Positions 1-64,000 of a stretch of 64,000 nt of DNA are shown here, piece after piece. Within the stretch, counting starts at the first letter, position 1; each line of letters opens with the position of its first letter. The notes under the pieces are model-generated. The model did not search any database and was not told where the DNA came from. It was given only the letters and a program-made list of their open reading frames with translations. The position numbers and the translations under genes are program-made. Source of the stretch: a virus (taxonomy: Duplodnaviria > Caudoviricetes); the IMG/VR virus record IMGVR_UViG_2737471636_000001, positions 25,331-89,330 of that record, one strand, 5' to 3'.

Positions 1-5
1 ACATA

Positions 6-191
6 ATGAACGGTAAACAAGTTATTAAGAAACTGCAAGCGGAAGGATGGATACTCGAAAGAGTGAATGGGAGTCATCACATCCTACGCAAAGGTAATGT
101 GTCAGTTACCGTTCCCGTTCACGGAACGAAGGACCTAAAAAAAGGAACTTTTTCATCAATCATGAAAGAAACCGGAGTGAGATTGAAATGA
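6..191 (+). CDS. hicA: HicA family mRNA interferase toxin
   Basis: 61 aa, GW..RVNGSHHIL..VTVPVHG..DL..GT..SI motif. Confidence 0.9.
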   Translation: MNGKQVIKKLQAEGWILERVNGSHHILRKGNVSVTVPVHGTKDLKKGTFSSIMKETGVRLK

Positions 192-604
192 ATACGCTTT
201 TTCCTGCAATATTTACGCCTGAAGAACCATCGGGATTTTCTGTTCAATTCGTAGACATACCGGGCGCAATCACTGAAGGCGAGACCATAGAAGAATGCTT
301 GTTCAACGCTGCTGAAGCATTGAGCGGAGTTATTGAATCTTATATTAAGAATGGCCAAGAAATTCCTCGCCCATCAAAAAACGTCAAGGATGCTTATTAC
401 ATCGCGCCAGATGTGAAAATACAGTCTGCCCTGCTGATTAGGTGGGCTCGTGGTGACAAATCTCTTGCTGAGATTGCGAGAGTGCTTGAGACATCCTGGC
501 CAGCCGCGCAACGATTGGAAAACCCTAATCACTGGGCAACCCTTAAACAGCTTGATAAAGCCGCCGCAGCACTAGGCAAAAAATTGGTGCTTTCTTTGGA
601 ATAA
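188..604 (+). CDS. hicB: HicB family antitoxin
   Basis: FSVQFVDIPGAITEGETIEE..NAAEAL N-terminus plus C-terminal HTH; ATGA overlap with hicA. Confidence 0.9.
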   Translation: MNTLFPAIFTPEEPSGFSVQFVDIPGAITEGETIEECLFNAAEALSGVIESYIKNGQEIPRPSKNVKDAYYIAPDVKIQSALLIRWARGDKSLAEIARVLETSWPAAQRLENPNHWATLKQLDKAAAALGKKLVLSLE

Positions 605-630
605 ACGAAATTTATCTGTTTTTGTGTTAA

Positions 631-1083
631 CTACAACGGATTTGCGCCGCACCATCCGTTACGCTTTCCACCACTATATGGACGCGCCAATCCTTTGCTG
701 ATCATAGCCGAGCCCACGTCAACTCCATCCACAAATACCGCAGCATTTATCCTGAAGTATTTATCCCTGCGCACGTTGCGTAACTCCACGTCCTTTGCAT
801 TCAGTAACAAATGAGCTAGATACGCTCTGGAATCCATGGCGCCGCTTTTTTCCTGCGCACATTTTCCCCTCAGCTCAGGTGCGTCAATTCCGTTTATTCG
901 CACGGGTATCTTGCTGCAAAGAATGTTCGGGCAGTCACCGTCGATATTGATCGTAAAAGTATCGCCGTCATAAACCTTTATGATTGAGCCAGGCTTAATT
1001 GTTTCACCGGCATACGCCGGGTGATCGCAGCCAACAAACACGGTTAATATGAGTAAAGAAATCGCTAATTTTTCTAATTTCAT
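631..1083 (-). CDS. Thermonuclease (SNase) family protein, probably secreted
   Basis: VYDGDT, VRINGIDAPE, DKYFR, KGLARPY motifs; hydrophobic N-terminal signal. Confidence 0.9.
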   Translation of the reverse strand: MKLEKLAISLLILTVFVGCDHPAYAGETIKPGSIIKVYDGDTFTINIDGDCPNILCSKIPVRINGIDAPELRGKCAQEKSGAMDSRAYLAHLLLNAKDVELRNVRRDKYFRINAAVFVDGVDVGSAMISKGLARPYSGGKRNGWCGANPL

Positions 1084-1568
1084 GATGGCACCATTCCTAG
1101 ATTTAGTTTTTCGATCTCTGCCCTGACTTCGCTAATAGCAACCTTTAGGGCATCTCTTTTGCTGGTTAAAACCTGCTCCATCTTAGGTGCAGCCGTGCGT
1201 ATCCCTGCGGGTGGTCTTATTTTTACCGCAGCCATTAACTTTTGAAACTTGGTGCGACCGGAATCCATCGCAGCAACGATCTCGGTTATTGCCTTGACAT
1301 GATCGTCTTGGTTCTTAATTGGTAGAATCTTGCCGTTCAGCAATACCTGGTAAATATCGCCGGTTTGCTTTATCCGCAGAATCACCTTCTGAGAATCAGC
1401 AAAAGTAAGTAGCATTTCACGGAAACTGATACCTGCAGCACGCTTCGCAGTGGTTGATACATCTTGCTGAACGACATGCGCACCGGCACGTGAGAAATAT
1501 TTCGCTGCTTCTTTGGCGGCTTTATCTTTAACGCTCATATCACCAAAACTAAAAAGTATTTTATCCAC
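1080..1568 (-). CDS. P1 Hdf/DarA N-terminal domain-like protein
   Basis: KR.AGISFRE..LTFADSQ.V.LRIKQTGDIYQV.LNGK.LPIK resembles the DarA N-terminal domain. Confidence 0.7.
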   Translation of the reverse strand: MDKILFSFGDMSVKDKAAKEAAKYFSRAGAHVVQQDVSTTAKRAAGISFREMLLTFADSQKVILRIKQTGDIYQVLLNGKILPIKNQDDHVKAITEIVAAMDSGRTKFQKLMAAVKIRPPAGIRTAAPKMEQVLTSKRDALKVAISEVRAEIEKLNLGMVPS

Positions 1569-1596
1569 TTCACACTCTCCGTTTAATCATTCAGAA

Positions 1597-2109
1597 TTAA
1601 TTTGGCACGTTAGTATTTGATGAGCCGGACTCAACGTCTCCGTGGGTGTGCGTTGACCCAACATTCACATCATTGTGAGTTAACGAACTGCCAACCACGG
1701 CTGTATCGCCATTGACGATCACGTTGGCTGCATTGATCTCCACGGTCTCTGCATTCAATTTCACCATTCCATCCGCTGTTATCTCTATATTCGCATGGTG
1801 AAACCGCCTCCAATCTATGGAATTTCCCACTTGAGGATTTCGATAGCCGGTAATTATTGGATATCTGGAATCACCACCTATGAAGGCAATCCATACCGTA
1901 TCACCCGGCAATATTTCGATCTCAGTGGTATTCGCTCCGGACCTTGCTTTGTCACCAATGGGGTATTCAATTTCAGCTTCGGGAAACACGTCCGCGCCAT
2001 CAGTTACGCCGGGTATTTCTATCCGGCATGTACGTCTGTCCTGGTCGTAGGATTTAACGATTGCGGGGTAGCGTCCTGGCATCTTCCCGTAATTTATTGC
2101 TGCAGTCAT
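1597..2109 (-). CDS. Baseplate spike / gpV-like protein
   Basis: N-terminal OB-fold (GDTVWIAFIGGD.RYPII.G), beta-repeats, C-terminal HTH(G) His motif; start moved to ATG 2109. Confidence 0.8.
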   Translation of the reverse strand: MTAAINYGKMPGRYPAIVKSYDQDRRTCRIEIPGVTDGADVFPEAEIEYPIGDKARSGANTTEIEILPGDTVWIAFIGGDSRYPIITGYRNPQVGNSIDWRRFHHANIEITADGMVKLNAETVEINAANVIVNGDTAVVGSSLTHNDVNVGSTHTHGDVESGSSNTNVPN

Positions 2110-3008
2110 TAATCCTCCAAACTTCCAAGCCACAAACGGCTATTTTGATTGCTGCCGCTGCCGTCGGTGTCGTTCTCAAAAACGTGCGCGGCGGTAATGA
2201 TGCTAAGTGGCACGCCATCAATAAAATTAATCAAGTCACCGGCTACCAACTTTGCATTCAGATTGATCTTTGTAACCTTCCTCTGGACTAGGCACCGCGA
2301 CATGCTATACAGTCGCTGAACATTCTTAAATGGCGAGAATCGCACGCTACGTGGTTTTTGTTGGTTACCTATCACAAAGGCGCCGGACTCATCCAGAGAA
2401 TAGAACCAGGGGATCTCGTGACGCTCCAGAAATCCGCTATCAACGTCGTCGGATGCGTTGTTTGGCAGATCCATCACCGCTTTTTGCTTAAACAGGTCCG
2501 GTAAACGAATAAAACTTATCGCACCTTTTTTCCAGCGAACAATGCCGCCCTCTTCCTGCAATGCTCGTGTTATATGGAAACTCGGGGTATCACCAATCGG
2601 GCAATAGAATCTCGGTACAGGAAAGTCAGCGTCAATGGCTTTTATGTTGGCGCCTGCCGCTCGATAGATGCCGGATAGTGCGGAATTTTCTTTGATAATC
2701 GCTCTGCTTCGCACAAATACGATGTTGTGACAGGCATCCAGTATCGCCGTAATTTGAATGGCTGACATTTCCCGTTCACCCTGTACCATCCTGTTTATAA
2801 CTCTGTTTGACTTGATGATACGCAGTGCTTCGCCAGATTCCCCGCCAACGGTCAATATTTGACCTTCGGATAGATACTTGGTCATATCATCATCGGTCCT
2901 GATCTCTGCTTCCAATGTTACCGGTACCGGCGACATGTCTGAGCGCAGAACGGCGGATTTTATTAGGTCGCCACGAATTTGGTTGCCATTGGATAGGTAA
3001 ATAATCAT
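2109..3008 (-). CDS. Putative baseplate hub protein
   Basis: 299 aa immediately upstream of the spike gene in the tail operon; position-based call. Confidence 0.5.
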   Translation of the reverse strand: MIIYLSNGNQIRGDLIKSAVLRSDMSPVPVTLEAEIRTDDDMTKYLSEGQILTVGGESGEALRIIKSNRVINRMVQGEREMSAIQITAILDACHNIVFVRSRAIIKENSALSGIYRAAGANIKAIDADFPVPRFYCPIGDTPSFHITRALQEEGGIVRWKKGAISFIRLPDLFKQKAVMDLPNNASDDVDSGFLERHEIPWFYSLDESGAFVIGNQQKPRSVRFSPFKNVQRLYSMSRCLVQRKVTKINLNAKLVAGDLINFIDGVPLSIITAAHVFENDTDGSGSNQNSRLWLGSLED

Positions 3009-3020
3009 GGCAAGGTATCT

Positions 3021-3407
3021 TTAGACTGTAACGATAGGCTGATAGAAGGCATTCATAGGCATGTTCAACTCAAGATTAGCGATATCCTGCGCAATCTCGC
3101 TTGTCGATCGCCCAAAAACATCCAGCCCCAGTCCACGCGAAGCCTCTTGATGAATAGCTGATTCTCGCTCGATGTAGAGAACAAAAAGCGGTTTTATTAC
3201 AGACCACTCGGAATTGCTTAATTCGGTAGCTTCGGAAACAGCTGGTAATGACGGCTCCACTCCATCATTGGCAATGAGCTCTGCAAAACCGGCATAATAT
3301 TTAACCGCCACCACCGCCTGAGCAAGCACGGTGGCAGGGTCAAGCACTACGCTGACTGGCCGTTCAACGGTAAGATAGTTATCGACCAATGAAGCAATAG
3401 TGTCCAT
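3021..3407 (-). CDS. Phage structural/neck protein, hypothetical
   Basis: 128 aa, tightly packed in the late operon. Confidence 0.55.
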   Translation of the reverse strand: MDTIASLVDNYLTVERPVSVVLDPATVLAQAVVAVKYYAGFAELIANDGVEPSLPAVSEATELSNSEWSVIKPLFVLYIERESAIHQEASRGLGLDVFGRSTSEIAQDIANLELNMPMNAFYQPIVTV

Positions 3408-3409
3408 CG

Positions 3410-3769
3410 TTAAGCGTTTGGTTCCATAATCAGGTAAGCAACGTCGCTGGTATCAGTTCCGCTACTGGAAGTGATGGTGAAGCTGGTGCCAGCTACACGC
3501 GCTGAAACACGAAGGAAGCCGGGCGTTCCGCCACCTACCTGAGAGGTCAGAAAGATTCGGCTATTGGCGGTTACTTTATCGTTGGCCACTACCGCAGAGC
3601 CACCAACAAGCGTTACCACACCCATAGGCTGATCCGCGCCATCATCCAACTTTGGCGTGGCTTTATTAACGTAATTCTTGTCAACATCGGCTGCTGATAT
3701 TACTTGATTCTCGGTGGCTCCCGGTGGGGTTGCTGCAGGAGCCCCTAGAAATGATGGTGCTATACTCAT
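3410..3769 (-). CDS. Hypothetical virion protein (beta-rich C-terminus)
   Basis: 119 aa, RBS AGAGGT, VTANSRIFLT...AGTSFTI motif typical of phage fibre/decoration domains. Confidence 0.55.
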   Translation of the reverse strand: MSIAPSFLGAPAATPPGATENQVISAADVDKNYVNKATPKLDDGADQPMGVVTLVGGSAVVANDKVTANSRIFLTSQVGGGTPGFLRVSARVAGTSFTITSSSGTDTSDVAYLIMEPNA

Positions 3770-3807
3770 TCTTGATACCTCTTTGGTTGGTTAAAAAACT
3801 ATTACTA

Positions 3808-4308
3808 TCAGGTGTAATCCAGTGAGTTACCTGGGATAATTTCACCGAAATAATGAAAAAATAACGTTCCGGTAAAAATCATGATCTGCGATCTGTTCTC
3901 CCAGTCACGATCAGGATTATCGATTTGCACAAAACAGTCGATGTAACGCTTGGCACGTAGGAATTTTTGCGGGGTACCTTCATAAACCGTGGCATTGAAT
4001 CTGCCGCCACCGGTTAGCAAATTAACCAACATATTATCGACAGAACCGGCGATCGTTTCCTCAAACGCAATCTGTCCTTGCATGTATGTTTTAGCCTGTT
4101 GCGGCTGATATGAGGCCATTCCCAATGGACCGGGCACCTCAATTTCACCGGCTGGCGAGACGATTGCCCACGGTACCTGCTTTGCCAGCAAATAGTTTTG
4201 CTCAAAACCATCGACTTCAAACGTAAAATCGCTTGAAATGATCTTCGCGCCCATCGCTTTTGATGCTTCATGGAATTGCTTTAGATAAGCTGAATTTGAG
4301 ACGGCCAT
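3808..4308 (-). CDS. Tail tube-like protein (P1-family)
   Basis: 166 aa with tube-like size and pattern; first gene after a late-promoter motif. Confidence 0.6.
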   Translation of the reverse strand: MAVSNSAYLKQFHEASKAMGAKIISSDFTFEVDGFEQNYLLAKQVPWAIVSPAGEIEVPGPLGMASYQPQQAKTYMQGQIAFEETIAGSVDNMLVNLLTGGGRFNATVYEGTPQKFLRAKRYIDCFVQIDNPDRDWENRSQIMIFTGTLFFHYFGEIIPGNSLDYT

Positions 4309-4349
4309 GTGTTTATCCTTATTGGGTCAGTGTCGGTAGCAGATATCGA

Positions 4350-4391
4350 ACTGTATTTCAATCAGGAAAACAAAAACCCGGAGGTTTTCCG
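4350..4391 (-). promoter_or_regulatory. Putative late promoter (CGGAAAA...TACAGT)
   Basis: Motif shared by five late-gene starts with 35-36 nt register. Confidence 0.55.
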
Positions 4392-4426
4392 GGTTAGTTG
4401 GATTTTTTCTAAAAATTTAGAATCGA

Positions 4427-4954
4427 TTAAGGCGCGTCGTATACCTTTGTACACACTGACGCGGATGATAAACCACCCTTGCGAACACCTTCATAGACAT
4501 ACTGAGCCCGGAACTTCCACATGTTGTCTAAAAGAAGGATGTCGGCCAGAAATTTATCCACCTCTTCCCGTATTTGCTCATGCGAAGCGTTTCTGATTAT
4601 TTTATCTTCTGGTTTGGTGTGATAGATAACGCCCTCACCCGGTCTTGATGGTGGCTGAATAATATCCACCTCGATATGCATCATTTCGTAGCGAAGCAAC
4701 TCATAACAAGGATCATGCCAGCCCATAGCACCCGGCATAAAATCCTTGGTGTCAATCGTAGGCCCACTCGGACCATCGGATGAGTACCCTGGGGTTAAGT
4801 AGAACATGCCGTCGCGCGTCAGATTGATATTGTGCAGGTTTATTTCTCTGTGAGGACGTAGATTGCACATCGCCCAAAACGACTCTACTGAGCGGTATTT
4901 CTGCCCCTCAATGTAGCGTAATTTACTTGCTCTTGGGATTAGCTGCTGCGACAT
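4427..4954 (-). CDS. DUF1353-like phage protein
   Basis: GYSSDGPS...HD..Y...D..L...Y.GVR.GG pattern; start moved to ATG 4954. Confidence 0.6.
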   Translation of the reverse strand: MSQQLIPRASKLRYIEGQKYRSVESFWAMCNLRPHREINLHNINLTRDGMFYLTPGYSSDGPSGPTIDTKDFMPGAMGWHDPCYELLRYEMMHIEVDIIQPPSRPGEGVIYHTKPEDKIIRNASHEQIREEVDKFLADILLLDNMWKFRAQYVYEGVRKGGLSSASVCTKVYDAP

Positions 4955-5270
4955 TTCCGCTCTCCTTTTTATCTGCAGTCTGAGGCACCAGATAACCAAT
5001 TCCAGCGCCAGCTAAAAAAATATTAAATCCGGTTAAAGTATCCAGGTAAGACATGCCACCGGCACCAGCCCATAACATGAATAAGGTGGAAAAAGCCTTG
5101 ACCACGGCCTTCGGATCGCCGAACAGATACGAACCAAGGGATGACTTGGAGTCACCGTTCGCCCACTTATTCACGTAGGCAAACAACATTCCCAGTATGC
5201 TTGCAAACGCAAACATGCAAAGCCTGATAGCCTCATCCTTCTCGATTAGCAGATTAATTATTTCTGTCAC
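4923..5270 (-). CDS. Putative holin
   Basis: 115 aa, three hydrophobic segments, basic C-terminus, near the endolysin. Confidence 0.5.
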   Translation of the reverse strand: MTEIINLLIEKDEAIRLCMFAFASILGMLFAYVNKWANGDSKSSLGSYLFGDPKAVVKAFSTLFMLWAGAGGMSYLDTLTGFNIFLAGAGIGYLVPQTADKKESGNVAAANPKSK

Positions 5271-5785
5271 AGCAAATTGCTCGCGATACCGGCCAATACT
5301 TGCCCAAGGTAAAGTGCATCTATAAACGCCTGATGCCTCTTACCCGCATCAATCAGACCATTCACCGATTGATCTATCCTATCCGCACGCGCGTGATACT
5401 CATTAAGCAATGCGCGATTTTCCTCGGTATATTCACCCCAATGCCGTGTCACCACTTGTTCTTTGACTGATCGATATTGCGCTACAACCTTATTGTAATC
5501 AGAGACAAACTCAGCAAATATCGGCTCACGGGCATCCAGATAAGTGATTGATGACTTCCATTTATCCACGAATCCAATGTATTGATTGATTGCGTGATCA
5601 ACAATCAGGTTCTCAGTAGCACTGAGCGGTGCGCTTTTGATCACTGCCGCTACCTGGCCGGACATGACCTGATCGTTCGCAACCGCGATATTCGCAAGAT
5701 CACTGGTATTTTTTAGAACCGTGCTACAGCCAGAAAGCATCATGAAACAAACAATAAAAAGTGTCGCAGATATCGTTTTATACAT
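5267..5785 (-). CDS. Lipoprotein in lysis cluster
   Basis: Signal peptide with LSGC lipobox. Confidence 0.65.
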   Translation of the reverse strand: MYKTISATLFIVCFMMLSGCSTVLKNTSDLANIAVANDQVMSGQVAAVIKSAPLSATENLIVDHAINQYIGFVDKWKSSITYLDAREPIFAEFVSDYNKVVAQYRSVKEQVVTRHWGEYTEENRALLNEYHARADRIDQSVNGLIDAGKRHQAFIDALYLGQVLAGIASNLL

Positions 5786-5814
5786 TCATTTTCCTTTGTT
5801 GTTGATAATACGAT

Positions 5815-6129
5815 CTAAATCTTGAATCCCAAGGAAGCAATCATTTTGATAAACTGATCTATACCGCCGGTAATTTTTCCGGCTATCAGCAGTAAAACCA
5901 TAAGTACGAAGTAGCCGGTCAAAGTTGCTGTGATATGCACGCCGCGAAAGAAACCGGATTTCTTTGATTTCTCTTCAAGCACCTGGTCCGCGTTTAGCTG
6001 CATCTTCAATGAAAGTTCATTCAATCGGCTTTCAAACGAAAGCGAGTTCGCATCAATACGCTTTTCCAGCGCGGAAACACGCGCATCAAGGGCTCCTATT
6101 TTCATGGTGTGGGGGCAATCATCCGACAT
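5815..6129 (-). CDS. Membrane protein with coiled coil (lysis-associated)
   Basis: N-terminal coiled coil, single C-terminal TM segment. Confidence 0.5.
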   Translation of the reverse strand: MSDDCPHTMKIGALDARVSALEKRIDANSLSFESRLNELSLKMQLNADQVLEEKSKKSGFFRGVHITATLTGYFVLMVLLLIAGKITGGIDQFIKMIASLGFKI

Positions 6130-6139
6130 GGCAATTCTC

Positions 6140-6613
6140 CTATTTGATTAATCCGATCTGTTTGTTTTTGCCGTTAATCGTAAGTGTCTGCATACGATTC
6201 TTATCGAAGTCATTTAAGAGAGAACAATGCACCCAACCTGAATTGGGGTCGCCGCCACTAATATAGTTTTCGAGAATTAATTGATCAAACGAGAGGTTTT
6301 CTGATACCCAGACTGCAAGGTCATAATTGGCTATTCCATCAATCTCAAAATCCACCGCTTGACCTGACATGTGCTGAGACATTTTGCTTCCGTGAATCGC
6401 TGCATTTAACGCAGGGCTTCTGTATCCGCTGTTTACTCTTACCGGCCTATTGAAGTGCTCTCTTACCGGCTCCAATATGTTTGTGCAAAGCAATATCAAG
6501 CTGCTTAAAACGCTTTGAGACGGGGTGTTATCTATACCGAGCTCACTAGCCCTGGTAGAGCGGATCAGTTCATTCAACGTAAAATGCGGGGTTAATTTTG
6601 TATGTATATCCAC
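6140..6613 (-). CDS. Peptidase M15A endolysin
   Basis: LTPHFTL.E, SGYRS..LN, SQH..GQAVD, WVH motifs; GTG start after AAGGAGG. Confidence 0.9.
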   Translation of the reverse strand: MDIHTKLTPHFTLNELIRSTRASELGIDNTPSQSVLSSLILLCTNILEPVREHFNRPVRVNSGYRSPALNAAIHGSKMSQHMSGQAVDFEIDGIANYDLAVWVSENLSFDQLILENYISGGDPNSGWVHCSLLNDFDKNRMQTLTINGKNKQIGLIK

Positions 6614-6618
6614 GTCTA

Positions 6619-6850
6619 TTACCTCCTTATAACGCTGGCAATTGTCTTGGCAACAACGCCACACGCGCTGATTACGCTGTTGAGTCGATTTACAATGGCG
6701 ATTTGAATCTTCATCTCCGATTCTTTCCCTTTTTTCCAGTCTTCAAAAGGCTTGCCATTAAAAAACTTGTTTACGACACTGCACGGCATGGATAATGCTT
6801 CTGCAAATGATGTGTGGGAATAAATGCTAAGACTAGATGCTTGATTCATT
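6619..6850 (-). CDS. Small tail-assembly ORF (possible frameshift extension of the upstream chaperone)
   Basis: Open frame overlapping the 3' end of 6833-7612; start uncertain. Confidence 0.4.
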
Positions 6851-7612
6851 AGATTCTCTGCCCAGGTCTTTCGCCAGTCTTGAGACGCAGGAACGAACCG
6901 GAAATCGGGCGGGTGGCAAATTGCTTGCCGCCCCTCCTTTTGGTAGCGCAACCATGCCGTCACTGGATAATTCGATCTTAAATAAATGGTGCAGACTTTC
7001 CCGGCCATTCATGTACGAGCTCATCAATGCGGCAAAAGAACTTTCGGGAAAACTCGACACGGTGCGCATGCGGTTAATTAGAAACTCATCATAATTACCT
7101 TCGCCGTCCGATGGCGCCGGTGTTTCCTCGCCTTTTCTGATCAATTGGGCAGACATGCAGCCAAGTAACCAATGCAATCGACCGGACACACTCTCAATCT
7201 CGCCATGGATCCTCTCAATTGACTCTGCCATGGCGCCGGTCAGGTCCTGCAGCAACCAATCGTCACCTTCAATTTCACCCAGTTCAATCGCCTGGTCCAG
7301 CACTTTATCGATGCTTCCATCCAGGTAATCTGAGTATCGGCCAACGCCCACAGCGAAATCAGGACCATCTTCTGAAACTGCAGCAAGGTAATGACAAACT
7401 ACCATCATTCGCTCTTGAACCGTCCAATCTGCAGGATTTTCAATTCCCTTGGCTGACTCAACAGCTTTAAGCAAAAACGCGGTAGTGACTGCTTCTTCAA
7501 GATGAGACGGCATAGCGGCGATTGCGATGGACTCACCAATGGACAACTCTTTGAGTTGCACCGTCAAACGCCGGGTACGCAGTATTGGAAAATGGATCAC
7601 CAGGATTCTCAC
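6833..7612 (-). CDS. Tail assembly chaperone-like (P1 PmgG-like) protein
   Basis: 259 aa acidic protein, WTVQER motif, follows a late-promoter motif. Confidence 0.5.
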   Translation of the reverse strand: MRILVIHFPILRTRRLTVQLKELSIGESIAIAAMPSHLEEAVTTAFLLKAVESAKGIENPADWTVQERMMVVCHYLAAVSEDGPDFAVGVGRYSDYLDGSIDKVLDQAIELGEIEGDDWLLQDLTGAMAESIERIHGEIESVSGRLHWLLGCMSAQLIRKGEETPAPSDGEGNYDEFLINRMRTVSSFPESSFAALMSSYMNGRESLHHLFKIELSSDGMVALPKGGAASNLPPARFPVRSCVSRLAKDLGRESNESSI

Positions 7613-7632
7613 CTAAAATTTCGATGAGCGAG

Positions 7633-7673
7633 ATTGTGCGGAAATTGTGACTCGGGATTTGTTACTTTTTCCG
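7633..7673 (-). promoter_or_regulatory. Putative late promoter (CGGAAAAA...CACAAT)
   Basis: Shared motif and spacing. Confidence 0.55.
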
Positions 7674-7686
7674 TATCAGGAAATTA

Positions 7687-8493
7687 TTACAGCTTGAGCG
7701 CGTTGTAATTCACCCAATCATCACGATCAAGAGCGGTTAGCGTCGCTAGAGTCATCGGCACCAGCAATTCAACGTATCTGGCTTTTGCATCAATACTAGA
7801 AGTCATCTGTTCGCTTATCGCCTCGATTACCAATGGCGAATAAATGCGGTTTTTATAGCGCAATGCGATTGTAGTTGGTGCTATCGAGGGAACCAGCGCA
7901 TCAATAAATCCGCTATTTCCCCTGGCCGCTTGCGCTGACCTGGCAAGGACTGAGCCATCAGGCGACAATTTGACCGGCAATGCCCATTCCATCAGCTTAT
8001 TGAAAGGCTCTTCCACCTCTTTGGTTGGATCATCCCACGCCCGGAATATTGCCGTTACCTGAATCTTAACTGGCGGCATGCCATTGAATACTTGAGTGGA
8101 ATTTAATTTGGTAATGCCGGTCCTGCCCTCGAATTGACGCACAAATTCATTTGATTTCTGCTGTGCAAGACCAATTGCACTGCGATCTGGGTTCTCATTC
8201 CCCAGGAAGGCATCTATGACAGGCTGCAGCGCACCGGATTGGAGCATTGCCAGCAACGTTGGAGCGCGTGACTCTGGACCGGCATGCTCAAACGGGCTTT
8301 GCCAGTTCAGTGACATTTCCATGCTGGCTTCTGTGAGGGGTGCAAATACAGATTTTGGATCGGTATCGTTTGATCTTTGCCAAACACCTTCCTTTATTTT
8401 CTTGACCTCATAAAAGCTGGCGATCAGGTGCGGTGATAACCCATCCCATTGCGATGATAGAGAGTCTGAAACTAGGCTTGGTGGCTGATTCAT
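7687..8493 (-). CDS. Hypothetical tail/baseplate protein
   Basis: 268 aa in structural operon. Confidence 0.55.
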   Translation of the reverse strand: MNQPPSLVSDSLSSQWDGLSPHLIASFYEVKKIKEGVWQRSNDTDPKSVFAPLTEASMEMSLNWQSPFEHAGPESRAPTLLAMLQSGALQPVIDAFLGNENPDRSAIGLAQQKSNEFVRQFEGRTGITKLNSTQVFNGMPPVKIQVTAIFRAWDDPTKEVEEPFNKLMEWALPVKLSPDGSVLARSAQAARGNSGFIDALVPSIAPTTIALRYKNRIYSPLVIEAISEQMTSSIDAKARYVELLVPMTLATLTALDRDDWVNYNALKL

Positions 8494-8565
8494 TTGATAA
8501 TACCCAATAAAAAAGCGCCGCCACTTGTGAATGCGGAAGCGCCATTGATTTCAACGCAAGGTTGT

Positions 8566-9276
8566 TTACTTCAATCCGGTTTTTCTGCGAATTTTCATTG
8601 ATTTTGCGCGACGCATCCTGGCAGTAGCAGAATGGCTTTTCATACGTGCCTTACGGATAGCCACTTTTTGCGCTGCACTTAAACGAACGGTTCCGGAAAC
8701 GCGCTTATTGATACGCACTTTTTTGCCTTTGCGAATAACCAGTCTTTTTTTGTATGCAGCATCCAGCGCGGGTTCCTGGTCGTCATCGCCGAATACAAAA
8801 TCGTCGATATCGGAACTGGCTTCATCTTCGCCATCTGGAAGAGATGAGGCAACCAGATCACGAACACGTTCTGCTACATCGCCATCGAAATCATTCAGCA
8901 GTGAATCAGCGTCCTCTTCCGATACTCCTTTGCTGGTCAGGTAATCCCAGGCCGCATTCAGCGCAACATCGAGGACCGCTTGCTCATCGTCAGTAATTTC
9001 ACCGTCTTTGTTTTCATCAGCAATTCCGATCATCATTGCCAGAAGGCGATCAGCGGAGCTCTCGCCATTGGCCAAGTCGTCAGTTTCTACCCATTGCTGA
9101 ACTACTGCGGCAGCGGCCATCGTAATATCGGCAATAGTAAAATCATCGGCACCGCTCAACGACTTAGCGCCATCCTCTTCGGCTGCGTCAAGCGTTTTTT
9201 TTCCTTTGGTGTTATCTGCCACTGAGTTGGAGACGATTTGTCGACGCAGTATTTCACTGGTTTTTAAATGATTCAT
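8566..9276 (-). CDS. Prohead core/scaffold-like protein
   Basis: Very acidic body with an extremely basic C-terminal 60 aa, reminiscent of myovirus prohead core proteins. Confidence 0.5.
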   Translation of the reverse strand: MNHLKTSEILRRQIVSNSVADNTKGKKTLDAAEEDGAKSLSGADDFTIADITMAAAAVVQQWVETDDLANGESSADRLLAMMIGIADENKDGEITDDEQAVLDVALNAAWDYLTSKGVSEEDADSLLNDFDGDVAERVRDLVASSLPDGEDEASSDIDDFVFGDDDQEPALDAAYKKRLVIRKGKKVRINKRVSGTVRLSAAQKVAIRKARMKSHSATARMRRAKSMKIRRKTGLK

Positions 9277-9300
9277 GATATTTCAATCCTCTTGGTTTGG

Positions 9301-11166
9301 TTATCGGGTTAGTGTCTGAGTGACATATATCTGGCGTGCAACACCGTCATATCGCAGCCAATATGCGCAGTCGATTCGATCATAAGGATGTACCTCATTA
9401 GGCGCTACCTCGAATTTCCATGCCTGTCCGTCCATTCCTGGGTCATTGCTAGGAACCAACCAACCGGAAGCCTCCGCACCCTCGAATAATTGTGTCAGAG
9501 CGTTTTTCAATCGCTTCAAAGCAATCTGCATGGGCAATTGCAAGACGTCCTTGCCCAGTCTTGTTACCGCGTCGTCAATGCTGCTTGACATATCTGCAGT
9601 GGATATCAGTTTCCTCAAACTGTCTTTAACCGTTGCACTGGTTAATGAATCGCGGAATACGAATAGTCCACCGCCAGAAAAAACTTCCCAGGTTACCGGG
9701 TTAATTTTGGCATTGGCCAGGGCATTCAATTCCTGATTGCTTGGCGAGTAGGTCTGTATCATTCGAGAGCGGCGTATAGGCCAATTCTTGTTAGCTACCG
9801 GATAATTCTTTGGCGCAAATCCTCTTGAATCGGTCTGTGCATTGCGACCGCATGCATACGCGATATTCAGCGTAGCCATACCAAAATAGCCATTTGGATT
9901 AATACCCGCGGGGTCATTTGATTTGACTGGCGCCCAAAAAGCATGAATCAGGTGAGCAGCTTCATTTGCACCAAGATTCAACTGCTCTACGAAAGCAATC
10001 GCGGCAGCAGAGCTAAGGTTTCCTGGTACATCGAATCGCAGCTGACGATTAGTATCGAACGCCAATTGAGCCAATTGCCCCAAGAGAGCCGCAGACTGGG
10101 ATCCTCCCGATGAAATGTAGGTATAATTGAACGGCGTGTATTTCAGTTTCTGTCGTGCAGCCACGTAGTCATCGGTCGAATAAGCGGTTCCACCTTCTAC
10201 AAAGCATGTCAGAACACCCGATTTAGCCCATTTCTCCAAACCGCTTGTGTCGTAACCGTAGGCATCTGAAGTAGTGGCGACCACAGCATCTTCGCCGGTC
10301 ACTTCAACCAATACCTCAATCAGATCGGTTTGCGCGGATATCGCATCGGGAAGATAAGCCGAGCCGCCAAAATCATCCTTGGCATCCGCATCGAGAGATC
10401 CGGTGAATTCCTGAATCAGGATTCCTGACTTGTCTCTGATACGCAAGGTAATGAAGTCATTTGCGACCGCAGAACCGCCCGTTTTCTTCTCATCAGCTCG
10501 AAACTCGACAATAATTCCATCGTTAAAGCACTCAAGGTGCTTCACCGCAAAGAAATAATTGCCTATTGGGGCTTCTGCTGTAGGTAGAATGGTTAACGTT
10601 GGCGCCGTTGAGAATCCGGTACCGCCCTCAGTTACGATAACGGAAGCGATAACGCCATCCGTGAATGTTGGCGTCAAAGTAGCGCCGGTGCCTGGACCAG
10701 CTATAGTGATTGTTTCTGTGCCAGCATAATCTCTACCACCATCGACAATCGTCACGGCAGTAATCACACCGGCATTAACAGTGGCTGTCAAGATGGCCGG
10801 GGTATGCGAGGTTACGAATAATGGCGTATCGTTCGGAGCGGATATAACTGCCCATTTTATTTGAGCCGAGTCAGTTACGAGTCGTTGTACAACCGCCTCA
10901 TAAGCGCCGTTATTCAGTGCTTCAACAACGTGTACCCAGGCTTCATTCAAAGCGGAGGTACGAATCAGTTCACCTTTCCCAAGTTTTTTGAGCGCATTAC
11001 CGCGATCAACTTTGAAAGGCTTGTCTATGCGGCCACGTGCAGAACGCATCATTATTCCAAATACTTGATCCTGATTATCCTGTGATGGAATCTCGGAATT
11101 ATCGCGTAGCGGATTAAGTTGCACGCCAGATTCGGCACCCAATTGTCTAACGAAAGTAGTAGTCAT
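9301..11166 (-). CDS. Contractile tail sheath protein
   Basis: 621 aa; C-terminal ELNAL..AKINPV...FRDSLT and YDGVARQI sheath-type motifs. Confidence 0.8.
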   Translation of the reverse strand: MTTTFVRQLGAESGVQLNPLRDNSEIPSQDNQDQVFGIMMRSARGRIDKPFKVDRGNALKKLGKGELIRTSALNEAWVHVVEALNNGAYEAVVQRLVTDSAQIKWAVISAPNDTPLFVTSHTPAILTATVNAGVITAVTIVDGGRDYAGTETITIAGPGTGATLTPTFTDGVIASVIVTEGGTGFSTAPTLTILPTAEAPIGNYFFAVKHLECFNDGIIVEFRADEKKTGGSAVANDFITLRIRDKSGILIQEFTGSLDADAKDDFGGSAYLPDAISAQTDLIEVLVEVTGEDAVVATTSDAYGYDTSGLEKWAKSGVLTCFVEGGTAYSTDDYVAARQKLKYTPFNYTYISSGGSQSAALLGQLAQLAFDTNRQLRFDVPGNLSSAAAIAFVEQLNLGANEAAHLIHAFWAPVKSNDPAGINPNGYFGMATLNIAYACGRNAQTDSRGFAPKNYPVANKNWPIRRSRMIQTYSPSNQELNALANAKINPVTWEVFSGGGLFVFRDSLTSATVKDSLRKLISTADMSSSIDDAVTRLGKDVLQLPMQIALKRLKNALTQLFEGAEASGWLVPSNDPGMDGQAWKFEVAPNEVHPYDRIDCAYWLRYDGVARQIYVTQTLTR

Positions 11167-11172
11167 TACTTA

Positions 11173-11808
11173 TTAATCTCCGCTTTTGCTGCTGTTTGCG
11201 TACGATTTGCCGGGTTTCTTGGAACTTACCTTCTTAGGGGCATCAGTTTCCGTCGCTTCATCGTTTTCTTGGGGTGGAGTTTGCTCACCTATTAAAGGCG
11301 GTTCGTTGCCTTCTTTGTTATCGTCAGCATTGGCACCGGGGTTTTCTTCTGAATAATCGGTTTTGCCGTCATCATTCCCTGAATCATCACCGGTACCATT
11401 GCCTGATTCATCACCGCCTTGATCCGTTATTTCTGGCTTTTGATTCAGATCGACTTCCGGTTCTGGCTTTGGCTCAGGATCGCGTGATTGCTCATCACCA
11501 GCAATCGTCTCAATGGTCATAACCGCATATTCGTGACCATTCAATACAGCAATTTGTTGAACGCTAGATGCTAACCTAATGAATTGAGCTTCACTCTCAA
11601 TCTGCACCACTTTTTTGTTGGATCCATCGAAAACTGTAACGCCCCGAAGGTAGAGCCCTTTAACTTCTGAAAGGGTAATATCATGAGGCATACAGTTGAC
11701 AACTTCGACATTTATCGGATAAACGCACTCGGCAAATGTTATTGCTATTAACTCCGCCACCCTTCCCGTGTGGGAAGGTGCTCTAAGTTCGATTCGATTT
11801 CTGGTCAT
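11173..11808 (-). CDS. Hypothetical protein with disordered acidic C-terminus
   Basis: 211 aa between capsid and sheath genes. Confidence 0.6.
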   Translation of the reverse strand: MTRNRIELRAPSHTGRVAELIAITFAECVYPINVEVVNCMPHDITLSEVKGLYLRGVTVFDGSNKKVVQIESEAQFIRLASSVQQIAVLNGHEYAVMTIETIAGDEQSRDPEPKPEPEVDLNQKPEITDQGGDESGNGTGDDSGNDDGKTDYSEENPGANADDNKEGNEPPLIGEQTPPQENDEATETDAPKKVSSKKPGKSYANSSKSGD

Positions 11809-11852
11809 TCTAGTACCCCTTTCTTTTATTGCTAGGCTATCTCGTGGGACAA

Positions 11853-13535
11853 TTAAGGCATGTTGGTTACATTGATCAACGCGCAGCCGAGAGCAGCTTG
11901 CTGGAATGGATTAACCGCAGTGAAATTACGCGCATAAAAAGCTGCGCCTTGTTTCAGATCGGCATTCAGTGCAAGTGGCAATACAGTTGGAGGTACGGCA
12001 TCGCCCAGTACGAAAGGATTCATTGGAACACTGGTAGCTCTGCCAAACCCCAAGATTTGAGAAGCACCGGATGTTTCTACAACAACTTTTGGTGAGTAGT
12101 AGACTTCATAGCGTCCGAACAGTCGACCTAAGCGGTATATGCATGCACGTTCTGATATACCGGATGGCTCAAACACTTCCCGTGGCATTCCCTGGATGAT
12201 TGCAGCCAGGTTTTTGCCGACATAAAGGTGCGTCAAGCCGTGATCCATGGTATCAATGGCCATTTGCTGAGATACCGCCCCCAGAGCCGAGGCCAGATCG
12301 ATCATGATCTGAGATTTGTTTAATTGCTGTGAACGTGCACCCCAATCGAAATCGAAAGTTGCCTGATTGTTAACAGCAATACGCTTGCCTTTTCTCAGAA
12401 CTTCATAATGACGTTCGTTCCCAAACTGGGTTTGCACCGAGATTACACCTTCGCTATAGGCATCCAGTCCCAATTCATTAGCTATTTGTGTACGGCTGTC
12501 CATGGTTTGATAAGTGGTCACCCTCCATGGTTTGGCGTACAATTTATAAGTATTAACAGCAGTTATGATCGACGGTGTTAATTCTGGTGCCCGTTCAAAA
12601 TCAATGAAGCCTTCAACAATAACGGGAACGGTATCCGGCAATTTTGGAGTAGTGGTCAGAGCGTATACGCCGGTATCGGTATTGATCGCTCCGCCAATGC
12701 TGTAGCTCGTTCCTGCCACATCGATAGTTCCGCTTACGGTCGAATTTCCAGTGCCGGATGAATCCACTTCTTTCGCAGCAGGAATACCGTTCACATAAAC
12801 GATTGAACGACCGCGCAGCAATTTGATATTGACTCCCCCAGCGCAAGTTTCTTCAGTATCCTGAATTGATGTTAATGCACCGGTAACAGCTCCGGTTCCA
12901 GAATCCGGCATACTCTTATTCACGCGAGAAGATGAAATGTAAGAATCGCCAGAGTTAACGCCATCCAATGAACCGCCTTCAGCGTATTGACCAAAGGTAT
13001 TGCCAGCACGGTGAGACATAATCGCCAGAATACCCTCATTTGACCCGATATCCGCTGGTAGATAATGAGCAAAAGGGATTGCATCACCCATCGCTGACAG
13101 AATCGCAACAACAGCGCGGTTAGGTTGCAGTGAGATTTGATCGTGATGATTTGAATCAGCAGAATCAAGAGTCGGTAACTTATGTTGTCTGCGTGCCGTG
13201 TCGGTCGTAGCGTAAGCGGAATGAATCGCTTGCTCGATCACGTCAGCAGGTGCCTCGACTCCGTGCTGTGATTCGTACACGTTCACGCTATCCAGCAACG
13301 CGCGAGTAATGCGTGCAGAATCCTTGCTATCAACGTTATCCAAAACCACTTGAAGCTTTTCAGGAATCTTTACGCCAGTATTCTGATTGCTTGCCGTGTC
13401 GATAAAATCCATCGCCGCAGCGGAATCGAAAGTTCCTGACTTAACAGCATTATCTTTAAGATTCTCAATAAACACTGCCACTTCCGCAGTATTTTTGTTC
13501 AGGTATTCTTGATTTGTACGCTTGATGGGGGTCAT
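11853..13535 (-). CDS. Major capsid protein (P1 gp23-like)
   Basis: ~560 aa, P1-like size and position after a late-promoter motif; RBS AGAGGA before ATG 13535. Confidence 0.75.
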   Translation of the reverse strand: MTPIKRTNQEYLNKNTAEVAVFIENLKDNAVKSGTFDSAAAMDFIDTASNQNTGVKIPEKLQVVLDNVDSKDSARITRALLDSVNVYESQHGVEAPADVIEQAIHSAYATTDTARRQHKLPTLDSADSNHHDQISLQPNRAVVAILSAMGDAIPFAHYLPADIGSNEGILAIMSHRAGNTFGQYAEGGSLDGVNSGDSYISSSRVNKSMPDSGTGAVTGALTSIQDTEETCAGGVNIKLLRGRSIVYVNGIPAAKEVDSSGTGNSTVSGTIDVAGTSYSIGGAINTDTGVYALTTTPKLPDTVPVIVEGFIDFERAPELTPSIITAVNTYKLYAKPWRVTTYQTMDSRTQIANELGLDAYSEGVISVQTQFGNERHYEVLRKGKRIAVNNQATFDFDWGARSQQLNKSQIMIDLASALGAVSQQMAIDTMDHGLTHLYVGKNLAAIIQGMPREVFEPSGISERACIYRLGRLFGRYEVYYSPKVVVETSGASQILGFGRATSVPMNPFVLGDAVPPTVLPLALNADLKQGAAFYARNFTAVNPFQQAALGCALINVTNMP

Positions 13536-13638
13536 TGTCTTTTGTCCTCTGGTTTTATACACACACCCGGACGAAAGACCGGGCAACTATCCCCGAAATC
13601 AATGTGCCAAATTGGCATTGATTCCGATAGAAGCCCGC

Positions 13639-13679
13639 ATTTTGAGAGGCTAGAAAATGCTAAAACGTGGGTTTTTCCG
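13639..13679 (-). promoter_or_regulatory. Putative late promoter (CGGAAAAA...CAAAAT)
   Basis: Shared motif and spacing upstream of the capsid gene. Confidence 0.6.
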
Positions 13680-13775
13680 TTTTTTTTACTTCTTAATGAA
13701 GATTAATCAATAAAAAATCCATCTGCATGACTCTTGAAAGGCCTCAAAATAGCTGATTATGCCGTTATGGCAAAG

Positions 13776-14258
13776 TTATATGTCCAGATCCCCGCGACGA
13801 TTTGCTACATAACGCATTGCGAACGGCGGAATATTAATAACTGTTTCGATGTCTACAATCTCGAACGCCAGCTTTACATCTTCGGAAATGACCAGGTAAA
13901 AAACATCGCGTTTCTTGATCGTAAAATTACCCGGTATACCAGTAGGTTCCTCTGGCTCAATTAGGAATCGGAATTCATTGACGAATCCGTTATTGGCATC
14001 TTGTCGGTCCATCATTGAGGATGCTGAAAACATTTCAGCTTGTAACGCATACCCAATTCCAACAAGTTCAAATGAAATATCCTCTTCATCATCAGCTGAC
14101 ATGACGCCGATTCCACCCAATGTTGGCAATCCACCAGAGATAGAATCACCAACACGATTCACAGTCTTTCTGAATACTTGGCATTCCCATGTATTGGGAT
14201 GATTGATGACGATATTGCGTGTCATACGATTAACCGCGGTTGGTACATTATTGAGCAT
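13776..14258 (-). CDS. Putative head-tail connector protein
   Basis: 160 aa, RBS AGGAGG, structural operon. Confidence 0.5.
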   Translation of the reverse strand: MLNNVPTAVNRMTRNIVINHPNTWECQVFRKTVNRVGDSISGGLPTLGGIGVMSADDEEDISFELVGIGYALQAEMFSASSMMDRQDANNGFVNEFRFLIEPEEPTGIPGNFTIKKRDVFYLVISEDVKLAFEIVDIETVINIPPFAMRYVANRRGDLDI

Positions 14259-14260
14259 GT

Positions 14261-15355
14261 TTAAATACCTCCTAATTTCGCGGCTATCTGCTTGTCCGTC
14301 ATATTAAATTTGCGCAATACCGCCAAGTCTGACGCTGACAATTTGCCTGTTTCAAGTGCAGCTTCAATTTTTCTCGTGGCAACCGGCTTCCTGACAATTC
14401 TCTTAACCTTCTTTGCCACTTCATGAATGGATTTTCTCTCTTTAGCCTTGGCACGCTCTGCCGCACGTTGCTGACTGGTCTTGATGCGCGTGGCACTGGC
14501 TTTTTGTTTGTCGATTTCCGCTTGCCTGGCAGTGTGCTTGGCCGTGTTATCTGCTGATGCGTGCAATTTTTCCATGTGTTTAGCAAGAAAGTTGAGCACG
14601 GTGCCCGATGATTCGACTTCGGCCATGACGCGCAACACATGCTTGCACGCCACACCTTTAAGATTCGGGTTCCTGATCTTGGGAAACCCCATTTCCTTAC
14701 GCCCAGCATTGAAGTTGCCTATGGTGCTGATATAACGGAACCAATACCGATGACGGCCACAATCACAATCAAACGCGAGTTTTTGTTTTCTCAGCCAATT
14801 AGCTATCTGCTTTGGTGTTTTGCTATCCTTAGCCTTGGATGACATGAGGCGATTGGCCGCTTCTGCAAATGCATTGAAACGCACCAATACATGGTGACGG
14901 TTTACATCGGAATCCGGGCCGGCATTGGTAATAAATCTGATTTGGCCATTCATGGCTGACGCCGGTACCGCCATAGTGATCTGTTTTTTGGCTCGATCAA
15001 GATCGGTTTCGGGACCTGATCCGGGCATCGGTCGAGAAGCGGCCAGATCGATCACCTGCCGGGCAGTAATGCCATCTCCGTTAAAATTTCTTTGTGCCAG
15101 ACGCATATTGTGACGGAATTGCGCAAGATCGCTGGTGGTAATTGGTCTTACTTGTCCGCCCATGGTTGTCATCAGCACGCGGCTTGCATCCCACTCACCC
15201 TGCACTTCATTTTTGGTAAGGATAATTGAGCGTGGTGACTTTTCAGCCGCTTCACGTTCGCGCAAATCTTCCTTGGCATTTGCCTTGGCTTCGCTGACAT
15301 GACCTTTCAGCTTGCCGATACTGGCTCTTATTTTTCCAAGTAGCAAATTAGCCAT
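14261..15355 (-). CDS. SWIM-type zinc-finger phage protein
   Basis: CDC...CKH motif (FDCDCGRHRYW...GVACKHV), basic C-terminus. Confidence 0.7.
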   Translation of the reverse strand: MANLLLGKIRASIGKLKGHVSEAKANAKEDLREREAAEKSPRSIILTKNEVQGEWDASRVLMTTMGGQVRPITTSDLAQFRHNMRLAQRNFNGDGITARQVIDLAASRPMPGSGPETDLDRAKKQITMAVPASAMNGQIRFITNAGPDSDVNRHHVLVRFNAFAEAANRLMSSKAKDSKTPKQIANWLRKQKLAFDCDCGRHRYWFRYISTIGNFNAGRKEMGFPKIRNPNLKGVACKHVLRVMAEVESSGTVLNFLAKHMEKLHASADNTAKHTARQAEIDKQKASATRIKTSQQRAAERAKAKERKSIHEVAKKVKRIVRKPVATRKIEAALETGKLSASDLAVLRKFNMTDKQIAAKLGGI

Positions 15356-15363
15356 GACCGGGT

Positions 15364-15696
15364 TTATTCAGCCCAGGTAGGCGAGAAATTTTCTCGATAG
15401 GCGCCAATAGACTCGAACCCCGTGCGGCGCTTGATGGCGTAAAGCTGGCTTTCAGTGGGAAGAATGATTAGCTTTTGCGGTAACGCTTGATCGACCATAT
15501 CCAGACCGGCTGAGGCCATTACCGCCAGATACTCATCGCGGCGACCGTATACGCGCTGAGATACCAGGGATAAATCATAGGCTTCATCAGGTTTTGTTTC
15601 ATAGAAAATAGCCGTATCCCAAGGCTTAATGCTATCTGCAAAAATCCTGACTTCCTTGTAAAAATCCTTGGCCGCAACCGAATTATTATCAATCAT
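15364..15696 (-). CDS. Baseplate protein, LysM/tail-X-like
   Basis: DLSLVSQRVYGRRDE..AV motif. Confidence 0.6.
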   Translation of the reverse strand: MIDNNSVAAKDFYKEVRIFADSIKPWDTAIFYETKPDEAYDLSLVSQRVYGRRDEYLAVMASAGLDMVDQALPQKLIILPTESQLYAIKRRTGFESIGAYRENFSPTWAE

Positions 15697-15709
15697 TGGT
15701 AAATTAGCC

Positions 15710-16198
15710 TTAAATCGTAATTATTTGGCCACGCGATAAAGCCAATAATTCTTCTGACATGCTTACAGTACTTTCTATGGTCCCTGCCCTGATTGCATAC
15801 AGGCATGTAGCAAGCGCAGCAATCTGGCCACATGTCACTCCGTCAGCAATGCGAAATACCGGACCTGAATTATCAATGCCGTCCTTCTCAATTGACGGCT
15901 CAGGATTTGAGCGTGCGGCGCGGTCAGAGATCACCAGGCGAGAACTTTTGCCATCAGCAGCAATGCCGGATTTTAAAGTGTAGAACGCTGATATTGCCGG
16001 TTTAAGATCAAGATCCTCGAATAAACTATCGCGCGGAATGTCGGGATCGTTGGTTAAAACCACGCAACCCGCCCGGCGTTCAGTTCTGTAGTCTGCCTCT
16101 GCAGCCACAACAAGAATATTTGTCTCGGTGTCCATAGCTGAAAATAGTGTGCAAGCCCTGCCGCCATAACCAGCGAACGTTGCCTGGATTTGGATCAT
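15710..16198 (-). CDS. Hypothetical structural-operon protein
   Basis: 162 aa, coupled to upstream ORF. Confidence 0.55.
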   Translation of the reverse strand: MIQIQATFAGYGGRACTLFSAMDTETNILVVAAEADYRTERRAGCVVLTNDPDIPRDSLFEDLDLKPAISAFYTLKSGIAADGKSSRLVISDRAARSNPEPSIEKDGIDNSGPVFRIADGVTCGQIAALATCLYAIRAGTIESTVSMSEELLALSRGQIITI

Positions 16199-16467
16199 TT
16201 ATGCCTTTTGAATAAATCGCCTACCCGCATCGTCCACACCGGCCAGGAAAACACCAGGCATATCAGGTTGTATGGCCAGAATGCAATTATCGTCATGACA
16301 ACCACTCCTAAACTGCTGGCAATATCCGCCTTCTCATTCGGGTCTTTAAAGCCAAGGTGCAATACAGCAAACAAGAAAACCAATCCGGCAAGCAAGTAAT
16401 AGATGGCTACATGCTTAATCAGATCAATGTCAATTTCGTAAATGATATTCATCGTTGAGTCATCCAT
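16195..16467 (-). CDS. Small membrane protein
   Basis: Two hydrophobic segments, coupled ORF. Confidence 0.5.
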   Translation of the reverse strand: MDDSTMNIIYEIDIDLIKHVAIYYLLAGLVFLFAVLHLGFKDPNEKADIASSLGVVVMTIIAFWPYNLICLVFSWPVWTMRVGDLFKRHK

Positions 16468-16469
16468 AA

Positions 16470-17213
16470 TTAAGTTACCGTTGTTTGTTTATTAATTGTT
16501 CTGGCATCAAAATCAACTTGATCAACGACTGGATACCCGGAAGGATCGAGCGGTTCTCCTGGGGTTCCTTTACCATCATTGGGTTCATTGTCTGCAGGTA
16601 CTTTGAACAAAGGGGTGGACACCTTGAGAGTGATATCAACAGCCAGAACCGTAAGATTCTTGGCATCCGTTTTTATCGCCATGGCAGGAGCATCGGGGGA
16701 TTCAATCTGAACCGGCCACAGGTCAACAAATCCAGCAAAAGTGTATTGCGCATCGAATCTGCGATTAGGTGCTGAATCAATAAACAAAATGAATTGTGAT
16801 GCAAGGGATTTAGCAGTGGGCTCATCATGGGCGGCTAATACAATCTGAGCACGGATATCACCAGCCACCGCTTGAAGTTTGAAAGCACGCTCTTTGGCAT
16901 CATCCGGAAACGTGAAAAACGCTTCTTCTGATAGCTGCCGGGTATAGTCGCGCCCGGAAGGCACATAATCTTCGGCCACCGCAATAATAATGATCGGCAT
17001 ATCTACCGGATTAGTGGGTGTGTTATCGATGTCCTCTCTCTGCCAGGCAGCCAGCATATCTTCAACGGCATCGACCATGCGCGATGGCGCCCATACGACA
17101 CTTTTTGGTAATCCGCGTGCTATAAACTCATGTAGAGACTTGGTAGTAGGCACGATCCCGGCATAATATCTGCCCATATACTCGCCAAATGCCTTTTTAA
17201 CTGGCTGAAACAT
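16470..17213 (-). CDS. Tail completion/terminator-like protein
   Basis: 247 aa downstream of the head protease; position-based call. Confidence 0.5.
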   Translation of the reverse strand: MFQPVKKAFGEYMGRYYAGIVPTTKSLHEFIARGLPKSVVWAPSRMVDAVEDMLAAWQREDIDNTPTNPVDMPIIIIAVAEDYVPSGRDYTRQLSEEAFFTFPDDAKERAFKLQAVAGDIRAQIVLAAHDEPTAKSLASQFILFIDSAPNRRFDAQYTFAGFVDLWPVQIESPDAPAMAIKTDAKNLTVLAVDITLKVSTPLFKVPADNEPNDGKGTPGEPLDPSGYPVVDQVDFDARTINKQTTVT

Positions 17214-17220
17214 GCTTGTA

Positions 17221-18075
17221 TTACCTCATGAACTTGTTAATTAACCGTCCAAACGTAGGATTAACTTGCTGTTCACTGACTTCCTCTTCGACCGGCTCTT
17301 CAAACTCAGGTAATTTTTCTATCGAGTGAAAATAATCACGGTCTTTTTGCAATGCGCTGATGGGATTGATATCTACTGTTAACGGTGCCATCGTCACGGA
17401 ATCTAGGATTGAGTTAGCGTCGATGCTCTTACTGGCAAGCATCGACAGGAACTGCTCGTTCTCCGCTTGTAGTCTCTCGATTACCGCGCTGGTAGCTTCG
17501 CGCTCAATTTTGATGCTATCCAGCAAGACGATCAATGAACGCGCATGCTCTTCCTGTTCGGCTGCGTACACATCGTCATAGGTAAGATCGCCGGTATTGC
17601 CGCTCAAGGCGTCATCAAACGCCACGCCCCTGAATGAATTATCAAGAAAATTAGGCTGCAGAACGTAATCGAAACCATAGAATTGCGGTCTCTTTTCATC
17701 GATGGCCGATGAGAATCCGCCCACTTTCTGAAAAAATAGTTTCTCTGCGACCTGCCCTGCTGCGGTATCAAGGAACTCCGCTTGATGCTCTACCATGCCG
17801 TCCATTGTTACTTTGAGGTGAGTGGTTATGAATGCCGGTTGCACTGGAACGTACTTACCGCCATCTAAACCTCCCTCAGACGGATGCATTCCGAACCGGA
17901 TTCTAGGGAAGTGACCGTAATATCCAATCATCCCTCTGGAATTAACGGTTTCCTGGCACGCACCCCCATTAACGCTATCGAAAATCTTCTGGATATTGAA
18001 GTTACGCGACTGACCGGTATATTTGCGGCCTCGTTCTTTAAGTGAATATCTGATCATGGGCGTGGTAGTTGGCAT
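17221..18075 (-). CDS. Prohead processing protease (P1 Pro-like)
   Basis: GYYGH, H..EFLDT..G, GGFSSA, GFDYV.QP motifs. Confidence 0.8.
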   Translation of the reverse strand: MPTTTPMIRYSLKERGRKYTGQSRNFNIQKIFDSVNGGACQETVNSRGMIGYYGHFPRIRFGMHPSEGGLDGGKYVPVQPAFITTHLKVTMDGMVEHQAEFLDTAAGQVAEKLFFQKVGGFSSAIDEKRPQFYGFDYVLQPNFLDNSFRGVAFDDALSGNTGDLTYDDVYAAEQEEHARSLIVLLDSIKIEREATSAVIERLQAENEQFLSMLASKSIDANSILDSVTMAPLTVDINPISALQKDRDYFHSIEKLPEFEEPVEEEVSEQQVNPTFGRLINKFMR

Positions 18076-18105
18076 GTTTATGACTCCATTCGTTGAATTT
18101 CTTCA

Positions 18106-18206
18106 ATAATGCCGCCTATGTACCAGCAAACTAGCTGCGTTTTTCCGTTTAGATAGTCTTCCTGCGGAAAATGCGAGGTATTTCATGGCATAGCGCACCC
18201 TAATAT
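18106..18206. promoter_or_regulatory. Divergent pair of putative late promoters (protease / portal)
   Basis: Minus strand: CGGAAAA at 18147-18141 with CATTAT at 18111-18106. Plus strand: CGGAAAA at 18165-18171 with TAATAT at 18201-18206. Confidence 0.6.
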
Positions 18207-18234
18207 CTGCGCATCATTTGCCATCGTGTGACAT

Positions 18235-19821
18235 ATGCCTACTTCAAACAATAAATTAACCAAAAAGCCCGGTTTACTCGCAAGCCTTGGGATACCCGGG
18301 AAGCGCTGGAAATCCGAATACCTGGACCCTGCTCAGGAAATCCAACCTGCAGATACTTTCCTTTATGGATCGGGCATTACGACGGTTGCATCATTGCTTG
18401 GATCGGGCAAGAAATCAGCCAGATCAAGGCAGCAAATCTATAATAAATGGAGCGAAATGGAGTCCGATGCCGTCGTATCATCGGCATTGAAACTGCTTGT
18501 CACATCAGCGCTGGGAGGGCACGAGACAAATGGCGATATCGTATTTATGGAGACAACACCTGCTGCCAGCAAGGATAAAAGGCTGATCCGGATAGTTGAA
18601 GAGACTGCTGAAGAGCTCCAGCCCATTTTCAATAGAATTGCATTTCAGACCGCGTATATAGGTGCGGTTTTTGGAGATGCCTATGGCCGCGTTTACACGG
18701 ATAACCGGGGGGTGATTGATGTCAGCACCGATGAAATGGTCAGACCGCCAATGGTTCAGCCGTTCGAGCGCGGTAATCGCACGGTTGGTTATGCTGTTTT
18801 TACGGGCAGACGCAATTTTGAGCGGTTGGATGTGTCGCAAATGGCCAGGTTAAAAATGTCGCGCACACAATGGACACCCCAGTACGGAGTGGTCGAGAAA
18901 TCACTCAGAATTGCAATTACTGAGGATGATCTTAACGAATTGCCCCTCATGCCCAGCATGGCCGGTGGTTCGCTCTTGTACAACGCTGAGGAAGCATACA
19001 GCAACTTCAATTCAACGCTGCTTGGCATGGTCAGTCAGCGATGGAAAGCATCACTCGATCATCGGATTGTCGGGTTGCAGATGCAGAACATGACCAAGGA
19101 GCAGCAAGACCGATTTATGGCGTCGGTAGTCTCAATGTACAAGGATATTAAAGGAATCGTTGCTGATGCTATAGAAAACGGCAGATCGATACCGGAAACA
19201 GTGACCTCAATCCTGCCGATGTATGCTGACAAGCAACTGGTTTCCATATCCAGCGCTGATAAATCAACCATGCAAAGCATCATAATCGATGATGTGATGA
19301 TTCATGCTCGACTACTATCCGGTGCCATCGGTGTTGATTTGTCCATGCTTGGCTTTGCCGATCAATTGGCGGGTGGACTGGGTGAAGGTGGATTTTTTAG
19401 GACATCAGCCCAGGCTGCTGAGAACGCCCGAATGATCCGCTCATCACTGGCCGACATGTTCAACCAGATTATTGATATTCACACCATGAAACGGTACGGG
19501 ATTGTATTCAATGAAAGAGATCGCCCCTGGAATATTAATTTTTTTGGCTCAATCTCAGCACTTGAAGCAGAAAAGCAGCGCACTAAATCAGACTCAATGA
19601 ATTCAGGCTTGCTGTTGGCTCAATCGATTCAAATGATGAAAGACATGGGGGCTACCGAAAAAATAATGGCTGAATTCCTGACCAAAAACATGATGCTGGA
19701 TGAAGACCAAGCAAAATTGTTTGCAACCATCGTTAAAGTGAAAAATGATCCGGAAGGCGAAGGAGGCGACTTTAGTGGTGGCTTTGGTAGCAATAAAGGC
19801 GGCTTTAGTAGTGGAAATTAA
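18235..19821 (+). CDS. Portal protein (P1 Prt-like)
   Basis: 528 aa; DLSMLGFAD.L.GGLGEGGFFRTS.QAA motif of P1-family portals. Confidence 0.85.
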   Translation: MPTSNNKLTKKPGLLASLGIPGKRWKSEYLDPAQEIQPADTFLYGSGITTVASLLGSGKKSARSRQQIYNKWSEMESDAVVSSALKLLVTSALGGHETNGDIVFMETTPAASKDKRLIRIVEETAEELQPIFNRIAFQTAYIGAVFGDAYGRVYTDNRGVIDVSTDEMVRPPMVQPFERGNRTVGYAVFTGRRNFERLDVSQMARLKMSRTQWTPQYGVVEKSLRIAITEDDLNELPLMPSMAGGSLLYNAEEAYSNFNSTLLGMVSQRWKASLDHRIVGLQMQNMTKEQQDRFMASVVSMYKDIKGIVADAIENGRSIPETVTSILPMYADKQLVSISSADKSTMQSIIIDDVMIHARLLSGAIGVDLSMLGFADQLAGGLGEGGFFRTSAQAAENARMIRSSLADMFNQIIDIHTMKRYGIVFNERDRPWNINFFGSISALEAEKQRTKSDSMNSGLLLAQSIQMMKDMGATEKIMAEFLTKNMMLDEDQAKLFATIVKVKNDPEGEGGDFSGGFGSNKGGFSSGN

Positions 19822-19837
19822 CCAATAGTGGGCAAGC

Positions 19838-20749
19838 ATGAGTTTATATAACAATGTAGCACAATCACTCACAAGAGGTGGTTTGACCGGTTCAGTAATT
19901 GGTAGCGCCAGTTCCATTACCAACACTATCGGCCAAAGAGCCGCCAGCATGATGGGCAATGGCGAACTAGCCAAAGCAATCGGCAGTATTGGTGCGGCCA
20001 CCGGTCGAAATGTCGTCATTAACCAGATTAATAAGCACATTCCTATCACTGCACGACGCGGTTTAAACGTTGGCGCCGGTGTAGTGGACGATATCATGCG
20101 CGGCGATGTAAACGCTGCCGGTTTGCGCATACTCGATTCTGGATTACTCAACAAACTTCTACCTGGGATGAGTGCTGCGGCTTCCCAGGCAATGTACTGG
20201 AACCGCCCTTCTCCTTTATTTGGCGGCATTACTCCAACAGAAGCACTGAGAATATTTGAGACAATGCAATCGACCAGGCTATCCAAGAAAAACTTATTCT
20301 TGATCGAGGCATCCAGTAGATTGATGGGAGACTGGGTTTCTCCCTGGCTAAATATGTTTGCAACAGAGATCGAATACGCGCCGTATATCGTGGGCAGTGA
20401 TAAACATAGAACGGGCGGCTCGACTATCGATTCTGTGCGCACAGGCGAACCGGTAGAAATGCGTATTTCCACTATGGATGATCAGTTTGGCACCATAAAG
20501 AAGTGGTACGAACTTCATCACAGCAGCGCCGTAGCGCAGGATGGTACCGTGGGATTGCCGTCAATGTATGCCATCAAGTTCAATATTATTCATTCATTTG
20601 TTACCCGCGAGAGCACCCTGTATGGGGCGTATGAAAGCATTGGATGGTTCAGGCCGTCCAATCTTGAAATCAGCTTATCCAGACGCGAGGATGCTATGGC
20701 AGAGGTGCAAATGACATTCTCGCAAATAGATACTTTCATAAAAGCATAG
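19838..20749 (+). CDS. Tail tube-like/baseplate initiator protein
   Basis: 303 aa upstream of tape measure; tube-like C-terminal half. Confidence 0.45.
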   Translation: MSLYNNVAQSLTRGGLTGSVIGSASSITNTIGQRAASMMGNGELAKAIGSIGAATGRNVVINQINKHIPITARRGLNVGAGVVDDIMRGDVNAAGLRILDSGLLNKLLPGMSAAASQAMYWNRPSPLFGGITPTEALRIFETMQSTRLSKKNLFLIEASSRLMGDWVSPWLNMFATEIEYAPYIVGSDKHRTGGSTIDSVRTGEPVEMRISTMDDQFGTIKKWYELHHSSAVAQDGTVGLPSMYAIKFNIIHSFVTRESTLYGAYESIGWFRPSNLEISLSRREDAMAEVQMTFSQIDTFIKA

Positions 20750-20759
20750 GAATCTAACA

Positions 20760-22856
20760 ATGGCCGTTAAACATGACAATCAAGGCTTTGTGATTGGAGA
20801 ATCCGTTGATCTTGATAAAACCTTCGGGCTCTGGAATGAAATTAGAGAGGATTTGCGTGCAATCCGCGCCGCTCTGACCGACAGCAGCAAGGGTGATTCA
20901 GCGGTACCATTAGTTCGGATCAAGAAACCAGAGCCAATTTCATCAGCCAGGCACCAAGTAGCTACCCCACTGGCTAGGAACGCCGCTAAATCATCGCCCT
21001 ACAGCCCAATAACCAAGCCATTTAACGACGACATGGGTACGGGTAAGTTTTCGCTACCAGCTAGTCCTCTCGAACGAAAAGCCATTACTCGAAGCGAGCG
21101 GAAAGCAAAAACAGCAGCCGCAAACGGAGGTGGCGAGAGCATTAAAAGCGCCGCACCAGCAAATAGAAATACCACGACAGGACGGTTTGAAAGAAAGAAT
21201 GGTGGCTTCGGAACTCGAAGCGATACTGATGATAGCGTGGATAGTTCCCTTTACTCCAATGAGGAAGGTGGCAGGGCTCTGAGTGATGCAACCAACAAAA
21301 TCGTTAGCGCAATTGGCGATATCGGTGGCGGCATGGAGGATACCGACCCTACCATCAAAGCATTCAACGAGGTTTCTCAGCCGTTATCACGCGGCTATGA
21401 AATGCTATCAATAAGCAATGGGATTGATGACAAGCGCAAAGACCGCTGGTTTAGACGCATTTTTGGTGAGTTAAGGTTATTCCGCAAAGACGAAACATTA
21501 TTCAATAAAGCTGCCAATAAAAGCCTGAGAAACATTGAAGAGACGACCGAATCAACCGGCACGACCGATAGCGGTGGTACCAGTTGGTTAATGAGGTATG
21601 TTCTGCCACTGGCCATAGCTGGAATCGGGTGGTTAATGACTGGATCCGGCAAGGAAATCAGAGAGAGGTTATCGAACGCTCATGATAAAACGATGGAGGC
21701 CATACGCCGTCCACTGGACCTTATTGGCAAAAAATTAACCTCATTCATTGAAGGTGTCAGCAGCAAGATCGAGTCAGCCTGGTCCACGTTTACCGGATTC
21801 GTTAAAGATAAACTGGGCATCGATATCAATAAAGCACTCAAACCTGTTGTTGATACCGTTAAGAGTGGATACCAAGCGGTAAAAGGTAAGGTTTCATCAG
21901 CGATCGATCGCGCATACAATACTGCAGAAGCCGGTGTAGGATCCGCTCTGGAAACGGTTATGCCCAAAGGATACCGACACAAAGCAACCTTTAATGGCTT
22001 AAAGGGTGGCGATAAACTGGCTAGATTTGGAACATATACTGACGCGGAAGCACAGAGAATACGCGCATTAAAGACCAGCGCGGCCAATACTTCTGCAAAC
22101 TTAAAGGGTGGAATGCCACCCGAGATTCAGGCCAAGATCGCAGCTCAAGCTAAGAAACATGGGCTCGACCCGGTTATGATGCAAAAAATTGCAGCCATGG
22201 AGAGCGGAGGCAATCCCAATGCGATCAGTGAGACTGGCGCGATTGGAGTGTTTCAGTTCACTGGGAGAACCGCTACTGGCATAGGTATTAAGAATCGTTT
22301 TGATGTTGACCAAAACATAGAAGGCGGCATGAAATTAGCCCTTGAAAACATGGCTATTCTTAAGAATCAGGGTTTGCCGATCACACCCGAAAATCTTTAT
22401 ATGATGCACCAGATAGGACCGGCAGCAGCAAAAGAAGTGATTCACGGAGCTGAGAAAGGACTTTCAAAGCGTGATTTGTCTCAAAATACGCAATCCGGAA
22501 TGAAGATGAACTATGGTAAGAATAGTTCTACCGCTGCTGAGTACATCGATGCAAACAAGACCGCCCTAGACAAACGCTATGCTTCAGTGGTCGGTGCGTC
22601 CATACCGGACACTAGCAACTCATTAGCTCCGCCGGTGAGTTTTGATCCAGCTAAAACGGTTTTTGCACCCGCGCCAAGCATCCCCTCAGTGTCATCGTCT
22701 ATACCATCGATACCTGATGCTCCGTCAATTATTACGCCAATGGGAAGTATCAGCAGCAAAAAACACTCAAATAACGCGGTGATGCCCCAGGAAGTTGGGC
22801 AGGATATTAAGGATCGTAGGATTGCTCATATTGTTACGGGTGGATTGAGTTCTTAA
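20760..22856 (+). CDS. Tape measure / structural lytic transglycosylase (P1 Sit-like)
   Basis: SLT motifs IAAMESGGNPNA.S.TGAIG.FQF; central TM segment. Confidence 0.8.
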   Translation: MAVKHDNQGFVIGESVDLDKTFGLWNEIREDLRAIRAALTDSSKGDSAVPLVRIKKPEPISSARHQVATPLARNAAKSSPYSPITKPFNDDMGTGKFSLPASPLERKAITRSERKAKTAAANGGGESIKSAAPANRNTTTGRFERKNGGFGTRSDTDDSVDSSLYSNEEGGRALSDATNKIVSAIGDIGGGMEDTDPTIKAFNEVSQPLSRGYEMLSISNGIDDKRKDRWFRRIFGELRLFRKDETLFNKAANKSLRNIEETTESTGTTDSGGTSWLMRYVLPLAIAGIGWLMTGSGKEIRERLSNAHDKTMEAIRRPLDLIGKKLTSFIEGVSSKIESAWSTFTGFVKDKLGIDINKALKPVVDTVKSGYQAVKGKVSSAIDRAYNTAEAGVGSALETVMPKGYRHKATFNGLKGGDKLARFGTYTDAEAQRIRALKTSAANTSANLKGGMPPEIQAKIAAQAKKHGLDPVMMQKIAAMESGGNPNAISETGAIGVFQFTGRTATGIGIKNRFDVDQNIEGGMKLALENMAILKNQGLPITPENLYMMHQIGPAAAKEVIHGAEKGLSKRDLSQNTQSGMKMNYGKNSSTAAEYIDANKTALDKRYASVVGASIPDTSNSLAPPVSFDPAKTVFAPAPSIPSVSSSIPSIPDAPSIITPMGSISSKKHSNNAVMPQEVGQDIKDRRIAHIVTGGLSS

Positions 22857-23044
22857 GTTGACCATCAAAATGACGTGATAAATTAGAAGGTAATTCAGCA
22901 GGTAGTTAAGTAGTAGTGAAAAATTGCGAAAAGCGAAAGATTTTTGAAAGCTGATTTACCATAATTTCTAGCACTAGAGTTCTCCCAAGTGCTAAAACCC
23001 TGTTTAACTTATTACCTTCAAAAACAATAATGTCATTGGCAGTA

Positions 23045-23072
23045 AATTCCAAGTTTTTGTATTATGTTAAAT
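23045..23072 (+). other. dif-like XerCD site (perfect XerD arm, degenerate XerC arm)
   Basis: AATTCCAAGTT-TTTGTA-TTATGTTAAAT. Confidence 0.45.
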
Positions 23073-23322
23073 CGAATAATCGTAGAACTAAGCTCAGAAG
23101 AAAAAGTGATAGATTTTCTGCGCTTCTTGATAAGCTGTTTGGCAGTTGTCAGAAAACCTGCATTAATCATTAGTACTCTTTCAAAATCAAGCTGGTCTTT
23201 GAATATCCTCATATCCGACAAGTTATAACAACTTCTAAGTTGAAGGCTTGTCGGGTTTCTTTTATCTAAATTGAAGTCAATTCAAATTTGTAATGATGTG
23301 TTTTTGCTTTTAGGCTGAGAAA

Positions 23323-23751
23323 ATGAACGATCTAATTTATGGTGTGGATAATGAAGAGATTAGAAAGATTACAGGCGAAGATCTGAAAGTAATTAAGAAA
23401 TGGAAAAAAGGAACAAGGGAAATCCCTGAATCCGCATTAAGGTTATTAAGATTATATCTTTCTGGTGATGCCAGTGCATTACTGGGTGATGAATGGAAAG
23501 GCTATCGTTTCGTGGATAATTTGTTTTATGTTCCTGAATGGAGAAACGGTTTTCCACCGCATGAGATTAGAGCTATGTTTTGGAAAGTCCAACAGCTTTG
23601 GAGCTTGCAGCGAGAGATTGAGCTATTAAAACAGGAGTTAGATCGGCGTAATGATGATATTAATACGCTGGAAGTTAGAGTCAGTTTTTACAAACGCCAG
23701 CTAGTGCTTGAAAGCCGGTTTGGTATGATTTTAGAAAGAAGCTTTTCTTAA
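23323..23751 (+). CDS. DUF3653-like HTH phage regulator (inovirus-type)
   Basis: N-terminal HTH (KKWKKG..IP...RLL), W.GYRF motif, coiled coil. Confidence 0.65.
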   Translation: MNDLIYGVDNEEIRKITGEDLKVIKKWKKGTREIPESALRLLRLYLSGDASALLGDEWKGYRFVDNLFYVPEWRNGFPPHEIRAMFWKVQQLWSLQREIELLKQELDRRNDDINTLEVRVSFYKRQLVLESRFGMILERSFS

Positions 23752-23774
23752 CAAGAAAAATCACCAGAATTTTC

Positions 23775-24020
23775 TTAAATAAAGTTACTAACAATCTGGA
23801 AAACAAAACCAGTAATCAAAATACATAAACCTACAAAAGAATATTTATCATATTTTTTAACCCTTTTTATCTGCTCTTCATCTATTTCTTCTCTAACCAT
23901 ATAGCTATACCCTTTGCGATTTATAGTTTCTGGTAGACCAAAACGCCATAAAATTATCACTCCAATTATATCTAGAAATAGTCCGATACTATTGAGTAGG
24001 TCTGAGCAACTTATTATCAA
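23775..24020 (-). CDS. Small two-TM hypothetical protein
   Basis: AT-rich ORF, two hydrophobic segments. Confidence 0.55.
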   Translation of the reverse strand: MIISCSDLLNSIGLFLDIIGVIILWRFGLPETINRKGYSYMVREEIDEEQIKRVKKYDKYSFVGLCILITGFVFQIVSNFI

Positions 24021-24122
24021 AATTGAAATTCTTTCTTAAATTTTAAACTTCAAATATGGAATATGTAACAAAAGGAAAATTATGTACTAGAAAATTATAC
24101 ATAAGAATTTTATTAATATATT

Positions 24123-25064
24123 TTATTTCTCAGCTGTTTTAAATGATGTAAACCAAGTCGAATAGTTTTCAGAGCTTGGAATCATTCCCTCTTCTTTTGC
24201 TTGATCAAAATTAATTCTATTTATTCCATAAGATTTAGACTTAAAACTTTTTTTAAATTTACTATATACCTTGTTCCCGTGAGTATGCAGATCTTCACAA
24301 AGAAGATAACTATAAAATATTGTGTCATCAGTAGATGATGAAATAATTTTCACAAGATCTAGGTATTCTTGATTAGTGTCGCCATTTGGTTTTGGTAATC
24401 CGAAATACTCATACATAATTTCTTGCTTATTAGTCATCAACTTAAATTTTTCAGTTATTTTATTCCGTTTTTCAATAGCATTATTTAAGTTTCCGATTGT
24501 AAGAAATAGTGATGACACAAGGCAAATTGCGCGATCCGCAGCAGAAATTTTAAGAAAAACAAAATCTTGAATACTCTCAATTTCTTTTAATGAAAGCCCC
24601 ATAAGTTGGCGGGCATCTAAAAGAAAAGTATAGCTTGAGTCTTTATATTTTTGAAACTGATCGTAAAAAACAGATAGCATAGGAGTTACATTCTGTTTTT
24701 TTAGCTGCATTGCAATATTACAAAGAGAATATGAAAGTGTAATAGCCACATTTATGTTCCTAATCTCTTTTATGAATTCTTCACGCAATTTGTTTCGATC
24801 AGCTATCCTCTGAGCAGCTAGAGCACCAGCAAACGCTCCGGCTGAAGATCCTATTAAAACATTGAAGAAATTTGAGTCGGTAAATTTAAGGAAAGTTTTC
24901 CAGAATGGCCAAGATTCAATTCTAAGCCATAAATTGTGAACCATAGTGCTCAATTCTTCGGAATAAAACAAATTTATGTCCATATTCTTTGCTTCATAAT
25001 TAAGGGGGTGTTTAATAATCAATCGACTATTATTTAACTTATGGATTATATTAGCGTACAGCAC
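24123..25064 (-). CDS. AT-rich hypothetical protein with N-terminal TM segment
   Basis: 313 aa ORF; start uncertain. Confidence 0.65.
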   Translation of the reverse strand: MLYANIIHKLNNSRLIIKHPLNYEAKNMDINLFYSEELSTMVHNLWLRIESWPFWKTFLKFTDSNFFNVLIGSSAGAFAGALAAQRIADRNKLREEFIKEIRNINVAITLSYSLCNIAMQLKKQNVTPMLSVFYDQFQKYKDSSYTFLLDARQLMGLSLKEIESIQDFVFLKISAADRAICLVSSLFLTIGNLNNAIEKRNKITEKFKLMTNKQEIMYEYFGLPKPNGDTNQEYLDLVKIISSSTDDTIFYSYLLCEDLHTHGNKVYSKFKKSFKSKSYGINRINFDQAKEEGMIPSSENYSTWFTSFKTAEK

Positions 25065-25245
25065 AGCTTTCCATTAATGCTGTATTTTGAAATCAAATTC
25101 TGTTTAGCAATAAGGAAGAGGCTGTATAAAGATAATCCGTGTTAGGGATCGGGCAGCATGACCGCTTTGCGGCCATACCCTTCGCGCCGGTCGGCGGCGC
25201 GACCCTTGTAACATAACATGAAGAACATAATGTTATTTTTTAATA

Positions 25246-25911
25246 GTGAAACCAACTTCCCTCTATAAATATTTGCCCTTCGAGTTTGTTCCATCAGTTC
25301 TTAATCGTGGCGAAATTCTTTTTAGAAATTTGACGTATTTTAGGCAATATGAAGGAATCATTCGAGGTGATGTCTATGAAAGTATTTTCAGACATAGTCC
25401 CCAAAATGAAACTGTTTTTAATATTCTTACAAATGGAAAAAAAATTGTATTAAAAACATCTTTCTTACATTCCACTGACTCTGAGCAAATATATGCTTAT
25501 TGTCTTTCTGAACAACTAAGTAAAAATTTAATGGTGGAGTTTAAAAGCAATGCTTGTATTGAAATTTTTAATCCACACGAATTTATTCGACGAGTAAGAT
25601 TTGCAGTAATGCGTCTTATATCAGTGCATAGTAATGGATTATTAGCTCAGCCTGTAATTTATTATGATGCTGTTAATGTACCTGACTTTGATTACAATGA
25701 TCCGAAAAAAATTATTTTCGCGAAAGAAAATTCGTATGCATGGCAAAATGAATACAGGCTGTGTTTTGGTAAAAAAAGAGCATTTAAATTTAAACAAGAA
25801 TTCACTTTAAAAATGTACGATCCCCATATTGAAGCAATGAAAGGTGTATGCAAAGATAAAATTATTAAGATCGGAAATCTGAAAGATATTGCCCGCCTAA
25901 TAATTCCCTAA
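25246..25911 (+). CDS. AT-rich hypothetical protein
   Basis: LYKY...YCLS...K..Y.WQNEYR pattern seen in DUF2971-like cargo proteins. Confidence 0.6.
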   Translation: MKPTSLYKYLPFEFVPSVLNRGEILFRNLTYFRQYEGIIRGDVYESIFRHSPQNETVFNILTNGKKIVLKTSFLHSTDSEQIYAYCLSEQLSKNLMVEFKSNACIEIFNPHEFIRRVRFAVMRLISVHSNGLLAQPVIYYDAVNVPDFDYNDPKKIIFAKENSYAWQNEYRLCFGKKRAFKFKQEFTLKMYDPHIEAMKGVCKDKIIKIGNLKDIARLIIP

Positions 25912-25926
25912 TTCGTAAATCATATT

Positions 25927-26265
25927 TTATATTTTGTTATTAGAAATCCAACCATAATTAATAGCTGCATTACAAGTATCCGGAACAATATTCAATCGTT
26001 GCGCCTGATGACCATAACAGATGCAATTCGATTTGCTCGAGACGCACGCGGCAACCTGAGACCAGTCGACCGCGTCAGATAGCATTGAAAGCGATTCTTT
26101 TGTACTCGGTAATGCAATGACAGGCTGAGATACCGGAATTACGCTTCCAGGTTGCCTAACGCTGCCCTGTTCGGATTTGTTGATATTTTCTTCTTAATCT
26201 GAGGCAATCGAGGTAATCGGATCAGAGAAACAATAAGATACGCGACCAAAAGTAAACAGTATCAA
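25927..26265 (-). pseudogene. C-terminal fragment of a Zot/pI-like filamentous-phage morphogenesis protein
   Basis: Hand translation: TM-like TLILFTFGRVSYCF, in-frame stop at 26194-96, then ...VAACVSSKSNCICYGHQAQRLNIVPDTC...; ATPase domain absent. Confidence 0.55.
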
Positions 26266-26281
26266 AGTTGGAAAGCGCACA
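26266..26281 (+). promoter_or_regulatory. CRP/FNR-like box upstream of BON gene
   Basis: AGTTGGAAAGCGCACA with TATCTT at 26303-08 (class II spacing). Confidence 0.6.
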
Positions 26282-26336
26282 GACCGCATTTGTATACCTC
26301 GATATCTTTAATTTTTTAATAATCGAGGTAAATGAT

Positions 26337-26660
26337 ATGAAAAATTTAAAATTAATTGCTACTTTGTTTTTAATCAGCATATTTTTTCTTCCTGCCATAG
26401 TATCTGCTGAAGAAACTGGAGTAGGTGAATTTGTTAAAGATTCTGCTATTACTACTCAAATCAAAGCTAAATTACTTGGGACAAAGGATATCGATTCTTT
26501 GCACATTAAAGTAGATACAGATAATAATGGAATTGTAGTGCTAACTGGTGCGGTGAAATCAAAAGCGGAAGAAGATTTAGTTCACAAAATTGCGCATTCC
26601 GTCGATGGCGTAAAGAAAGTTGTAAATAAATTAATAGTTGACCCCGCACTATTCAATTAA
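26337..26660 (+). CDS. BON domain (OsmY-like) protein
   Basis: Signal peptide; DSAITTQIKAKL...IKVDT..G.VVLTG.V...A.SVDGVKKV.N; RBS GAGGT. Confidence 0.9.
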   Translation: MKNLKLIATLFLISIFFLPAIVSAEETGVGEFVKDSAITTQIKAKLLGTKDIDSLHIKVDTDNNGIVVLTGAVKSKAEEDLVHKIAHSVDGVKKVVNKLIVDPALFN

Positions 26661-26807
26661 ATTTTAAAGTATGACGCATTGGATTTGTGCTTTTATTGGC
26701 ACTTTCAAGTTTTCAATTTACTAACCGTTACAGCAATTGCATCTGCGTAGTATCTCCCGCCCGGCAAGAACTAGAGCCCCTTGCCGGGCAATCCAATTCA
26801 AATCAAA

Positions 26808-28331
26808 TCAAACATCGCTAAATATTTCCTCGGTTCTTTTTAACGCGGTATCAGCCGCAGAATCTGTCAGTCCCCCTCCTCCGGCCTCGCTTGATACGAT
26901 ATAACTCGCATCTTCAAGAAAGGCAAAACACACAGCATCCCAAAGATCCGGAGAGCCCATTCCGTCCCATTCAGTAGCTCCTTTTGGCGGCACCCTGATA
27001 CGCCCCTTGTCAGTGAAGGTTTTAGGTATGCGTGATGATTGATCCAGCATGGCATTTCGATAATCTCTGGTTAGGATCGACAACCGTCCGTCTTTCGCTG
27101 CCCTCGCTGCTTGATGCATGGCTTGGGCTCGCAAATTGAGGTATCTATCCTTATTTATATTCTTGAAACACGGATTCCCCCAATTCACGCGATGCACGAC
27201 CTTATTCATATCCTCAAGGTCTTGACATACATTGATACCTAATCCACCCGAATCAATTACGTAGGTGGCATTCGATAGATCAGATCCGTTATCCGAAACA
27301 TATCCTGCAAAAGTATTTGATCTAATTTTGTTGGTCAAAAGTGGAACCTTTACTACTTCCACCCGGCGTGCATCCGGGCCCATGTCGCCATAGCCAATAA
27401 CACGTACCAAAACACATGATGATTTATCGCGCAAACCCTCACCTGACGCTATATCAGCCAATACAAGCCAGCCATAATTCTCTTCATCTTTTATAATTCT
27501 GCCTCGCTTGTACATCGCCTCAGATACTCTACGATTCATCATATGCTTAGATGAATCTTCCGGTGGCAATCCTAGAATGCGAACCCTTCTCTCATCATCG
27601 TCGTATTGGTTCCATAACTCAATTATTGATTTGTCGCTAACAAATGGAGAATCAAGAGAACTGAATCGTAGTGCATTCCAATCACCACCGTTTTCTCTAG
27701 ATAAATCAGTTTGAGTTCTGTGAAAATATCCTGCATTACGGGTGTACTGGCTTGTGAGAAGCATCCGGTTATGTTCTTCAGTCAATGCTCCCGTTAAAGT
27801 CGTACATACGCTATCAGGCAAAGTCGATGCCTCATCGCCAATAACAAGAAGCCATTTGCCATGGCGACCGGCCATCTTATTCGCCGTTTTGTCATTGGCT
27901 GTTTTGCTCTCGATAAACCAAGTATCTTCAAATTCTCTTATTCTTGCCGATTGATCGGCCATAACCTCTATGTGTTCAGCAATCCATCCGTGTCTACCGC
28001 GCCTTATCTCTTCGTGTGACACTCCCACTTCTTTCCACGCGGTAGAAGCCAGCTGATCCATATCATTTGCAGTGATCAATGTATTCGACATGGGATAGCA
28101 AGAGAGATGCCACAACATGATTATCGCTAATCCTTTTGTCTTGCCGGTTCCGTGACCAGAAGCAACTGAAGTGCGCGATCTCGATGGGGAAACGCTCGCA
28201 AATAATTCTCTTTGCTGGCTTGACGGTATCGAACCAACGACTTCTATAGCAAATCGTTCAATATTTCCAGAATATCTCTCACAGAAAGGTTTCCATCGTG
28301 GATCCTCGGGTAATAAAATTGGCTTTGCCAT
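26808..28331 (-). CDS. Terminase large subunit (P1 PacB-like)
   Basis: SVASGHGTGKT Walker A, IGDEAS Walker B, C-terminal SPDLWDA nuclease motif. Confidence 0.9.
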   Translation of the reverse strand: MAKPILLPEDPRWKPFCERYSGNIERFAIEVVGSIPSSQQRELFASVSPSRSRTSVASGHGTGKTKGLAIIMLWHLSCYPMSNTLITANDMDQLASTAWKEVGVSHEEIRRGRHGWIAEHIEVMADQSARIREFEDTWFIESKTANDKTANKMAGRHGKWLLVIGDEASTLPDSVCTTLTGALTEEHNRMLLTSQYTRNAGYFHRTQTDLSRENGGDWNALRFSSLDSPFVSDKSIIELWNQYDDDERRVRILGLPPEDSSKHMMNRRVSEAMYKRGRIIKDEENYGWLVLADIASGEGLRDKSSCVLVRVIGYGDMGPDARRVEVVKVPLLTNKIRSNTFAGYVSDNGSDLSNATYVIDSGGLGINVCQDLEDMNKVVHRVNWGNPCFKNINKDRYLNLRAQAMHQAARAAKDGRLSILTRDYRNAMLDQSSRIPKTFTDKGRIRVPPKGATEWDGMGSPDLWDAVCFAFLEDASYIVSSEAGGGGLTDSAADTALKRTEEIFSDV

Positions 28332-28335
28332 TTAA

Positions 28336-29211
28336 TTAATCCAATCCAAGATCAACAATATCACCACTATCATTATCTATAACAAAACCCAAACGCTCAC
28401 GCCTACTTCTGATTACTTCTTCGCGCCTAGCAGCTTCGGCAAGGGCTTTTTCATAAATGGCATCAAGTTCTTCAGCAGGCGGGAATATGTTTAAATTTAT
28501 TTCTTCTTTTACTACGATCTTGTCTTTCCATTTCTTAGGTTGCCTGTTTTTCAACCACAAAAAGGCGGCGCCGGTCTCTGGTGGATAGTGTTTCGTTAAT
28601 TCAGTTAATGTAATCTCACCACGATAGTTACTGACGTGAGTTTCAGGATGTGAATAACCTATCCCTCTTTTATAGAGACTTACGGCCATATCCGCATCAG
28701 CCATTGTTTTACCCCTGGTAAGTGACTCCATAAACAATGGATATTCTTTTTTCCAAAGATTAAGAGTGCTTTCGGCTATGTTGAAAAAATCAGCCAGTTC
28801 TTTATCAGTAGCCCCTAACATACATAATTTATATACTTGATCTATATATTCTTCTTTAAATAACGATGGTTTCCCTTCCTTCTTTTTCGATAGTTTCTCC
28901 ATGGTTTCGCTGATGGTTTCGCTATCATTTTGCGTAACCTTCGTAATCTTGACGGGCTCTTTCTTGTTATAAGCTTTATGTGGCTTAGCTTTTGATGGTT
29001 TCTCTACTGCAGATTCATTGATGGTTTCGCTTTCTTGCGTAACCTTGGTTTTCTTCCAAAATTCACGTGCTGCAACCTTACCTATTGCGGGCCTTGAGAC
29101 TGGTAGATTCAATTCTTTAACCAACCAAGAATAACCTTCCCTGGGGTCAGACTCCCAGGCAATTCTCACCGCCTCCCATTCTTCTTGGGTTAATTTAGGT
29201 TTAGCTGCCAT
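28336..29211 (-). CDS. Terminase small subunit
   Basis: LGATDKELADFF.I.ESTL..WK HTH, SLYKR..GY, WLKNRQP..W; directly upstream of large subunit. Confidence 0.85.
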   Translation of the reverse strand: MAAKPKLTQEEWEAVRIAWESDPREGYSWLVKELNLPVSRPAIGKVAAREFWKKTKVTQESETINESAVEKPSKAKPHKAYNKKEPVKITKVTQNDSETISETMEKLSKKKEGKPSLFKEEYIDQVYKLCMLGATDKELADFFNIAESTLNLWKKEYPLFMESLTRGKTMADADMAVSLYKRGIGYSHPETHVSNYRGEITLTELTKHYPPETGAAFLWLKNRQPKKWKDKIVVKEEINLNIFPPAEELDAIYEKALAEAARREEVIRSRRERLGFVIDNDSGDIVDLGLD

Positions 29212-29214
29212 GAA

Positions 29215-29853
29215 TTAGTCTGAAAATAACCGTGGCTGAGGTTTTGAATCTATCTTGAACCGATTGATTCCATTCGCCAGCTCTGCATATATTTCCAATT
29301 TCGTTCGTGATTTACTTGTTAACTCTGCAATTCTATTTACTCTTGAAAGTAACGTATTACTTCCACGCAGCTCATTGAATTCTGGATTTAACTCAATGAA
29401 TCTTTTCATGGCAATATCCAAATCAACAGCCGATTCAAAGAAATACTTCATAAATTCAGTTACTGCGTTAATTCTGTCCTGTAACTTTCTGACTGAATTC
29501 ATATCGGCCATCCTGCTTTGCTCCCATTGCTCGAATAACCATTTCTGAGTTTCTCTCTCACTTATAGCTTGGGCACTCATTTCCCAATCGCTGGACTCAC
29601 CAAACAAAAAATCAATTGACACGTGATACAGTCTCGCTGCTCTTATAATTAGCCACAGTGGTATTGAATTTGTATCCGAACCTGCTTCAATTTTGGCAAG
29701 TTTTGATGAGTTAGTATAACCAAGACGTCTTGCCGCCTCACTTTGGTTGAATCCGGCTATTTCACGCGCTTCACGTAATCGCTTACCCATTATTTTTACC
29801 AGTCGGGTACGCTCTTCTGTTTTGGGGATGTACCTAACCACCACTCTGGCCAT
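29215..29853 (-). CDS. XRE-family HTH regulator (candidate late-gene activator)
   Basis: GKRLREARE..G.NQSEAA...VSIDFLFG. Confidence 0.75.
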   Translation of the reverse strand: MARVVVRYIPKTEERTRLVKIMGKRLREAREIAGFNQSEAARRLGYTNSSKLAKIEAGSDTNSIPLWLIIRAARLYHVSIDFLFGESSDWEMSAQAISERETQKWLFEQWEQSRMADMNSVRKLQDRINAVTEFMKYFFESAVDLDIAMKRFIELNPEFNELRGSNTLLSRVNRIAELTSKSRTKLEIYAELANGINRFKIDSKPQPRLFSD

Positions 29854-29873
29854 AAACCTAACTCTCCGCGAGA

Positions 29874-30062
29874 TTAAACGAGGTTATACTTATCTCTGCA
29901 TGGGGCGCATGCACCTTTTACTAATCTCAGCGATTCTTCGCCGCATTGGAAACACTTGCCAGCCATCCCTTTTGGGATGTCCGCAGCCTGTGCGCGAATC
30001 AGCGCTATACTTTTATCGTGTGCTTCTTAAAAAAATTCGTTTGCGTTATCAATATCATCCAT
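29874..30062 (-). pseudogene. TraR/DksA-like C4 zinc-finger gene with premature stop
   Basis: MDDIDNANEFF*EAH...GKCFQCGEES.RLVKGACAPCRD; TAA at 30029-30027. Confidence 0.6.
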
Positions 30063-30064
30063 TG

Positions 30065-30499
30065 TTAAGCACTCTCCAAATCCAGTTCTCTCACGATCAC
30101 AACAACACCAGGGGTTTCGGCGTATCGCTTACGCTGTGACGCTTCAACAATCTGTGAATCGTCGTGGTAAACAACGCCATTCATGCCATCTTCAACGGCC
30201 TTGAGAATATTGGAGAAATCCGGTTTTTTAGTAGCCGCTATTAATCCTTGTGTCGCTGATTGCCGCTTCTTCTGCGACCATGACGCGGGTATCTGTAATC
30301 GGATATCCAACTCAAGATAAATTGGTCCTAACATCAAAGTTTTACCTGCCATCGCAACATTTGCGGCGTATGCCACTAGATTTTCATAATTAGCTGTTTT
30401 TTCTGGCGTATATAAAGTAATGAGCTTTCCTTTTTTAGTAGCTTTTGGTCTACCTTTAGCTACGGGTTGCCCCGGCACGACAAATTGAACTTCATTCAT
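30065..30499 (-). CDS. rusA: RusA family Holliday junction resolvase
   Basis: PG.PV.KGRP, KPD..N..KAV.DG.NG....DDSQIV. Confidence 0.9.
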   Translation of the reverse strand: MNEVQFVVPGQPVAKGRPKATKKGKLITLYTPEKTANYENLVAYAANVAMAGKTLMLGPIYLELDIRLQIPASWSQKKRQSATQGLIAATKKPDFSNILKAVEDGMNGVVYHDDSQIVEASQRKRYAETPGVVVIVRELDLESA

Positions 30500-30633
30500 G
30501 CTTCATCACCACATTCCTAAAACAATCATTTGAATTATTATTTTTCCTATTCGTCATATAATTGTGCATACGTGAAATACGCTTCTAAATTATTAGCCAC
30601 TAGTTTCGGTATGCACACCCTTAAAATGGCATA

Positions 30634-31419
30634 TCATTTAAAATCTTCATACTTATTCCCCGCTTCCCCAAAGATTTCTTCCTCAAAAGCATCTAATAAC
30701 TCGATTGTTATCTCTGAAAGGCTGCTGATTCCCATTATTTTCTTAGCTTTTACCTTCATTTGATTGGCCGTAAGTGCAACCGCGTGCGGCAAAAGAAGAT
30801 CATGCCTGTCCTCATGCGTTGCCGATCCAGCGTGTGAACCGTGAGCCCAGGTCATGTGGTGGTTATGACACAATGGCACCAGATACCAATGAGGTGGTTT
30901 GATTCTTATGCCGGAATTTGCCGATGTTTTTACGTGATGTCCTACTACGTCTCCATTACATGCGATATGTTTTGCAAACTTTGTACCGCAGCAAGGAAGT
31001 TTTTCCACGTAACTTTTATGATCCAATTGCGAGTAAGCCTCGGCTATTTCCATGCCAGTCCATAATTTAGAATTACGGAAGTAACCGTCCGTGTGCATCG
31101 CCTGCGCTAATCGGTTTGGCTGTTTGGCTGCTGGCTCAAGAGCTATAATCTCGGATTCATTAGTTTTTATCGGAAGATCGTCCACTCGTATCGCGAAAAC
31201 ATGATAAATCTGCCCGGCCATCTTGCCTTTCTTGACCGTTGCTACCTCAAAAGGTAAAACGCTATCGTCATCCTGCATCATGAATTTGATCTTCGGTCCA
31301 TCCCTTGAGGTGCTTTTCGACCATTCCAGCAATTGCACTTCACCGGAAAAATCTAGCACTCCGATTGAACGCATAGTTTCCTCAAGTTTTGCTATTGCCT
31401 GTTGGATTTGTTGTGTCAT
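30634..31419 (-). CDS. Hypothetical protein with C-terminal HNH/zinc-binding domain
   Basis: LPCC...HH...VPLCH.HH motif. Confidence 0.6.
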   Translation of the reverse strand: MTQQIQQAIAKLEETMRSIGVLDFSGEVQLLEWSKSTSRDGPKIKFMMQDDDSVLPFEVATVKKGKMAGQIYHVFAIRVDDLPIKTNESEIIALEPAAKQPNRLAQAMHTDGYFRNSKLWTGMEIAEAYSQLDHKSYVEKLPCCGTKFAKHIACNGDVVGHHVKTSANSGIRIKPPHWYLVPLCHNHHMTWAHGSHAGSATHEDRHDLLLPHAVALTANQMKVKAKKIMGISSLSEITIELLDAFEEEIFGEAGNKYEDFK

Positions 31420-31429
31420 AACAATTCTC

Positions 31430-32095
31430 CTAAGCAAATAATCGTTCTTGCCTGGAATACTCAAATACTCGCTTGCATGCAGCCTCGTAGTAGTCCTTAT
31501 CTAATTCGCATCCGACGAATTCAAAACCAAGATTATTTGCTGCGATAGCACTAGATCCTGAACCGAGATGGGTATCTAATATTCGTTGACCTGGTTTTGC
31601 ATATTTACTTAAAATCCACTCATACAATTTGATAGGCTTCTGAGTTGGATGAATTCGGGTTTCCTTTTCTGCACCCTGCTCTCTCCAAAATCCTGACCAT
31701 AGATATTTGAATATATCTACACGGTTATAGAATGATTGATAGGCAATCTCAGCCATGCTAAAAGGACTGTTCTCATTACCCTTAACCCAAACAACTCTGC
31801 CTCCGGCAGCTTTAATATTTAAATAGTTGATACCCCAAATAATCTGGTTCTTTGATATTCGAACCAATTCATTCATATATTCCTGGCCAGGAATTTCCCA
31901 GGTGTCAGAGATATCTTTGTAAGCACCGGCTTTCGATCTTTGTTTTGTGCCCTCGTAATAGCCGGGTTTCTGAGGACCATCAAAATATGGCGGATCGCAC
32001 ACGGCTAAATCAAAGTGATCATCAGGCAACGATCTCATGTATGTCATGCAGTCAACATTTTTTATTGTAGTATTCCCTATTATTACTTGGGTCAT
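31430..32095 (-). CDS. DNA N6-adenine/N4-cytosine methyltransferase
   Basis: DPPY, HPTQKP, ILDTHLGSGS motifs. Confidence 0.9.
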   Translation of the reverse strand: MTQVIIGNTTIKNVDCMTYMRSLPDDHFDLAVCDPPYFDGPQKPGYYEGTKQRSKAGAYKDISDTWEIPGQEYMNELVRISKNQIIWGINYLNIKAAGGRVVWVKGNENSPFSMAEIAYQSFYNRVDIFKYLWSGFWREQGAEKETRIHPTQKPIKLYEWILSKYAKPGQRILDTHLGSGSSAIAANNLGFEFVGCELDKDYYEAACKRVFEYSRQERLFA

Positions 32096-32919
32096 ACCCC
32101 ACACACTCCTTCACAATCATTTCCGAACATATCAATCTGCGGAGATGGTGCATCGAAATCTATTTCAGAAAGCGGTACACATGAGCGATGAAGAAATGGC
32201 TTTCCCCGAAACCCAATAACATTGCTCATGGTTTTCTGAAACTTAACCTCCCACCTCACGGCATCGTCAAATGCATTAGGTTCTTCCCTTTTTAATCTTC
32301 TCCACTCTTCATTTGAGTGATACGGGCAAAAACTGCAACTTGATCTTGGTGGTGTTGGATAACCCTTTCTCTTCATCCAAGCAACACAGTCATGACGTTT
32401 CATGCCCTTTTCTACTAAAGGCCATCTGTTTCTTACCCAGCCATCCCTAGACGGTTTCATTCTGTGCGCTTCATCCAGTGATATTCCGATTAACTGCTCA
32501 ACACCGGATTTTTTTCCGCCCAAATCTCTGAGTTTTTTTCGGATAGGATCAATCTTAAAATCAACAGTGCATTGGCGCATGAGCAAATTAACTTTTCCAT
32601 CCCCTTCTGTGATCCATGCAGGTGGTGCAGATTTTTGGTAATAGTTACCTTTTTTTGATTTATGTATTTTTAGAGCCGATTCGCCCAGATTGCCTTTTGA
32701 TACTTTATACACTTGAAATGGCAATTGCTTTTCTAACCAATCCAGCCACTTATAAACAGATTGTGGTTCAGACTGTGTATCAGCAAAAATCGCACAATCC
32801 GGCATATCTATTTCACCGTGAGCCGCCATTAAAGCGAGAGTAGATGATTGCACGCCAGCTCCCAAAGACAGCACTGTCAATTTCTTCACGCCTCGTGATT
32901 CTTCTTGCTGATTTCCCAT
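32092..32919 (-). CDS. PAPS-reductase-like (PP-loop) phage protein
   Basis: SLGAGVQSS, FADT..EP, CT..FKI.P, SSCSFCPY motifs. Confidence 0.75.
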   Translation of the reverse strand: MGNQQEESRGVKKLTVLSLGAGVQSSTLALMAAHGEIDMPDCAIFADTQSEPQSVYKWLDWLEKQLPFQVYKVSKGNLGESALKIHKSKKGNYYQKSAPPAWITEGDGKVNLLMRQCTVDFKIDPIRKKLRDLGGKKSGVEQLIGISLDEAHRMKPSRDGWVRNRWPLVEKGMKRHDCVAWMKRKGYPTPPRSSCSFCPYHSNEEWRRLKREEPNAFDDAVRWEVKFQKTMSNVIGFRGKPFLHRSCVPLSEIDFDAPSPQIDMFGNDCEGVCGV

Positions 32920-33128
32920 TGCCTTTTAATCTCCATTTTCAGCTTTTCCAATCCAACCGGACCGTGACGTTTACCGTAACTTTCAATTTCTTTAACCCGC
33001 TCTGACTTGTTTACTATTTCACATATCCTTTTTGCCGTTCTGTGCCGCTCTATACACTGCAATTTGTATTTCTCAGTATAAGTTTCACTAGGATTGTCAG
33101 TACAATTTGGGCAGTAACATGGCATCAT
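32886..33128 (-). CDS. Small hypothetical protein
   Basis: 80 aa with CxCxxC, in operon. Confidence 0.5.
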   Translation of the reverse strand: MMPCYCPNCTDNPSETYTEKYKLQCIERHRTAKRICEIVNKSERVKEIESYGKRHGPVGLEKLKMEIKRQWEISKKNHEA

Positions 33129-33187
33129 TTAGTCCCAAAATTCACAGCCAATTCAGTGTGATCTTTAGCACCAGACCATGAAATTTC

Positions 33188-33850
33188 CTAAGCTTTCTTT
33201 TTGTCATCTCTGTTTGAACTAAAAGCTAGTTTTAGATCACCCGCAGATTCACCAGCTTGCTTAAATCCGATCAGGGGTTTAACGGTGCCACCATTGATTA
33301 CTCGCTCACATTCTTCCTCGTTTCCGATCATCACGTAAGGTTGTAATTTCAGTCCTTTGGATGCGTTATGAGCATTGGCAATGCCGGTCAAAACAGGCGG
33401 GTAGTCCGGCAATTCGCTGCGCTCTCGAAAACCCCGGTACCGGTTCTCAAACTCTCGTGCCACGAATGGCCACTCATCTTCATTTTTCTGACCTAGAGCA
33501 ATCCACCCGCCCATGTCATGCAAAACCCGGTGAATGAGTGGATCATCGAAAACCACATCAACGTAAGTTCCCTTATGACGCAATGCTTTGTCGACCTTTG
33601 CCCACGCCATGAGAGCAGAATCCTGTGTGGAACCCCGCAGCATGCGGATGATGTCCGCAGGCTTTGGTAACCACTTGCCGGATTCGGTGTTGATGACATG
33701 CCGGTTAAATGCCTGGATGATTGCCGGAGTATCGAATGGCTTCAAAGCATTCCACCAAATATCCAACACGAACATATTGATTTCTTTGTCATAAAATCCA
33801 TAAATTCCTGCCAATCCTTCACGAAATTTTTCATAATCTTTTTCGGTCAT
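33188..33850 (-). CDS. Replication-associated protein (DUF6475-like, P position)
   Basis: PKPADI, VVFDDPLIH..L.DMGGW motifs; coupled to initiator. Confidence 0.7.
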   Translation of the reverse strand: MTEKDYEKFREGLAGIYGFYDKEINMFVLDIWWNALKPFDTPAIIQAFNRHVINTESGKWLPKPADIIRMLRGSTQDSALMAWAKVDKALRHKGTYVDVVFDDPLIHRVLHDMGGWIALGQKNEDEWPFVAREFENRYRGFRERSELPDYPPVLTGIANAHNASKGLKLQPYVMIGNEEECERVINGGTVKPLIGFKQAGESAGDLKLAFSSNRDDKKKA

Positions 33851-34626
33851 TTTTGCGCTCTCATTTCCGGTGGTTCCCAGTCACTAACTGTTTCAAGATT
33901 GTTCTGCAGCAATGCTTCTGCCTTGTTCGGGATCTTGCCTTGCAGCACCTTTCCTTTCGCCTTGGCTGCTTCTGTGCGCTGCCCTTTCACGATGCCGAGT
34001 ACGTAGGCAAAACCTTTGCTTTTATCCTTGGCCGTTCGTGCTGCATGCATGAATTCATCAATCGTTGCACCCGCTTCGATGAGCATCAAAAGCTCAGGAT
34101 GTGAAGGATTTAAATCGATAATTCCGATTTTTTTGATGGCAAGACACACGCTTGCCGCTGGTGTTGGGTTGCTACTCTGTTGGGAGGGATAATCAGTGTG
34201 TATTATTTCTTCACTGGTTAATGGTTCTTGGTTTATGGTTCTTGGTTCTTGGTTAGGTGGCGGTTCGTTCACGCTTGAGCACGGTTCGTGCACGGTGCGT
34301 GTTCTATTTCTTCTTTTCTCTTCACGCTCCGTTGCTATTCTTTTGTTTGTTGATGCATTTTCGTGATATTTGCTAATTTCTTCTTGAATACGATTCTGGT
34401 AATAAACACCATCAACAAGATCGAAAAATTTGCTTAATACAAACTTAACTGCCGCTTCTTCTTCAGGAGTTCTAACCCAGCACCACTCCAAAGCTTCTTC
34501 AAGAGTAGGGAAACGTTCACGGTCATAGCACGAATGGATCAAAAGTGTGTACGCTCCGTGCTCAAGCATTGAAAGACGTCCTGCTTTCTTTGCGTAGTCA
34601 CCTATGTTCATCTTGAAGTAATGCAT
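33847..34626 (-). CDS. YdaU/DUF1376 family replication initiator
   Basis: MHYF..NIGDY...LS.LEHGAY..L; internal NQEP repeats. Confidence 0.85.
   Translation of the reverse strand: MHYFKMNIGDYAKKAGRLSMLEHGAYTLLIHSCYDRERFPTLEEALEWCWVRTPEEEAAVKFVLSKFFDLVDGVYYQNRIQEEISKYHENASTNKRIATEREEKRRNRTRTVHEPCSSVNEPPPNQEPRTINQEPLTSEEIIHTDYPSQQSSNPTPAASVCLAIKKIGIIDLNPSHPELLMLIEAGATIDEFMHAARTAKDKSKGFAYVLGIVKGQRTEAAKAKGKVLQGKIPNKAEALLQNNLETVSDWEPPEMRAQK
34215..34254. repeat. Iteron-like TGGTT(CT) repeats, candidate phage origin
   Basis: Six TGGTT units at 7-bp period inside the initiator gene. Confidence 0.5.
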
Positions 34627-34814
34627 TATTTAAAACCAATAAAAAACCCGCATGCTTGAGCGATCAAACACACGGGTATAAAACAAGCGGACATTATTAA
34701 AACGCCTGTCAGAAGTTTTGCGCGATTCCGACTATGCGATACGGGTCGCACATCGCGCTGCGGTATATCCAAAGAATAAACTGATGGCCTAAGGATATTG
34801 TTCATTTCATTCAT
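34626..34814 (-). CDS. Small membrane protein
   Basis: 62 aa coupled ORF with TM segment. Confidence 0.45.
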   Translation of the reverse strand: MNEMNNILRPSVYSLDIPQRDVRPVSHSRNRAKLLTGVLIMSACFIPVCLIAQACGFFIGFK

Positions 34815-35277
34815 TGAATGAGTTGTAAAGCTGAGTTGTTATTTGCATCAGGTGCAAAAGTAAGGGTCTCAATTTTTGACGCTCACTTGCATCAAAATGA
34901 AAATCTTGTGCGGCATCGCTGCCTTCTTTTAGTAGCGTGGAAGTGCTGGCAACCAAGGATAGGAAAGTTTTTACCTGACATTTTGGTTCGGTTTGTTCCA
35001 GCGACAGATCCACATCAATGGTTGCCTGACCGATTAAGTAAGCCAGTGAAAAAATAGTGGCTTTGGCCTGGCAATGAATAATGATTTCTAAAAGGACAGA
35101 AAAAGAAGGCGGTAATGCTTCATGATCCGGATTCAAATGATTGGCAAGTGTTGTTGGATTCATTCCCAGCACACCTGCCAACGCGGTAATTCCGCCAGGA
35201 AATTTCTTGGCATCAGCTTGCAAAGACAGAAACAATGATCTGTAAATCTGCTTTGTTAATCTAGATGAATGTCTCAT
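34807..35277 (-). CDS. Phage regulatory CII-family protein
   Basis: PGG..ALA..LGM...TL...LNP motif; downstream of cro. Confidence 0.75.
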   Translation of the reverse strand: MRHSSRLTKQIYRSLFLSLQADAKKFPGGITALAGVLGMNPTTLANHLNPDHEALPPSFSVLLEIIIHCQAKATIFSLAYLIGQATIDVDLSLEQTEPKCQVKTFLSLVASTSTLLKEGSDAAQDFHFDASERQKLRPLLLHLMQITTQLYNSFNE

Positions 35278-35347
35278 AAAGCGAAACCTCTTGACGTTTC
35301 GTCTAGCTGATCATTTTTAGGATATGGATAATGAGCGGCATGAATAT

Positions 35348-35590
35348 TCATGCCGCTTTTTCTGATTTTGGTTCATCGATTGGGTAAATGCTGGGGCTCA
35401 ATCTATGCCGAGTTACCCTGCAAGAAGTAGCTTTTTCTATTGGAATTACAAAGTCAGGGTTGATAACACCATGCCTAAGCCAGTAACTAATGTTTTGCTG
35501 TTTAGTTCCTATAGCTTCGGCCAGCAAGGTCTGAGAACCCAGGATATGAATGGCCTCCAACAATGCAGATTGCTGTATTTTATTTTTCAT
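35348..35590 (-). CDS. cro: Cro/YdaS-like repressor
   Basis: GSQ..LA..IG.KQQ.IS.W...IE.AT...VTR..L.P.IY. Confidence 0.85.
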   Translation of the reverse strand: MKNKIQQSALLEAIHILGSQTLLAEAIGTKQQNISYWLRHGVINPDFVIPIEKATSCRVTRHRLSPSIYPIDEPKSEKAA

Positions 35591-35597
35591 TTTTAAA

Positions 35598-35682
35598 ATT
35601 GTATGACTGAATCGTTTACAAGTCTATTTGTAGCAGATAACAAAGAGACTTGTCAACAACAATACAAATTTATTTGTATCAT
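35598..35682. promoter_or_regulatory. OR region: three ACAA-N6-TTGT operators with PR and PRM
   Basis: Operators at 35617-32, 35639-54, 35663-78; minus-strand TAGACT-N17-TACAAT; plus-strand TATCAT at 35677-82. Confidence 0.8.
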
Positions 35683-35689
35683 TTCCAAT

Positions 35690-36142
35690 ATGAAAGAAGA
35701 ATTTTCAACCTACCGAGGAAGATTGAATTGGGCGCTTAAAAAGGCGGGAATGAGTCAGACTGATCTGGCCAAGCTTTGCGGCTTGAAACCACAGGCTGTT
35801 CAATATTTGTGCGATCAAAAAAATAATGCTCAAGGAAGTATTCATAACGCGAAATTTGCTCATCACTTAAAGGTATCAGCGCTATGGTTAGAGGCAAATA
35901 TGGGAGAGCCTTTAACTGAGGACAGATTAAAGGAAGTTGAGAAAGAACTGGAAAAAACTAAAGAAGACCTTAATAAAACAATAGATACGGTAAGGTCATG
36001 GGGGGTTGAGGATATTAATTCTGTAGATGTTGAATTATCAGAGATATTTAGCAGCGCTTACAAAGTGAGAGTTGAGGATAGACCTCATGTCACCAAAATC
36101 GTTAAGACTTTTATTAGAAAACCAAGAAAGGCAGAAGGATAG
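35690..36142 (+). CDS. CI-like repressor (HTH, no recognisable S24 peptidase domain)
   Basis: RL..ALKKAGMSQTDLA..CG...VS..WL; divergent from cro; start moved to ATG 35690. Confidence 0.8.
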   Translation: MKEEFSTYRGRLNWALKKAGMSQTDLAKLCGLKPQAVQYLCDQKNNAQGSIHNAKFAHHLKVSALWLEANMGEPLTEDRLKEVEKELEKTKEDLNKTIDTVRSWGVEDINSVDVELSEIFSSAYKVRVEDRPHVTKIVKTFIRKPRKAEG

Positions 36143-36254
36143 ATACGATTCAGAAGGAAATATTAGAAATATAAGTGATCGATGCGAATTTTATCGATGT
36201 AAATGCAAAACAGGATGAACACTTAAGAACTTCGATCCCGATTTTAATTTTGTA

Positions 36255-36369
36255 AAGATAAATGCGCCGTTTAGGTGAAGTGCAGTTTTGACTTAACCCA
36301 GTTATCCAGTGAACTCCATGACACATAGATAACTGGAAGATTCGGAAAACATTGGGGGGCTCCGAATCT
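36255..36369 (-). ncRNA. Sibling sRNA 1 (terminator degenerate)
   Basis: Hairpins AGAUUCGGA/UCCGAAUCU and CCAGUUAUC/GAUAACUGG; box 36403-36418 at -41.5. Confidence 0.6.
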
Positions 36370-36424
36370 TCTTTTATTATTTATTAAATTAATAAATTAG
36401 TTTGTTCGATAGTTAACAGTGAAG

Positions 36425-36555
36425 AAAAAAGCGCATCCACAAAAGTAAATGCGCTTTCATCAAGGAGAAAATTGAAATGAAAACCCGGTTATTACTGAGA
36501 GTATGGGCTCAGAAATAACCGGAAGATTCCAAGTTTATTGAGAAACATAGAATCT
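36425..36555 (-). ncRNA. Sibling sRNA 2
   Basis: Three hairpins, AAGCGCA..UGCGCUUUUUU terminator; box 36589-36604 at -41.5. Confidence 0.75.
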
Positions 36556-36610
36556 GGAAAAATAATGCCTAATTCATTTAAATTTTTATGTTCGGTGTCT
36601 AACGTTAAAT

Positions 36611-36742
36611 AAAAAAAGCGCATCTACAAAAAGTAAATGCGCTTAAAGCCTCGAGAATTATGAAACCCGGTTAATCTCAATGTGCCCTAATGAGTACAAC
36701 AATAACCGGGAGATTCAATGCTGATTGAGAGACACCGAATCT
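36611..36742 (-). ncRNA. Sibling sRNA 3
   Basis: Same architecture; box 36776-36791 at -41.5. Confidence 0.75.
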
Positions 36743-36794
36743 ATTAAAATAATGACTGATTTGGTTTGATACGTATGTTCGATTTCTAACTTAT

Positions 36795-36902
36795 AAAAAA
36801 AGCGCATTCCCAGGGAAGAACGCGCTTAAAGTGCAGAAACACGATCCGGCTATAACGGAATAAGAAATAGCCGTAGATTTAGGAACAGGAGTAACTAAAT
36901 CT
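36795..36902 (-). ncRNA. Sibling sRNA 4
   Basis: Same architecture with compensatory stem changes; box 36936-36951 at -41.5. Confidence 0.75.
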
Positions 36903-37052
36903 AATTTAAATTTATTAGAAAATTGATCCCTCTTCTGTTCATTTCCTAACAGAAATGAATTTTTTAAGATGGGTCTATACAGCAATCTCTTATATAGCTG
37001 CTGGCTGGACTGCAATTACTTGGATTTTTGGCAAGAAGAAACGCAGCATTAT

Positions 37053-37157
37053 AAAGAAAGCGCGTTTCTTAAAATGGGGATCAAGAAACGCGCTTAAATG
37101 ACAACCTCTTGAGGTAGATTGAAGGGCCATTCACAATATACTCCCTCCAATGTGAAT
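37053..37157 (-). ncRNA. Variant structured RNA within the array
   Basis: 13-bp AAGCGCGUUUCUU terminator-like stem plus AUUCACA/UGUGAAU hairpin; no clear box. Confidence 0.45.
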
Positions 37158-37267
37158 ATTTTGTGATAATAAAACACATACTTTAGATAAATAATATATT
37201 CATAAATCTGCCATTGTTGCAGATCAATACTAATAATTTGTAAAAATATCCAGGGTGTTGAGAAAAC

Positions 37268-37388
37268 AAAAAAAGCGCACCCACCTGGAGTAAATGCGCT
37301 TAAAGTGCATGAACAACATAACCGGCTATTTACTGGCTTAAGGAAATAGCCGGAGATTTAGCAAAAGCCTACGGGAGTTACTAAATCT
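37268..37388 (-). ncRNA. Sibling sRNA 5
   Basis: Same architecture; G-U pairs only on the minus strand; box 37422-37437 at -41.5. Confidence 0.75.
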
Positions 37389-37459
37389 GTGAAGATGATC
37401 GCTCACTTTCAGTCGTTATTCTGTACGGTTTGTAACAAAACTTATATTAATAATTCCAA

Positions 37460-38734
37460 ATGGCCCGCTCAATCGCCCTCATCGATGTCAATAACTTCTA
37501 TGTAAGTTGCGAGAGAGTTTTTAATCCAAAGCTCGAAGATGTGCCGGTTGTGGTGTTATCCAATAACGATGGCTGCGCCGTCGCCAGAAGCAATGAAGTA
37601 AAAGCTCTTGGTGTAAAAATGGGCCAACCGTGGTTTCAGCTAAAAGATCTTGCCAAAAAACATGGAATCATAGCCTACTCATCCAATTACACGCTATACG
37701 CCGATATGAGCGACCGGGTAATGAGCATACTATCGGAATATAGCCCCAACCAAGAAATCTATTCGATCGATGAATGCTTTTTGGATCTTACTGGATTCCA
37801 GGAGCATACCAATTATGGGCAAAGCATCAGGCAGAGAATCAAACAATGGACTGGATTGCCGGTTTGCGTCGGAATTGGTGGTACCAAGACACTTTCTAAA
37901 CTGGCCAATCATGTTGCAAAGAAAAATGCTAACTTTAACGGTGTCTGCGATCTGAATGCTTTTTCCCCTGCCCTGCATGATGAATGGTTGAGCCGTATTG
38001 AAGTAGGTGAAGTTTGGGGAATCGGCAGAAAACTTGCACCCAAACTGAATAAACACGGAATTAAAACTGTCCTGGATTTGAAAAATTCCAATTCAAAACG
38101 TCTCAGGGAGGAATTCAGCGTGGTTATGGAAAAAACTATCCGTGAATTGAATGGTGTGCCCTGCATCGAACTGGAAGAAATCTCGCCACCCAAGAAGCAG
38201 ATCATCAGCTCAAGATCGTTTGGTATAACGGTAAAAGATCTCAAGAGCCTGGAACAATCAGTATCCTCTCACATTGCCAAAGCTGCAGAAAAATTACGCC
38301 AGCAACAATCATATGCCGGTTCGGTACATGTATTCATCACCACAAGCCGGTTCAATAAGCCAGAAGAGAACTATCACAACACCTATAAGATCAAGCTTCC
38401 AACGCAATCGGCCGATACTATTTTACTCACCAAAGCGGCGTTGTGGGGGTTGCACAAGATCTATCGAAGCGGATACAAATACAACAAAGCCGGAGTAATG
38501 CTCTCGGATTTTGTAACTAATGAGAATCGTCAGAACGATATGTTCGGTCTTAGATTGGAGGATGGTAAATCAAAACGTTTAATGAAAGTAATGGATCAAA
38601 TTAACGCTAGAATGGGCAAGGGAACTATTAAGTTAGCTTCGGAAGGCACTGATCAGCATTGGAATATGAAGCAAGGTAGTAGGAGTCAAGGTTTTACGAC
38701 AAAGTGGGATGAGTTGGTTACAATTGATGATTAG
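37460..38734 (+). CDS. umuC: Y-family DNA polymerase V subunit
   Basis: [32 protein letters not shown]-terminal W.MKQ..RS..FTT.W. Confidence 0.95.
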
Positions 38735-38766
38735 ATAGCATAATAAAGTTTAGTTAGGAGATTACT

Positions 38767-39132
38767 TTGAAAAGATATTTGCTTGCAATCGCTTTGCTGG
38801 GTTCCTCATACAGCTACGCTGCCGGCCCTTACGATGGGATTTGGGCGATGTTCCCATATGGGTACTTAACAATCTCAGAACGAGACAATATTTTGATAGT
38901 TGTCACGCTTGTAACAGATGAAGAAGATGGTAAGTGGAGTGCTTATCAAGGAGGGAGAAATGGGAATTTCGCAAGATTACAGACAATATATGGCAATGCC
39001 CAAGTTATTGTTGATACAAGTTTTGACTCGTTAACTACAGCTAAAGCTACCATAGTTTCATGCGAACCCAATCCAGGATATATTTGCCTATTTCCACCCG
39101 GAACTGTTCTGAATGCTAGTAAGGTTTGGTAA
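38767..39132 (+). CDS. Secreted hypothetical protein
   Basis: RBS AGGAG, signal peptide, Cys pair. Confidence 0.65.
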   Translation: MKRYLLAIALLGSSYSYAAGPYDGIWAMFPYGYLTISERDNILIVVTLVTDEEDGKWSAYQGGRNGNFARLQTIYGNAQVIVDTSFDSLTTAKATIVSCEPNPGYICLFPPGTVLNASKVW

Positions 39133-39232
39133 TTTTTTATATTTAAATTCTCATACGACTCCTTTAAAAATCGGTTCCAATGAGAATGTTTCATTGTCTT
39201 ATACAACTTTGGCTCAAGGCCTGAATTAATGA

Positions 39233-39406
39233 TATTTTCTCATACACACGGAACATGGATGTTTCAGCAATTATGGTCAGACTTTCCTTTCATCAGAAAT
39301 TCTGAATTACGAAACCCCATCCTCGATATCAGAACCTTCAACTTATTGGATGTTGCTAGCTGGACTGGGATTATTGCGTTTTGTTTGCAAACCTAAGGTA
39401 ATTTAA
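39233..39406 (+). pseudogene. PEP-CTERM sorting-signal remnant
   Basis: ISEPSTYWMLLAGLGLLRFVCKPK*, with an in-frame stop upstream and no start codon. Confidence 0.6.
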
Positions 39407-39436
39407 AAAAAAGAAGCTGACTAGGATAACTGCAGA

Positions 39437-40357
39437 ATGCATTCAATCGCTCCCTATACACTCAGGTGCTACGATTCAAGTCTTCCTGGGAAAGATCATA
39501 CAGAAAAGTATTCCAAAACCAATTCCATACGATCTTTTGATCTTTTTGAACTTTTAAAAAAATTTATCGAATCAACAAACGAAAAATTCATTACAAATGA
39601 TGAGAGAAAAACGGTATTTAGATATGTTGGTTTTCAATTCGATCCTAATAAGAGACAAATATATGGATGGATTCAATCAGGTCATTATGGGCTCAAATCA
39701 GACATCATTAATGTAGACACCAGTGAGGTGGATTTCAGAAAAACTCAATCTAACGCTGACATAATTGATCATTTTATTCATATTAATTTGCCTATTAACC
39801 AAACCCAAGGAGTGGCTTTATTACATTTAGTTAGAGGATTGGGAACAAAAACTACTTTTTTTGAAAATTTTAGTGAATTCTTTAAAAAAGAAACAACACT
39901 AAGTCTTCAGATGAACCCTCTTTCATATGCAAAAGCTTTTGCGGCATGGAATGATGCAGTAGCTAAAGAAGTAAAATTAATTGGAACAAATAAAGATCCA
40001 ATTTTTAATGATCTTACTGATCAAATAAAAAATATCGTCAATAACGGGACAGGTGAAATGAAAATGATACTTATACCGGCAAGATCAGAAAATTATGGAA
40101 AATATAAAGATTTCTTTGTCGCCGGATCTAAAGAAAGTAAACTTATCGAAATTCTAGAACCATTGTCTGCTCGTGTCCAAGTTACTTTTGATAATCAACA
40201 TGGCAAAAAGCGAACCTTTAATTTTGGGCATAATTCCTCAAATACTATATCTGAGATTGATATACCGGATACTATAATCGATTTAAATTCTGGGGGTCCA
40301 AAACAGGAATTAATATTAAACTTGTGCAACGAAATTTCTAGTGAATTTTTCTCTTAA
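39437..40357 (+). CDS. Hypothetical soluble protein (candidate defence gene A)
   Basis: 306 aa AT-rich ORF in an operon with a TM protein. Confidence 0.7.
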   Translation: MHSIAPYTLRCYDSSLPGKDHTEKYSKTNSIRSFDLFELLKKFIESTNEKFITNDERKTVFRYVGFQFDPNKRQIYGWIQSGHYGLKSDIINVDTSEVDFRKTQSNADIIDHFIHINLPINQTQGVALLHLVRGLGTKTTFFENFSEFFKKETTLSLQMNPLSYAKAFAAWNDAVAKEVKLIGTNKDPIFNDLTDQIKNIVNNGTGEMKMILIPARSENYGKYKDFFVAGSKESKLIEILEPLSARVQVTFDNQHGKKRTFNFGHNSSNTISEIDIPDTIIDLNSGGPKQELILNLCNEISSEFFS

Positions 40358-40377
40358 CCATAAGAACGTAGACGAAA

Positions 40378-40923
40378 ATGAGTAGTAAAATTAATATCTG
40401 TGAGATTATTACAGGACACTTTGACACGTTAAGAGATACAGGAGATAACTTATCTAAAACCGACATTGTTACTTTTATATTGTTACCGTTTGTGATTGGG
40501 ATTATTTCGATATTCAATTCATTCAATCTTGACGCATCATTATCTTCATTATTAGTAAACTTTGGATCTATACTAACCGCGCTTTTGCTTTCAGTTCTAA
40601 TGCTTGTTTATGAACAAGAATCAAAGCTTGATTCCGCAGATAAAGATAAAATTACCGTACTAAAAAGAAAATTACTAAAAGAGCTCTATTACAATATTAG
40701 CTTCTCAATTATTTGCTCACTTTCGCTTGTTTTTATGTGCTTCCTGCATTCTGTCGCTTTGGGAACAATATGGAAATTTAATATCAAAGAGCATCTTTTA
40801 GAAATACCCATAGATACATGGTTTTTGACTCCACTAATAGTAATAGTAGCGGTTAATTTGGTTCTAAACATGCTGATGATTGTTAAGCGCATGCATACTT
40901 TGCTAACAGCGATTCCAAGATAA
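40378..40923 (+). CDS. Four-TM membrane protein (candidate defence gene B)
   Basis: 181 aa, four hydrophobic segments. Confidence 0.7.
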   Translation: MSSKINICEIITGHFDTLRDTGDNLSKTDIVTFILLPFVIGIISIFNSFNLDASLSSLLVNFGSILTALLLSVLMLVYEQESKLDSADKDKITVLKRKLLKELYYNISFSIICSLSLVFMCFLHSVALGTIWKFNIKEHLLEIPIDTWFLTPLIVIVAVNLVLNMLMIVKRMHTLLTAIPR

Positions 40924-41078
40924 AAAAAATGTCATGTAACAAAAGAACTTTGAGTATTTAATAAGCACATATTATTCAATTATATCCACGCCCAGTTAGT
41001 TTTCTTATCTGCCCTGCTTCTAAAACCATTTTAACGATGTTTTTAAGAGGGTATCTCCACAATCAACTTAGAAAACCT

Positions 41079-41099
41079 ACCCGACCAGCGGGTTTTTTA
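41079..41099 (+). terminator. Intrinsic terminator
   Basis: ACCCG-accag-CGGGT followed by T-tract. Confidence 0.65.
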
Positions 41100-41223
41100 T
41101 TGCCTGATGTTCAGCCCTACCCCAATTTCCCGACTAATCAAGATAATTTAGTACAAATGTGGGTTTGCGAACAGATACTATAAAAGTACTGCAATAAAGT
41201 GACTTATTTTAATAGGATAAGTT

Positions 41224-41466
41224 ATGAACTATTCATCATTGCAAATCCCCTCTAGACCATCACCAGATTACATTCCACCAACTGATCCTCAGCCTGAGAC
41301 TATACCGCCAGAACAAGAACCCCCCTTTGAATCACCCCCTGAAATAGAACCTCCTGAGAGAATCCCTCCAATCCGCGATCCAGAAATTCCCGTCCCTGAG
41401 GGGAATATTAATTTAGAAAACAAACCCGCCTCGGCGGGTTTTTTATTGTGCGCCATCGAACAGTAA
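41224..41466 (+). CDS. Proline-rich small protein
   Basis: RBS AGGA; box 41158-73 and TAAAGT -10; PEP-type repeats. Confidence 0.6.
   Translation: MNYSSLQIPSRPSPDYIPPTDPQPETIPPEQEPPFESPPEIEPPERIPPIRDPEIPVPEGNINLENKPASAGFLLCAIEQ
41422..41444 (+). terminator. Intrinsic terminator (near-identical copy at 45147-45170)
   Basis: AACCCGCC-TC-GGCGGGTTTT. Confidence 0.7.
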
Positions 41467-41521
41467 ATAATCACACAAAATTAGATAATAATTATTCCAT
41501 CCTTAAAAAGGAGTAAATATT

Positions 41522-41710
41522 ATGCAATTATCTAAATTAGGCGGCAGTGTTCCACCTCAACCTATTCCTCCTGAAGTTTTGCCAACAGTCAAAGACGCGC
41601 CAGAAAATCCTAAAGAAGATGATCCAGAATTAGAAATTCCAGATCAACCATTCCAACCGGATAAAGTTCCACCCTTAGAGGAGCAGGAACGAGATATTCC
41701 TCAAGAATGA
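41522..41710 (+). CDS. Proline/acidic small protein
   Basis: RBS AAGGAG; box 41447-62 and GATAAT -10. Confidence 0.65.
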   Translation: MQLSKLGGSVPPQPIPPEVLPTVKDAPENPKEDDPELEIPDQPFQPDKVPPLEEQERDIPQE

Positions 41711-41754
41711 TTATAAATACACAAAATAATTCTTAATTTCAGAGGAAAAAAATC

Positions 41755-41973
41755 ATGAAGAATATTCAAATCATCGATAAATCATTTGGTCAAAAAGTTG
41801 GAGAATGTGCAATATTGGTTGATCTAGAGAATGGACAAACAGATCAAAGTTTTATGGATTCTGCTTGGAAAAGAGCCGTTGCGGAAGGATGGGTTGATGA
41901 AAATTATCGAGAGAATTATGATATGGAAATAGTTGGCGATATGCCGCTAGATCATAAATCCGAGACTTTGTAA
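41755..41973 (+). CDS. Small acidic protein, paralog family member 1
   Basis: MKNIQII...AW..AV.EG.VDE..RENY. Confidence 0.8.
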   Translation: MKNIQIIDKSFGQKVGECAILVDLENGQTDQSFMDSAWKRAVAEGWVDENYRENYDMEIVGDMPLDHKSETL

Positions 41974-41996
41974 TACACTTTCAAGTCAATCACTAA

Positions 41997-42539
41997 CTAA
42001 TTATTAGGGTTATCTTTTCTCTGTTGAAGCACTTTCAATGCAATATGATAATCTTCATCCGAATCTGTAAGAATAACCCCATTGAATTTGATTATTTTTT
42101 TATTCTGAATATTTTTAAAGCTATATTCTAGGCATTCAAGCAGAGTTAAATTTTGTAATGCTGCAAGTATGGTCAGATATATAATCAGATAACACACTTC
42201 TTTTTTAATCTCTTTGTCCTTCCCCACCCTTTCCGATACCTTTCCTATGCTTGAAAGGATTATAACTAATACATAAAAAGGATTTTTAAATCTTTCATCC
42301 TTAACTTTCAATGGATAATCCAAGCATTCGACTAGAGAAATATTTCGCATTCTACAAATAATTATCAAGCTTATTAAGCAATCTCCAATTTCATCAGAAT
42401 CACTTTTACTCTTAACAATTACATCAGAAATTTTACCAAACTTTGAGATCATCATTAGAGTCTCTGACTGAATATCCGCGGGATTAACAAAATTTGACTC
42501 CTCGGCCCATTGAATAACACGCGGTATGAGATTTTTCAT
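41997..42539 (-). CDS. MazG-like domain protein (degenerate), paralog A
   Basis: WAEE.N, DEIGDCL..LII, L.ECL...F..IQNKK...NG pattern. Confidence 0.6.
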   Translation of the reverse strand: MKNLIPRVIQWAEESNFVNPADIQSETLMMISKFGKISDVIVKSKSDSDEIGDCLISLIIICRMRNISLVECLDYPLKVKDERFKNPFYVLVIILSSIGKVSERVGKDKEIKKEVCYLIIYLTILAALQNLTLLECLEYSFKNIQNKKIIKFNGVILTDSDEDYHIALKVLQQRKDNPNN

Positions 42540-42769
42540 TGTCTAATTTTTCCCTTAGATTTGTCCTGGTGAGCATATGATACCTTATCCATAATTTCTT
42601 CATGGGCAATATCTTCACACCACCAACCTTCGAATTCCGTCGAATTTACTGGGATTATATAAAGAGTGCGGATATACCCAACAGATAGCATAGGGCTTTG
42701 TAAGCAATCGCACAGAAGAATTTATTTATCCCTTCAAAATATACTTACTTTCCACTTATGGAGTTCATT

Positions 42770-42922
42770 ATGTTTACAGAAAGAAACAATATGAATAATA
42801 CTGAAAGTCAAAATGTTGAAGATTCACGTCCCACCAAGAAAAATATTTCTATAACAATGATCTTCGCAGTATTGCTTGCTTTTTCATTTATAGCATTAGG
42901 TATGTGGTGGTTTACAATGTAA
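42770..42922 (+). CDS. 50-aa membrane peptide (not in ORF track)
   Basis: RBS GGAG; MFTERNN...IFAVLLAFSFIALGMWWFTM; box 42699-42714 upstream, terminator ~42947-70 downstream. Confidence 0.65.
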   Translation: MFTERNNMNNTESQNVEDSRPTKKNISITMIFAVLLAFSFIALGMWWFTM

Positions 42923-43037
42923 AGCTCGCAATTAGCAAGTCATAATAACCGTCCCACAGGACGGTTTTTTATTCCTCTATTTTTTTCTCGCCTATTAATG
43001 CAATCTTCAAACTTGTATCGATGGGAGTTTAAGCATT

Positions 43038-43256
43038 ATGAAAAATGTTCAAATAATCGATAAATTATCCGGTCAAATAATTGCAGAATATCCGATATTT
43101 GTAGATCTCATTGATGACCCCGTAGATCAAGATTTTATGAATGATGCGTGGGATATTGCCGTGGAAGAGGGTTTGGTTGATGATGATGACCGCAAATGCT
43201 ATAAATTGGAAATATTGAGCGATATACCGCTAGATCATAGCTCAGATTCCTTGTAA
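43038..43256 (+). CDS. Small acidic protein, paralog family member 2
   Basis: Aligns end to end with 41755 ORF; RBS GGGAG. Confidence 0.8.
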   Translation: MKNVQIIDKLSGQIIAEYPIFVDLIDDPVDQDFMNDAWDIAVEEGLVDDDDRKCYKLEILSDIPLDHSSDSL

Positions 43257-43301
43257 TTCAGCTCTCCAATATTTTTTCGTTTGGATTAACTCCTTACTGA
43301 C

Positions 43302-44051
43302 ATGGGACCCAATTGCTGTATGACCTATGGCCTTGGCAAGCTTTATTTGATGGGATGCTTTTTGGTCATCAGTCTTTGTATAGCTCCAATTGCTTATGCG
43401 GATAAAACTGGTTTAACTAGTGGTAGACCTGAGCCCATGGTATTTGATCTCATTGATCCCCTCGGTGCCAAAAAAGGTGAATTCGAGATCAATACATTGA
43501 TGGATTATTCCCCTCGAACGGGTCAATTTCAGTGGTCACCGGAAATTGAGTACTCATTTGCAAAAGGTCATGCGATTGAACTTGAGCTTCCAGTAGAAAA
43601 CTCTACGTTGACTGCGTATAAAGTGTCATTGCAAGGCACACTTGGAGAACTATTACAGAAGAGAATGATTCACGGTTGGCAGATCATCGGTCGAAGAGAA
43701 AATAATGAAAAAGAGTTTGCTGGGGAAGCGCTCTACATTAATGATTACAAGTTCTCAGAAAAGTGGAGCACTATGAATATGATCGGTGCAAGGCACACGC
43801 GTTTTAATGAAGAGGGAGATTTTTTTTGTTTAGCGAATAACAGCGTGTTTTACCAGTATCATTTTCGCTTCGCCATTGGAATCGAGTTAAACAGCGAGAT
43901 CAGAAACCATTATCACTATCGACTAACACCGCAAATTCAATATGCTTTCACTAAAAAAGCTTTCATTCAGTTTGGCGGGGGGCCATCACAATTAAATGAT
44001 GAGAAAAGGACGGAATGGTTGATCACGACCCGCTTGGTATTCGATTTTTAA
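43302..44051 (+). CDS. Putative outer-membrane beta-barrel protein
   Basis: Signal peptide, alternating beta pattern, C-terminal Phe. Confidence 0.6.
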   Translation: MGPNCCMTYGLGKLYLMGCFLVISLCIAPIAYADKTGLTSGRPEPMVFDLIDPLGAKKGEFEINTLMDYSPRTGQFQWSPEIEYSFAKGHAIELELPVENSTLTAYKVSLQGTLGELLQKRMIHGWQIIGRRENNEKEFAGEALYINDYKFSEKWSTMNMIGARHTRFNEEGDFFCLANNSVFYQYHFRFAIGIELNSEIRNHYHYRLTPQIQYAFTKKAFIQFGGGPSQLNDEKRTEWLITTRLVFDF

Positions 44052-44138
44052 CTAATTTTGACAGATTTTCAGCTGCATTCCGAGAATTGATTGACTAAGT
44101 GAGCGTTATTACATTATTCATAGTTGTTATTTACAACC

Positions 44139-44160
44139 AACCCGCTATGGCGGGTTTTTT
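44139..44160 (+). terminator. Intrinsic terminator
   Basis: AACCCGC-tatg-GCGGGTT followed by T-tract. Confidence 0.7.
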
Positions 44161-44264
44161 ATTTTCTAAGATTAGTTAGAAATCGTACATATTATTCCTT
44201 TTTTATTTTTTAGACTATTTTCAACTGGTCATTTGCCAGTCAATTTCTTATAGAGGAACTACTC

Positions 44265-44612
44265 ATGAATACTAAAACTTCCAGAAATAAAGATAATGAT
44301 CAATCTGACAATACTTCTAATCGCGGCTTTGCTTCTATGGATCCGAAGAAACAACGTGACATAGCCAGTGAAGGTGGGCGTGCAGCTCATCAAAAAGGAA
44401 CGGCTCATGAGTTTGATTCAGATGAAGCTGCCGAGGCAGGTCGGAAAGGTGGTCAAGCGCAAGGAAAAAATCAATCCTCTTCAACTTTGCATCGAGGGCA
44501 AAGCAATAGAAATAATGAAAACGATGAGGATAGTGGCAACGCATCTTCTGCCCGTGGCGGTTCATCGCAACAACATGCTGAAGCCGGAAGACAGAGCCAC
44601 AAAAATAAATAA
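44265..44612 (+). CDS. KGG-repeat general stress protein (YciG/GsiB-like)
   Basis: RGFASMD..KQR.IAS.GG, HEFDSDEA.EAGRKGG; box 44174-89 and TAGACT -10. Confidence 0.9.
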   Translation: MNTKTSRNKDNDQSDNTSNRGFASMDPKKQRDIASEGGRAAHQKGTAHEFDSDEAAEAGRKGGQAQGKNQSSSTLHRGQSNRNNENDEDSGNASSARGGSSQQHAEAGRQSHKNK

Positions 44613-44655
44613 ACTTCCTTAGAAATATCTATCTCATGCACTAGAGGAAAATCGT

Positions 44656-44934
44656 ATGGATGAAATTAACAAAAACACAAAAGATTATCGGGATCCTTCT
44701 TCAAACAAAATGAAGAACCCGAGAGTATGGGTGTATGTATTGCTGGGTGTATTGTTATTTGCCGGAATAGGTACATGGATGGCATTAAGTGCTAACAACG
44801 CAAACAATGCATCAAGTAATTCAATTTCTTCTGGTTCGAATAATGATTCATTACAACAACCCGGAACTAATGCATATCGAGGTTTAAAGCCAGATGATTC
44901 TGCCTCGTCAAATTCAGGATCAGTTCAAAAATGA
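44656..44934 (+). CDS. Small single-TM protein
   Basis: RBS GAGGA; TM segment then Ser/Asn-rich tail. Confidence 0.65.
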   Translation: MDEINKNTKDYRDPSSNKMKNPRVWVYVLLGVLLFAGIGTWMALSANNANNASSNSISSGSNNDSLQQPGTNAYRGLKPDDSASSNSGSVQK

Positions 44935-45113
44935 GTAATATTTTATCAAATCTATGGGAGACTATTATGAATAACGAAATTAAAGAAAAAAGTAATTATG
45001 AAGTTAATACAATCACACAAGATTCTCAAGAAGATGTCGAAGCAGACTTTACATTAGATAATGAAAAGGAAAAAATATCACAAAATACAGATGACGATGG
45101 AAATGTAGTGTGA
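44931..45113 (+). CDS. Small acidic hypothetical protein
   Basis: Short ORF; real start probably the internal ATG after GGGAG. Confidence 0.45.
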   Translation: MSNILSNLWETIMNNEIKEKSNYEVNTITQDSQEDVEADFTLDNEKEKISQNTDDDGNVV

Positions 45114-45244
45114 GCAAAATTCGTCCAGTATTTAAAGTGAATTTTCAACCCGCCTCGGCGGGTTTTCTTTTGTGTGCAATCGAACAGATCAAAATAAACT
45201 CAATTTAGATAATGTATTTTTCATTCTTAAATGGGATAAGAATC

Positions 45245-45463
45245 ATGAAAAACATTCAAATTATTGAGAAGTCATCGGGTCATAAAATTGCTGAATATCC
45301 TTTCCTATTTGAATTTTATGAGGATCAAAGCGAGCAGGATTTTATTGATGATGCTTGGGAATTAGCTATGGAGGAAGGTCTAGTAGATGAAAGTTGCCGC
45401 GAAAATTATGATTTAGAAATTATTGGTGATATAACGCCAGATCAACAATCAGAATTTTTGTAA
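45245..45463 (+). CDS. Small acidic protein, paralog family member 3
   Basis: MKNIQIIEK...AWELAMEEGLVDE..RENY; box 45171-86 and GATAAT -10. Confidence 0.8.
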   Translation: MKNIQIIEKSSGHKIAEYPFLFEFYEDQSEQDFIDDAWELAMEEGLVDESCRENYDLEIIGDITPDQQSEFL

Positions 45464-45484
45464 TTTAATCATATTTGATAAATT

Positions 45485-46153
45485 ATGTGTGGTCGTTTCG
45501 CTTTGGACTATCCAGGTGCAGTACTGTCAGATTGGTATCAAACTGTAAAAATTCCCGATCTTTACAAACGATATAACATTGCGCCTGGAACAGATATTCT
45601 AATCATCCGAGAGACTTCCAAGGTCAGAGAAGGATCAATGGTACGTTGGGGATTTGTACCCAGGTGGGCGAAGGATTCTAATAATCTTCCTATGCTAAAT
45701 AATGTACGCGCCGAAAAGATTGCATCTAAACCAATATTCAAATCAGCTTTCATGCAGCAAAGATGCATTATCCCTGCATCTGGATTTTTTGAATGGAAAG
45801 CGCGACATAATGATAATCACAAGCAACCATTTTATATATCAACTGGAGATGGTTGTCCTGTTTCTTTTGCCGGAATTTGGGAGACAACCAGAATTAATGG
45901 AATTACTATTGAAAGCTGCGCAATAATTACCACAGAATGCAATGATTTAATGGGTCCTATCCATGATCGCATGCCAGTTATTCTTCCACCAGAGACGTTT
46001 ACCGCATGGCTTAACCCTTCACCACTTCCACGAGAGATTCTGAAATATTTTTTAAAACCATTTGTTTCAAAAAACATGACCGCTTGGCCGGTCTCAACAT
46101 CAATAAACAAATCTACGAACCAGGGAGAACAATTAATCCAGCCTATTAGTTGA
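45485..46153 (+). CDS. SOS response-associated peptidase (SRAP/YedK/HMCES family)
   Basis: MCGRF N-terminus, RYNIAP, RCIIPASGFFEW, IHDRMPVIL. Confidence 0.95.
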   Translation: MCGRFALDYPGAVLSDWYQTVKIPDLYKRYNIAPGTDILIIRETSKVREGSMVRWGFVPRWAKDSNNLPMLNNVRAEKIASKPIFKSAFMQQRCIIPASGFFEWKARHNDNHKQPFYISTGDGCPVSFAGIWETTRINGITIESCAIITTECNDLMGPIHDRMPVILPPETFTAWLNPSPLPREILKYFLKPFVSKNMTAWPVSTSINKSTNQGEQLIQPIS

Positions 46154-46325
46154 ATCTTATCAAAACGAGTAATTAATCAAGAAATAATACCCCCTCCCCG
46201 CTTATCAATTATTGCTAATACCACAAGCAAATACCTCTTCGTAAGAAAAATTCATGTTAAATACCTAACGGAATGAGCAAATTTAAAGAAGTATCATTAA
46301 TAATCAACTTTCAAAAGGAGTTCTC

Positions 46326-46523
46326 ATGTTTAAAAAAGTTATTGTTAAAGATAGAACATCGCGAGAATTAGTTAATGAATACTTAATTGAATTAAAACAG
46401 AATCTTTCAAGAGAAGAGATATTTAACCATGCCTGGCAAAAGATTGTTAACGATGGTTTAGTAGATGAATCTAATCGTGATAATTATTTTATGAAAATCC
46501 AAGACGAGAATCTAATAATCTAA
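46326..46523 (+). CDS. Small protein, paralog family member 4
   Basis: AWQKIVNDGLVDESNRDNY; RBS AAGGAG; box 46255-70 and TATCAT -10. Confidence 0.75.
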   Translation: MFKKVIVKDRTSRELVNEYLIELKQNLSREEIFNHAWQKIVNDGLVDESNRDNYFMKIQDENLII

Positions 46524-46723
46524 TTAATTGATCTTTACAAATCTAACCGTCGTGGTGGCGGATTTGTTGGCCGTAATCCTTATTCCCTTCTTTCCGTTTT
46601 TCTTCGCAATTAATCTAATTCCCACAAATTTTAGTGAATAATTTTATTATCTATAAATTGTTTGCTATCGAACAGTGAATTATTTGCCGTTAAAGGAAAA
46701 TGATTAATTAATAGGAGAAATAA

Positions 46724-46906
46724 GTGTTGAGAAGAGTTCGTATTGTTAAAAAAGCTACTGGCCAACAAGTAGCTGAATTTCCATTGCTACTAGATGACAA
46801 AGCATCAGAGCAATCATTTTTTGATAAAGCATGGTTTCGTGCAATTGATGAAGGATCTGTAATTGAGGCGAATAAAATTAATTATGAAATAGCGTTTACT
46901 GACTGA
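46724..46906 (+). CDS. Small protein, paralog family member 5
   Basis: GQQVAEFP...AWFRAIDEG.V.E..NY; RBS AGGAG; box 46659-74. Confidence 0.75.
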   Translation: MLRRVRIVKKATGQQVAEFPLLLDDKASEQSFFDKAWFRAIDEGSVIEANKINYEIAFTD

Positions 46907-47120
46907 ACTTTAATATCTCACGCTTTTTTTTGGAATTGTAATTAAATTTGCCTTATACCTCAAAATAATGCGGAGAACTAATCTTTGAATTCATTATTGA
47001 TACAACATACTTACAAATAATTATAATTTTAAGAAGATTAATGATGAAAAACTTAAATTTTTAGAATATATTACTCAGAAATAATGATCTTTTTTTCTGT
47101 AAATTTATGGATTATTTCTA

Positions 47121-47705
47121 ATGAATGATTTTTGTATTATAAACCAATTAGTTAAAGATAGTTTTGCAAATAATCATGCAATAGTAGTTATTCTCCAATC
47201 TAAGGAAAGAATACATCTTATTGAAGAATCGAAACAACTAGGCATTGATATTGAAGAATTAAAAAGTTCCGGACGGATTAAATTTTTTGATGCAGGGTTA
47301 TTCCTTTCTAATTTTGTTATCAGTGAAGCGCAGCTTGATACCGAAAATTTAAAAAATTCAATAAGTCATGCTATTAATAATTCAAAATTACACTTTAGCC
47401 AGGTTTTGTTAATAGATGGAATGATTGATATGCTTTTAAGAAAAGGAAACCAAGAATCTGCAGTTTTCCTTGAAAACCAAATACAAGCAATGGCTTCGCA
47501 ACAAGGGTTTGATTTATATATTTATGACTCTGTGGTTAAACCTGTCACTGCTAATGAATATTCGGAGTCATCTTCGGAAGAAAAATCCATTATGACATCC
47601 ATTGAAAATTCAGTAAGAAATGGGCTGGAAACAGCTGGAAATACTTTAGAAAATCTTGCAAAACCTTCACCTAGTAAACTTAAATCTTTTACGTTCCCAA
47701 TTTAA
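47121..47705 (+). CDS. MEDS-like sensory domain protein
   Basis: GIDIE....G.I.FFDA...L..F, GM.D.L...G....A..LE pattern. Confidence 0.55.
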   Translation: MNDFCIINQLVKDSFANNHAIVVILQSKERIHLIEESKQLGIDIEELKSSGRIKFFDAGLFLSNFVISEAQLDTENLKNSISHAINNSKLHFSQVLLIDGMIDMLLRKGNQESAVFLENQIQAMASQQGFDLYIYDSVVKPVTANEYSESSSEEKSIMTSIENSVRNGLETAGNTLENLAKPSPSKLKSFTFPI

Positions 47706-47827
47706 AAGAGTAAGTCACTTGTACGTAAATCTATTAGACATCAATAATCACAATTGATGTCTTTCTCACTTTAGAACCTTCACATTCCCTCAGATTTTTT
47801 GAATTTATACTCCCAGTTTTGTCACCA

Positions 47828-48409
47828 TCAATTTTTTTTTGGAACAGATGTAATAATGCCTGCGGACAATTTTCTTGATCTCTTTTTTGTGGACTTTATT
47901 ATAGCCAAAGCAGCAGGATAATCCTCATGTGTCTCTTCTAGAATATTTCCATTAAATCTTATTATTTTTTTATTCTGAATCTTTTTAAAACTAACTTCCA
48001 GACATTCAAGCAACGAAGAATTATTTAAAGTTGCAAAAATTGTGAGATATGCAAGTAAATTCCGAATTTCTGAGTTAATTTCATCCTTATTCGCTATGTC
48101 GCCAGATAATTTTCCAATAATATTATATATTTTCAGTAGGATATATTGCGGATCATTTAAATTCTCTTCCTTTATTTTTATTGAGTGATCAAGACAATCG
48201 TCAAAAGATACTTTACTCATTATACAAATAATGATGATGTTTATAAGACAATTTCCAATTTCCTCTCTACATTCCTTCCCCTTGGTTATGACAGTTGTTA
48301 ATTGACCAAATTTTGAAACAAGCATTAATGTTTCAATATGAATATCCGCTACATTTACAAGATTAGATTTCTCTAACCAATCAATAACTTGATGACTGAT
48401 ATTTTTCAT
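47828..48409 (-). CDS. MazG-like domain protein (degenerate), paralog B
   Basis: Clear paralog of 41997-42539. Confidence 0.6.
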   Translation of the reverse strand: MKNISHQVIDWLEKSNLVNVADIHIETLMLVSKFGQLTTVITKGKECREEIGNCLINIIIICIMSKVSFDDCLDHSIKIKEENLNDPQYILLKIYNIIGKLSGDIANKDEINSEIRNLLAYLTIFATLNNSSLLECLEVSFKKIQNKKIIRFNGNILEETHEDYPAALAIIKSTKKRSRKLSAGIITSVPKKN

Positions 48410-48653
48410 TTTGAGAAATTTTTATTTTAATAATAATTACAGCCTGGTAAGTAATTTCATTGCGGTTTACCTACATATATTACCTCTTTGCTTTAATATT
48501 TTTGAAAATTGAAATTTCAAGCCTTCTTCTCGTAATTTTACTCATCCATTATTTGATCACTGAATTCCAAGGAATTCAACTTATCAATTTTCTTAGTTAG
48601 TTCGCACTGAATTTGTCATCGTTATAAAGATTTATCATCTGGCGCTCAATATT

Positions 48654-48725
48654 TACAAATTAATTTGTATAAACCTCTTGCACAATTACAAATATACTTG
48701 TATAGTAATTACAAATCTATTTGTT
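48654..48725 (+). promoter_or_regulatory. OL operators and PL promoter
   Basis: TACAA-N6-TTGT at 48654-69, 48687-702, 48710-25, matching OR; TTGCAC-N17-TATAGT at 48678-48706. Confidence 0.85.
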
Positions 48726-48851
48726 ATTTAGATTTGCATACATCAACCACCATAAATCTTAAGCGTAGGTCGGTTGATGAAAGAATCATCAAAACTCACT
48801 AGACCCGAGCAAGTTGATGAATAAATTACATAAAACTTTGGAGATTTATTA

Positions 48852-49160
48852 ATGAAATTTGCAACTTTAATGGCAGTTATTTTTGTTTCTATCTTCCTTG
48901 TTAATGCTGCAAATGCCTCAAGCGACATTACTTACACCGCAGCTTGCACAGTGTTGACTAAACAGAGCAATAACAGTACTCAGCATTACTCAAATATTGT
49001 GGTTGAGGGCTTTCCAGACGAAGCAGCTTGCGAACTGTATGAAAGTCGATTGAATGCCTCTGTGTTTCCACATAGTGGAAGAACTGGACTCACACCAACC
49101 ACAATCGCCGCTGACTGCGCGTGTATTGAGGTTATAGACCGCGTGAAAATTCAGTTCTGA
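48852..49160 (+). CDS. Secreted Cys-containing protein, first gene of PL operon
   Basis: RBS GGAG, signal peptide, four Cys. Confidence 0.65.
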   Translation: MKFATLMAVIFVSIFLVNAANASSDITYTAACTVLTKQSNNSTQHYSNIVVEGFPDEAACELYESRLNASVFPHSGRTGLTPTTIAADCACIEVIDRVKIQF

Positions 49161-49213
49161 CAATTCACCAAAGATTACCGGGCGGCAATTGCCCGGTTTT
49201 AAGGAGAAGTGAA

Positions 49214-49417
49214 ATGTTTAAAAACACTGACATGAAAAATTACAAAGCAGGCGGAGAACCTGAGGGCGTGATTCTTATGAGAATGTTCACCTACTTCATG
49301 ATTGCTGTGCTTCTTGCTGTGCTGGCATGGATGGATGAAAGAGATCATCAATACCAAATAGAGCAATTGCGCGAGGCTGCGCAGTGCGAATCAGCATCCA
49401 AGCAGGTGAAACCATGA
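49214..49417 (+). CDS. Small membrane protein
   Basis: RBS AAGGAG, TM segment. Confidence 0.55.
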   Translation: MFKNTDMKNYKAGGEPEGVILMRMFTYFMIAVLLAVLAWMDERDHQYQIEQLREAAQCESASKQVKP

Positions 49418-49740
49418 ATGTGACAAATAACATACGTGGATGCAAAGTCTCTCAGTTTGCTAATTTCTGCTACTGGCTATCGCGTGGATATTCAATCAAA
49501 AAAGCATGGAAATTGAGGAGACTGAAATGATTAAGAAATTGAGGAATTTACTGATTGATTTATTCGTCTCCCCGACTGACTCGTATCGTCAACGATACAA
49601 AGATTATCTGATGTCAGTAAGCGCTGATGACTCAGATCGCGGGAAGGATTGGTTATAAGTTAACTCCCAATATTGAGTAGAGCGTCTGCATTAGATGCAG
49701 AGGTATTTTATTAGTACGAAATATAAATACAGGTGATCAA

Positions 49741-50079
49741 GTGATTAATGCCAAGAGAAAACCAACTATTCAAGAAACCAAGAGGTGTGGTTTGAACATA
49801 GTGAATGTAAACAACATTCAGCAAGAGGTAATAAATATTCTGCGTGATTGGGTATTCAACCGAGATGGGGAAGCCTTCTGTATGAACGATCTATTCAACG
49901 CTCCGGAGTTTGAAGGAAAGCTGGATAAGAACATCAGAACCATGCTCCTAATTGATCGTGCTCTTATAACCCTTCACTGCACATTCAAACGAGATGAAGA
50001 AAACGCGGTGACATTTTCCGAGCTTCTGTACACGCCGCCAAAAATCAAGCGGATACATCGTGATGAACTTTATTCGTGA
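49741..50079 (+). CDS. Hypothetical protein
   Basis: 112 aa in early operon. Confidence 0.5.
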   Translation: MINAKRKPTIQETKRCGLNIVNVNNIQQEVINILRDWVFNRDGEAFCMNDLFNAPEFEGKLDKNIRTMLLIDRALITLHCTFKRDEENAVTFSELLYTPPKIKRIHRDELYS

Positions 50080-50086
50080 GAACAAT

Positions 50087-50905
50087 ATGGAAACACAACC
50101 ATCATTAAAAATTAGAGCTAGTTCCTGGGCCGGTCTATTTGACTGCGCATATCGATGGGAAGGGATACATATTCTCAAAATGAAAAACACCGTTGGACTG
50201 CGCGCGGCGCTAGGAACCGCAATTCATGCCGGTTCAGCAATATATGATCAAGCCAGAATAACCGGCGACACAGTTACTGCAAATGATGCAGCTGGAGTAT
50301 TGGTGGACAAACTGCGCGATCCGGAAAATGAATTCGATCCAACCAAAGATGATTTAACAATGCAGGAAGCAGAAATAGCCGGAATATCACTGCTTACCAA
50401 ATACTGCAATGAGGTGTCTCCCAAGTACAACTTTATAGCAGTTGAAATGGAAACCAAGCCACTTGATATCGATTGCGGAAACGGGACGGTAATAAGACTT
50501 ACCGGAACTATGGACCGGGCTAGGATCAGAAAATCCACAATGGGTGTTGGCATCGCCGATCTAAAGAGCGGTGCGTCATCTGTACAAAAAGGCGTTGCTG
50601 TAACTAAAGGTCACGGTGCCCAAATAGGCACTTATGAATTGCTCTACGAGCACACCACCGGCGAAGCAATCACTGCTGACGCTGAGATTATCGGATTAAA
50701 AACCAAAGGCAAAGCTGAAATCGCAAGCGGAACAATCAGCAATGCCAAACGCATCATGATCGGCGATCAGGATAACCCCGGATTAATTGAATTCGCAGCT
50801 GACATGTTTAGGAGCGGACGTTTCTACCCTAACCCCAAGTCAATGCTTTGCGGTGAGAAATATTGTCCGCGATTCAAGTCATGCACATTCAAAGGAGGAG
50901 ATTAA
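50087..50905 (+). CDS. PD-(D/E)XK RecB-family exonuclease
   Basis: GTAIH, LTGT.D, IADLKSG, Q...Y, C-terminal Cys cluster. Confidence 0.85.
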   Translation: METQPSLKIRASSWAGLFDCAYRWEGIHILKMKNTVGLRAALGTAIHAGSAIYDQARITGDTVTANDAAGVLVDKLRDPENEFDPTKDDLTMQEAEIAGISLLTKYCNEVSPKYNFIAVEMETKPLDIDCGNGTVIRLTGTMDRARIRKSTMGVGIADLKSGASSVQKGVAVTKGHGAQIGTYELLYEHTTGEAITADAEIIGLKTKGKAEIASGTISNAKRIMIGDQDNPGLIEFAADMFRSGRFYPNPKSMLCGEKYCPRFKSCTFKGGD

Positions 50906-50911
50906 ATTCAA

Positions 50912-51925
50912 ATGACTGAAACCACCACAAAACTGAATGAATTAAAGAATATTCCGCCTTCGGAAACAAGAATGCCGGAAATAAGCCCCGGATTCGGATC
51001 GTTGCAATCGTTCGAGTTAATGCAAAGAGCGGCAAAACTTCTAATCACAAGCACTCTGGTTCCAGCAGCTTACCGTGCGAATGATGATAAGAAAGGTCCT
51101 AATCCAAATGCGCTAGCCAATTGTGTTGTGGCTCTAAATATGTCGCATCGAATGAATGCAGATCCGCTTATGGTAATGCAAAACCTTTATGTCGTGGAAG
51201 GGAGGCCAAGCTGGTCATCGCAATGGATTATTGCCGCGATAAATGGATGTGGTCGATTTTCTCCACTAAGGTTTGAGATCAAGGAACTAGGAGAAAAGTC
51301 TGTTGAATACATTTCTACCTTTTGGGAGAACCGGGAGAAGAAAACTAAAACATTTACCGAGAAAATTAAGGACAAGGTTTGCGTAGCTTGGGCAATCGAG
51401 AAAGGCACGGGTGAACGCATTGAATCCCCGCCCGTATCAATTGAAATGGCTGTTAGAGAAGGTTGGTATAGCAAAAATGGTAGCAAATGGAAAACTATGG
51501 ACGAAGTTATGTTGCGGTACCGCACGGCCAGTTTCTTCGGCAAATTATATGCCCCTGAATTGCTAATGGGATTGCAAACAGTTGAAGAAATAAATGATGC
51601 GCGGGTTATTGATGCAACTCCGGATGGATACGGAGGATATTCGGTAGATATAAATTCTCTGAAAAGTGATGAACAGGAATCAGCATCAAGCGCTGAAACT
51701 GAAGGTGTTGATAAGGAAACGGGAGAAATAATCAATACCGAATCTAATTCAGACAAGAAAATAGAAAAAGAAAAGACCGACATCAAACCCGAAGTAATCC
51801 AGGCCAAAAACGATGAGCCAAGCCCGGAAGAGCAAGAAAAAATCAAAAAGCAATTGATTGATGAGGCCAATAAAGAACAGGCACCACGGGCGGCAAGGTC
51901 ACGTCAGAACTTTGATCTTGAGTAA
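50912..51925 (+). CDS. Phage single-strand annealing recombinase-like protein
   Basis: PLMVMQNLYVV.GRPSWSS, SKW.T...MLRYR.ASF; acidic tail; adjacent to exonuclease. Confidence 0.75.
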   Translation: MTETTTKLNELKNIPPSETRMPEISPGFGSLQSFELMQRAAKLLITSTLVPAAYRANDDKKGPNPNALANCVVALNMSHRMNADPLMVMQNLYVVEGRPSWSSQWIIAAINGCGRFSPLRFEIKELGEKSVEYISTFWENREKKTKTFTEKIKDKVCVAWAIEKGTGERIESPPVSIEMAVREGWYSKNGSKWKTMDEVMLRYRTASFFGKLYAPELLMGLQTVEEINDARVIDATPDGYGGYSVDINSLKSDEQESASSAETEGVDKETGEIINTESNSDKKIEKEKTDIKPEVIQAKNDEPSPEEQEKIKKQLIDEANKEQAPRAARSRQNFDLE

Positions 51926-51942
51926 TTTGGATTTTAAAAATC

Positions 51943-52137
51943 ATGAGCCAAGTCCAAGAAATTTACAAAGATGATGAGTTTGAAGGATTGCTCGAAGACG
52001 CACGGATGAATGCGGCCAATGACTGGGAAGAAAACTTTGTGTCTGATTTATCCAGTAAATACGCTGAATTTGGTCGACGCATGTTTCTTTCCGATGCACA
52101 ACGAGAGCATCTTGAACGAATAGCTAGTGATGAGTAA
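51943..52137 (+). CDS. Small hypothetical protein
   Basis: 64 aa in operon. Confidence 0.6.
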   Translation: MSQVQEIYKDDEFEGLLEDARMNAANDWEENFVSDLSSKYAEFGRRMFLSDAQREHLERIASDE

Positions 52138-52180
52138 ACCACCTCAAATCAACTCTTAAAAATTAACATGGAGAATTAGC

Positions 52181-52876
52181 ATGAGCAAAAAACCAAATGA
52201 TTTCAGACAAATGACAGCCGATACAGTGGGCAAGGATTTGCTAGGTGCGCTCGTTCAAGAAATTAGATTGCTCCCGGATGTATGGCCAAAATTACCAAAG
52301 AAAAAGCAGGATGATGTCATTGATCGTTTGCGTAAGCGCGTGGAAGAAAATGTGAGCATGGCTGTTTTTACCCTGGCCGCGCAGGACAGGACGGTAGTGG
52401 CCGGATCGTTGGATCAAATAACAATCAAAGACGGCGTTAAGGCTGTTATTAAATTCAGCATCAAATCTCCAAACCTTGATGGGTTATATGAAGCTGCAAG
52501 CGATGGGAGTGACGTGCTGGTTGTTGTGGCCGGAGTAAAAGAACATACCGGCGGCATGAATGAAATTCAGGGAGAGGATGATCAAAGAGGCATGGATCTC
52601 GGACACGAATATAACAAGAACGATGGCGGCGGCATGGATGAGCCCATTGAAGGTGAAGTTCTTGGCTTACCGGAAAAGGTAATAACCGAAGAGGACAAGG
52701 TTGAGGCGTGGAATCTTGGATACGAAGCAGCAAGTTATGGAGAACCTCAATCTAATTGCCCAATCATGGATGCTGAACTTGTTAAGGAATGGGTTCGTGG
52801 TTTCATAGCGTGGAATGAAGAAAACAACCCGAACGACAACGAAACCCAATCAAATGACGATAAGGATGCGGCTTAA
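52181..52876 (+). CDS. Hypothetical protein with C-terminal Rmf-like motif
   Basis: AWNLGYEAA..G....CP.......W..G motif. Confidence 0.6.
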   Translation: MSKKPNDFRQMTADTVGKDLLGALVQEIRLLPDVWPKLPKKKQDDVIDRLRKRVEENVSMAVFTLAAQDRTVVAGSLDQITIKDGVKAVIKFSIKSPNLDGLYEAASDGSDVLVVVAGVKEHTGGMNEIQGEDDQRGMDLGHEYNKNDGGGMDEPIEGEVLGLPEKVITEEDKVEAWNLGYEAASYGEPQSNCPIMDAELVKEWVRGFIAWNEENNPNDNETQSNDDKDAA

Positions 52877-52878
52877 TC

Positions 52879-53550
52879 ATGAGCAAAGCAATCGTTTTTG
52901 ATACCGAAACAACTGGAATCGAGGATCCAGAAATAATTGAAGCTGCTTGGGTTATTCCACATCATGGGTATCTTGAAGAAGAAAATGAGCACCTGTTTGA
53001 GTTCTGCGCAAGATTCAAGCCTTCAAAACCAATATCACTATCAGCAATGGCAATTCATCACATTATGGATGAAGACTTGGTTAATTGTGCACCATCAGAA
53101 GAGTTCACATTACCTGCAGATACTGATTATTTAATTGGCCACAACATTGATTTTGACTGGCAAGCTGCCGGAAAGCCGGAAATTACAAGAATTTGCACGT
53201 TGGCATTGTCGTGCCATCTTTGGCCTGGATTAGATACTCACACCTTATCAGCAATGGTTTATTTTCTCGATCGAAGTAAAGCTAGAGATCGTCTTCGAGG
53301 AAAAGCACACTCGGCATTGAATGATGTATTCAATTGCATTCTAATTCTTAACAACATAATCAAAAAACTTGGCGGTATAAGTTCGTGGGAAGAGTTATGG
53401 CTGCATTCAGAAGTTGCGCGGATTCCAACCCGCATGCCATTCGGAAAACATAAAGGCTTGGAAATCAATGATGTTCCTGCGAATTACAAAAGATGGTTAA
53501 TGCGCCAACCCGATACCGACCAATACCTTCTAAAGGCACTGCAATCATGA
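52879..53550 (+). CDS. DEDDh 3'-5' exonuclease (ExoX-like)
   Basis: FDTETTG, GHNIDFD, AHSAL.D, MPFGKHKG. Confidence 0.9.
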   Translation: MSKAIVFDTETTGIEDPEIIEAAWVIPHHGYLEEENEHLFEFCARFKPSKPISLSAMAIHHIMDEDLVNCAPSEEFTLPADTDYLIGHNIDFDWQAAGKPEITRICTLALSCHLWPGLDTHTLSAMVYFLDRSKARDRLRGKAHSALNDVFNCILILNNIIKKLGGISSWEELWLHSEVARIPTRMPFGKHKGLEINDVPANYKRWLMRQPDTDQYLLKALQS

Positions 53551-55283
53551 AAATAAATAAAATATCTTCTGTCGGCACGGTGGCTGTGCGGGAAATTGAA
53601 ATCAATATCAAATCCCCTATTGCATTAATTTGCGGCTCTAACCGGGCCGGAAAATCAAGTTTACGGGATGGAATTTACCATGCTTTCACCGGCGAAAATC
53701 CTCACGATATTCTGAAAAAGAATTACGGACTACTTGTTAATCGGGATACCGGCAACAATATCGGGTATACCTACGTTGAATATAACAACGGGCAACGGGC
53801 ATGCATTACCCTGCCCAATGGTACGCATGAGTTAACTGAGCAACTACATTCCGCTCTGCCCTATGTTTTGAATCCATCACTATTCGGAAGTTTATCCGCT
53901 GAGGATCGCCGTAGATTTCTGTTTGATCTTGGGAATCTGAGAAGCGATGGCGCGGAAGTTAAAGCCAAATTACTCAAACGAGGTTGCGATGCTGGGAAAG
54001 TTGACGGAGTTATGCCTTTTCTGAAATCGAGTTTTGATAATGCAAATAAGCATGCATTGGACAAAATAAAAGAAGCGCGCGCCAATTGGAAAGCCACTAC
54101 GGGAGAAGTCTATGGCGATAAAAAAGCGGTGGATTGGAAAGCCGCCAAGCCAGAAGTTGATCAAGAAGCTGCAGTTGTTGCAAAAAATACAATAACTGAA
54201 ATCGATCAGGAAATCGAAGAAACCAGTCAAAAACTGGGCGCATATGTTGCAACATTCAATGGCGCCAAAGCCCGTAACTCTGAGCTTGTCAGACTACGCG
54301 AATCCGTAGGCATGATTGACCGCATTGAGGCCAAACTTAAAAAAGATCGTCAAGAAGTTATCGTTTGGGAAGTTAAGGTCAATGATGCCAGGTTATTTGC
54401 CCAGGGTGTGAAGCCTGGAAATATCGATGTCTCATGCCCGTGTTGCAATGCTGAGTTGACTTTCAATGGCAAGGAATTGATCAAGCGTGAAACTGAATCT
54501 CCAATCGACAAAGAAGCCGCTGCGAAGTTGCCGGAATACGAAAAAACTCTGGCTATGCTCAGAAGTGCGGTGGCCAATGGTGAGCGTGACTTGGCAGCAG
54601 CGCAAATCGCAAAAGAAAAACTTGCTCAAATGGAAGAAAGCAAAGGCGATGAAGTAACTGAGGAAATGATTGCTCAAATTAAATCCTGTATTGAGGAACT
54701 TAAAGCCGGACGCAAGCAAGATCAGGAATCACTCGATCTGCTTAATAAAAACATTCAATTCGCTGCTGATGCTGATGAGAAAACTAAAAAGGCTGCGGGA
54801 TATCACGCAGACGCCCAGGCTTGGGACAAGATCGCAAATGCACTGGCGCCGGAAGGAATCCCAAGCGAAATGCTTTCTGCTGCATTGACACCGATCAATG
54901 AACGGATAGCTTTTAGTTGTGGTGTTTTAGGGTTTCTCGAAAAAGTAAGCATACAGGACGATATGACGATTCTTGAAGATGATGGAAAACTCTACTCATT
55001 CAGCTCAAAAGCTACCAAATTATTGATTGATTCAATAATTGCGGAAGCTATCAGCCATGTAACCGGAATCAAGTTTTTTATGGTTGATGAGTTTGATCTT
55101 CTGGATATGCCAAGCCGGAGCGCTTATCTCAATTGGTTAATGGATTTGGTTGAAAACAACGAAATTGACACAGTTCTGCTATTCGGCACATTGAAATCAG
55201 CGCCCACAAAATTACCCCCGGTCATCACCCCCTACTGGATTGAGAGTGGCGTAATCCAGGACTGTAAAGCGGAAGCTGCTTAA
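53547..55283 (+). CDS. SbcC/Rad50-like AAA ATPase
   Basis: GSNRAGKSS Walker A, coiled coil with CPCC hook, MVDEFDLLD Walker B. Confidence 0.8.
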   Translation: MKINKISSVGTVAVREIEINIKSPIALICGSNRAGKSSLRDGIYHAFTGENPHDILKKNYGLLVNRDTGNNIGYTYVEYNNGQRACITLPNGTHELTEQLHSALPYVLNPSLFGSLSAEDRRRFLFDLGNLRSDGAEVKAKLLKRGCDAGKVDGVMPFLKSSFDNANKHALDKIKEARANWKATTGEVYGDKKAVDWKAAKPEVDQEAAVVAKNTITEIDQEIEETSQKLGAYVATFNGAKARNSELVRLRESVGMIDRIEAKLKKDRQEVIVWEVKVNDARLFAQGVKPGNIDVSCPCCNAELTFNGKELIKRETESPIDKEAAAKLPEYEKTLAMLRSAVANGERDLAAAQIAKEKLAQMEESKGDEVTEEMIAQIKSCIEELKAGRKQDQESLDLLNKNIQFAADADEKTKKAAGYHADAQAWDKIANALAPEGIPSEMLSAALTPINERIAFSCGVLGFLEKVSIQDDMTILEDDGKLYSFSSKATKLLIDSIIAEAISHVTGIKFFMVDEFDLLDMPSRSAYLNWLMDLVENNEIDTVLLFGTLKSAPTKLPPVITPYWIESGVIQDCKAEAA

Positions 55284-55575
55284 ATAATATGAACTTCATC
55301 CAAAATTTACTATGTGTTTTTGTGTTCGGGATCGGATCAATTCTGTTTGTTGAATGGATCCAATACATCTGCCTTTTATGAGCGCTATCGTACAGATTTA
55401 TCACAAATAATGTTTAAAAATTCACAAAGACTTCTCAGCCAGACGTGTACCCTCCTAACTCTCTCGTTCGCACGTTTGGCACCCTTTTTTGGGCGGGTCT
55501 GCTACTCATCAACAATGGGCCGGAAACCTTTGTCTTTGCCAGCGGATCTGCCCTTCCTCACCGAGGAGAGCTCAA

Positions 55576-56229
55576 ATGATTAAAGAGCGGCCAATCTTAT
55601 TTTCTGCGCCAATGGTTCGTGCCATTTTGGATAATAGGAAAACTCAGACCAGAAGAATCATGAAGCATCAACCTCCAGATGAGGATTATCAAATTAGTTG
55701 GCTGATAAACACAACAGATCCCGATAAAAAACATTTACAGGGTAAAGCGCACTGGATAAACATGAAAGGAAAACAGAACAAGGAATCGGATATCTTTTTT
55801 GATTGCTCATATGGAAAAATCGGAGAGCGGCTTTGGGTGAGAGAAACATTCGCAAAAATGAATGATGAGAGTGGGTTTGGTTCTGGCTATATGGAATACA
55901 AAGCATCCTGCAAGCATCCTGAATCGATTATATGGAAGCCATCAATCTACATGCCGCGCTGGGCATCGAGAATCCTCCTTGAGATTACGAATGTGTGGGT
56001 TGAGCGGTTGAATTCAATCAGCGAAAAGGACTGCTACGCCGAGGGAATAGAAGAGCTCGATGGACATTTTGATGAGTCAGAATACTGTTCGATAACAAAA
56101 AAAATTGGTGCATGTATCGGAGATTCAAAGCCGATATTCGTACAACTATGGGAATCAATCAACGGCCAAGGCTCATGGGATCTCAATCCATGGGTCTGGG
56201 TTGTGGAGTTTAAAAGGATAGGTATGTGA
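55576..56229 (+). CDS. Conserved phage protein (ASCH/PUA-like)
   Basis: ERPILFS.PMVRAIL..RKTQTRR, WKPSI.MPRWASRI, NPWVWV.EF. Confidence 0.8.
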   Translation: MIKERPILFSAPMVRAILDNRKTQTRRIMKHQPPDEDYQISWLINTTDPDKKHLQGKAHWINMKGKQNKESDIFFDCSYGKIGERLWVRETFAKMNDESGFGSGYMEYKASCKHPESIIWKPSIYMPRWASRILLEITNVWVERLNSISEKDCYAEGIEELDGHFDESEYCSITKKIGACIGDSKPIFVQLWESINGQGSWDLNPWVWVVEFKRIGM

Positions 56230-56426
56230 TGGGTATTGAATTTAAAGAAACTGATCATGGATTTTACGATGTAATTTCAAATGATATTTCCACAGGCGTT
56301 GAGTTAGTTAAAACGCACAACACAGTAATATTTGATCCGGTTGGTTGCGCGGGCTCATTCGATATAGAAGAACTTGAGCAAATTCTATCAAAAATGAAAG
56401 AATTGCTTAATGATGTAACTAAGTAA
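56226..56426 (+). CDS. Small hypothetical protein (paralog of 57648-57830)
   Basis: IE.KE...IE..EQIL.K..E. Confidence 0.55.
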   Translation: MMGIEFKETDHGFYDVISNDISTGVELVKTHNTVIFDPVGCAGSFDIEELEQILSKMKELLNDVTK

Positions 56427-56427
56427 A

Positions 56428-56467
56428 AATATGCCCGACAAGGGTTTGTACGGCTTGGCGGCCACGG
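56428..56467. repeat. 40-bp hairpin element, copy 1
   Basis: 35/40 identical to 57832-57871. Confidence 0.75.
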
Positions 56468-56534
56468 AGAGATAAAAAGCACGTTACTTAACGGACAAGA
56501 GTCGAAAAACTTTAGTGAGTAAAAAGGAGCTTAC

Positions 56535-56729
56535 ATGGATATTTATCAAAAATACTTGGAATACATATCAAATCAGAATGAAAGAATAACCGTCGAAGAT
56601 TTTTTAAAAAAATGGAAACCTACGGGTGAAAAGATTCTAAATGAACTTGTATCGAACAAGCTTATAACGGTAGATGAAAACAATACAATCCATTTAACCG
56701 ATATAGGGAAGGTTGCTAAAACAATTTAA
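56535..56729 (+). CDS. Small winged-helix-like hypothetical protein
   Basis: RBS AAGGAG; L..L....LI.......LT..G motif. Confidence 0.55.
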   Translation: MDIYQKYLEYISNQNERITVEDFLKKWKPTGEKILNELVSNKLITVDENNTIHLTDIGKVAKTI

Positions 56730-56826
56730 TATTGGATCAGAAAACAAATCTGCCCCATCAAAAGCTAGCGCAGGTAGTGGAGTTAACGATAGCTTTGATG
56801 GTATGGATGATGACATTCCTTTTTAA
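56707..56826 (+). pseudogene. SSB C-terminal tail remnant
   Basis: ...SAPSKASAGSGVNDSFDGMDDDIPF* with no OB-fold upstream. Confidence 0.7.
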
Positions 56827-56886
56827 TTATGAAAACTCAAATTAAAGAACGGCCAATACTATTTTCATTGAATAACCGGACAAAGC

Positions 56887-57648
56887 ATGCATGAGCTGGC
56901 TCTTTTCGCAGGCTCTGGTGGAGGAATACTCGGAGGCAAGTTGCTCGGATGGAGAACAGTCTGCGCAGTTGAACGTAATGCCTACGCAGCACAAGTTTTG
57001 GCACAGAGACAAAACAATGGAATCCTCGAACCTTTCCCGATATGGTCTGACGTGCAAAATTTTGACGGAAAACCGTGGAAAGGAATTGTTGATGTCATAT
57101 CTGGAGGGTTTCCATGTCAGGACATCAGTGTTGCCGGTAAGGGAGTCGGAATTGACGGAGAACAATCCGGAATGTGGAAACATATGGCGCGCATCATCGA
57201 TGAAGTTCGACCGAGATTCGTGTTCGTGGAGAATACACCACTCCTTGTTTCCCGAGGACTTGTCAGAATCCTTAGTGACCTTGCCTGCATGGGGTTTGAT
57301 GCGAAATGGGGAATTATGGGAGCGAGCGACGCCGGGCTTTGTCACAATCGGAAACGTTTCTGGCTTGTTGCCAACACCAACGGCTACAGATTACAAAGGA
57401 TCAACTCCGTATCAAGTGCAAAGGCGCATCAACCACGCTCAACACAATGGTCTGACATTGCGCGAGTGGTTAGCGAAGTACAGCAAGGCGGAGAAAACTG
57501 TATACCCGAATCCTGGATTCTTAGAGAAAGTAATGGGATGGCCTGCAGGGTGGACAGAACTACAGCGCTCGGAAATGGACAAGTTCCAATCGTGGCTGCA
57601 AGAGCATTCATTAATTTAATTCAACCGATGATTTCTGGAGGTAAATAA
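56887..57648 (+). CDS. DNA cytosine-5 methyltransferase
   Basis: LFAG.GG, GGFPCQD, FVEN, R.R, ALGNG motifs. Confidence 0.9.
   Translation: MHELALFAGSGGGILGGKLLGWRTVCAVERNAYAAQVLAQRQNNGILEPFPIWSDVQNFDGKPWKGIVDVISGGFPCQDISVAGKGVGIDGEQSGMWKHMARIIDEVRPRFVFVENTPLLVSRGLVRILSDLACMGFDAKWGIMGASDAGLCHNRKRFWLVANTNGYRLQRINSVSSAKAHQPRSTQWSDIARVVSEVQQGGENCIPESWILRESNGMACRVDRTTALGNGQVPIVAARAFINLIQPMISGGK
56891..57619 (+). CDS. Overlapping alternative-frame ORF (putative second MTase subunit)
   Basis: LLPTPTATDYKG and NP.F.E..MGWP.GWT motifs in the +1 frame. Confidence 0.6.
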   Translation: MSWLFSQALVEEYSEASCSDGEQSAQLNVMPTQHKFWHRDKTMESSNLSRYGLTCKILTENRGKELLMSYLEGFHVRTSVLPVRESELTENNPECGNIWRASSMKFDRDSCSWRIHHSLFPEDLSESLVTLPAWGLMRNGELWERATPGFVTIGNVSGLLPTPTATDYKGSTPYQVQRRINHAQHNGLTLREWLAKYSKAEKTVYPNPGFLEKVMGWPAGWTELQRSEMDKFQSWLQEHSLI

Positions 57649-57830
57649 TGGATATTGAATGTAAGGAAAATGGTATTCAGCAAGAGTTTTTTTATCATGA
57701 TCAGCATGTTGGAACAATTTACAATTTAAAATCCGGAGCACATTTGTCTCTCAAGCCGTTAACTAATATAGAAGTTGTGGAACAAATTCTTGCAAAAAGG
57801 AATGAAATTAAAGGTAATAGCGGGAAGTAA
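57648..57830 (+). CDS. Small hypothetical protein (paralog of 56226-56426)
   Basis: RBS GGAGG. Confidence 0.55.
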   Translation: MDIECKENGIQQEFFYHDQHVGTIYNLKSGAHLSLKPLTNIEVVEQILAKRNEIKGNSGK

Positions 57831-57831
57831 G

Positions 57832-57871
57832 AATATGGCCGCCAAGGGTTTCTACGTCTTGACGGCCACGG
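57832..57871. repeat. 40-bp hairpin element, copy 2
   Basis: GGCCG-CAAG...CTTG-CGGCC stem. Confidence 0.75.
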
Positions 57872-57973
57872 GAGACATCATGCAATTGTTTTAACTAAAG
57901 CCATTTAAAACTTTAATTATTTTTCTAAAAATGAATAATTTCACTCAGCATTATTATTCGCACAGGAGGGAAA

Positions 57974-58312
57974 ATGGATCATACGGATGCATTAAAGTTA
58001 TCTATGGACGAATACATGGACGAGGTAACAGATGCAGATGACATTGATGTCAAAAGTAAGATTACTGATGCTGGATCATTAATCGATTACTTGAAAGAAA
58101 AAAAGCGATTAGGTTTCTTACTTCACGTTGCAACCCCAGTTCCCTACTTCGCATCAGATAATAAAATTCCCTCAATTACTTGGGAAAATTACACCACCGA
58201 ATGGATTTATGCTGAAACCTTTGAAAAAGCGGCTGAAATCACCATTAAATGGGCTGTAGGTTTATATAAAGAATTAGTCGATAAGAATGTACTAAAGGAC
58301 AGGATGGAATGA
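57974..58312 (+). CDS. Hypothetical protein
   Basis: RBS AGGAGGG, 112 aa. Confidence 0.6.
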   Translation: MDHTDALKLSMDEYMDEVTDADDIDVKSKITDAGSLIDYLKEKKRLGFLLHVATPVPYFASDNKIPSITWENYTTEWIYAETFEKAAEITIKWAVGLYKELVDKNVLKDRME

Positions 58313-58498
58313 GCTTTTTCGAATGGCCGTGTGAACTATTTTTCAGTGTTTGCAGCTTTTTAGTAGGCACAAAAGCTTTACTGGCATTGGTTCTTTGCGG
58401 TATCTCGATCGGGATGATATTCCTAGTAATAAAAGAAATAATCAAGGATTTAAGAAAATAATTTTAGCCACTATAAGGAAAGTAAAGGAAGCTAGACC

Positions 58499-58810
58499 AT
58501 GGAAGGTATAAGCAAGGAAAGGTTGGAATCTCAGCTAAAAAGGATTTCATTACAATTTGACTACGACCCGACTGACCGGATGATAAGGATGCTAAAACAA
58601 CTAATAATGGAATGCACCGAACTCAACCCGTGGATTCCTATTGATGAGGATACTCCTATTGATAAAGAGCTGATTTTGTATTATCCAGCAGGTAGAGTTA
58701 ACCATGTTTTTTTACCAAAAATCAAATTGATCGGATACCACAGACCTCAACTTAGCAGTATTTGCAGACAACCAAGCCACTACCAGGAACTAATTAAAGA
58801 TCCAACATGA
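58499..58810 (+). CDS. Hypothetical protein (DUF551-like C-terminus)
   Basis: WIPI...P...PSHYQ.L pattern. Confidence 0.5.
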   Translation: MEGISKERLESQLKRISLQFDYDPTDRMIRMLKQLIMECTELNPWIPIDEDTPIDKELILYYPAGRVNHVFLPKIKLIGYHRPQLSSICRQPSHYQELIKDPT

Positions 58811-58885
58811 TTCTGGCGAAGATAGCAGATTTTTTCGGAAAATGTTCCGACAAGAATTAAGCCTACAAAAAAGGAAACGAGAAAA

Positions 58886-59107
58886 ATGTCAGAAAATAAA
58901 AAAAACCTGTACGACCTGGCAAAAGAAAACGGCTACACCGATGAGGAATTCGTGAATGAAATCGCACAGTGCTACGGCACTCATACTTCATTAATCATGG
59001 ACAAGATGGGAAGCGGCATTACGATAGAGCACAACGTAGAATTTGAAGATCACACGATTAATATCCAATGCCGGAAAATTATTAAAGATACCCGAACTTT
59101 AAATTGA
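58886..59107 (+). CDS. Hypothetical protein
   Basis: 73 aa ORF. Confidence 0.5.
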   Translation: MSENKKNLYDLAKENGYTDEEFVNEIAQCYGTHTSLIMDKMGSGITIEHNVEFEDHTINIQCRKIIKDTRTLN

Positions 59108-59137
59108 GTAGAAATATAATTTTCTTAATTATAGAAA

Positions 59138-59419
59138 ATGAATACGAATTACGTCACTATTAATAAATTCTGTGCAGAAACAGGATATTCAGAGGATGCG
59201 GTTAGATCAAAAATCACTCGTGGTGACTGGGTTCGTGGCAAAGAGTACACTAAAGCTCCAGATGGAAGAATTCTAATTAATGTAGATGGGTATCACAAAT
59301 GGGTGGAAAGTATCCAGGAGTCAGAGAATCAAGCGATTCTTCAATCGAAATCGATTTCTATTACAAAGGCCAGCGCTGCCGCGAACGTTTACCCATTAAG
59401 CCCAGCCCCGCTAACTTAA
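59138..59419 (+). CDS. xis: Excisionase
   Basis: YVTI.KF..ETGYSE.AVR.KI..G.W......KAPDGRILI; overlaps integrase. Confidence 0.8.
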   Translation: MNTNYVTINKFCAETGYSEDAVRSKITRGDWVRGKEYTKAPDGRILINVDGYHKWVESIQESENQAILQSKSISITKASAAANVYPLSPAPLT

Positions 59420-60516
59420 AAAAAGCTGCTCAGCACCGAGCAGCCATACTTAATGCGATTGATGCCGGAACATTCGATTATTCTTTTACATTCCCAAATT
59501 CCAAAAACGCAGAGAAGTTTAAACCAGATCCAATTGCTGGATATGGCCGAACGGTTTCGGATGCATTGAAAGTTTATATTGAATGCGCTAGAACATCGTT
59601 AGCTCAATCAACCTGGAGGGATTACCGCAATTCCATCATGAATCATTTAATTCCATCATTAGGATCAATAAATCTAAGGGAATTAACACGCGCTGATATA
59701 AAAAATTTTATTTCTTATAAGACCGCTTTAGATAAAGATGGCAATCCAGCTATTTCAAAAAAACGCATCCACAATATTTTAGCTCCTCTAAGGTCAGTAC
59801 TTCAGGATGCCCAAGCCGATGGCGCTTTAATCAATAACCCATTACACGGCTGGAAGCCAAAGATTGTTGGCAAATCGCAGGATATTGAAAGCATTGACCC
59901 ATTCACGCCACAAGAATCAGCTTTGATTATTCAACATTCTGAAGCAATGACAGCACAGGTCATCCAGTTTGGATTTTGGACTGGCTTGAGAACGGGAGAA
60001 TTAATAGCTCTAAAGTGGATTGATGTAGATTTCAATAGCTTGGAGATTATAGTTCGCAGAACGAAAGTGCGTAAGCAAATAAAAGAAACTAAAACAAAAG
60101 CTGGCACAAGGAGGGTTAAATTAATCAAACCGGCATTGGAAGCTTTAGAACAAATGCGACTGCATTCACATCTGCATGAAAGTGGTTTTGTTTTTCTTAA
60201 CCCAAGATCACGCCAGCCTTGGCTAGATGATCAGCAATTCCGCAAAATAGGTTGGCATCCATCTATTGCGCGAAGCAAGGTACGTTATAGATACCCTTAT
60301 CAAATGCGTCATTCTTACGCATCGGTTTTACTCACAATCGGCGAAGATTATAGATGGATTTCCAAACAACTTGGCCATTCAAATCCAAATGTGACGCTTA
60401 AACATTATGCTCGTTTTATCCCAGAGCTTGCTCCCGACGCTGGCAAGAAAGCCGATAAGCTATGGTCATCATTTGGTCAACATTCAATTAAATACGATAA
60501 TAATTCATCAGGTTAA
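59299..60516 (+). CDS. int: Tyrosine integrase with Arm DNA-binding domain
   Basis: SIEIDFYYKG.RCRE, TGLRTGEL, YQMRHSYAS, QLGH, HY. Confidence 0.95.
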   Translation: MGGKYPGVRESSDSSIEIDFYYKGQRCRERLPIKPSPANLKKAAQHRAAILNAIDAGTFDYSFTFPNSKNAEKFKPDPIAGYGRTVSDALKVYIECARTSLAQSTWRDYRNSIMNHLIPSLGSINLRELTRADIKNFISYKTALDKDGNPAISKKRIHNILAPLRSVLQDAQADGALINNPLHGWKPKIVGKSQDIESIDPFTPQESALIIQHSEAMTAQVIQFGFWTGLRTGELIALKWIDVDFNSLEIIVRRTKVRKQIKETKTKAGTRRVKLIKPALEALEQMRLHSHLHESGFVFLNPRSRQPWLDDQQFRKIGWHPSIARSKVRYRYPYQMRHSYASVLLTIGEDYRWISKQLGHSNPNVTLKHYARFIPELAPDAGKKADKLWSSFGQHSIKYDNNSSG

Positions 60517-60527
60517 AAAATAGAAGA

Positions 60528-60554
60528 CGGGTTCGATTCCCGCCGTCTCCACCA
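60528..60554 (+). other. Attachment site: duplicated 3' end of tmRNA (or a tRNA)
   Basis: CGGGTTCGATTCCCGCCGTCTCCACCA: T-arm plus CTCCACCA acceptor, without the rest of the gene. Confidence 0.75.
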
Positions 60555-60667
60555 AAAAACGGTCTAATCCAGACCACTCAAGACCAACTAAGACCCATAA
60601 AAAACAGGGTCTTAGTACCGGTCTCACAAATACCCCATTAGTCCCGGTAGGTCTCCAAAGGCCTCGG

Positions 60668-62380
60668 TTGTGGCACAAAAATGACACAAAATTGGCACAA
60701 GTCGTTTATGCCGATAATCACACCGCAGCCTATGGAACAGAAAATTGCCGTCGCATGCGGCGCCATATTTTCAGTGAGCTTTCCCCGATTGCTGGAGACT
60801 TGGCGGCTCACTACATCAAAACGGCTGAACGTTCCAACTTTGAGCAAGCAAACCATGAACTGCAAGATATTTATAATCAGCTGCGCATTGAAGATTTAAA
60901 TTTATGCGCTGATCATGAAGAATTGCTCAATGCAGCCCGGCGTTATGCAGAAAAATGTTATCTGGCACGCAACCGCGCAAAATCCCCTTCTGATGCCTAT
61001 CAAGCCTGTTTGCGCATAGTCGATCACTATCAAGTCAAGCGGCCATCCATCAAAGTCGATAATCTGGAACCTGCTCTGAACCGGATGTGCTGTCATCATT
61101 GGTGGTTTCGCAGAATCAAAATATTGCGACTGCGAAAGATTGAAACCATAGCCAGAAATATTGAGTTGGTCAGCCGCTTACGTGGTACGTATGCCAGCGA
61201 TTTCACCATCCATGCTAAGCGCAAACAAAAGGAAAGAAATCGTCTGTATCTGGCCACGAATTTTGTAAGCAACCAGAACGGCGATATTTTTTCCCTGCAG
61301 AACCTAGCCGATCGTTCGGTATCCAATCCAGCAATTCGCCGTGCTGAATTAATGACACGTATCAGAGGTTTTGAAATGGTGGCCGATCACTTGGGGCATG
61401 TGGGAGAATTCTATACCGTGACCACGCCTTCGCGCATGCATGCCTGTTTGCATCATGGTGTAACCAATCCACGCTATGACGGCACCAGCGTTTTACAAGC
61501 GCACGAATACCTCACCCATATTTGGTCATTGATCCGGGCTGAATTGCATCGTCAAGGTATTCAACCCTATGGCTTCCGCGTAGTCGAACCGCATCACGAC
61601 GGCACCCCGCATTGGCACTTACTATTATTCATGCCGGAAAAACACCGCGAAGCCGTCAGAAAAGTCATGCGTCATTACGCTCTTCTCGATAATGGCAACG
61701 AACCAGGAGCGCAAGAGCGCCGCTTCAAAGCGGAACCGATTGATCCAGCCAAAGGCACGGCAGTGGGTTACATTGCCAAGTACATTTCCAAGAATATCGA
61801 TGGCTTTGCACTTGATCAAGATTTGTATGGCAATGATGCTGCAAAAGCGGCCGAACGCATTACCGCATGGGCAAATACTTGGGGCATTCGTCAGTTTCAG
61901 CAAATCGGCGGCCCGAGTGTGACCGTATGGCGTCAATTGAGAAAACTCGACAAAGCCGACGATCCGGAGCTTGAATCCATCCGTCAATCTGCAACTGCCA
62001 GCGATTGGGCAGCTTTCATGCTGGCGATGGGAAACCCTGAAGCGCCGCATCGTTCACATGCCATCAAACCTTTCTACGATGAGAGCAAACGATTAAATCC
62101 AATGAATGGTGAAGTATATTCCCCGGCAACGGGACGTTATGGCGATTCTGCTCCATTGCGCGTATCCGGAATACTTTGGAAAGGATCGAGCTATAGCACA
62201 CGCAAACATGTTTGGATGCTTTTCAAAGTCGACAGCGAGGACGTGACATTAAGGAGCGAGGCGCAAGCCGAGCGCACGCAATGTCACGCCGGAGCTGTTT
62301 CCCTTGGACTTGTATCAATAACTGTACCAACCCCATTTCAACCTAAGAAAATTAATTATGAAAACCCAACTCAACACTAA
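60668..62380 (+). CDS. P2 gpA-like replication endonuclease
   Basis: NPAIRRAELM.R..GFE, EPHHDGTPHWH, YIAKYISKNIDG, WGIRQFQQIGG. Confidence 0.9.
   Translation: MWHKNDTKLAQVVYADNHTAAYGTENCRRMRRHIFSELSPIAGDLAAHYIKTAERSNFEQANHELQDIYNQLRIEDLNLCADHEELLNAARRYAEKCYLARNRAKSPSDAYQACLRIVDHYQVKRPSIKVDNLEPALNRMCCHHWWFRRIKILRLRKIETIARNIELVSRLRGTYASDFTIHAKRKQKERNRLYLATNFVSNQNGDIFSLQNLADRSVSNPAIRRAELMTRIRGFEMVADHLGHVGEFYTVTTPSRMHACLHHGVTNPRYDGTSVLQAHEYLTHIWSLIRAELHRQGIQPYGFRVVEPHHDGTPHWHLLLFMPEKHREAVRKVMRHYALLDNGNEPGAQERRFKAEPIDPAKGTAVGYIAKYISKNIDGFALDQDLYGNDAAKAAERITAWANTWGIRQFQQIGGPSVTVWRQLRKLDKADDPELESIRQSATASDWAAFMLAMGNPEAPHRSHAIKPFYDESKRLNPMNGEVYSPATGRYGDSAPLRVSGILWKGSSYSTRKHVWMLFKVDSEDVTLRSEAQAERTQCHAGAVSLGLVSITVPTPFQPKKINYENPTQH
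62301..62327 (+). other. P2-type rolling-circle origin
   Basis: CCCTTGGACTTGTATCAATAACTGTAC resembles the P2/186 ori inside gene A; preceded by a GTGACATT/AATGTCAC stem. Confidence 0.6.
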
Positions 62381-62627
62381 AAAAATTAAAAATATAAATA
62401 TTATGAATACATTTAATCTTGAAGAAGCGGTTTCCTTAATCTACCGGCTCGCGGTTCTGAAAAAGGACGCACCTGAACCCGGCAAAAAATACAGCATCAC
62501 ACAAATCGGCCACATTTGCGGCGTATTAACGCTTAACGATCAAATTGAGATTGTCATCAAATTTCATGACGAGATGCGGCAATTCACGAAGGAGGAATTT
62601 CAAAACCAAGTAACTATTTTGGATTGA
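62358..62627 (+). CDS. Hypothetical protein
   Basis: 89 aa ORF. Confidence 0.5.
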   Translation: MKTQLNTKKIKNINIMNTFNLEEAVSLIYRLAVLKKDAPEPGKKYSITQIGHICGVLTLNDQIEIVIKFHDEMRQFTKEEFQNQVTILD

Positions 62628-62707
62628 CAGGACATTTATACTATTTACTGTGAAAATAAATAGCGTACTATAAGAATCACTATTTACTCTTATAGTCACT
62701 ACTTATT

Positions 62708-63127
62708 ATGGAAACCAATCAAAGAAAACTGTTTGATCTAAACCTCAGCGAGGAACAAGAGCAAATTATTTTAAAGAACATCAAAGAATTCCGAGGCGTT
62801 GGCACGACACTAGAAAGCGCGTTAGGGGCTTTGATTATGGGACAGTACTTCGGCTGGCGCGTTCTTAAAATACTTCATAATCCCTTGACCTATCGCCGCT
62901 ATGAAAAAATCCTGGGTCTTAATTTCCAGGATGTCTGCCCGGAAACAACGGGATATAGCGAAACTAAAAGTGTAGGTTATGCCATCACGCAAAAAATAGG
63001 CAGTTTTTGGGCTGTAGTGATGGGAAAACGGAAAGTAGAAGATAAAGGCTTAATCGAGAATCAAGGGGAAGTAGAAAAGCACGTAACCAAGCATATTGCC
63101 GATAATACTGAGGAGGTGAAAAAATGA
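62708..63127 (+). CDS. Hypothetical protein
   Basis: 139 aa, coupled to xis. Confidence 0.65.
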   Translation: METNQRKLFDLNLSEEQEQIILKNIKEFRGVGTTLESALGALIMGQYFGWRVLKILHNPLTYRRYEKILGLNFQDVCPETTGYSETKSVGYAITQKIGSFWAVVMGKRKVEDKGLIENQGEVEKHVTKHIADNTEEVKK

Positions 63128-63318
63128 ACCACTCTGAACGATTACTGGTAACAGTCAAGAAATGTGCTGAACTAACCGGCTTAACAGAAAACGCCATTCG
63201 CCAATACTTGAAAAAAGGTCACTGGATACTCGGGATTCACTGGTTTAAATCTGCGAATGGCAGAATTTTCATAAGCATGAAGGCTGCAAATCTATGGATG
63301 CAAGGCAAAGAGGCATAA
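63124..63318 (+). CDS. Excisionase-like protein
   Basis: Similar to 59138 xis (ELTGLTE.AIR....G.W...GRIFI). Confidence 0.75.
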   Translation: MNHSERLLVTVKKCAELTGLTENAIRQYLKKGHWILGIHWFKSANGRIFISMKAANLWMQGKEA

Positions 63319-63669
63319 CGATCCGCGGCAATAGCGCCCAGATATCGTTTACCTATCAAGGTGTACGCTGCCGCGAGTCAATACCCATACCGCCAACTAA
63401 GACCGCGCAAAAGGAACTGGCGCTTAAGCTGCAATCCATCAAGTACGAAATCAAGACCGGTACTTTCGACTACAACCGGCATTTTCCGTACAGCAAGAAA
63501 GCCAAAGAATTCAAAAAAAATCGGCCTGATCTTTACACGATCAAAGAAGCCCTTATAGGCTGGCTGCAACGCAACCAAGCAAAACTGCAACTAAGCACAC
63601 TGCAAGACTATAACAGTGCCATCTATCACCATTTGATACCAACCTTTGGCAATCTCACTATTTCCGAAC
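63294..63669 (+). pseudogene. Integrase N-terminus interrupted by IS
   Basis: Arm-binding domain ISFTYQGVRCRE; integrase similarity stops at the IS end. Confidence 0.85.
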
Positions 63670-64000
63670 TGGAGTTGTCCCCTTTTGGCGGACATTTTTT
63701 TCATGGAGTCGAGAGAGTCTCGACCTGTGAAAGCGGATTGCAGTTTATCGCGATTTGATTTTTCTCATTCAGTTTTCTCTCAAAATTGTTTGGTGATAAG
63801 TATCCCAGCCCGGAATGCCTGCGAGTTGGGTTGTACCATGACTCGATCCAGGTGAATATGGCCAGCCTTGCTTCAGTTTTATTTTTCCAGGAGCGCCTAT
63901 CGATTAATTCACATTCCAGGCTGGCAAAAAAGCTTTCAGCCATTGCATTGTCGTAAGCATCACCCACACTGCCCATGGAGGGATGCACACCCATTTCCCT
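63670..64000 (-). mobile_element. IS3-family element, right end (transposase OrfB C-terminus 63701 to window end)
   Basis: SMG..GDAYDNAMAESFF..LE.E, WYNP.RRHS.LGY.SP; terminal TGGAGTTGTCCCC...GGACA. Confidence 0.9.

Follow-up and report, generated by a model that had tools for sequence, protein, structure and literature searches.

A prophage array of five predicted sibling small RNA genes with CRP-type promoter geometry in Nitrosomonas

The window analysed here is the whole stretch of 64,000 nucleotides of viral DNA, and its gap between a cI-like repressor gene and umuC harbours five paralogous units arranged in tandem on the minus strand (36255-37440), as found by sequence reading and a repeat search. 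We read them, with a probability of about 0.7, as five sibling trans-acting small RNA (sRNA) genes that belong to a CRP-type stress regulon of the host and have been amplified as prophage cargo beside cI. The host is Nitrosomonas: the members of the 90% cluster of the umuC product are named Nitrosomonas ureae. A comparison of UmuC with plasmids returns only betaproteobacterial matches, with at most 57.6% identity, and neither it nor a terminase search points to the host. Run X1 covers umuC only in part, and stretches that lack coverage in runs X1-X3 carry no evidential weight.

Organization of the array

The features of the gap and its borders are the following.

35603-36142, plus strand: cI-like repressor gene, convergent with the array (HTH_3, below the Pfam cut-off)
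36255-36369, minus strand: predicted sRNA unit 1, with hairpin 1, hairpin 2 and linker, the terminator 3' arm being lost (fold; 76.5 bits with model R2)
36425-36555, minus strand: predicted sRNA unit 2 (fold z-score -9.9; 112.7 bits)
36611-36742, minus strand: predicted sRNA unit 3 (fold z-score -5.6; 105.9 bits; terminator predicted)
36795-36902, minus strand: predicted sRNA unit 4 (fold z-score -6.2; 70.7 bits; terminator predicted)
36955-37101, plus strand: 48-residue ORF, a relic of a PEP-CTERM C-terminal tail, between units 4 and 5 (by-eye comparison)
37045-37135, minus strand: sixth, shorter hairpin-plus-terminator element (terminator 37095-37058; fold z-score -5.4)
37268-37388, minus strand: predicted sRNA unit 5 (fold z-score -4.7; 77.8 bits)
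37460-38734, plus strand: umuC (Y-family polymerase), divergent from unit 5 (Pfam IMS, IMS_C, DUF4113)

Each unit opens with a 16-bp box and a -10 element, after which come the predicted AGAUU start, two hairpins, a linker rich in U and C, and finally an intrinsic terminator. With a length of ~185 bp, the units are packed head to tail, the terminator T-run of one abutting the box of the next, and the RNA predicted from each is ~110-135 nt long. RNAfold analysis reports three hairpins in 5/5 units, with z-scores against shuffles that are all negative, from the listed -9.9 of unit 2 to -2.8 for unit 1. The hairpin scaffold is conserved, and the unpaired loops are variable and C/U-rich. The five units are found where the initial annotation had placed them, and the three-hairpin fold and minus-strand polarity that it proposed are both borne out. 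T-runs lie 3' of the stems on the minus strand only, and the covariance model scores 79-127 bits on this strand versus at most 32 on the other, these bit scores not being independent evidence of polarity as the model was built on the minus strand. Promoter-like matches on the plus strand inside units 2 and 3 are reverse readings of the AT-rich -10 and loop sequences. The gap had likewise been described as devoid of any credible ORF; five ORFs of 43-74 residues overlap it, PEP-CTERM relic included, and none of the five returns a Pfam match.

The terminator of unit 1, previously called degenerate, indeed lacks its 3' arm in the window copy. We take this to be a truncation, because the unit 1 orthologue of a related provirus (L028:8052-8190) keeps the full terminator stem (z-score -6.0). 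Unit 2 differs from its L028 counterpart and from an allele of run X4 by a compensatory GAG/CUC to GGG/CCC change, and neither L028 nor one of the forms in run X4 has unit 5. The copy number of the units differs between strains, and one DNA run contains alleles together with joined forms from which 256 and 306 bases are missing. The sixth element, which is preceded by another upstream element (ATCACAAAA...) and does not match the covariance model, is kept in L028 and L173. The neighbours of the cI-like gene match the YdaS/Cro-like and CII families, and sRNA arrays adjoin cI/cro/cII in the window, in L028, and in the Nitrosomonas locus G019:C2.

Repetition and variable copy number would also suit a MITE-like non-autonomous element, and a 13-codon plus-strand ORF of unit 2, located after a Shine-Dalgarno-like AAGGAG, would suit small-peptide genes. 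Both readings are highly improbable, given that the repeat search reports no inverted-repeat pair flanking any of the head-to-tail units and no target-site duplication is seen, so that the MITE envisaged by the initial annotation as a refutation does not emerge; the ORF, for its part, is reduced to 4 codons in unit 3 and has no start codon in unit 4, and the missing Pfam matches and the low plus-strand scores point the same way. In type III toxin-antitoxin systems, the RNA consists of short tandem repeats transcribed as a single precursor, and the gene for the endoribonuclease toxin follows immediately. A ToxI-like identity was rejected, since the ~185-bp units have a promoter and a terminator apiece and no ORF follows them on the minus strand.

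Promoter architecture

The putative promoters, all on the minus strand, are as follows.

36376-36418, minus strand: promoter of unit 1, box TGTTAACTATCGAACA (36418-36403), -10 hexamer AATAAT (36381-36376)
36562-36604, minus strand: promoter of unit 2, box CGTTAGACACCGAACA, -10 hexamer CATTAT
36749-36791, minus strand: promoter of unit 3, box AGTTAGAAATCGAACA, -10 hexamer CATTAT
36909-36951, minus strand: promoter of unit 4, box TGTTAGGAAATGAACA, -10 hexamer TAAATT
37395-37437, minus strand: promoter of unit 5, box TGTTACAAACCGTACA, -10 hexamer GATCAT

The 16-bp box is a dyad that reads TGTKnG-N4-CGmACA. Positions 1-3 of the consensus are T/G/T and positions 14-16 are A/C/A, and the geometry, TGT-N10-ACA, is that of CRP/NtcA-like sites. 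The TGT-N10-ACA box reported earlier holds in part: GTTAnnnAnnGnACA is exact in all five boxes, and three of them keep the initial T of TGT; unit 2 has CGT and unit 3 AGT, and the left half-sites of these two are weak. The distance from the box end to AGATT is 33 nt in 5/5 units; therefore, the box is centred at -41.5, as had been claimed for every unit. In the wider family of 27 copies, the box is present in 19, and in 18 of them it lies exactly 33 nt before the first modelled RNA base. The remaining eight copies have a different upstream element, which means that the family is not under uniform control. The -10 hexamer lies 6 nt upstream of the start. Its A(-11) and T(-7) are the same in every unit of the window, and no -35 element is matched in the aligned promoters of these units. 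If we assume that transcription starts at AGATT, this is the class II CRP/FNR promoter geometry, each gene having a sigma-70-type -10 element and a dyad near -41.5 that would take the place of the -35 element. The box plus -10 pattern occurs six times in the window versus 0.04 expected, and 0/100 shuffles reach six; a general promoter scan of the window lists no minus-strand promoter at the units. A LexA box, the consensus of which is CTGT-N8-ACAG, was discarded, the dyad being 2 bp wider.

Covariation and distribution of the family

The compensatory stem changes noticed among the five units are real at the paralogue level (7/22 alifold pairs over 9 sequences) and become much stronger in the wider family. 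Drawn from paralogues and close relatives, with alignments A4 and A6 fitted to the model, the counts reach 25 of 31 base pairs changing on both sides over 27 model-aligned copies (helix 1, 10/10; helix 2, 7/9), with 92.2% of cells paired versus 74.9% in shuffles; 0/500 shuffles reach the observed values, and slid controls on the same alignment give 33-43% paired. A model-free analysis by MAFFT and RNAalifold recovers the three hairpins in 15 sequences, with compensatory change in 18/30 pairs. Together with the own -10 element and terminator of the units, the three-hairpin structure and its covariation uphold the earlier proposal of independent sRNA genes.

Covariance models R1 and R2 define the family. 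With R2, 11 of the 121 Nitrosomonas genomes searched yield 18 further copies between them, and no genome outside these 11 has a match in a family-level sample of 151. Rfam 15 returns no match for the whole window at gathering thresholds. For 18 loci with homologues, the Rfam search (E<=0.01) yields only three tRNAs and one SurA match of 25.8 bits, as compared with a gathering score of 100. Below threshold, the trpB motif RF04312 comes closest, with 33.8, 29.8, and 24.4 bits on units 2, 3, and 5 and a gathering score of 59 bits. According to its description (PMC11109978), this motif is a candidate riboswitch found in 5' UTRs in Firmicutes and Fusobacteria, its P1 containing an anti-terminator. 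It resembles the units in having a hairpin, a U-rich linker, and an intrinsic terminator. However, the match is confined to hairpin 2 and the terminator, it does not recur in any family homologue at E<=0.01, and the motif was rejected for units that have their own promoter and terminator, are followed by no same-strand gene, and reside in Nitrosomonas. The units are thus, as the initial annotation surmised and as the covariance search that it suggested indicates, an uncatalogued sRNA family, which among the genomes searched is restricted to part of the genus Nitrosomonas.

The same annotation saw a battery of RNAs carried by a phage. Carriage by a prophage stands, but the family is not a phage invention, because copies occur in 11/121 Nitrosomonas genomes and several of them sit between housekeeping genes, e.g. 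L204 and L206, which have no PEP-CTERM neighbour. In the prophage array, a gene of host type has been amplified. A blastn search of the whole gap against a phage collection, in distant mode, gives no match. The box plus AGATT pattern is found at 49 loci in viral contigs, mostly chance results of pattern scans, among which L028 is the one examined and the sole locus with three matches at the array spacing; the hairpin-2 pattern is found at three, L028 being the only real one. Nine metagenome loci with the terminator-plus-box pattern include none with a model match better than E 0.056, and the Nitrosomonas genome that contains the pattern-scan locus L136 returns no model match.

Family members are often convergent with PEP-CTERM genes, with which they share the terminator, and the array itself contains a PEP-CTERM tail relic, recognized by eye against the intact PEP-CTERM gene ends of L173 and L028. 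The units might accordingly be regulatory-DNA relics, that is, bidirectional terminators of PEP-CTERM 'morons' and promoter fragments multiplied by recombination, in keeping with the differing copy number and the truncated unit 1. This origin is quite unlikely: hairpins 1 and 2, which have no terminator role, retain their pairing through the compensatory changes given above, L204 and L206 lack the PEP-CTERM neighbour, and 18/19 copies show the same promoter spacing to the nucleotide.

Probable link to a host regulon

In five host genomes, the box plus -10 pattern has 124 occurrences, as against 41 for a reversed control. The ORFs located 3' of the boxes match the CsbD, DUF1328, PRC, fatty-acid desaturase, and PEP-CTERM families (Pfam). 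A box-rich host cluster includes a gene with cNMP-binding and HTH_Crp_2 domains as well as a MEDS gene, and coordinate comparison places a box within 2 kb of 9/13 CRP-family genes in the five genomes. CRP-family genes are found in 55 of the 121 Nitrosomonas genomes, with at most seven matches per genome. At E<=1e-40, a CRP-family match is present in 10/11 sRNA-positive versus 45/110 sRNA-negative genomes, a comparison confounded by paralogy and phylogeny, the sRNA-positive genome without such a match being G034. Two further loci of the window belong to this context.

44175-44216, plus strand: box plus -10, upstream of a KGG stress-protein gene at 44265-44612 (pattern; Pfam KGG)
46660-47705, plus strand: box with one mismatch, 60-residue ORF (46724-46906), and MEDS-like gene (47121-47705) (pattern, homology)

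The MEDS-like gene of the window is homologous to the host MEDS gene that adjoins the CRP-family regulator (E 3e-15). The activator-type site postulated at the class II position is thereby supported on two counts, its fixed distance in 18/19 copies and its linkage to CRP-family regulator genes. We infer that a host activator of the CRP/FNR family would switch on the sRNA genes together with the general-stress-like CsbD, DUF1328, PRC-barrel, and KGG set.

Between cI and the left operator, 12 kb of cargo would combine the five diversified sRNAs with genes for KGG and other small stress proteins that follow the same box, and with a MEDS-like paralogue of the sensor gene next to the host regulator. 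It is a tentative possibility, and not the one that we would bet on, that this cargo island is a portable extension of the host stress regulon that reprograms stress or dormancy of the lysogen or excludes rival phages; either effect would then be exerted through the riboregulator battery, the loops evolving to new targets.

Transcription and possible mode of action

One 201-nt contig of a metatranscriptomic library matches 36157-36357 without a difference; it covers unit 1 and its terminator-less tail and reaches 15 nt from the cI stop codon. This one contig is a weak hint at transcription of the units, being strand-less and from a library that may contain DNA; a second contig comes from a run of guessed type, and all runs consist of contigs, without strand, ends, or expression level. 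Regarding targets, the unpaired segments form no better duplexes with the 448 provirus translation-start regions than shuffled segments do, full-length duplex energies are uninformative, and the suggestion that the RNAs act as guides finds no support. The anatomy of the units suggests riboregulation by base pairing, in which the C/U-rich loops and linker would contact mRNA regions that are rich in G or bind the ribosome, Hfq possibly taking part.

The array lies beside the immunity region and is convergent with cI, and the G-rich loop in the predicted fold of the sixth element could pair with C-rich loops. The RNAs could accordingly be protein or RNA decoys or sponges in phage defence, counter-defence, or immunity, instead of mRNA riboregulators. 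As a variant, the terminator-less unit 1 of the window would be read through, antisense, into the 3' end of cI, to which the RNA-library contig comes close. We regard such roles as unlikely: the L028 unit 1 has a terminator, the C/U-rich loops contain no repeated GGA-type protein-binding motif, and some copies of the family have surroundings without recognisable phage genes, behind the same stress-type promoter, for which reason a role in host physiology is favoured.

Comparison with known sRNAs

Tandem 'sibling' sRNAs are known, including NgncR_162/163 (NmsR/RcoF) of Neisseria, according to a review (PMC4211561) and further papers (PMC9973317; PMC5362039; PMC13104608). The window units fall into this class structurally, as a set of at least two paralogous genes that have a structure in common and are predicted to be transcribed independently. 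Other sibling sets are CcsR1-4 of Rhodobacter, LhrC1-5 of Listeria, and Qrr1-5 of Vibrio. All resemble the window units in the side-by-side arrangement of paralogous genes, each with its own promoter and terminator under shared transcriptional control, and in a conserved scaffold with C/U-rich unpaired regions. In contrast, no similarity of sequence or model exists between them, with no Rfam match at gathering score, and only the window family combines five copies in a prophage with a CRP-type dyad at -41.5.

Enterobacterial FnrS and CyaR are sRNAs transcribed from FNR- or CRP-dependent promoters, and are single-copy chromosomal genes; the FnrS site overlaps the -35 region at about -41.5. Their promoters resemble those of the window in lacking a good -35 element and in carrying a dimer site of TGT-N10-ACA geometry, the activator here being a predicted one. 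The RNAs themselves are unrelated, and the half-sites differ, with TGTKnG/CGmACA in the window versus TTGAT/ATCAA or TGTGA/TCACA in sites of the FnrS/CyaR type.

Significance

The preferred reading of the gap is that of five separately transcribed genes for sibling sRNAs, which the prophage would have amplified and diversified by unequal recombination and would carry as lysogen-expressed cargo beside its immunity region. No new mechanism is revealed; the sRNA family is previously uncatalogued, and this kind of regulator is already known. Nitrification in soils, waters, and wastewater plants begins with the step that Nitrosomonas carries out, and a full-text literature search found no description of its small RNAs or stress regulation. 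The locus yields a testable sRNA family, a promoter motif marking a general-stress-like regulon, and candidate CRP-family regulators for that regulon, one of them encoded at L251:11866-12609. It would also exemplify how a temperate phage can multiply regulatory RNAs of host type and carry them as cargo of the lysogen.

Architecture and covariation of the small RNA array

The window belongs to a provirus record of 89 kb, whose host is assigned to Nitrosomonas because member proteins of the UmuC 90% cluster carry the source name Nitrosomonas ureae. The genes surrounding the array are as follows.

34807-35277, minus strand: CII-like gene (family match)
35348-35590, minus strand: YdaS/Cro-like gene (family match)
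35603-36142, plus strand: cI-like HTH gene (HTH_3, slightly under the Pfam cut-off)
37460-38734, plus strand: umuC (start at 37460)

The umuC gene has no neighbouring umuD-size gene, either here or in two related proviruses (L173, L175), and the same island contains a SRAP (YedK-like) gene at 45485-46153.

As the initial annotation had claimed, the 1.3-kb cI-umuC interval comprises five minus-strand units arranged head-to-tail, and all five adopt the three-hairpin fold (z -4.7 to -9.9 for units 2-5, -2.8 for unit 1). Each unit starts with a 16-bp box, followed after a 21-nt spacer by a -10 hexamer in which A(-11) and T(-7) are invariant. Six nucleotides separate this hexamer from the AGAUU that opens hairpin 1; then come hairpin 2 (CCGGUUAU type), the U/C-rich linker, and an AAGCGC...GCGCUU stem with its U-run. 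The terminator of unit 1, described as degenerate, has indeed lost its 3' arm in the window, while a related provirus retains it. The interval was also said to hold no credible ORF, and this stands: the five ORFs of 43-74 aa overlapping it return no Pfam match. One of them, compared by eye with intact genes, was judged a putative relic of a PEP-CTERM protein tail. A further element abuts this relic and is kept in two related proviruses, and the family covariance model does not match it.

37135-37045, minus strand: short sixth hairpin-plus-terminator element, with a ATCACAAAA..CTTCATAA-type upstream element (fold z -5.4)

The compensatory stem changes noticed in the five units recur across the family. 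Model-free analysis of 15 sequences (MAFFT and RNAalifold) yields the three hairpins again, with two-sided changes that preserve the pairing at 18 of 30 pairs. Among 27 model-aligned copies, 92.2% of cells are paired as compared with 74.9% in shuffles and 25 of 31 pairs exhibit double changes, values reached by 0/500 shuffles, although these numbers lean towards structure because paralogues are included and the alignments are fitted to the model; sliding the partners lowers pairing to 33-43%. The model-free result agrees with these figures.

The number of units in the array is variable, either between closely related strains or within them. The DNA sequencing run X4 contains two alleles of unit 2 as well as joined forms 36343->36600 and 37168->37475, skipping 256 and 306 bases, and unit 5 is absent from the sister provirus. 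Therefore, copy number varies by recombination between units.

Comparison with Rfam 15 reports no match at gathering scores, in line with the view that the units resemble no described family. The top sub-threshold match is the trpB motif (33.8 bits versus 59), which spans hairpin 2 and the terminator only and is presented in PMC11109978 as a 5'-UTR riboswitch candidate of Firmicutes/Fusobacteria. The 18 homologue-bearing loci return no sRNA-family match at E<=0.01, and a full-text literature search on Nitrosomonas small RNAs yielded nothing relevant.

The promoter box and its proposed regulon

The box is present in 19/27 sRNA copies, and in 18 of these 19 its distance to the first modelled base is exactly 33 nt; its centre would thus be at -41.5, as proposed, if AGAUU is the start. 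Its TGT-N10-ACA geometry is that of CRP and NtcA sites. Regarding this consensus, positions 2-3 (GT) and 14-16 (ACA) are invariant, and the first T occurs in 14/19. The other 8/27 copies possess a different conserved upstream element, of the ATCACAAAA..CTTCATAA type. Beside umuC of a related provirus (L175:2855-2950, minus strand), a different two-hairpin RNA-like unit has a promoter similar to that of unit 5 (CGTACAGAA...GATCAT), and its first loop, AUCUCUCAUCAG, is similar to the unit 3 loop, UCUCUCAAUCAG, suggesting that here the loop rather than the scaffold may be conserved.

Six matches to the box plus -10 pattern fall within the window (0.04 expected), the sixth site being upstream of a KGG stress-protein gene. 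Five host genomes contain 124 matches versus 41 for the reversed control, many of them near-perfect TGTTCG-N4-CGAACA palindromes. Five of ten scanned box-downstream ORFs match the CsbD, DUF1328, PRC-barrel, fatty-acid desaturase, and PEP-CTERM families, the other five having no family above cut-off. The richest box cluster contains a regulator gene (cNMP-binding plus HTH_Crp_2) and a MEDS-domain gene, and coordinate comparison in the five host genomes places a box within 2 kb of 9/13 CRP-family genes. Nitrosomonas shows an expansion of CRP/FNR-family genes of this type, with up to seven matches per genome and at least one in 55/121 genus genomes (E<=1e-40); several have a box directly in or adjoining their own promoter region.

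The cargo island of the provirus encodes a homologue of the host MEDS protein (26% identity over 126 residues, E 3e-15).

47121-47705: MEDS-like protein gene, downstream of a one-mismatch box

The window also contains five paralogous plus-strand ORFs of 60-83 aa (41755-41973, 43038-43256, 45212-45463, 46326-46523, and 46724-46906), of which the two scanned have no Pfam match and the last is directly downstream of a one-mismatch box. At a further box locus (L252:3000-3340, minus strand), a box plus -10 site precedes ~300 nt devoid of any ORF of at least 40 aa, and the relative position of the box is conserved across four genomes (matching sites in G123, G048, and G066); this locus may encode another non-coding RNA of the box regulon.

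In the most probable scheme, a host CRP-family activator would bind the box and recruit RNA polymerase to promoters devoid of a -35 element, so that the five sRNAs would be produced together with general-stress-type proteins. Judged by the anatomy, their C/U-rich loops and linker could then base-pair with mRNAs, at G-rich or ribosome-binding regions; in pairing with the start regions of the provirus, shuffled segments do at least as well as the actual unpaired ones. Transcription is directly evidenced only by two contigs, both strand-less and without end information. One, a 201-nt metatranscriptomic contig, is identical to 36157-36357 and spans unit 1 together with the tail left without a terminator; the other is similar and comes from a second run of guessed type.

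Distribution of the family

The covariance model R1, built from the five window units and four sister-provirus units, matches 14 sites in 11/121 Nitrosomonas genomes. R2, rebuilt on 22 copies, matches 18 sites, again in 11 genomes of the genus, and in a family-level sample of 151 genomes such matches occur only in those same 11. Scanning viral and metagenome collections for sequence patterns adds solely the sister provirus among the loci examined. The contexts vary: housekeeping genes flank some copies, several converge on PEP-CTERM genes, with which they have the terminator in common, one adjoins a KGG gene, and a three-unit array adjoins another cI/cro/cII region (G019:C2). Small proline-rich ORFs (IPPE/PPEI repeats) are found both in the cargo island (window 41224-41710, plus strand) and beside chromosomal sRNA copies (L201 and L202, 1065-1278, minus strand); the island seems to have been put together from genes also found next to the sRNA in host chromosomes. 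The initial reading of a prophage-borne battery of sibling sRNAs is supported overall, except that the family is not a phage-specific invention: it is host-type, genus-restricted, and amplified on the prophage. The RNA family is new, whereas its kind, sibling sRNAs, is already known.
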